From positions 1 to 37,496 of the forward strand of contig CALSCP010000334.1 in the NCBI GenBank assembly GCA_943704425.1: a stretch of DNA of 37,496 bases, in the 5' to 3' direction. Origin of the DNA: Ministeria vibrans ATCC 50519 (Eukaryota > Protista > Filasterea). Below, piece after piece: positions 1 to 37,496 of the stretch (the stretch's first letter is position 1; each line of letters begins with the position of its first letter). The translations under genes were made by a program, and so were the position numbers. Below the pieces are notes generated by a model. The model saw nothing but the letters and a program-made list of their open reading frames with translations. It was not told where the DNA came from and searched no databases.

Positions 1-106
<106 letters not shown>

Positions 107-138
107 GTGATAGGTGATGTGATACGTCCTTTTCTATT

Positions 139-1480
139 CTAGTAAGGGGAGAAGGAGCGAATGAGGTGGGAGATGGGAGCGGCAAAGGCATAGCGGGTGA
201 GAAAGCAAAAGAAGAGGCAGGCGGTGAAGATGACGGGACGGTAGGCACGGCCGAGAAGACGAGCATGGCCGCGCGGTGGGTTCATCATGTAGTTGAGATT
301 CTTGCCCTTGATGAGTGAGGCGGGGGAGAGGACGAGGGCGTGCCAGAGGGCGTGCAGCGAGAAGGAGAAGAGCGTGAAGAGGACGGTTGAGGACAGCACC
401 ACAAATTTGCCGCTGAACACAAAGTAAAAGGGCAGCAAAACCAGCGTCCAGTGTTGTGCAAAAAAGAAGAACACCTACAACAACAGCAGCAAAGAAAAAA
501 GAAAAGATGGGCACAATCAGAGTCGAACGCGTATATGAAGAGTGAGGAGAGAGAGAGATAGACATAGACATACCTCAAAGGGCTGTCCGTAGTCGCGCAG
601 ATCAGGAGTGAGAATGGCCAGCCATGCCCCCCACATGTTGTCAAGGTAAACGTTGAAGAGAATGGTGCCCAACGAGTCCCCTACGTTGTACTGTAAGACA
701 CACAATACTGGCCTTTTGCAGTGCAGAGACGTACCGGCAGGAAGAGACGAAATGACTAAGAGGAGCGCTGTGAGGACGTGACACGGCTGCAGCAGAAACA
801 CCAGCGAGCCACGCAGTCGCTTGTAGTTTGCAGTAACCACTAGAAGAAGTGCGCACCAATAGAAGGCGAGGGATTCGACAAGGGGCACGGCAGCGTCGGC
901 GGCGCGCACTTGCTTGTCCGCTGCCGCATAGTCACTGCCGCCTCCAAGAGCCCAGCAGCCAAAGAGGTACGTTGAGATAGCAAAGAGGGGTATCATGACA
1001 AGGGTTTCAAGGATGTGCTGGCGTGGCGAAAGGTACCTGACGATGATAGAGAGAGAGAGACAGACAGAGAAGAGACAGAGTAGTCAGTCGCAGTCGTTTC
1101 TTTTTTTTTTTTCCTTTTTATTGCGAATGCGCAGTTTAGTCACTGAGCGACAATCCAATGCAGACACCGTCAGCGTATAGATGGATGGAGGACAGAGATG
1201 CAACGGAGGGGAGGCGCAGCAGGGTCATTGGGACTCGCCAAACGTCTCAAAATGACGTTTGAAGAAGAGAGAGAGACAAGGCAAAACGAGAGACGTACCA
1301 ACTGCCATTGTTGCTGCTCTTCACGGGGATGTGCCACACGAGCGTGCCGTCGTGCCAGTCGTGCAGCCACGCGGCCCATGCGTCGATAGGGGACCGCTGG
1401 GGGTGCTGCGAGCGAGCGTGGTGGGCGCAGCGCTGCCGTTCGGCGTCCGCTTCGTCAATGACGTCGTCGTGCACAAATGA

Positions 1481-1529
<49 letters not shown>

Positions 1530-1627
1530 GTCTCCTTGGCGCGCTTCGATCGCGTCTGGATAGGATCGCGCTGAGTCTTTGCCGGAGCTGACGGGCGCTT
1601 CTTGGTTGATTTGCTTTGGTCGCCCAT
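139..1627 (-). CDS. TMEM164: TMEM164-family multipass membrane protein (about 4 exons)
   Basis: Spliced from ORFs 1247-1627, 517-996 and 139-474 with GT-AG introns (e.g. TG|gtacgt...tcag|G TAC CTT giving W-Y-L-S-P-R-Q-H-I-L-E-T). Motifs YLSPRQHILET, FLLQPCH, FFAQHW and NLNYMMNPP match the TMEM164 family. N-terminal poly-Ala comes from (GCT)n at ~1482-1526. Confidence 0.75.
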
Positions 1628-1829
1628 GAATATAAAAATTAAACTTAGTTTAAAGACGTAAAATTAATCATTATTCGTAATAGTAAAAAAAAATTAATAA
1701 TAAATATTTTATTATTATTATTGCTCAGGAAGCACATACGTATTACGTAACCGTCGCCGTAGCTACGACACAAAAAATCGCAGCATTCAACCTCATTCAG
1801 TAATACAACTAGATATTTCACTTCATTTA

Positions 1830-2796
1830 TTACATTGGTTCTGGCCAAGGACCCGTACGGATACGTTTGGCAATAGGCGACTCTGAACGCGCAGGCGACG
1901 TGCGAAACGATATCCAGTCGATCATCACACATCCGAAGTCAAGTACCACCTTGAAGAAGCCACTGCTGCGTTTTTGATGACGAACGGCAACGGTGATGTA
2001 CGGATACGAGCCTCGTATGATGGGATAACATTTGAATTCCCCTGAGAATACAAATTGCGGAAGTTGGACCAGCTTGTCGACCAAAGTGAAAAGATGTAGG
2101 ATAATCTCGACGTTGACGCCATACTGGAGGGAGGGAGAAAAAGACATATTTAATACAAAAATTCGCCCAAAATTACGTACCGAGTCGACAGGAATGTACT
2201 GGGCGACTTGACCAAGAAGTTCCTCAGGTGATAATCTCAAAAAGGCTGGCAGTGGCACATCAATCGCACTGGCAATAAGCAAGAAGGCAGAGAATGCCCA
2301 TTGGCGCTGCTGCGGAGTATAAGCCGTGTTGATGGTGCGCAGGAGTGACATCAGCTCGGAGGTGTCCAGATTTAAGGGTTTCTGGAATTGATTGAACAAA
2401 AAACAATAGCAAAATAAAAAGAACGTTCAAGACGAGACATATTTGATAATTAATTATCAATGGCAGTTTCGCTCCCCTTGGCCTGACCAGAAATGACTCA
2501 GCTGAGTCCGTAAAGTAGTAGGTAAATGGTACACCGATCATTGGATGTGAAAAGCTGAATGGGCTGACTGATGGAGGACTGTCCACTTCTGTCCAGGCAG
2601 CTCTGGATGGAGATGTTTGAGTTGTTGATTGTTTTGCAAAACGGGGCGGTCGCGCTTGCTTAAAACCAGACGACAAGTCCAGGTTAAGGGGAGACGATGG
2701 CCGTGATGGTGTCTGCACATGTGGGTCGACAGCAGGCGGCGCACACGTTGTATCCATGAAAGCATCTATGAAAAAACGGTCATCTCCAAACGGAAA

Positions 2797-2828
<32 letters not shown>

Positions 2829-5506
2829 TGCAGTACTAGTATGTGCACTGTCAGAGGAAGACGCAACGTCTGAGAGGAGTCCACCAACGGAGTCCAGAAC
2901 CTGGATGTTCTTAACCTTCATCCCATCTAGCATCTGATCATTGCGAGCAACATGCACTCGCAGTGCCCACACGTACGCTAGTGATCCGATGAGGTCGACA
3001 ATGATGGAGCCTGAGCGATTGCCAATGTGATACAAAAAGCCACCACCGTGGCCAAATGTCTTCCGGGTGATGTCGTTTAGCACCTTCAACATGTGCTGTA
3101 CATCAACAGTATTTGCGGCGATATGTATTTCAAACTTGACAAGCTTGGTCGGGATGTACGGTACCGACATTGGCGAAGTAAACAACGGCGCCGCAGCAAA
3201 GAGGCCAGCAACTGTGATGTCGTCGGCAAAAATGACATCAGAGGGGGAGGGGATGAGCACACACACAGGGATAATGTCGCAGCTGGAGCACTTGGTGGGG
3301 GGATTGAGCAAACGAAAAAAACGCGAGAAGATAAATCCCATCGCAAAATCGGAGTCATGAGAGTGCTTGAGAAACGAGAAGGTGTGCCACATGGAAGCAA
3401 GAGGTGACGTCGAGCCAGGGTCAGCTTCCGGCACTGCTTCGCAACAAAGCTGGACGGAGAGATCCTTTAGAGATGGAGTAGGAACGGAGATAGTAAAGCG
3501 GGTTTGGGTAAGAAGCGATTTCGCGTTGTCGGAGAGACCAGGGGGCATTTGGAGCGTATTGGGTACGAAAGACGACGAGACCATGACAGATTCACTGGTG
3601 GAATTGGGGGTGGCCGCAAAGGCAAGGACGAGGCCAGGTTTGTACTCCTTTGTGACACACTGAATCGCGGCTTGATAATCGCTACCGCTGCACACTGCGA
3701 GCAGAACGAAAAGGTGTGGGCCGTCCGCTGAAGCGATAGTAGTGAGAAGCGTGAAGGTTATATTGTAAAGGAGACCGGAGATTGTCCACTGCAGATCATA
3801 ATCGCTATGAAAATGCAAGGGGGTGCGCAGGAAAAGTCGCGCTTTGACCAAGGCGAGGGTGTCAGCTGGGCTGCGGTTTGATGGTGGGGTAACAATGGCA
3901 GCGAAGCGACTCGGGTCGTACGGCCCAAAATCTATCTGATGAGTCCAGGCGGGGTCTGAGACAAGCGAGTAGGCAACATGCATGTTGTTGTAGGTGACGT
4001 TAAGGGATGTAGCGGGTGCCATTGGATAGAGTGCCTATCAAAATGGAAGTGAAGTAAGTTTAATAGTTGCTGCAATCGTGTTGTGTTCAACTTTTTTTGG
4101 TTACTGGGATGGGTGGAAGGCTGATCTCCTGATAGGGCCAAAGAGAAGGAGCACAGGGATGAATGAACAAAAACTGGCCTGAGTTACAAGAGTTCACAGA
4201 GTACTTTGCAAGATCCAGTCGGCCGGAGAGACATGTTGGACGTGAAATGGGAAGATTGCCGAACATTGTAGTCCAAAGGGTGTTTATGCGTTCTTGCAGT
4301 TTTTCTGCAACCCGGCTGACCGTTGCCCAGTTGCACGGCCCCATGCTGGATGTCCCAGCAAACGCAGTCGCATTCGTGGCCCACAGGACTTCCTGCATTG
4401 CCATCGAGAACAACGTTCCTTGCCAGTACTCCGCTGACTGTCCATCTGTGTCGTTGAGCGCCGATCCGATAAACTGGTACGTGGGACAGTGATACGCGTA
4501 GTGCCAGGGTGCGTCAATGAACGTCTCAGCCTTGGATGGGACGTAGTAATCGTTCGTGAGGCTGAGGGCCTCCCCGGCATTGCAGGCGTCGACCATGATG
4601 AGGAGATGGTGCCAGCGAGCAGCGAGTGTGAGATCTTGGAGCAGTTGAGACACGGTGTACCCGCCAAAGATTCTCACGTGGTTATCTTGAACGCCAAGAG
4701 TGATACCGTATGCGAGAGTGAGAGGAGACCTTTCACCGTCGCCGCGAAAGCCATGTCCGACAAGATAGACTGTCAGCTCGGAATTGGTTGATGCGGGGCC
4801 CTTGGCTTCGCCATTGACGGTGGGTGTCGCGCTTGCTGTTGAATTGATGCATTTGACGATAGAAGAGCGCGAGAGCGTGGTGTCAATAAACCACAGAAGG
4901 CGACCACTGGCAATGGCGTTTCTGGCAAACTGGGCGCGACAGACCTCCTCTGCCTCCTCTGCCGGTGTCAAGCAGGTCGGCTTCCTGCCAAAAAAGGACT
5001 TCGTGGTACTGTAAGGCAGCGTTCCGTCTACATTGAGGCTCTTGTCGGCGATAACAGACACCAGGTCGTAGCCGTTTTGAAGCATGCCAATGGCTGTGTT
5101 GCGGGCGGCAATCGTGACGCCTTTGAGGTGGCAAAAGAGGAGCTCGGGATGCACCGTATTCAGTGTCAGTGGGTTGACTGTATCACTATAGTCGGCACGG
5201 GCGAGAATGAGGCCCTGGCGGTACGGTCGCTTCAGACCATCGATGGCTTTGGGTTTTTATATAGAGGGGAAAAAAATTAGCGAGATTGCGTTTGTGAAGA
5301 AAGCCAGAAAGGAGAAGAGTATCCTCCTCGTATTGTGACGGGAAACCACGAGTGTTTAACTATGTTAACTATGCTACAAGAGAAGACATCCAAACTGTGG
5401 CACTCAAAGAGATTAGGGGGAAAAAAAAAAAGACAATGAATGCGTTGCGAGAGTTTTCGCACGTACTGTATCGCGCAGTAGGCACTGTCGGAGGGGTCGG
5501 GTTCAT
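1830..5506 (-). CDS. Multidomain caspase-like (peptidase C14/metacaspase-type) protein, ~1050-1075 aa
   Basis: Phase-consistent exons 5506-5467, 5246-4105, 4034-2837, 2783-2488 and 2381-1830, with a possible in-frame intron at 2124-2180. Catalytic dyad motifs VYLVGHG (~4750-4770) and LLIMVDACNAG (Cys at 4582-4584); N-terminal strand GLILARADY..LKG. Confidence 0.72.
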
Positions 5507-5970
5507 TGTGGATGCAGAAAAATAGTGTGAGAGTGTGAGTCTAAAACTCTAAAAAGTTTTAAAAAAAGTTCTAATGATCTTATAACTATTATGATCAAAA
5601 ACGGAGTTGTCAACTTGTCGGTGCGGCACCCGCACCTTCCATCCTGGATATCACACTGCGAGCGGCAAGGCGCGATCTTGATCAGTCGATTGCTAATCGA
5701 TAAGACAATAAAGGCCAGGGCTTAGGGGTATCAGGGATGTACTGACTGCTGAGGGGGGCCAGGCCACTCAGGTGGGGTGAAGGCTGTCACTGAAATGGTA
5801 CCATGTATATACATATGAGGAAAGTGGTGTCAAGTGTTTGGAAGCCGGGTCATTTCTGCAATTCTGCTCTGTCGACAGTAATGTGGCCGCGCGTTTCCTA
5901 TTTCTTTGTCGAGGACTTGAGGCCAGGAAGGTACCACTTGAATCATTTATGACGCGACTTTTCTCTGTAC

Positions 5971-6007
5971 TCACACACATACACATACGCACACACACAC
6001 ACACACA

Positions 6008-6081
<74 letters not shown>

Positions 6082-6090
6082 TACACATAC

Positions 6091-6121
<31 letters not shown>

Positions 6122-6152
6122 TACATATACGCACACACACACACACACACAC
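5971..6152. repeat. (CA)n / (CATACA)n microsatellite
   Basis: Long ca run with cataca variants, immediately 3' of the GTPase-HSP20 gene. Confidence 0.97.
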
Positions 6153-6166
6153 AATATTCATTTATA

Positions 6167-8084
6167 TTATGTCTCAATTGGCGGCACAGGCGGCGCTTCG
6201 TCTTTTGGAAATCGAACCTCAAAAACACCGTGGCTGTACTTGGCGGTCGCCTTGCGGATGTTGTAGCCGAGTGGGACGGAAAATTGGGTTTCGTACTTGT
6301 CACACCAGCGACGTGACATCACGTGATGACTCACTGGATCAGACATGTTCTCGGGCGGCTGACGGTGTCCAGAGATGGTGTACAGGTGCTCCTTCCCATT
6401 GACTCCTTCGCTGAGCTTGTATGACAGATCGGGTGTGAGAGATTTGAGCTCTTCGGGCGTAAGAGAGCCTTTTGGTGCAGGAATATCATGCATAATCACA
6501 AGCGACCCATCTTTTTCGTCGGTGTACATGTCATACTAAGTGGAGAGAAAGAAAGACAGAAATACAGAGAGGGAGTAGGTGAAAGTGAGTGTGACTGCTG
6601 CATGCGTGCTAAAACCAATCATACCGTGGGCTGAAAGTCGCCGGTGACCATGGTCATGCCAAGACCGTGACGAGTAAACACGGCACGCAATCCTAATGGC
6701 TGCGAGTGTTTCTCGGTGTTCTCTAGAGGGGCGTCTCGCGGGGCAATGACGAGGGATTCTTCACCGTCCTTGTTGGGCACGCGCTTGATCTGCAGCGCAC
6801 CCACGCTGTTGGAGAGAAACCCGTTGATTTTGCTCATGCCCACGTCCAGAAGCTTATTCAGAATGCTCGACTGGCGACCAATGTTGTCCTTGGTTTTGAA
6901 CGCGTTGCGCAGGTGTGTGATGGACCGCGCATTGTACTGCTTTAGGGGCAAGTCACCGTTGCCATTGCCAATGAAGTAGTGGCAGCTCAAGGCAGTCTTG
7001 TGGACCTTCACGCCCTGATCAATGTGCATCTCCGTGTTCTCTCCGTCAAAGATTTCCCGCACTTGCTCCTAATATTATCAATAACAGAATACAGTTATAA
7101 CTATTATTATTTTATAATTGATCCCGCACCTTGAAAAGGGTTTCTGCTGCCTCGAGGGTGCATGCATCACGGAAGTTGTGTACCACATAGACCTGTTGCA
7201 CCTGCCGTCCTGATATGGTTGTTCCTTTCATCTGCTGGTACTGGATCTTGTGCCAGAGCGCATGCAACACTGAAGAAGAAGAAGAAGAAAGAATTTGAAA
7301 ATTAATTCTAATTCGAGGCCTTGCAGCTTAATTTTGGTACTCTCTTGATCTGAAGCGGAAAAATCGTTGACAACCATCACAAGAATGTCGGCAATGGAGT
7401 ACAGAACCTCTTGAATAAAGCAGTCAGTGGCGAAGCGCTGGGAGGCAGACTCAAGAACACTTCGAGCGCCGATTGTGTCGACATCCGCCGTCGAACTTGC
7501 CGAGTCCATGCGAGGCATTGTCACTGCAACAGATCCATGAGACAATTTTCAGTTGAATGTCAAAAATATAATAATAATTAATCATGTCATGCAGTTGTGC
7601 ATACTCTTCACAGGACTGTTGAGACCCGCACTGTCCGCAAAGATAAACGCGGGACGATTTTGCTCCTGAGACGGCACAATTTTGAAAGAAATTCCGCGTG
7701 TGCGACTCTTTTCCGTTGAACCTTCCGGCAACTGCTGACCGGAAAGCAGGTTAAGAACGTGGGTCTTGCCCTTGTTGAACCAGCCAATGAGTGCCACGGT
7801 GGGTGCAGTGAACACATCGTCGTCTTGTTGCTCCTCGTTCGTCTGCGTCGGGTCAGGCGGAAACGCTTTTCGGCGTAGCGTCTGCGCCAACGGATTGTGC
7901 CCTTGTACTTCCACATTAAAGCCTATATACAGAGAAGAAATTTTGCTATGATTAAGGAAAAAAAAAACACACAATGAATTGTGGTTTTACTACCTTGATT
8001 GACTTCGGCGATTGACTTGATGTCAATGATCGCATCGTACGAAGTACGATCGCTGCTGCTTTCTCGAGATGTTCCTGCTCCCAT
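6167..8084 (-). CDS. TRAFAC-class GTPase with C-terminal HSP20/alpha-crystallin-like domain (copy A)
   Basis: Start MGAGTSRESSSDRTSYDAIIDIKSI (ATG at 8084), spliced to G1 GWFNKGKT, G2 RTRG, G3 DSAG, strand ILVMVVN and G4-like VYVVHNF. The last exon YDMYTDEKDGSLVIMHDIP...YTISGHR...YETQFSVP...AKYSHGVFEVRFPK fits the HSP20 pattern. About 6 exons. Confidence 0.8.
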
Positions 8085-8585
8085 GTTTTATGGTGTGTTC
8101 GCTGCTCGGCGAGTGAGCAGTTCGGGAAAGAGAAGGGGAAAAAAAGTGACACGATCGTCTAAAATTTCTTTGATCGTATTTCTCATTTCCCCACAGGAAA
8201 TCGCCAAAACAAAAAAAAAACATATACGCGATAAGAAGCCCAATGAGACCCAAATGGCTAAAACCACACCCCTAATAGACGGTCATGGTGTCATTAGCAC
8301 ACATGAGAGCGTCGCACTTGTCTGATGTCTCTTTCTTCTTCTTCAATTCTTCTTCATCAGGTCACGAGAATGCAGTGAATTCGGAGTGAATTCTTCTTGT
8401 CAGAGACGCCAACTCGAACGAGTTTGCTCCGTGGCTTCAGCACTCTGTATCCAGTAATCCTGTCAATCCAGGGACCTGTTGTAAGCGCAGCGTTGCAGGT
8501 GACGCCGAGTGAAAGGTGAAGGAGAGTGATTTGTGGTTCAGTTTTGTTTGTTTTTGGTTGAACAGTGTAAACCAAAGTAGCGCTC

Positions 8586-9354
8586 ATGAAGCGCCTAAGA
8601 AGGTGCGGAATGTATTGGGAAAGTATGGAACAAGTTTATAGCACTCTTTCCGTCTTCCGCATAAGTTTTGCAAAGTTGACATTGAGCGAAAGTCGAGCTG
8701 ACAAGTGACTGACAATCTGACATGAATAAGAATTAAGAAATTTTTCCCTCCTGTTGTCTTCAATAAAGGTCTTTGTCTCCTATGGACCCGCCAACCATCC
8801 TCAAATGGCTTGCAGGTCTTGACGGGAACCGCGGCACTGCTCTATCGCGCTTGGCTCGAGCGTGGTGCGAGCGGCTTGACTCGAGAGTTTGGCTTGCTGT
8901 CGACGCGACGTCAATCGCCATCCGATGGACGCCGGCCGCCATCGGCTGCATAGGAGAGGAGAAGTCGTTTACAAGATGTCTCCGGCTGCTCCTTCGTAGT
9001 TTGCCTGCACCTGTGTGCATGCATGTGATTTCAACGCCAAGGGGCACAATTTATGGAGAGGAACATCTTCGAACGACGATTGTGTTTCCTGCTTTTCAAA
9101 ACTTTGTAAGCTGATAAGCATGTACTCCCAGAGACTGGAGTATACGTAGAGATCTAGAAGAACCTTTTTAAAGAAAGATATATTGCAATGAAGAAAGAGA
9201 CGACTCATTGTATTCTCCCTATTAGGTGTTTGATCCGCTTTGGGATGATGATCTTCTGACGCGCACTGTATGCAATGACGGTGCGCAAGAGCAACGTGTA
9301 CTGGTTGAAGTCGAGGAAAATGAGGAAGTCAGTGTACGCGTGCCTTACGAGTGA
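8586..9354 (+). CDS. Hypothetical protein (~160 aa) between the two GTPase-HSP20 genes
   Basis: Phase-compatible exons 8586-8602, 8769-9105 (donor gtaagc) and 9226-9354 (VFDPLWDDDLL...VPYE*). No recognisable domain; the 5' end is uncertain. Confidence 0.4.
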
Positions 9355-9437
9355 ATGAATGAAGTAGCTCATTGTAGCAAAAGATTTCAAAATAAACAAT
9401 AATAATAGTATAATAATATTTTTATTTTTTAAACAAT

Positions 9438-11194
9438 TTACTTTGATTCGATCGAGTGAACGCCAGGCGACGGTGCACTGGATCGAAGCACAAGCTCAAA
9501 AACGCCCCCTTGACACACAACAGACTCGACATGCCAAGCACCCGCAAGAGAGAGGTGGAACCAGGCAGAGGGGCAGGCAATGTTTGAGTGCTGGGGGTGA
9601 TCATGATCATCCAAGATTTTCCGCTTTTGCAGCGTAAATTGCAGCGTGGTATTTGGTAGTGGTGGTGCTGCTGCTGTTGGTGATGGTGGTGGAGCTGCGG
9701 TGGTGGGAAAGCTTGTGCGATTGTGGTTGATGTCTGTTTCGATGAGATCTGGAGTGACTGAGACTGGTTTGGTGCCACAAGGCGCATCGATACACAGTGT
9801 GAGTGTGTCCTTTTCACACGCATAGATGTCCCACTGTACAAAACAAAAAGATTAATAATAATTATTATTATTATTAACAAAAAACAACAACAATAGTAAA
9901 AGTCGTAGTGTCATTACGCAAGGTTCAAAGCCACCAGTGCTTGCAACTCTAACACAAATCTCAGCAGAAATGTCGGTAGTGGTGCCTACAAAGAGATCAC
10001 GGAGTTCCTTTGGAGTGCTGGCAGTCGATGCGTCGATGGCAAGGAGTTCGCACAAACCAAAGGACAAGTCGGGCATCGGCTGAAGGTAGACGGTATTGGC
10101 AACCACGCCACGCGTGCTTCGTAGTGTCGCAGCAATAAACGAGTCCGGTGTCTCTGGTGGCGCACGTACTCCCGCGTCGTTCTCGCACGCTCGCGCAATA
10201 TCTTGGACGAGATTCACCGCGAGCGGTCGTGTCTGTCGCCCGAGCGCAAAGTGCACTTCGCGGGAAGAAGAATCGCCTTCTTCCCAAGTATACGCCACGA
10301 GTTTCTCTTGGAAATCCAACACCGCTTGTTTACTGCTACCCGCCGGCTGTGCGTAGATAAAACATAAAATTTCAAACACATACACAATTCAAAGTTAGAA
10401 GTCTCTTCGATGAGTCTGTCTTGAGCTTACCAGTGAAAGCTCATTGACAAATTCTTCGTCAGTAATCAAAATTCGTCGTAAGTTGTGGATGACAACCAGT
10501 TTCTGACAGGGGTACTTCAGGCGCTGCGCGCGAGCATACTGCAGCTGCACAATGTCGCTCGCAGATCCGTTGAGCACGACAATCAGTGTCGTTGCGAAGC
10601 ACGAGACAATATCCGTCAGAAGCGCCTCTGTTTTCGCGCGGACCTCTCTCAAACGAGGTAGATGGATCATTCCTGCGCAGCGAGCAAGGCGAAAGAATCA
10701 GAGGAAAGGCAGTGGAAGAAATCAAAAGAAGAAAAAAAATTCGAACTTGAGCAGAGAAGAAGAAAGAGAAAAAAAAACACACACACATACACACCTCGTG
10801 TAGGACGGTCGCAGCCGGCGGCCTCTACAGCTACAGTGACGCGCTCGTCGGCGGACTGGGCTTTGGCAAAAGGGATAACGGCGCCGCCAAACGTCGGTAA
10901 CTCCGGCTCTCTGTCCACTGTGCCAAAATGCGCGACGTTGAACACCTGCTGAAGCACAAAGGACTTGCCGGCGCCACGGTCCCCGATGATGCCGTACGCT
11001 TCGTTGCCGACGAGCGGCACCTTGTGAATGATTCGTGTGGAGGGTATTTGCATGACCCAATTTCGTTCGTTCACCAGTGAAATTTGCACTGGAAACTGAC
11101 GGTCGATTGGAGTGGGAGGCTCTCGATCGCGAAATAATTCATTCCAGCCAAGACGGACAGTGGCCGTCAACTGGCCCAGCTTTGCCTTGTCCAT
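9438..11194 (-). CDS. Divergent GTPase + HSP20-like domain protein (copy B)
   Basis: G1 YGIIGDRGAGKS, G3 VEAAG (D>E), TTLIVVLN and KLVVIHNL. Last exon (not in the ORF track) WDIYACEKDTLTLCIDAP...FTLQKRK...FHLSL...VCQGGVFELVLR...ESK* is HSP20-like. 4 exons. Confidence 0.7.
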
Positions 11195-12667
11195 AAAAAA
11201 AATCGAAAAAAATTTTAAGCGATAACGGTTAATTCGTTGAAAAAGTGACTCAGTGTGAACCCACTGTTCTCCTGGCTGGCCTGGAGGCAACTAGATCTTC
11301 TCGCGAGCAATCTTTTTAGCGTAGTGGGAGTGAGTACTGAGTAGTGGTGTAAGCACTGGTGTTACTGGTGTACATGCGGTGTTTCCTCGAAGAAGGAACG
11401 GTCCGCCTTTGGCAAAATCTGAATTTCATGAATCCGCTTTTTCTTAGATTATTTTATTGAAGAGCATTTGCAGCAAACCAAACCAGTAAACACCAAACAT
11501 AATAAAACCTTGGCAAGGATAATTAGGATATGATAATTCACAGTTGTAGGCTTGAGTTCGGCTTGAGCTGAATACTATCGTCCAGCGACAGAGAAATGAC
11601 TGATCCATGATGGAACTATGAAGCGGGCGCGACTCAGCGCGCTTATTAGTATGTGAAAGAACCAACTCAACCAAGAAGAATACAACCCATTTATTAATGC
11701 TACAGTCACCACGCAAAGACACAGCCAGACCGCCATGCAAATATGTAGCAATTTTTCAACAGGTACTTAGCAAGACGAAGCCAAGACGTATGTTATATGT
11801 ACATTGAGCGATACCCTCGTACGGATACTTTCCATCCCTCGTTCTACCAATCCTCTAACGATGATACGACGCGTCAGATATGTCTCAGTGGACACTGGAC
11901 AGTAAGTATCTACGAGCTGGAGCCAGTTTCATTGCTTTTTTACTGGTTAGAACAATGCCATCGCGCCCGATCATTCGCCCCCTCGCTTAATCGTCCATTG
12001 TCATTCTTTTTAATCGTTCTATTCTCTTTAAAAGTAAGGCACTTGAAAGTTTCGACAAGCACCCCATACCGACATACAAACACACACTCAAGCACTTGCG
12101 CGTGCGAGTTGTGCGAACACACCGCAACATTTTTTGCGCTTGACTGTCTCGTGCGAGAAAAAAAATTCGGGAGTTTTTCTTTTTTCACGATCTCAGGTCA
12201 ACACAACGCAACGTTAACGCGCGGTAGAACTCGGCTGTTGCCGCCATGTTGGTATACCACATTGCTACTTATCACGTATCCGGCGTGACCGGTAGGCTTG
12301 CTGTACGCCGTCCTACGTTTCCATCCATATATACAAAAATGGAACACAAAAAAGCAGCATACAAAAGCCTCCAAAAATTGCGACGTATTTTCAACGTATG
12401 TTCGACGCATGTTTGCTTTGTACTACGCATTTTCGACACGCTCGTCACCGACATGGGTTGCAATCAATGTTGATTGTGTGCGGGTGAGTGTTTTCAGTGT
12501 TCCTTTGGTGGATGGGAAGTGGATGACCCAGCGGAGACCCAGCCAAATATTTGTCGCCACACACCCTCACCTTTCCAAAGATGGACGTCACGATTGTTTT
12601 TGGCGTATATTTTATTTCAAATGAACCAATAGCCAAAGTACAATTCCAATGCCGCTTCAAATGACGC

Positions 12668-12796
12668 GTTGTGCCATTTTTTTGCGTATGGTACTGACTT
12701 TTGATTCTGTTTCGGGAAATCTTCGGTTCATTTTTTTATGTTGTGCCATTTTTTTGTGTATGGTACTGACTTTTGATTCTGTTTCGGGAAATCTTC
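12668..12796. repeat. Direct repeat, 2 x ~57 bp (72-bp period)
   Basis: gttgtgccatttttttgYgtatggtactgacttttgattctgtttcgggaaatcttc at 12668-12724 and 12740-12796, one mismatch. Confidence 0.92.
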
Positions 12797-13054
12797 TACC
12801 AGTTTTTTGCTCGCTTTGTTTTCCTCCTCAAATCCTCTTGTATAGAGCTCATATAGGGTTCAACACAAATTATCAATACACATTTTCCCACTCGTTCGTT
12901 TGAGGGTGGAAATTTTGACACGGTGCTATAGCCATAATAATATTTTCAATGTGTCGCCCTTCAAAGTGGAAATGAGGGAGCAGGGAGGGAAGAGGGAGGT
13001 AAAGCAGAGATAGCTAATGGTCTTTAAATGATCATGCATGACTCTCTCGGAGTT

Positions 13055-13143
13055 GAATGTAGCTGAAGTATCTTAAGCGTTGAAGTTTGCTACGTCGCGA
13101 CGAATGTAGCTGATATAAGCGTTGATGTTTGCTACGTCGCGAC
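13055..13143. repeat. Imperfect tandem duplication (~42-47 bp)
   Basis: gaatgtagctga...taagcgttgaWgtttgctacgtcgcgac occurs twice, head to tail. Confidence 0.85.
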
Positions 13144-13340
13144 ATCGGAGACAACAGGATAGATTTTCTTCTATTTCTCTCTGGACGGCTGGATCCCTTT
13201 GTATTTCAAGTCGGACACTTTCTATAATTCATAGTGATTACGGCCACTTGCTGCTCGTTCATCCGCGCAAAAAACAAAGACAGTTTAATATAGGACACGA
13301 TTAATTTTGATTTTCTTTTTGACCCAGGGCACAAGCAAAC

Positions 13341-15237
13341 ATGCGCTCCGCTCTCGTCCACGTACTGGCCTTGCTGTTTGTCAGCTCCACTGCGTACGCT
13401 GTGTGCGACCCGGCTTGCGCCAATGGCGGCACTTGCAACTCGAACGTGTGCATTTGTCCAGATGGTATAATAATAATAATAATAACGTCTGATAATTAAT
13501 TAGTGACTGTATTATTAATAAATGGGTTGTATTCTAATTAATATTAATTTATTCTTCTCTTTTTTAATAGCATACAATGGTCCATCTTGTGCAACAATTG
13601 TTGACCTGTGCGACTCGAGCCCATGCAGCAACGGCGGTTCGTGTGTTCAGAATGGCACTGAAGCAAGCTGCGAGTGTTCCGTGAATTACACGGGCGACGC
13701 ATGCGAGAACGATCCGTGCACATCCACTCCGTGTATGAATGGTGGCAGCTGTACCATTGATGTGTACCAGGAGATGCTGGCCTCAGCTGCAACGTTTGCC
13801 GTGTTTGGAGGTACTGCGGGCGTGACAAGCTCCGGTCTCAACACAGTGATCACAGGCAACTTGGGCTCCACCAGTGCCTCAACCCTCATCACTGGCTTCC
13901 ACGACACGAACACGGACTGCACCTACACCGAGACGACGCTGAACGTTGGTTTTGTCGACGGTCTCATCTACACCGCTGCGCCGCCTCCGACGGCTGCCTG
14001 TCAGATTGAGGGCACTGCACAAACGCATGCCATTGCAACGGCAGCACGTGGCGATATCCAGACCGCCTTCACCACTTTGGCCGGTCTGCCCTTTGACGTG
14101 TCGCAAGCCGAGAACTTGGGTGGTCTAACGTTGACTCCCAAGACGTACTCGGCTGCTGCTTCTTCCTTTATCATTGAAGGAGGAGACCTTACACTTGACG
14201 CACTGGGTGACAGCGAGGCAGTCTTTGTCTTCCAAATGGCTTCGACACTGCGCATTGGTGGTCCAGGCGCGGCTGCTCCACAGAACGTCATCCTGGCTGG
14301 CGGGGCACAGGCAAAGAATGTCTTTTGGCAGATTGGCAGTTCGGGTATCATCAATGCAGCAGGTGGTGGCACTGTGTTCGGCACATTTATTGCCGCGGCT
14401 GGAGTCGCTATCTCAACCGCTGACAATGCCGACGTGGTCATTATCAATGGCCGCGTGCTGTCCACGGATGCATCTGTGACCATGGTGAACACCGTTATCA
14501 ACGTGCCACCTGCAACCCCTGACACATTTGCGTGCTCGTGTACCAGCTCCTTCTCTGGCGACCAGTGTGAGCTCATGTCAAGTTTCACTCGTTGCGCGTA
14601 CGTCAAAAATCAATAATAATAATAATAATAATAATAATAGGAAAATAAATAGAGAATCGAGAGCTGTAATAATATAATAATAATAATAATAATAAATTTT
14701 TATTATTAATAATTATTATTATTATTATCATTATTTTATTTTATTTTATTTTTATTATTACTTTACTATGATACAAAATAAATAGACATGACACTGCACA
14801 TGCGGGTGTGAATGTATGTGTGTCATATTAGTTCAAAAGTAAAAACACTCCTTGACACCTTGGTTCTTCCACACCCCTACAGGTCAGTGTGGTACTGCAC
14901 AGGAGGACCTGTTACCATCGGCGGCGACACGAATGCCGATGCAACCGAGTACCATCGTTCCGAGTGCACTGCGTTGGGCACGGGCTTCAATCACTGTCGT
15001 CTCGAGGTTTTTCGCACGTCCGAATCGACCGACTCGGTTCAGAGCAACTTTCTGCAGGATGTCAACAACGGTGGTATTATGATTGCTAAAGTTGATGCAG
15101 CAAAAGTCGAGGGATGCCTCCCGGCACGCTCCATCACCAACACGGTGTACACTGTGGGCGATGCGGTTCAATCCGAGACGGGTACTGCTGTCGTCACGTG
15201 CACTCTTCTCAGCATCCTCAACGTCGACTTGCTGTAG
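13341..15237 (+). CDS. Secreted EGF-repeat protein containing a DUF3494 ice-binding-like domain
   Basis: Signal peptide MRSALVHVLALLFVSSTAYA; EGF repeats (CANGGTC, CSNGGSC, CMNGGSC). DUF3494 motifs FAVFGG, VITGNLG, NLGGLTLTP, LTLDALGDSEAVFVFQ, VILAGGAQAKNVFWQIGSS, INGRVLS. Exons 13341-13464, 13571-14597 and ~14883-15237; a microexon at 14786-14813 is possible. Confidence 0.88.
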
Positions 15238-15541
15238 TGAAGACACCGTCTCCCCCTGATTAAACAAACTGACTCTATGGTCTAGAAAATTCTAAGAAAG
15301 ACGTTACTAGTGGATAATCAGTAGAAGGCCAACGAACGTGTTTATTCTAATACAAACCATTAGCAGCATATATATCTCATATATATTATATACGCCAGGA
15401 TGAACTGATGAACTGCGATACAAAACAGAAATCTTATATTTTGATGATTTTTTTTTTCCTTTTATACACTCTAGAGTCTAGTCCCTTCTCACAACGTCTC
15501 ACTTAAAGGGTCGTAAATCGTAATGGATTCGCCCAGTGCAG

Positions 15542-16239
15542 TCAAGACCAAAAGCCAATGGCAATCCACGCACAGTTGAGAGAAGAATCACTATTACTGA
15601 GCATCGTCATGCCAAGTGCCGTGCGAGAGTCTGTCTGTCCAACAGTTCCAGTTGCGCATTGGTATGCCTTGTCGTTGGTTGCTCGAGCAAGAACAAGTGG
15701 GATTGATGAGAATGGAAAGGCAAACACAATGTCTTCGGGCAAATTGGTGGAGTTAACCACAGTCTCACCCGATAGAATTTGAACATTGCCAACTTGCACA
15801 AGTATCTGGCCGTTTGATGAGTTGGAGGATGTCATTGCTCCTTGGCTGCTCTCGCCTGTGTCCCCCTTTTGTCCCTGTGGCCCAACTTCTCCCTTATCAC
15901 CCTTTTCCCCCTTCACAGTCGAGAAGTTTCCAACAAATGCTCGATAGTCGCCCTCCAATTGAACCAGTTGAGCCATAGACGCAGTGATGTCGGCCCTCAG
16001 CGCGTCCATTCGAGCCAGGATGTCAGAGCCATCGACAAACACGCTGCCGTTCGCCGCAGGAGAAATCACCACGTTGCCATCGACGTTGGAGATGGCCGCC
16101 GCTTCAGAACGCACCCCCACACACATAGCACCCAAGAGCACGGCGATAATCGCAAACCCCTGCGCCGTAATGTGTTTTTTTTTCAAGGTGTTAAAACTAA
16201 CAAAACCCTCATCAATTTTTACTTTACTTTGTTCAACAT
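15542..16239 (-). CDS. Secreted collectin-like protein: N-terminal beta/coiled-coil stalk, short collagen (Gly-X-Y)7, tail-fibre gp53/H-type-lectin-like C-terminal domain
   Basis: MLNK|GFAIIAVLLGAMCVG signal peptide (intron gtaaag...gcgcag); GEKGDKGEVGPQGQKGDTGES; C-terminus IVFAFPFSSIPLVLA...CAWIAIG. Confidence 0.7.
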
Positions 16240-16768
16240 GGTCACTAGAGCAGACTCAGACCTCAGTAGTAGAGCTGTCGTTAAACAAAAGATAATGGCG
16301 CTCAAAATATATTGATCTAAATGATGTGATCGATGCTATGTTATGTCACTCACACTTCTTAATCAATACCTTGACACATACCCTTGTGCCTTTCCTGACT
16401 TGCGCGTTCTTCGCATTCAGCCAACCTCAAACAAGTCTCCGCTCGCTCAGTCGGTCAGTCCCCCCCCCTCACTTTCCCTCTCTTTGATCTCTCTCTTTTT
16501 GACAGTTTGACTCTCTCTCTCGATGCTCCCGTAGCAGAGAAAGCTAAATTTCGTTTTTGTGATTTGCGATTGAAATCTTTCTCATACAACATATTATTCA
16601 CATACATTAATTCCATGCAGATAGCTTAAATCTGCTTCATGCAGAAATCATGCTTATGGCGAAAGCTATGAAAGCTTTGTATTACTCTTCATTGTATTGT
16701 ATTTTCTCCTTGGAGTAAACTATTCATTTTTAACATAATTATTTTAGTATCAATTTCACATTAGCATC

Positions 16769-17882
16769 ATGGGAAATACTCAGGCTGGGCATAAGAAGGG
16801 TGGGCGGCCCATGTCATACAAGGAAGGAGAGTCGCAGGCAGCGGAGAAGATGAGCAAGGAGAAGTTCATTCATCTCATCTTGCCTCTCCTTGAGGCTGCC
16901 TATGCTGCCAAAAATCGGTAGGATATGCATACACGTGCTCTAAGTGTACGATAGGGGGTTCAGATGCAGCTTATCACAGTCGGGATTTGCTACTTTTCTC
17001 GACCGGCAAACTTTGCTTTTTTTTCCTTTTTTTATGTCACCTTCTCTCTTTTTCTTCTTCTTTCTCTCTCTCTCTCTCTGTCTTTCTGTCTTTCCACACG
17101 TTCCTTTGTCTTGTGTATCACCATGCCGGCTGTCCCTCGCCCTGCGCAACTAACGCAATGTGCCCTGTGTCTGTTTCGCAGCAAAGTAGAATTTACAGAC
17201 GTCGAGTCGTCAAAACATCTTGTCGACTTTTCAGGCGAACCGCTCTTTCCCCCAGGTAGGCACTGTTGTAACTGTGGAGAGAAAGGGTACACGAGAGTCA
17301 CTGCGGCAAGCTCTTGTCAGCCGACAACGCGACAAACGAACGAATTGAAATCTACGGAAGAACGACACACAAAAAAAAAAAGAAACGTCACGTTGGCTTG
17401 AAAATGCTGTTTCCAGTACGGAAAGAACCACGGCGACGACGCTGTGGCGTTTGTGGATGGTGGTTGCAAGTTGAACCAGACCGAATTGCGTTTGGTGTCC
17501 GTTTTCGCGTTGCTGTTGGAAACGAAACAACACATCAAACGGCGTTTGGTCGCTCAATCTGTATTTACGTGTAGGTTGCGTCGACGAGGAAGAATGGAAC
17601 AAAGGACTGAAGCCACTGTTGAAAGCAGTGTATGCCACACACCTAGAGGCGTACCAGTTTCGTGACTTGAACGCACTGGCGTCGCTCAAACACGACGATG
17701 GGACGCTCTTCTTCGACGTCACCGGCACACAGGAGGTCACGCTCAACAGAACGGTCAACGTCACATCCGCAGGGGGCACCACAGGCAAAGCCGGCGGAAA
17801 GAGTCGTGCCAGAGATAAAAAGCTCCGTCGCAGCTCAACTCTCCCGAAAAACTTCCAAGTCACTACAGTACGACGAACATAA
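16769..17882 (+). CDS. Hypothetical protein with an internal two-fold repeat; possible N-myristoylation (MGNTQA)
   Basis: Exon 1 MGNTQAGHKKGG...LILPLLEAAYAAKNR followed by gtagg; middle exon SKVEFTDVESSKHLVDFSGEPLFPP; last exon CVDEEEWNKGLKPLLKAVYATH...RRT*. One junction may need a GC donor. Confidence 0.5.
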
Positions 17883-18158
17883 GAATTCGACACTCTCTCT
17901 GTTTTCCTCGCTCCGCATTACTTTGATATTTCTTCCTCCTCACTACTTTCTTTTTTCTCCTTTCTCATTACTTTGTTGTTTCCTTCTCCTCATTACTCTG
18001 CTCTTTCTCCTTCTCTCTCTAGGGTTCTCGAGGGAGTATTTTACATTGAGGTGAACGAGCGCTATGAAATCATTATTATTAAAACCTAAACTTAATTTTA
18101 CTCAAAATGGATTTGTTGATTCATGTATGGATTCTTCTTATTAGTTTCATTTGCAGTA

Positions 18159-19918
18159 TCACGTCTCGAGAGATATGGGTTGTGGAGCAGTCACATCAGC
18201 ACTGTCAGACTGGACTTGCTCAGGAAGGAACAAGGACCAGTCGATGGCCCCGACAGCACGCGCAAAGGCCTGTGCGCGCCCCACGCCCACTGCATCTGCC
18301 CCGCCGCCACCTTCAGCATCGCCACCCCCACCCAGAGCCTTCACGTGCTTCAACACCTCGTTCACATCCACCTCAAGGACATCGTCACCCCCCAGCCCCA
18401 GCGCATTGTTTAGCGTGCGTGCCAGTTGCGTGTGAGCAGCCCGTGTCCGTGCCAACGTCGCCTCCTCCTGCGTCAGCTCAGTCTCAGCCGCCACCAGTGA
18501 CTCCGCCAATCCGTTGATGTGCGTCTGCAGCACTCGTACGTCGTTGTGTGCCAAGGCATACGTCGTCTGTGCCTGTCGCAGCTCAGCGTCTCTCTCTACA
18601 CACACAATTGAAAATAATGATGAGTTGCGCAATTTAATAATAATAATAAAAATAATAATATTAATAATAATAATAATAATATAATTACGTTTGTTGTAAG
18701 CGAGAAATGCCTCTGAGAAGATTGGCACATTTGAACCATCGCCAAAACGCGTTGATATGACAGTGGGTTGCGTGGGAGGAGCAGACGCCAAGGATGGTGC
18801 GGTGCTGCTAGCGGTGGTGGTGGTGGTATTGGTGGTCGTCGTAGTGGTCGTGGTGGTGTAGGTGGGGACGGAGTAGGCGGCAGGGGAGGCATAGGTGAGA
18901 CCCTGTTGTTGTTGTTGTTGCAAAAGCAGCTGTTGTTGCTGCTGCTGTTGGTTGTGGTGGTGCTGGTGATACGGGTTGATGGGTGGCAGCGACGCAATGG
19001 GCTGCTCGAGGTCTGGAATGGGCTCGCCTGTCTCCTCCATGGCGGCCAGGCGCGCAATGTGACGGCTTGTTGAGTAATGTTTCCTGAGCAGACGCGCATT
19101 AAGGAATGTCTTGTGACACACCCGACACAGCTCACGCCCAGTGTTCTCAGCCAGTGCAATGGCTGCTGCCGCCTCGTCCATCCCAAACTCTCCATCTTCC
19201 CCTTCCTCAGCTGCCTTCTGAGGCAAGTGGACTATCAAAAAAACACACAAAAAAAATCGAGTCAATAGCTGGTAGAAGGACGTCCTTGCCACACAAACGT
19301 AGAACTCGCAAAGGGTTGTGATGTAGTATCGAGCCGTGCGAATGCACCGCTCATAAAATGAGCTTTATTGTGCTTACTTTTCATCCATTCCGACTTCTTC
19401 TTCTGGTACTCGGCAAAGGCGGCCGTCTGAGAGTACGCCTCGAGTTCCTTGCGATACGCCTGACGATCTGCCTCGGCTGCCTCCAGGAATGGTTGCTTCT
19501 GCTCTTCCGACAGCTGTCCCCACATCACACTCGCCGCCGCCACTTTGTTCGCCTGCGAGTCGTTGCCCATCGTCGGCGTCACACTGGTCATAAGACAATA
19601 AAACACACACACAGAGAGAGAGACACACACAGACACAAATGAGCAAGTGATTCGTATGATACAATGCGTTTGTGAGGATACGAGTGAATGTAGCGCGAGT
19701 ACGCAGACGGCGGTGGTTTCGGTGCGTTGACGTCTTTGGGAAACTGAGGTTGTTTTCTTCGCTTCTGTCGATGGCCAGTGCCAGAGTCCTCAGCTGAACG
19801 TTTCCCTGACGCACCACTGCTGCTGCCAGCATAAGTGAGGCCATAGCTATCACGAAAATGTGTTTGATGAGTTAAATTTCCAATGTTTCTCTCGCTTGCT
19901 CCTTACTCGTCGTCAGCT
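18159..19918 (-). CDS. HMG-box protein, HMG20A/B (BRAF35)-like, with a C2H2-type zinc finger; 5' exon unresolved
   Basis: KDVNAPKPPPSAYSRY and WGQLSEEQKQPFLEAAEADRQAYRKELEAYSQT (HMG box); CRVCHKTFLNARLLRKHYSTSRH (ZnF); VPIFSEAFLAYNK-RDAELRQ coiled coil typical of HMG20; polyQ and polyT tracts. Confidence 0.8.
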
Positions 19919-20276
19919 GCAGAGGGGTTTTGCGTCTAAAACAACAATCAAGAAAACAGCTGTTAGTTAGCGATGCGAAAATGACAGAATGCGAAGCGGG
20001 TGAGCGGGAGAGAGACGAAACCAGAAAAAGAAAAAAAAACACAGATATTTGGTCAAGAGTAAAAATGAACCAACGGTCGTCATTTGAGACAATGGGGGGA
20101 GGTATGGCATGGCACAGGCAGACGTGGTGGATGTATTGCGATCAAGGAGAGTGGACGGCCGCAGAGAGAGCGGGCAGGGAGGGCACAGGAAAGGGAAAGT
20201 GGTGAAGGGAGAGGAAAAAAAAAAGAAAAAAAACGGGGGATGGAAAAAGGAGCGAGAAAGGGCAAGAGAGGCACCA

Positions 20277-20642
20277 TCACGGACTGGCGTGGGGAGGAGG
20301 GTCGAGAAAGAAGGCTGGGGGAAGGCGGTGGGGCGCTGGTACCGTTGCGCGGGCGCTGCCGGAGGCATGGCGAGTGCTGTACTCGGACAAGTCGTCGTCG
20401 TCGTCGACAACGGCCGATTTTCGCTTTGGAGTGAGTTTGCGCACGGCGGAGTAGGTCGGATGACGGCTGTGGTGCTTGTCAAGGTGATACCACAGGTTGG
20501 AGGTGGACGTGGACGAGCTGCGCTGCGGCTGGGCCGGTCGGCGGTCCTCCTCGACGCACAGCATGCACGTCCAGTACAGCTCGCTGGGGTTCTTGTGGTG
20601 CGGCTGCTTTCGATAGAATTGCCAGCAGGCGGAGCTTGACAT
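20277..20642 (-). CDS. BED zinc-finger ORF (standalone, or 5' exon of the HMG-box gene)
   Basis: MSSSACWQFY...WTCMLC...STSNLWYHLDKHH matches the BED finger pattern W-x2-F/Y...C-x2-C...TSNL-x2-HL-x3-H. Confidence 0.7.
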   Translation of the reverse strand: MSSSACWQFYRKQPHHKNPSELYWTCMLCVEEDRRPAQPQRSSSTSTSNLWYHLDKHHSRHPTYSAVRKLTPKRKSAVVDDDDDLSEYSTRHASGSARATVPAPHRLPPAFFLDPPPHASP

Positions 20643-20848
20643 GATGACAATCGACGGAGAGGGTGACGGAACTAATTTGTAATGAATACGAAAAATAAAT
20701 ACAGAATCGATACTCAATGTCAAAACAAGACTATATACAAAACAAAGAGCAGCACAATAGTCAATACTTCCGCCGTAGACTTCTAGACGAGAATGTCTCC
20801 AAAGAAGCCCATAGACCCACTATTTGTAACGAATATTGATTACTACTT

Positions 20849-22548
20849 TTATTTGTTCAACCAAAATTCGTCAACCACAGAACCTGAGTCCACCGAGCGG
20901 AACTCATAATGAAAGGTGGTCGCATTAAAAATCTCAAGAACAGCATAGCCAATCTTGCTCTGGCGATCAGCACTCCATTCCGGGGCAGGATCGACAAACT
21001 TATAATCCTGGAAGACGCCGTACGTTCCCTGCACAACATGGACGGGCGCACTCGGCTTGGTGTAGACGCCAGACGGGTCACGCGCAACCACAGTGCCATT
21101 GCGAACAGGATGCACACGCTCGTACTACAATTCAATCACAGTTAAGAGGAGAGACGGAGAAAGGAAAGTGCGGAAGTACTCCGAGAGTACCATGTGCATG
21201 TGTCCACAGAGGTATCCGTCCACTCCATACTCCAACATCAGTGGCTCAATATGCTCCTGTAGCTCTCCCCCAACTGTGTGCGAGCTGTACTCGCTGCTCA
21301 ACAAAAGGGTTACTGTGTTCCAAATATTTCGTCATTTTTTGTTCTGGTACCTTTTATCCGATGAATACTGAAGAAAAAAAATCAAACACACAAACAAACA
21401 CGAATAAGAAATAATGAGAAAATAAAAGTGATGCGTACCATTGGGCGATGTGCAGTGAGAAACACAAATGGAGTCTGATCGCGATTGGCATTGGCCTTGA
21501 TCAGATCAGCTTTGATCCATTCATACTGAGGAGACCCTATATGAGAAAGAAAGAAGAAGTCAGTGAGACATCGAAACGAGTGACTTAATGGGCCAATGAG
21601 TGAGTCAATGAGTCAATGAGTCAATGAGTCAATGAGTCAATGAGTCAATGAGTCAATGAGTCAATGAGTCAATGAGACAACAATCAGCCAACAAGTGACT
21701 CGCGTAGGACGTCAATAAGTCAGAGGGAAAAGTGACCTGACCTGGGGAGTAGTCGTGTTCGCTTGACATGAGAACGAAATGAGCGTAACCATAATCAAGC
21801 GAAAACCAAAAGACAGTCTTATCAGTCGCACTGCGCGACACACTGTCACTCTGTGCAACTGTGCCAGTACCCCATGGAGAAGGCATCTACACACAGGATG
21901 AGACAGGGAAGGTAGGTGTGAGTCACTGTGTGTCATGTTGGACGTGAATGCATGAATTATAAAACGCGCCATTGAATGGCACTCACTCAAAATAATTCTT
22001 GTCCGTAGTAACTCACTCAATTAGTCTGAGTCTGGTCTGTTCGTACAAGTAACTATTGTGTCTCATACCTCGAATCGAGTCAGATAGCTCGTGTAGTTGT
22101 AAAACTTCTCATGATTTCCAACACCCCTAAACAAATGTACGAAAATGAGAACAAGCCAGCATGGTGGCTCAGTTTGAACTTTACACAACATAAGGAATAG
22201 TGCGCGCAATAGGCTCAATCTGATTGCACCACATGTCCCACACCCATTGCCACTCATTGTCCTTCTTAGACACGCCTCCATCGTCTACATATAAAAATCA
22301 TGCACAGAAACGCAGTCAATCAATCATATCATAGATCACTTTGTTTCTCCTATCACGTTCTTCTTTCTCTCCATTTCTTTGTTTCTTTCCCTCTCGCTTT
22401 TTCTTTCTCTCTCTCTCGTTTTGTTTCTTTTTCCCTCCTTTCTTCCTCTCACTTTGTTTCTTTCTCTCCCTCCTCTCTCTAACACACACACACACTTTTC
22501 TCTCTCTCTATCTTTCTATCACTTTGATTCTCTCTCTATCACTTTGTT

Positions 22549-22585
<37 letters not shown>

Positions 22586-22949
22586 CGCTCGCTTTCGTTT
22601 TACGGTTGATTGGGCGCCCTTACCACTCACTGCTGTGCTTGCATACGCCAAATCTCCATTATGAATCATCCTATACATGACATTTCACATCGATAAAATA
22701 AAAATAATAATTAAATTAATATTAATATTAATTAGAATAACAACTGCTGAACTCTTCTCACATGTCAAAGGGGTTCTCTCGATGCGCCTTTTCAATCTCT
22801 TCCATCACCTAAATCAAACAATCGTTCTCAACAAAGACCCTTCAAAATAAGACTATTCTTACACGATAGCCTGACGGAATGGCCACGCCCATATCACCCC
22901 CAACCACAAAACGGACAGGTCGTTTCTAAAACAAAAAATGAGCACAGAG

Positions 22950-23002
<53 letters not shown>

Positions 23003-23758
23003 ACACACCACAAAGGCACACACACATACACACACACACACAAACAAACACAAATCTCACCTCAGTGCTCTCTGTGGTGAAATTGTACACATCACTCCAG
23101 CCGAGATTGCCGCCCACGCGATAGTAGTAGGTGGTACCGGCAGTCAGGGGACTCATGGTGGCAAAGTGAACGAGACCCTCCTTCCACTCGCTGTACGTGC
23201 GGGCAAACCCTGCGGCACTGTGCGCGAGCGACGACGGTGCTGTGCCCCACTCGACGACCGTCGTGGCCGTCGCATTCGACTCGGCAACAGTCACCCAGCT
23301 GACCACCCATGCATCCCTCGACTGCACCATCAGGTGCAGCTGTTCCGGCGCATTCGTCAGATTCGGCGCATCCATCGCTCGAAACGCCTCCGTAAACTCC
23401 TTCTCAGACCACTGGCCGTCGCCATCCACGTCGTACCGCTCCATTAAAGGCCCCATCTGGTCTGCGAAGTGTGTGCCCATCCCAGACTCGATCTGCAAAA
23501 GGAGCACTGATGTCAATATTTTTTTGTGTTTTTGTTTTGGCTCTGTCACTCTCCAACCCTCTCAGAACCCAGTTTTTCTTGACGTACAGCATTAAAATAG
23601 CGAGGGAGTTCATCAATGTCGACAACCCCGTCGTTGTTTGCGTCCAGACGCGACGCAAAGAACCATTCGAGTCGCTCGCCGCGTCGAGGAGGCTTCGCGA
23701 CGGACGCGAGCGCAGCCGACACGGAAAAAAGTACGAGAACAACCGTAGAGAGTTTCAT
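20849..23758 (-). CDS. Purple acid phosphatase with signal peptide and two N-terminal EF-hands
   Basis: Signal peptide MKLSTVVLVLFSVSAALA; EF loops DANNDGVVDIDE and DVDGDGQWSEKE; FN3 region PEQLHL...TYYYRVG; metallophosphoesterase motifs GDMG, GDLAYA, GNHE, AHRPM and GHMH across many exons. Confidence 0.9.
21602..21675. repeat. 8-bp tandem repeat (gagtcaat)n in a phosphatase intron
   Basis: About nine consecutive gagtcaat units. Confidence 0.93.
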
Positions 23759-23835
23759 CTCCCTCAAAAAGCGAAGCGAGATTTTTGATTTACGACAGTT
23801 TTACGTAATTAGAAAAATTGAATGATGATTATGAT

Positions 23836-26800
23836 TTACTTTCCTAACAAAAACCAGGCATTGCGACACTGAGCGGCCGCCTTGCGTACCAGCCGTTTGG
23901 GATCGTTAAGAGCACTCTTGGTGCGTGCAAGAACGGTGGTGCGCTGAGGAAAAGCAAGCGATGTGGGAAGACGCTCGGCAATGGCAGTGAGTAGGGTGAG
24001 CGCGTCATGGCGCACTTGCATGCGCTCGTGCGAGCTGGCCAGCTGCACTGCGTGAGTGACAAACGAACCAGAGTGCTGTTCAATGGACGACGGAAGGACA
24101 CTGTTGTCGGAGTCATTGCTGGCGAGCAGGGTGGAGAGCGTCGCCAGAGACTGAGTGACGACTGTGGTGTCGGGTGAGCCCAATGACTCGAGCACAAGCG
24201 GTAGCAGTCGGTCCAGCTGAGGAGCAACCACAGAGTGCGGAACGTGCGTGAGCAAGTGTGACACGGCACTCACCGCTTGCATTTGGACGGGACGAGTGCC
24301 GATCGAGTCCAAGAAGAGATCGTGCAACGCTGCGGCATGCTCAACAAACAGCCGTTGGCGGTACATGATGCGCCAATTCGCATGTAGAGCGCGTGACAAC
24401 GCCTCCGGGGTCTCCCCAAGAATCACAGCAAACGCCTGAGACGCATTGGCGGCGGGGTGATGTCGCATAGATTGCACGAGAGCATGGACAGCGTCGCGTG
24501 CGCGCATATGCCCACTCACGACAAGTGCCTTGCTGAACCACGCCCACAGATGGATCGCCTTGCTCGCCACCGCCCCACCACCATCCCCTCCACCGTCATC
24601 ACCACTCTTCGTCACTGCTGTGACGGCATTTTCAACCAACTCACGAAACAGCTGCTCAATCACACACCCCACGCGCTCGGTGGACGCCCCTTTGTTCACC
24701 AGTGCCGCCAATCCCTGTGCCGCCACATCGTTCGTTTGCGCCGCAGTGACAAGTCGCGCAATCCAGTCACTCTCTTCATCACCAGTGACTGCGGCGCTGG
24801 TCACGAGCGCCTCAATGGCACTGGGTCGTGCAGCGCAGAGCAGTGCCGAAAGAATTCGCATCGAGCCACTCTCCCCCAGTACCGCTCCTTGTTGTTGCTG
24901 TGTGTCTGAATTGAGCCAGCGCACACACTCTCGATACACACTCGCGGCAGTCTCTGCCACTTCGTCACTGTCGTGGCCCTTGCTGTCAGTGCACAACTGG
25001 CGCATACGTGGAAGGATATCGGTGTGACATGCAATAGCAACGGGACCACCAGTGGTGGGGCTCGACAGAATCTGCACAACACTCTGAAGACGAGCGACAG
25101 TGGTGAGAGAAGGGTCAGTCAGATGATGCACAGTGCGCTGAGCGAGTGTAGTGGAGGCGCGTGAAAGCAGACAGAGAGCGTGTAGTGCCTCTGTGGCATC
25201 CATGCTGGCGCCCTCTGCATCGCTTGAGGTGTCCATTGGCGCACAAGAGTCAGACGACGACGAGGATGCAGCAATGCGAAAGAGGACAGTGAGCGTCTCC
25301 CCAGCAATCAGTGCACAACAGGGACTCGTCTCGAGCGACGCCAGCGAGCACAATGCCAACACGGCTTCCTTGCGCACCGTCTCACTGGCGGTGCCGCGTG
25401 TGCTCCGTGCCAGCAGTGCCGTCACAATACCCTGACACGCGGTCTGGTCAAAAAGAGAGCCGTCGGCACACGACAAAAGCGCTGCGAGTCCACGAGCGCC
25501 ACTCACGCAAATGTCGTCGCCCGAGGATGATGCCACGAGCGCCGCCGCAAACAGCTGCGCCCCTCGCTCGGCGTACTCGCGCACAAGCGCAATACATTTT
25601 TCGGTGCCAAACGAGGAAGTCGTCGTAGTGGTGGTGCGTGTGGCGACGGCAGTGGCACGCATGAGCAGCACAAGGATCTCAAGGGCCGCCGTGCGAGCGG
25701 ACACATCGTTGGTCTCGGACGCCCGCATGTGCAGCGTGGCACAGGTGTCGTCAAAGACATTGGCACAAGCCAGAGGTGAAGCAGAGGCGATGGCGGCGAG
25801 GACACGGGCCGCTGACATGGCACTGGCCAGGTCGGGTTCGCGGAAGAGACGCGCACACTCATGGATCATATGGTGGTGCAGAGGGGCTTGAGGCTCGCGC
25901 AGTGCAGTGGCACCGGCAAACAAAGCGCGCTCTTCGTCGCTGTCAAAGAGCACCTGCGATACCGCTCGAATGGCGTTGAGTGCGTCGACGGTGACTGCAG
26001 AAGGCTCGCCCGATGGCTGAGCCGCTGTGAGGAGAGTGCATTCACGCAGAGCGGGCCACATCACCGAGGCGGAGCCGGTCCAAGTGACCGCGGAGTAGGC
26101 CTCGGCTGCGTCGCTGATAAGTCGCAACGCTTCGCAACGACCCTCAATCGACACGCCCTGGAGTGTTTCGGCAATGAGTGGAATCGCATGTTCGCCAAAG
26201 ACGAGACCGCCCGCCACGAGACACTGGCGGAGTGCAGCACGCAGCTGATCTTCGGTAATGCCGCTGGTGTCTTCGGCAGGCGGTGTGTAGCGAATGGGAA
26301 AGTAGGCGGCAAGGACGTCAAAGAGATCTTCGGCAAAGAGACGGTAGGCCGGAAAGTGCGCGATGACGAGGGGTGCCATGCGAAAGACACTGGCAAGGTT
26401 GCGCGGGTCCTTCTCTTGATCGACCAGCTGGATGAAGCCCACCACAAAATCAGCACCGAGCGGACGGAGTGCCTCAAGCAGCGACGGGTCGCTCAGCAGA
26501 GCCTCAAGCAGGGTGTACGCACAGGCACGGTGCGCTTGCGGCAGCGACTGAAGACGGACATTGTCGAGAAGCGTGCGGAAGACGGACGGCACTGTGTCGG
26601 CCAGGAGCACTCCCTGGGCAGCCATGGACGCAAGGGCTTCGAGGACGGGCACGACACAGGCGAGATCGCGCATGCGATCAATGAAGAAGCTCGTGAGCAG
26701 CGCAATCTCCGACGGCTTTGCGTCCGTCGCGAAGGACTCCACAATGTGACGCAGCACAGTGGTGCCCCGGGTGCGCGCTGCGTCCTCGGGACTCGTCAAC

Positions 26801-26997
26801 GACGCCCCCAGTGCCACAACAATCCTCTCGAGGCTCTGCGAGCCATCCACAAGCTGCAAACAAGAGTCAAAATCAGCAACGAGTCAATATTTTTACTCCT
26901 TTTCACAAACTCTCTGTACCATAGAGCACAAAGGAGCCACCTGATCTGCCACGATCGGCGATGACTGTGTCGTCAACGCAGTCACGAGGGTCTCCAT
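23836..26997 (-). CDS. MMS19: MMS19 (cytosolic Fe-S assembly HEAT-repeat protein)
   Basis: 1007-aa exon with DQEKDPRNL, LFDVLAAYFPIRY and C-terminal LNDPKRLVRKAAAQCRNAWFLL; short first exon from ATG at 26997. Confidence 0.92.
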
Positions 26998-27089
26998 AAC
27001 AAGAATCAAAAAAGAAAGAAAGAGTGCCCAAAGGACACTGGACAATTATGAGTAGATTTGATAATCATTAATTTTCAGACTAAATAGAA

Positions 27090-28610
27090 ATGCTGTCATC
27101 ATCATCACGATTGTACCGCGCATTAGCGAGCACCCGGGGCTTGAGCATGAGTGCTGCAAGGAGACAAGACACGCACAAGGTCGCGTTGATTCCTGGACAT
27201 GGTAATAATAATATAATTATGAAAAAAAAAAGTTGAAAGTGTCCTTTCACTGCTTTCCATCTAACGAAGCGCTCTCCTTCCCCTCCAAGGCATTGGACCC
27301 GAAATCTCAGCAGCAGTTGTGAAGATTTTCGAAGCCGCCGGGGTACGTTGTGAGAGAGAACGAGCGTCTTTTTGGTCATGGCGCTTCGACGCGGTGGCAC
27401 ATTTTTGCACATCCCAGCACTCAACGCCTCGTCTCGCCCACTATGATTCGATAACATGTTACGTGCTGTGCTGTGTCAGCCCGTCGTGTTCTAATATTGC
27501 GGCAATACGTTGTGCAAAGGCGGCGATGGCCACATCAGGAAAAATATATATTTCACTCTCTTACACTCTTGTCTGTGCTTTGTTCGTCTGTGTTTTCTTT
27601 CAGGCGCCCATTGAGTGGGAAGAGGTGGACATTACATTGAGCAAAGGGCATCAGGGAATGATGGACTTTTCGAGTGCGACCAAGGCGACGATTCGCGAGC
27701 TGGGCATTGTGCTGAAGGGCCCGCTGATGACGCCCATTGGCAAGGGCCAGCGTTCGCTGAACCTGATGCTGCGCAAAGAGTTTGAGCTGTTTGCCAATGT
27801 GCGACCATGCAAGAGCATCCCGGGCTTCAAGACGCTCTACGACAACGTGGATCTGGTGACGGTGCGCGAGAACACCGAGGGCGAGTACAGCGGCATTGAG
27901 CATGTGGTGGTGCCCGGCGTGGTGCAGAGCGCCAAGCTGATCACCCGCAACGCCTCGATGCGTGTTGCGCGCTTCGCCTTTGGCCATGCGCGCCAGATGG
28001 GCCGTCCGTCTGTGACGGCACTGCACAAGGCGAACATCATGAAGATGTGCGACGGACTTTTCCTCGAGTGCTGTCGCAAGGTCGCGCAGGAAAACCCCGA
28101 CATTGCGTACAAGGAGGCGGTCCTCGACAGCGCATGTCTCCAAGTAAGTACCCCACACTCTTGAGAGTGAATTCGACTGACACGCAAATATTGTTACAGC
28201 TGACAATGGACCCGACCGTCTACAACCACACAGTCCTGCTCACCACCAACCTGGCGGGAGATGTCCTGAGCGACCTCTGCGCGGGTCTGATTGGCGGTCT
28301 GGGCCTGACGCCCTCGGCCAACGTTGGCGGGGCCAGCAGCGACGGCACGACGCCCCCTACCATGGCCATGTTCGAGGCAGTGCACGGCACCGCGCCCGAC
28401 ATTGAAGGCAAGGACCTTGCCAACCCCACTGCCTTGCTCCTCTCGGCTGTCCAGATGCTCCGTCACCTCAATCTCCCTTCCTACGCTGACCGCATTGAGA
28501 CGGCTGCCCTTGGCGCCATCTCAGACGGCCTCGTCAAGACGGGCGATCTGGGTGGTGTTGCAAAGTGCTCTGAGTTTACCACTGAGATCTGTAAACGTCT
28601 CACTACCTAA
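27090..28610 (+). CDS. IDH3A: Mitochondrial NAD-dependent isocitrate dehydrogenase, catalytic (alpha) subunit
   Basis: Transit-like N-terminus; ALIPGH|[81 protein letters not shown]. 4 exons. Confidence 0.92.
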
Positions 28611-28687
28611 TGTTTCTGTTTCACACACACACACAAAAAAAAAAATGGGGGGGGGGGGGGGTCTTCTCAGTTTGGCTCAATCGTCAG

Positions 28688-30232
28688 TCATTGGGTCTTC
28701 TTGTTGGCCATCTTCTTCTTGAGGATCTTGACGACGCCCGTAAAGATCATATAGAACCAGTAGTACTGGAGAGTGAGAAAGAGCACGCCCGTCACAAAGG
28801 TAAATGCGCTAATAGGGTTAGCAAGCACACCCAGGGTGATGGTCGACAGCAGCTTGTGCAGGACCACCGAGCCCCACACCACCCGGTTCACGAAGAATAG
28901 CAGTGTCCATGTCAACCCGTTCTACACAGAGAGTAAAAGCGCGTCAAGAGAGAGGAAGTCAAGAAACAAAGAAACAAAGGATTGAGAGGTGGATTTCGAC
29001 TGGTTCACGTTCCGTTGTTGGGGAGGGAAGGAGAGAGGGTGTATAGTTTTTGCCTTACGACGGTGTACAAGAGGGTGTCTTTCATTCCGGCAAGATCAAG
29101 GAAATAGCGCAAATTCGCATTGACTGCAGACATTTCCATTGTCTAAAGACACAAACAAAAAACACACACACACACACATATCAAATCAGTCTGCATTGCG
29201 CACTTAGTGGTTGTTCTTGTGTTAACCTGAAGCATGCACATGAAGTAGGAGCCAAAGGCGGGTGCCTGCAGCATCCCTGAGACGTAGCTGACAATGATCA
29301 GCACATGATGCCCCACATACACCTTATCCATATGGTGCCTAACCTCACACCCATTCAATTGGTTATTGTTTGTGTTTTTTTTGTTTGTGTATGTGTGTAT
29401 GTGATTGTACCATGCTAAGAAGATGCCGTCTTGAAGGCAGTAGCCGCAGGTCCACAGAAGAACCCACATGCGAAGTTGAGTAACTGTGTAAAACGACTGT
29501 GGAGAATTTTAGCTTTTGTGTCATTCTCTCCCTTTCGCTGCAGGTGTGCATACCTCAACGTCGGCATCAGTGACAGTCGGGTCGTGGGGATGCCCTGCGC
29601 ACACGCACATGATCGCCACCACGCCGGAAATGGGAGCGTGCAGAGTGGAGATGAGCGTTGTCTCCCACCACAGCTTCTTCTGCGCACTCAGCGCATTGTA
29701 CACCTTCGTCATGCGCAGAATCGGCCTATGCATAGTGTGAGCATGGCTGCTCGTCGCAGAGGGGCTCTCGCGTCGCACAGCAGCGCCAGTGCAACGGCAA
29801 ACGAGCGCATCACATCCCAACGACAACACACAAACCCCAATCACAACAATGCGCCGCCCTTGAGTGCCCATTTAGACACCGCAGCGTTCAAAACACACAC
29901 ACAGCATACTATGACGACTCCCGCGCACGCCTCACAACGCGTGATTCTACACTTTCACAAACGCAACATTTTTTTTTTTTTTTGCGCTTTTCTAGATTTA
30001 GAACTCACACACAAACACACACACACACACCCCAGTTGTGATATTTTTGACCAGTGTACCTAGAGAGCATGAGAAGGAGCTGGAAGAAGACGGCAAAGCC
30101 GACGATCGCCATGATCATCCGTTCGACGGAGACACTGCCAGTGTCCAGATCAACAATAGGCGGTAATTCCTCTTCGAGCCAGGCAGCCGCCTGGGCCGCG
30201 CGGGCCGTAATAGGAGCAAAGATGTCAAACAT
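28688..30232 (-). CDS. TLC (TRAM/LAG1/CLN8) domain membrane protein, TLCD4/TMEM56-like
   Basis: WETTLISTLHA, GYCLQD, YVGHHV, EMSAVNANLRYFL, NGLTWTLLFFVNR and YYWFYMI across several exons. Confidence 0.78.
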
Positions 30233-30372
30233 GACCAGAAAAAGAAGAGATTATTGTTTGTTGTGAGTTGTGAGTTGCCGACGGAAGATTGACTTGTGGT
30301 ATGAGTTGATATTGTTATTTTCATCAATCATCATACTTCATTCTATAATTCTTTGCCCGCGCCACTGTACCA

Positions 30373-32162
30373 ATGGACCCAAGTCGGCGTGACACCAGCG
30401 ACGGTGCAGATCAGCAAGCGCCCAGCGCGTCTGCTGCAGCGTCGCCCGATCATCCCGCTGCGCCGTCGCCCAGCGACGCAGTGCGCGACGCCGTCTCAAC
30501 CGTCCTCGAATCGATCCGGGCCTTCTACGCACGTCGAAAACCACCCACCGATGATTACGAGCTGGTGGCAGGACCAAGAGAAGCAGGTTTGATTGGTCCT
30601 TTTTAGTCTTTGCAAAAGACGTCCTTGACACTTCTCCTCTCTCTCCTCTCTCTCCCTTTTCTCTCTCTCTCCCCCCCCTCCCCCCTCTCTCCCCCCGAAT
30701 TGACTAGTCACCGCATATCGCAGTATCATGTCCAAGGAAGAGCAGACTGGGTTCTGGGGGCCATTGTTTCTCTCGTTCTGGATCCGCACCCACGACCCAG
30801 AGCGGGATGACCTGCTCTTCTTTGTGCGAGCGCAAAACCTCACTTCAAACCCAGCTCGCCCGCGACCGTAACGACTCTATGCGACTACTCTCATCTTTTT
30901 GTCACTTTGTTTCTCTCTTCACTTTGTTCATCTCTTTACTTTGTTTTTCTTTCTCTCTTTCTCTCTATTTTCTTTCTTTCTTTCTCTGCTTCTATTCATT
31001 CGTTTATTTTATTCATTTGTAGTGGCAGTAATGGCAATATTGGCGGTCATGAGAGCGACCCGTTTTTTGTTGTGCGTGTTCAGCAAAAGGACAAACTGCC
31101 TGCATTTGACGATCCTTCCATTGATTGGGAAGCTAGTTTCCACCTGAATCTTATTCTTAATCAGTTTGAGTACGAGCTGGTCGTTGGTATTGCTGCGCAG
31201 CGCACGCAAATGCGAGGAATGCGTCTGCTCAGTCGTGCCTCGAAAAAGGTCTTTGCCAGTCCATCCACCCGTCAAATGGACGGCAAAGCAAACCACGTCG
31301 TTTGTACCTACCCCATGAGTAAGCACAGAGAGAGAGAGGAAAAAGGAACAAAGTGATAGAGAGAGAGAGAGATAGAAACAAAGTGAGAGAGAGAGAATGA
31401 AACAAAGTGAGAGAGAGAGTGATAGAAAGAGAGAAACCTGTTTTAATGAGAGCCTACTAATCCATTTTGATTATTATAGTCTACTTTACGATTGATAATT
31501 TTGACGAAGTGTTTGCGACGACTGTGGTTCTGGAGAAGGAGTGTCTGTGCATTGAGCTGATAGCCAAAGTGCGCGGAGGCGATGCTGTGTCGGACCAGAG
31601 TGTGCTCTTCCAGGGCACTGTCACGTATGAGCTGTTGTGTGGGGCCTTTGCACGCAAACAGCGCCGCTCCTCTCGCACTCAGATTGTCAGTGCCATTCTA
31701 AGCAAAGACCAGAAACGCCGTCGTGTAGAGTTCCTCCGTCTCAGAGGTCCCGGTGGCAAGGGTGAAGCAGAAGTTGCCATGAGTGTACGTCAGGGCAAAG
31801 CAGGCGAGGAAATGACGCCCAAGAGCGACCCTCTCTGTGAACCCTCGCCAGCTCTCTCGCGCTCCTCCTCCTCCGTTTCCGCTCACTCTACTGCCTCCAC
31901 TGCGTCTGCCACCACCACCACTACCACTACCACTTCACCACTACAGTCCGCATGGGCATCCATCAAGCGCTTTGGCTCGTCCCTCAGCGACCCTCAGTCC
32001 GCCTCCGCCTCCTCTGCCTCTGGTGCTGCCCCAGAGGGCTCGATGTTTAACGCCTTTGTCACGTTTGTCTCCCTCGAGTGGCGCACCATTGTTGATGACA
32101 TTGTCAGTGCCCGTGTCAAACCCGTTCTCCGCGACATGCCTATTCACAAGGGCGACCTGTAG
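30373..32162 (+). CDS. KIAA0930-like (DUF2045) protein
   Basis: DDLLFFVR, IDWEASFHLNLIL, KKVFASPS..MDGK, TYP|IVYFTIDNFDEVF, CLCIELIA, LFQGTVTY, EFLRLRGPGGKGEAEVAM, FVSLEW. Confidence 0.85.
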
Positions 32163-32285
32163 TACTCTTCAACTTACCTTGTACACTATCGATTTCAACG
32201 CTGTCTCTCCCCTCAAAAAACATTAAAATTTTCTTATATTTTATTACACAAAATGCGTCATTATCTCTCTATCGCTGTTTCTTTC

Positions 32286-32419
32286 TGCTCCCACCCACAC
32301 ACACACAAACACACACACACACACTCCTCTCTCTCTCTCTATCACTTTGTTTCTTTCTCCTCTCTCTCTCTATCACTTTGTTTCTTTCTCCTCTCTCTCT
32401 CTCTATCACTTTGCTTCTT

Positions 32420-32476
<57 letters not shown>

Positions 32477-32505
32477 TATCTATCACTTTGTATCTTTCTC
32501 CCTCC

Positions 32506-32601
<96 letters not shown>

Positions 32602-32712
32602 TCTCTCTCTATCTATCACTTTGTATCTTTCTCCCTCCCTCCTCTCTCTCGCTCCCTCTCTCTCTATCTATCACTTTGTATCTTTCTCCCTCCCTCCTCT
32701 CTCTCTCTTTCT
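32286..32712. repeat. Compound (CA)n/(CT)n microsatellite with interspersed ATCACTTTGT units
   Basis: Seen directly between the convergent KIAA0930-like and RNF10 3' ends. Confidence 0.95.
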
Positions 32713-32744
32713 CCGCCTCCACATCCTCCCACACTATATACATG

Positions 32745-35054
32745 TCACAGATATGCGCGTGCCGATGACGTCGAAAACAGCGTAGACCCCTTCTTCTTGT
32801 TCTTCTTCTTGCGTCGTCCTTCTTCTCCTCCTTCCCCTTCGTCCCTCGCTGCATCCTCTTCCTCCCTTCTCGACTGCCCTGCACTCCACAAGTGCACTCC
32901 AAACTCGCTCTGGAACGACGGCGCAGCAAACTGTGCGGCGTCCTCTGCCCCGCTGCCATCTGTACCCTCGGAGCACCCACTCAGCGCATTGCGTCCCTTC
33001 CGGCGCACATAAGCTACTCCCCGACTCGCGTTTCCTCCTCCACCACCCAGTAACACATTCGAAAAGCTCGTGAGTGCACCACCACTCGAGGCCATTGCTC
33101 CACCAGCAGTAGAATCGTCCGTCTCGTTAGCACTCTCTTGTGACTCAAACACAACACGTGCGCTCTCTCGCAACCACTCAAACGGCACATCTTCTTCCTC
33201 GCCTGCGTCGTTACTTCCGCCTTCCGCTCCGTATAACATTGGGAAATCGCCACGCGACTCAATCTGTGCTCGCATTGGCGGACCCTCTTCACGCAGTCGC
33301 TCAGCCATCCGTAGTCGTTCCTCCCGTCGACGCTCCTCCGCTCCTTTGGCGTGTCGTCGCTTCTTCCGTCGCCGCAACTCCTCTGCAAACGTCTGACGCA
33401 CCTCAGCGGACACAACCAACTCAATTTCCACCAGCTGAAACAGTGCTCCCACAGGCAAGTGCGCCGTTCGCTTGTATCGCTTACGCACGTCCGTGTCCTG
33501 TCGCACCTCCTCAATCTCTACAATCTTCCCACTCACTTGATCCATTGCGGTACTGTTCTTCCCATGTGTTCCCTTCGCATCCCCCCCATCTTCTTCTTCT
33601 ACTTTTTCCTTTCCCTCTTCTCCCATCTCCTTCCTCTCCTGCTCCTTCCTCATCCGACACTTACGCTCCTCCGCCAAACACTGTTCAATAAGCGGCTGCA
33701 AAAACACCCGACGGCCGTCAGATGCCTGATAGAAGAACACATCGTCCGTCGTCGTGGCCATCGTCGTTTCCGCATCGTTCGCCTTCTTTCCTTTGTCCAG
33801 CTCCCCCTTTGCCTCCTCCTCCTCTGACAAACTCTTCTTCTTGATCGCTGCTTCGGCAGCTTCGACTGCGATTCGCTCCTGTACCTCCTTTTCACGCACA
33901 TCCAACTCGACAAGGGCACATTCAAGGAAGGGCACGTCAGTGTCGTCAGCTCCACCACCCACATTAGTTCCGCGTGACTCGTCGAGTGCCTCGCAAAGTT
34001 CCCGTCGTTCGCGCAAGATCACTTGCTCAAGTACCTGACGTGCGGGTGCAACGAGAATACGTGAAAAGACCAAGTTTGAGGAATCCAGATGGTCTGCATC
34101 AAACTGTGGGGGCGTTTCGGTGGCCGCTGAGTGCCACAAGGGCGCCGGGAGAGCGACGGCCGCCTGGCGGGGGCGACGCATGCGCGTGAGTTGGACCATG
34201 TCACCAACATGCAGTCGCTCGTGCACCTTGAGCACCGCACTGACAAGCTCGCGTCGCTCAATGTACACGCCGCAGACGGGACACTCGCCATAGGCGCTGG
34301 ATTTGCTGGCGAGCGTGAAGAAGCGCAAGAGACACGGCCAGCAATACACATGTCCGCAGCGTGCAACCTTGGCGGCCACCGGCGCCCCAAGACAAATGGG
34401 ACACCGTGAGATGTCGTCCATCGAGTACACAATGGCAAGTTCAACACGTTCCCATGCAATGTCCCAGTCGGCAGTCACGAGGAGGCCGCTGTAGTGTGAC
34501 GGGTCTGAGCCGGCCGCAACGACAAGTTGACAATTGGCATGAAAGAACTGCTCTCTCTTGCGCTGCGGCTGTTGAGTCCTGCGGCGTGACGACGCCGACG
34601 CCGAAGACATTGACATGCTGCTCGCCGAGAGCGATCCAGACGCAGTCGATCTGGACGAGGAGGGAGGATCGTAGCGGAAGTTGAGCAGATCGCGTGGATC
34701 GTCAACAACGACGGCAGGCGAAGACGGTGTCGACCGCTGTCCACCGCCACCGCCACCGCGTCGATTTCTAGGTGCGCCATTGCGTCCGCCACGCTGTTGA
34801 GCGTGAGAGGGTGTCTCGTGAAGCGGTCGGGCGCTGTTGTGGACAGGAACAGAGGTGGAAGTCGCCGTCGTCCGCTTCTTCCTCTCTCGCGTCGCAGAAG
34901 CCCCTTTCTTCGGCTGCCGGCCCGCTCCAGCAGTGGTCGCTGGTTGAACTTGGGCGGGAGGAGCAACGAGAAGCGCGGCGGCGGGCAGCATGGGCGAGAA
35001 GGCGGGCGCGTCGGGGTTGAGCGCAGACGATTTCGCAACTTCTTGGTCTCCCAT
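32745..35054 (-). CDS. RNF10: RING finger protein 10 (Mag2-like) E3 ligase, intronless
   Basis: LLNFRY, QFFHANCQLVV, C3HC4 RING CPICL...CGHVYCWPCLL...CPVC, FFYQASDG, VRKRYKRTAHLP, C-terminal KKKNKKKGSTLFST. Confidence 0.9.
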   Translation of the reverse strand: MGDQEVAKSSALNPDAPAFSPMLPAAALLVAPPAQVQPATTAGAGRQPKKGASATRERKKRTTATSTSVPVHNSARPLHETPSHAQQRGGRNGAPRNRRGGGGGGQRSTPSSPAVVVDDPRDLLNFRYDPPSSSRSTASGSLSASSMSMSSASASSRRRTQQPQRKREQFFHANCQLVVAAGSDPSHYSGLLVTADWDIAWERVELAIVYSMDDISRCPICLGAPVAAKVARCGHVYCWPCLLRFFTLASKSSAYGECPVCGVYIERRELVSAVLKVHERLHVGDMVQLTRMRRPRQAAVALPAPLWHSAATETPPQFDADHLDSSNLVFSRILVAPARQVLEQVILRERRELCEALDESRGTNVGGGADDTDVPFLECALVELDVREKEVQERIAVEAAEAAIKKKSLSEEEEAKGELDKGKKANDAETTMATTTDDVFFYQASDGRRVFLQPLIEQCLAEERKCRMRKEQERKEMGEEGKEKVEEEDGGDAKGTHGKNSTAMDQVSGKIVEIEEVRQDTDVRKRYKRTAHLPVGALFQLVEIELVVSAEVRQTFAEELRRRKKRRHAKGAEERRREERLRMAERLREEGPPMRAQIESRGDFPMLYGAEGGSNDAGEEEDVPFEWLRESARVVFESQESANETDDSTAGGAMASSGGALTSFSNVLLGGGGGNASRGVAYVRRKGRNALSGCSEGTDGSGAEDAAQFAAPSFQSEFGVHLWSAGQSRREEEDAARDEGEGGEEGRRKKKNKKKGSTLFSTSSARAYL

Positions 35055-35319
35055 GCTGAATACGAAGGGAGAAACGTACGCGTGCTCGCGGTGCCCCCAC
35101 ACCCACCAAAGAAGCACTGGTCCTTTGACGATTGGGCTTCAATAGATTGAAAAATGTGTTCGCACTGGGCACTAAGTCAACGCGAGTTTTCTTGATCACC
35201 CCGACAGATCCAAAGAATGAAATCATCAAATCAATCAGAAAAAAAAACTTTCTTATTTACTACTCGGTTGGCCCTATTGTTTTGATATTGCAACACTGCT
35301 ACATATTATATAAATAACC

Positions 35320-36272
35320 ATGGCAGCTCCCGAGTTTCACACCAACTTCTGGGTAAAAAAAACATTGACGTTTTTCTTTCTCGCTTCTCCCTCGCGCCTA
35401 CACGGCGTCTTACAGCCCACTTTTAACACGCAGCATCTTCATACAGGTTGGACACGGTTTTGACGACCTCAAAGCGCACACACGAACAGGACTGAGTCAC
35501 TGCGAGGTCAGAGAAGAAAAAAAAATCAACACCTTCCCGAAAACACAACACTCTGCCCGATTCTCGCTGAACTTGGCACCACTACCACCTTGTGTTGTTG
35601 TTGCTGGACGAATCCTCGACGTTCCATCGTCCAACAGTGTCTCATTCGCGCGAAATCGACATCGCGATTTTTTTATGTTTTGGGCAAAATGTCGATTGCG
35701 TTTTTGTGTTCTGTCTGTGTTGAGGAGAGATTGTGGGTGGCCACGCCTGCGCGAGAGACACACTCTTGTGAGTTGGGCTGTGTTGCCGTTGAGCCGCGAC
35801 GACGAATGATGACTCTTGTTTTCACTTGGAGGAGAAAGAAAAAAACGAGACAGACTGATTTTTTTTTCTACCTGTTTTCTGCCGTTTTGCTCGACAGGCT
35901 ATTTCTGGGATTCTTCGAGAGCGCGCTTCTATCTCGGCGGACTACGCCAAGTCACTGCTCAAGCTGGGGAACAAAGTGGAAGGCACAGGGAAAGACATGC
36001 TCGGGTACAGAGACGATCAAACGTATGCGAACTCACACAAGCACGATTGTCTTGGTCTGTATAGCACTCTGAAAGCATCTTGGACCGAGTTTAAGGCACA
36101 GCTGGAGGGTGAAGCACGATGGCACCAGGATATGGCGAAGAAAGTGGTGGAGACACTGGCAGATCCACTTGTGGGATTCCGAAAGGAGCAGAAGAAGGAA
36201 CGAAAGCCCATCGAGGCATATGTTGACAAGGCACACAGTGAGCTCATTGAGGCGCGCTCGCAAGAGCAGAAG
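35320..36272 (+). CDS. F-BAR (FCH) domain protein, 5' part only
   Basis: MAAPEFHTNFW|, GWTRFDDLKAHTRTGLSHCE|, ILRERASISADYAKSLLKL, STLKASWTEFKAQLEGEARWHQDMAKKVVETLADPL; ends at a donor (gtatag) running into (TA)n. No further exons found. Confidence 0.75.
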
Positions 36273-36277
36273 GTATA

Positions 36278-36278
<1 letters not shown>

Positions 36279-36331
<53 letters not shown>
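36279..36331. repeat. (TA)n microsatellite
   Basis: Pure ta run. Confidence 0.97.
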
Positions 36332-36333
<2 letters not shown>

Positions 36334-36567
36334 AGCAGCCGCTTCGGAGGGCTAGATTATCTCGAACTTTGAAGCTTTCATCCAAGGGTTTTCCAAAAAA
36401 TGTCTGGGGCTCTGGGCCAGGGAAAATCGAGCCCTTTGTCTGGCGAGCAGAAATCAGTCGTACTGATGGTTGGCTCACTCGACTGTCCGGGGTGTCCAGC
36501 GTGTCTAGTTTCGGCGGTGCTCAATTTTTGTTCAAAATCGAGACTCGACGTGAGATGAAGGTCAAGC

Positions 36568-37472
36568 CAGGAGGGCCGTGGCATTGGCATTGGGAATAAG
36601 ATGAAGGCGTACTACTATCAACAGATGGCGCTGTACAATACGGTGCAGGCGAACCGTGCGCTGGGGCTGCCCGACGATGCGCGCTCTTACGTGGCCGTAC
36701 GCGACATCCTTGCCTACTTCCAGATCGCCAGCATCCGCTTGCTTACGAACAACCCTCGCAAAGTGCACGAGCTCACCAAGTTGGGTGTTGCCGTTGCCGA
36801 ACGTGTCCCACATGTCGTCGACCAAGCGCAGAGCCCTCTTTGTGCCAAGTATCTCCACGACAAGGCCGTCTCCATGGGCCACGCCATCCCGTCCTCCGCC
36901 TACCAAGATCTCTTCACACAGTCTTGTTTCTCCGACACGGTGCGCTTCTACGAACCCGACGCTCCCAACGGCTTCCTCTCCAACTTCTACCCCAGCCCTA
37001 TTGTCATTGGCACACACTCCTATCCGACCGTCGAGCACTTTTACCAGAGCGAAAAGTTCACTCTGGCGTCGCCCGTGCGCCTTCGCGTCGCCTCAGCACC
37101 CACTCCACGCGCCTGTTTTGATCTGGCGCACGAGCACAGTAACGCAGTACGCAAAGATTGGCCTATTGTCCAACAGCGCGTCATGTGGCGCGGCATTATC
37201 CACAAATTCAAGCAACACGCACAAGTATACAACAGTTGTTTCATGACAAATATGATAATAATTGTTGTAACACTGATGCTTTTTTTTTCTCTCAGCTGCG
37301 CAGCCAGTTACTGGCGACGGGCGACGCATGCATTCTCGAGGCAAGTCCCGTTGATGCTGTGTGGGGCACAGGTGCAGACGGTACAGGCGCAAACATGCTC
37401 GGGAGAATGCTCGTAAACATCAGAGAAGCGCTGAGAGAACACGTTTTTGATGTGGACAATCCTCTCGAGTGA
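36568..37472 (+). CDS. ribA: GTP cyclohydrolase II (RibA, C-terminal half) fused to NADAR/YbiA (DUF1768) N-glycosidase; 5' incomplete
   Basis: QEGRGIGIGNKMKAY, NTVQANRALG..DARSY, IRLLTNNPRK, YLHDKAVSMGH (RibA), then FLSNFYPS, YPTVEHFYQSEKF, RKDW, KFKQH|LRSQLLATG, EASPVDAVWG, GANMLGRMLVNIR (NADAR). Intron 37225-37295. Confidence 0.88.
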
Positions 37473-37496
37473 ATGATACAAAAATCAACCATAATA

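Follow-up and report, generated by a model that had tools for sequence, protein, structure and literature searches.

Gene structure and genomic setting

The window, by which we mean the whole stretch of 37,496 nucleotides that was analysed (Ministeria vibrans ATCC 50519, contig CALSCP010000334.1), is eukaryotic nuclear DNA and belongs to an assembly of 29.7 Mb in 2860 contigs. Its plus strand contains a gene of three exons (13341-13464, 13571-14597, and 14883-15237). The product of this gene is composed, in this order, of a signal peptide, two EGF repeats (EGF1 and EGF2), a third EGF repeat (EGF3) that is split by a long insert, and a C-terminal cysteine domain without a family match. For the searches and fold predictions each exon was treated singly, with the exons left unjoined. 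The features along the gene, together with the data on which their assignment is based, are the following:

13341..13400, plus strand: start codon and signal peptide of 20 residues, from the translation; it ends with A-Y-A, followed by V-C-D-P
13401..13464, plus strand: remainder of exon 1 with Cys1 to Cys5 of EGF1, from the translation and weak matches to the Pfam families hEGF and EGF_2
13465..13570, plus strand: intron 1, GT..AG, phase 1, 17% GC; matched in position and phase by an intron of the paralog L001
13571..13704, plus strand: start of exon 2 with Cys6 of EGF1, then EGF2 (13609-13704; Pfam EGF, E=2.3e-11)
13714..13761, plus strand: N-terminal half of EGF3 with Cys1, Cys2, Cys3, and the first hairpin strand (T-I-D), from the EGF HMM and an alignment to the N-terminal half of Notch EGFs
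13762..14520, plus strand: insert, consisting of short linkers and a complete DUF3494/IBP-1 beta-solenoid, from PF11999; homology core 13777-14508
14521..14571, plus strand: C-terminal half of EGF3 with the second hairpin strand, Cys4, Cys5, and Cys6, from the EGF HMM and a weak EGF_laminin match
14572..14597, plus strand: tail of exon 2 with an extra cysteine (S-F-T-R-C), conserved in the paralog
14598..14882, plus strand: intron 2, GT..AG, phase 2, 22% GC, rich in AAT repeats; the paralog has an intron in the same phase and at the same position
14883..15237, plus strand: exon 3, C-terminal cysteine domain of about 117 residues beginning with Y-C-T-G, from the translation; stop codon at 15235-15237

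The layout of the signal peptide into n-, h-, and c-regions was judged by eye from the translation, and the N-terminus of the paralog is near-identical. Exon 1 ends one base into a codon and exon 2 two bases into a codon, where GTACGT follows. EGF2 matches Notch-type EGF repeats in the PDB and is covered in full length by an EGF HMM built from the same genome (34.3 bits).

Next to this gene, the minus strand encodes another secreted protein (15542-16186) with a signal peptide and a short collagen-like G-X-Y run (Collagen, E 0.0065). The C-terminal part of this protein shows a weak match to PF21882, the gp53-like domain of phage tail fibres (E 0.0015). This may be a further case of a gene whose head looks foreign. 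The host genome as a whole is extraordinarily rich in EGF repeats. A single EGF query already resulted in 5928 first-look candidates, many of which are part of open reading frames of 2000-6500 residues.

A complete DUF3494 domain splits the third EGF repeat

An earlier note on this DNA had placed an ice-binding domain between Cys3 and Cys4 of EGF3. The Pfam searches and the EGF HMM agree with this, as the DUF3494 domain is complete and splits the repeat at the tip of the hairpin. In the translation of 13714-14571, an EGF N-terminal half with Cys1 to Cys3 (13714-13752) is followed by the long insert and by a C-terminal half with Cys4 to Cys6. The coordinates of the note were accurate to within two residues, but its C-terminal half (14533-14571) starts at Cys4 while the residues F-A quoted as its beginning are found from 14527 on.

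The training set of the EGF HMM comprised 186 canonical EGF repeats, all taken from other loci of this genome. The N-terminal half of EGF3 corresponds to positions 1-14 of this model (16.7 bits, E 7.6e-7) and the C-terminal half to positions 17-32 (13.9 bits, E 5.6e-6), which sums up to 30.6 bits compared to the 34.3 bits of the intact EGF2. About 254 residues stand in for only two positions of the model (15 and 16) at the hairpin tip. In the paralog, the two halves correspond to positions 1-15 and 16-32. Such complementary half-matches far exceed chance expectation. The six cysteines are canonically spaced, except for the 260 residues between Cys3 and Cys4. All six are kept in both copies, and so are the consensus residues beyond the cysteines (P-C, N/Y-G-G, F-x-C-x-C, and G-D-x-C). 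In addition, the halves align end to end on the single intact EGF repeat of P0163, a metagenomic protein described below (its residues 341-352 and 351-374).

The insert matches the Pfam family Ice_binding (PF11999) at exon-2 residues 80-310 with 149.4 bits (E=1.4e-43), far above the curated cut-off of 28.7 bits and over positions 3-208 of the 208 positions of the profile. The similarity to bacterial relatives extends from L69 to P312, corresponding to 13777-14508, and all of these relatives share two internal cysteines at the same positions. A first AlphaFold2 run with the 341-residue piece and 41 close homologs reached a mean pLDDT of 48 only. With 122 more diverse rows in the alignment the mean pLDDT was 89, with values above 95 in the core of the solenoid. 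In the model, the insert forms a right-handed beta-helix, and a long alpha-helix (residues 104-126 of the folded piece) runs along it. Foldseek searches with this model matched only solved ice-binding proteins (probability 1.00, target-normalised TM 0.80-0.90), namely FfIBP (4NU2), EfcIBP (6EIO), AnpIBP (7BWY), and 3WP9. Based on family and fold, the insert is thus a putative ice binder. The two EGF3 halves are predicted with pLDDT values of 43-57 and without hairpin or strands. Such low values are to be expected because a single homolog covers these columns, leaving just one informative row in the alignment. In published structures of DUF3494 domains, the coils are stacked in the order b1-b6-b5-b4-b3-b2, so that b1 at the N-terminus packs directly against b6 at the C-terminus (PMC7966756). 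The assumption of the note that the N- and C-termini of the domain are close together holds as far as this published topology goes.

The nested gene has been duplicated and is under purifying selection

A profile search of the contigs revealed exactly two PF11999 loci in the host genome. The second copy, L001 on contig C491, encodes the same signal peptide, has the two introns at the same positions and in the same phases, contains a split EGF3, and matches PF11999 with 151 bits. The insertion therefore predates the duplication. Exon 2 of the two copies is 87% identical at the protein level (13% divergence) at a dS of 0.46. The dN/dS ratio between the copies is 0.14 overall, 0.10 for the insert, and 0.29 for the EGF parts. 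Purifying selection thus acts on the nested protein. By a rough estimate, the chance of keeping all six EGF3 cysteines under neutral drift is about 1e-3. A misassembly, which the note had considered as a refutation of the nested architecture, does not account for a diverged paralog on another contig with the same junctions.

The insert is of bacterial affinity but looks like a host gene

The insert is 60-65% identical to proteins of proteobacteria including Rhodanobacter, Rhodoferax, Hydrogenophaga, and others. Most of the closest relatives are proteins with a Big_5 domain (PF13205) and a DUF3494 domain, such as P0003, P0008, and P0019, which end a few residues past the motif V-I-N-V-P. These proteins have the same internal cysteines and the same domain end as the insert, whose end coincides with their V-I-N-V-P-A-P. 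Unlike the nested protein, they have a serial layout with lipoprotein or secretion leaders and contain neither EGF repeats nor introns, and several have a higher GC3. In the phylogenetic tree, the two host copies are sisters with a support of 1.0 and are located inside the bacterial set, while the placement of the pair next to a particular donor lineage is unsupported (0.016). On this tree, both copies trace back to one acquisition.

The GC3 of the insert is 0.60, compared to 0.53-0.64 in neighbouring host genes and 0.62-0.94 in the sampled bacterial relatives. The GC content of the insert is 57% and that of the flanking introns 17-22%. We also considered that the insert might be an intron that had been missed in the gene model. 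This was rejected, since the insert differs strongly in GC content from the real introns and an AG acceptor is missing near the 3' junction.

The C-terminal domain and a relative without insert

The domain encoded by exon 3 ends about 11 residues after its last cysteine. It has neither a Pfam match nor a match in the ESM Atlas, and even a BLASTP comparison between the C-terminal domains of the two copies found nothing. However, the number and spacing of the cysteines agree between the two, as read from the translations, and the kinship of the domains rests on this spacing, on shared motifs, and on the comparison of profiles. The paralog has an extra intron within its C-terminal domain, which is therefore distributed over exons 3 and 4. 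With exon 2 still 87% identical, the divergence of these domains suggests either that rates differ strongly between the parts of one gene or that the C-terminal domain is under diversifying selection. The domain, for which we use its initial motif Y-C-T-G as a name, comprises about 110 residues and is hitherto undescribed. We assign the following members to this family:

Window 14883-15237, plus strand: C-terminal domain of the nested protein
L001 2372-2467 and 2770-3006: exons 3 and 4 of the paralog
L004 1486-1830, minus strand: small stand-alone secreted protein, weak relative
L005 1501-1851: small stand-alone secreted protein, weak relative
L006 1357-1692: small stand-alone secreted protein, weak relative
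L009 1495-1827: C-terminus of an EGF-array gene on contig C2145

Uninserted relatives, as they had been envisaged in the earlier note, are represented by L009. In this gene, a phase-2 intron comes after an intact EGF repeat and interrupts the same codon as in the nested gene, five codons before the Y-C-T-G cysteine. A comparison of its terminal domain with the profile of the C-terminal family by hhalign gave a probability of 93.6% (E 2.2e-7). Therefore, a module consisting of an EGF repeat, an intron, and the Y-C-T-G domain exists without the insert. Upstream in the same gene (86-1434), pairs of EGF repeats alternate with a domain bearing an I-N-E-I-H-Y-S-type motif, which is reminiscent of lamin-tail (LTD) domains.

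The last EGF repeat of L009 was also considered as the progenitor of EGF3 and was rejected. Its contig C2145 is absent among the 54 matches listed for the C-terminal half. Because many EGF repeats of the genome match this half equally well, no direct progenitor stands out. The host precursor most likely was a small secreted EGF-repeat protein with the lineage-specific C-terminal cysteine domain.

How the nested protein might work

We regard it as probable that the gene encodes a secreted protein under selection, in which the hairpin between Cys3 and Cys4 of the last EGF repeat harbours a horizontally acquired DUF3494 domain of proteobacterial type, and this judgement includes the working model given here. 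The model starts from what is observed at the two loci: the nested architecture, the solenoid fold of the insert and its bacterial affinity, the way the domain is integrated into the host genome, as well as the duplication and the purifying selection. In EGF repeats, disulfides connect Cys1 with Cys3, Cys2 with Cys4, and Cys5 with Cys6. EGF3 would refold around the insert, with the disulfides 1-3 and 5-6 formed within each half, whereas the disulfide 2-4 (C54-C321 in exon-2 numbering) would bridge the halves and close the base of the insert. Because the base would be closed by this disulfide, the EGF rod and the C-terminal domain would stay in line, and the solenoid would protrude as a sideways knob, like the L4 domain in the LE rod of laminins. 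The solenoid might then attach extracellularly to ice or to some other regular surface. The reassembly of EGF3 is plausible since coil b1 stacks on b6 and since linkers of several residues flank the insert on each side. The disulfide pairing is that expected from other EGF repeats. The most specific form of this reading, in which a bacterial fragment was captured in frame in the EGF hairpin and the EGF repeat refolds through Cys2-Cys4 and displays an active ice-binding face, is proposed here tentatively, as a possibility that falls somewhat short of being probable.

The opposite view on EGF3 would be that the insertion destroyed the repeat, and that its halves are only cysteine-containing linkers in a protein in which the EGF1-EGF2 stalk, the solenoid, and the C-terminal domain are arranged in series. 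The AlphaFold2 model, which lacks the beta-hairpin in the EGF3 halves, would be in accordance with this, and P0163 demonstrates that a serial layout with the ice-binding domain followed by an EGF repeat works in nature. However, given the single informative alignment row the low pLDDT values are expected anyway. In addition, it is hard to imagine why linkers should have kept six cysteines and the EGF consensus residues in both copies after a dS of 0.46, why the dN/dS of the EGF parts should be as low as it is, and why the halves should together score almost like the intact EGF2. We therefore consider this alternative unlikely. An artefact, in which the nesting is only mimicked by a chimera in the assembly, by contaminating bacterial DNA, or by an error in the gene model, has even less in its favour. 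Certainly, the insert closely resembles bacterial proteins and the gene model was read from DNA alone. But two contigs share the junctions despite the divergence of their proteins, a single open frame is continuous across both junctions, the GC3 is host-like, and spliceosomal introns flank exon 2. The insert is also not AT-rich and has no acceptor site at its 3' end, which argues against a skipped intron. Misassembly, contamination, and a pseudogene are excluded because the junctions of the paralog, the selection, and the host-like GC3 all agree, and the chance that an artefact of any kind is behind the nesting is very small.

The function of the solenoid is a different matter, and here we have to take another use more seriously. 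The EGF stalk might present an adhesin that attaches to prey bacteria, to the substrate, or to a polysaccharide, and the solenoid would not be an ice binder at all. DUF3494 is the name of a family and not an assayed activity, most of the closest relatives stem from metagenomes and genomes of soil, peat, and freshwater, and the host genome contains just two copies. EGF repeats and a small cysteine domain are also typical partners in adhesion and matrix proteins. However, all solved structures matched by the model are ice-binding proteins that have been studied experimentally, and taxa from cold habitats are among the named relatives. Taking both sides together, a role other than ice binding is quite possible although we would rather doubt it.

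Significance

Reports on horizontal gene acquisition in eukaryotes usually concern genes that stand alone. In the present case, an extracellular module of the host carries a foreign domain in its middle, and this arrangement has been retained through a gene duplication. This shows a route by which a transferred fragment can join a host protein without disturbing the ends of that protein. If the reading of capture and refolding is true, the gene would be a case of natural loop grafting by horizontal transfer in a unicellular relative of animals. A DUF3494 solenoid that is closed at both ends would also be a naturally constrained presentation of this domain, to which free domains could be compared. 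With regard to protein engineering, the nested protein suggests that a guest of about 250 residues may be accommodated in the Cys3-Cys4 hairpin of a six-cysteine EGF repeat, just as the hairpin of laminin LE domains takes up a guest. If the host is a temperate marine filasterean, the question arises what DUF3494 domains do away from ice.

Comparison with known DUF3494 proteins and nested EGF-like modules

Eukaryotic DUF3494 ice-binding proteins have been acquired from bacteria in diatoms, green algae, fungi, and copepods. To our knowledge, they are either stand-alone proteins or tandem repeats of the domain. They share the Pfam family, the fold, the bacterial affinity, and a host signal peptide with the protein described here. 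Unlike in these proteins, the domain is embedded within a host domain in the nested protein and is followed by yet another host domain.

A DUF3494 domain is also combined with an EGF repeat and a signal peptide in the metagenomic protein P0163 (ENA ERZ28653421), the nearest case in our searches. Its order is serial, however, with the signal peptide followed by the ice-binding domain, a Ser-rich linker, an intact EGF repeat, and a transmembrane helix. The ice-binding domain of P0163 is 52% identical to the insert, and in the tree it ranks 70 of 121 by distance from the window pair. Thus, P0163 looks like an independent association of DUF3494 and EGF. It is encoded on a gene-dense contig of 24.6 kb, on which none of 15 neighbouring genes matches a Pfam family. 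A giant virus or an unsampled compact eukaryote may be the source of this contig; a viral scan with P0163 found nothing.

A word search with exon 2 found no EGF-nested DUF3494 domain outside the host genome. The search with the 3' junction (residues 291-341) resulted in 51 candidates, all of which are ends of bacterial ice-binding proteins. Nested relatives were also found neither in the scan of 1.84 billion representatives, nor in the metagenome scan, which included patterns of the junction peptides, nor in the ESM Atlas. This absence is of limited weight because the same libraries do not contain the protein of the window itself either. In the literature, our search revealed no paper in which EGF modules are combined with DUF3494 or ice-binding proteins. 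The earlier note knew of no description of such a nested architecture, and for DUF3494 in an EGF repeat this agrees with the sequence and literature searches. It is too broad for the nesting as such, since a guest in the same loop is known from the laminins.

In laminins, the L4 domain is inserted between Cys3 and Cys4 of an LE domain, with the array of EGF-like domains extending to either side of it (PMC5338690). An EGF-like domain that hosts a guest in its Cys3-Cys4 loop is therefore a known type of architecture, and the insertion site of L4 in the LE domains of laminin and perlecan is the same as that of the solenoid in EGF3. The hosts differ in that the LE domain has eight cysteines whereas EGF3 is a Notch-type repeat with six cysteines, whose match to EGF_laminin is marginal (E 0.8). 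The guests differ even more, because L4 is a CBM35-like beta-sandwich and the guest of EGF3 is a beta-solenoid of bacterial origin. The Laminin_B (L4) family (PF00052) was not found in the host genome. The split EGF3 thus resembles the nested LE/L4 module in the way it would work, without being a member of that class, and nesting in an EGF-like hairpin has so far been known only for other pairs of domains such as laminin L4 and LE.
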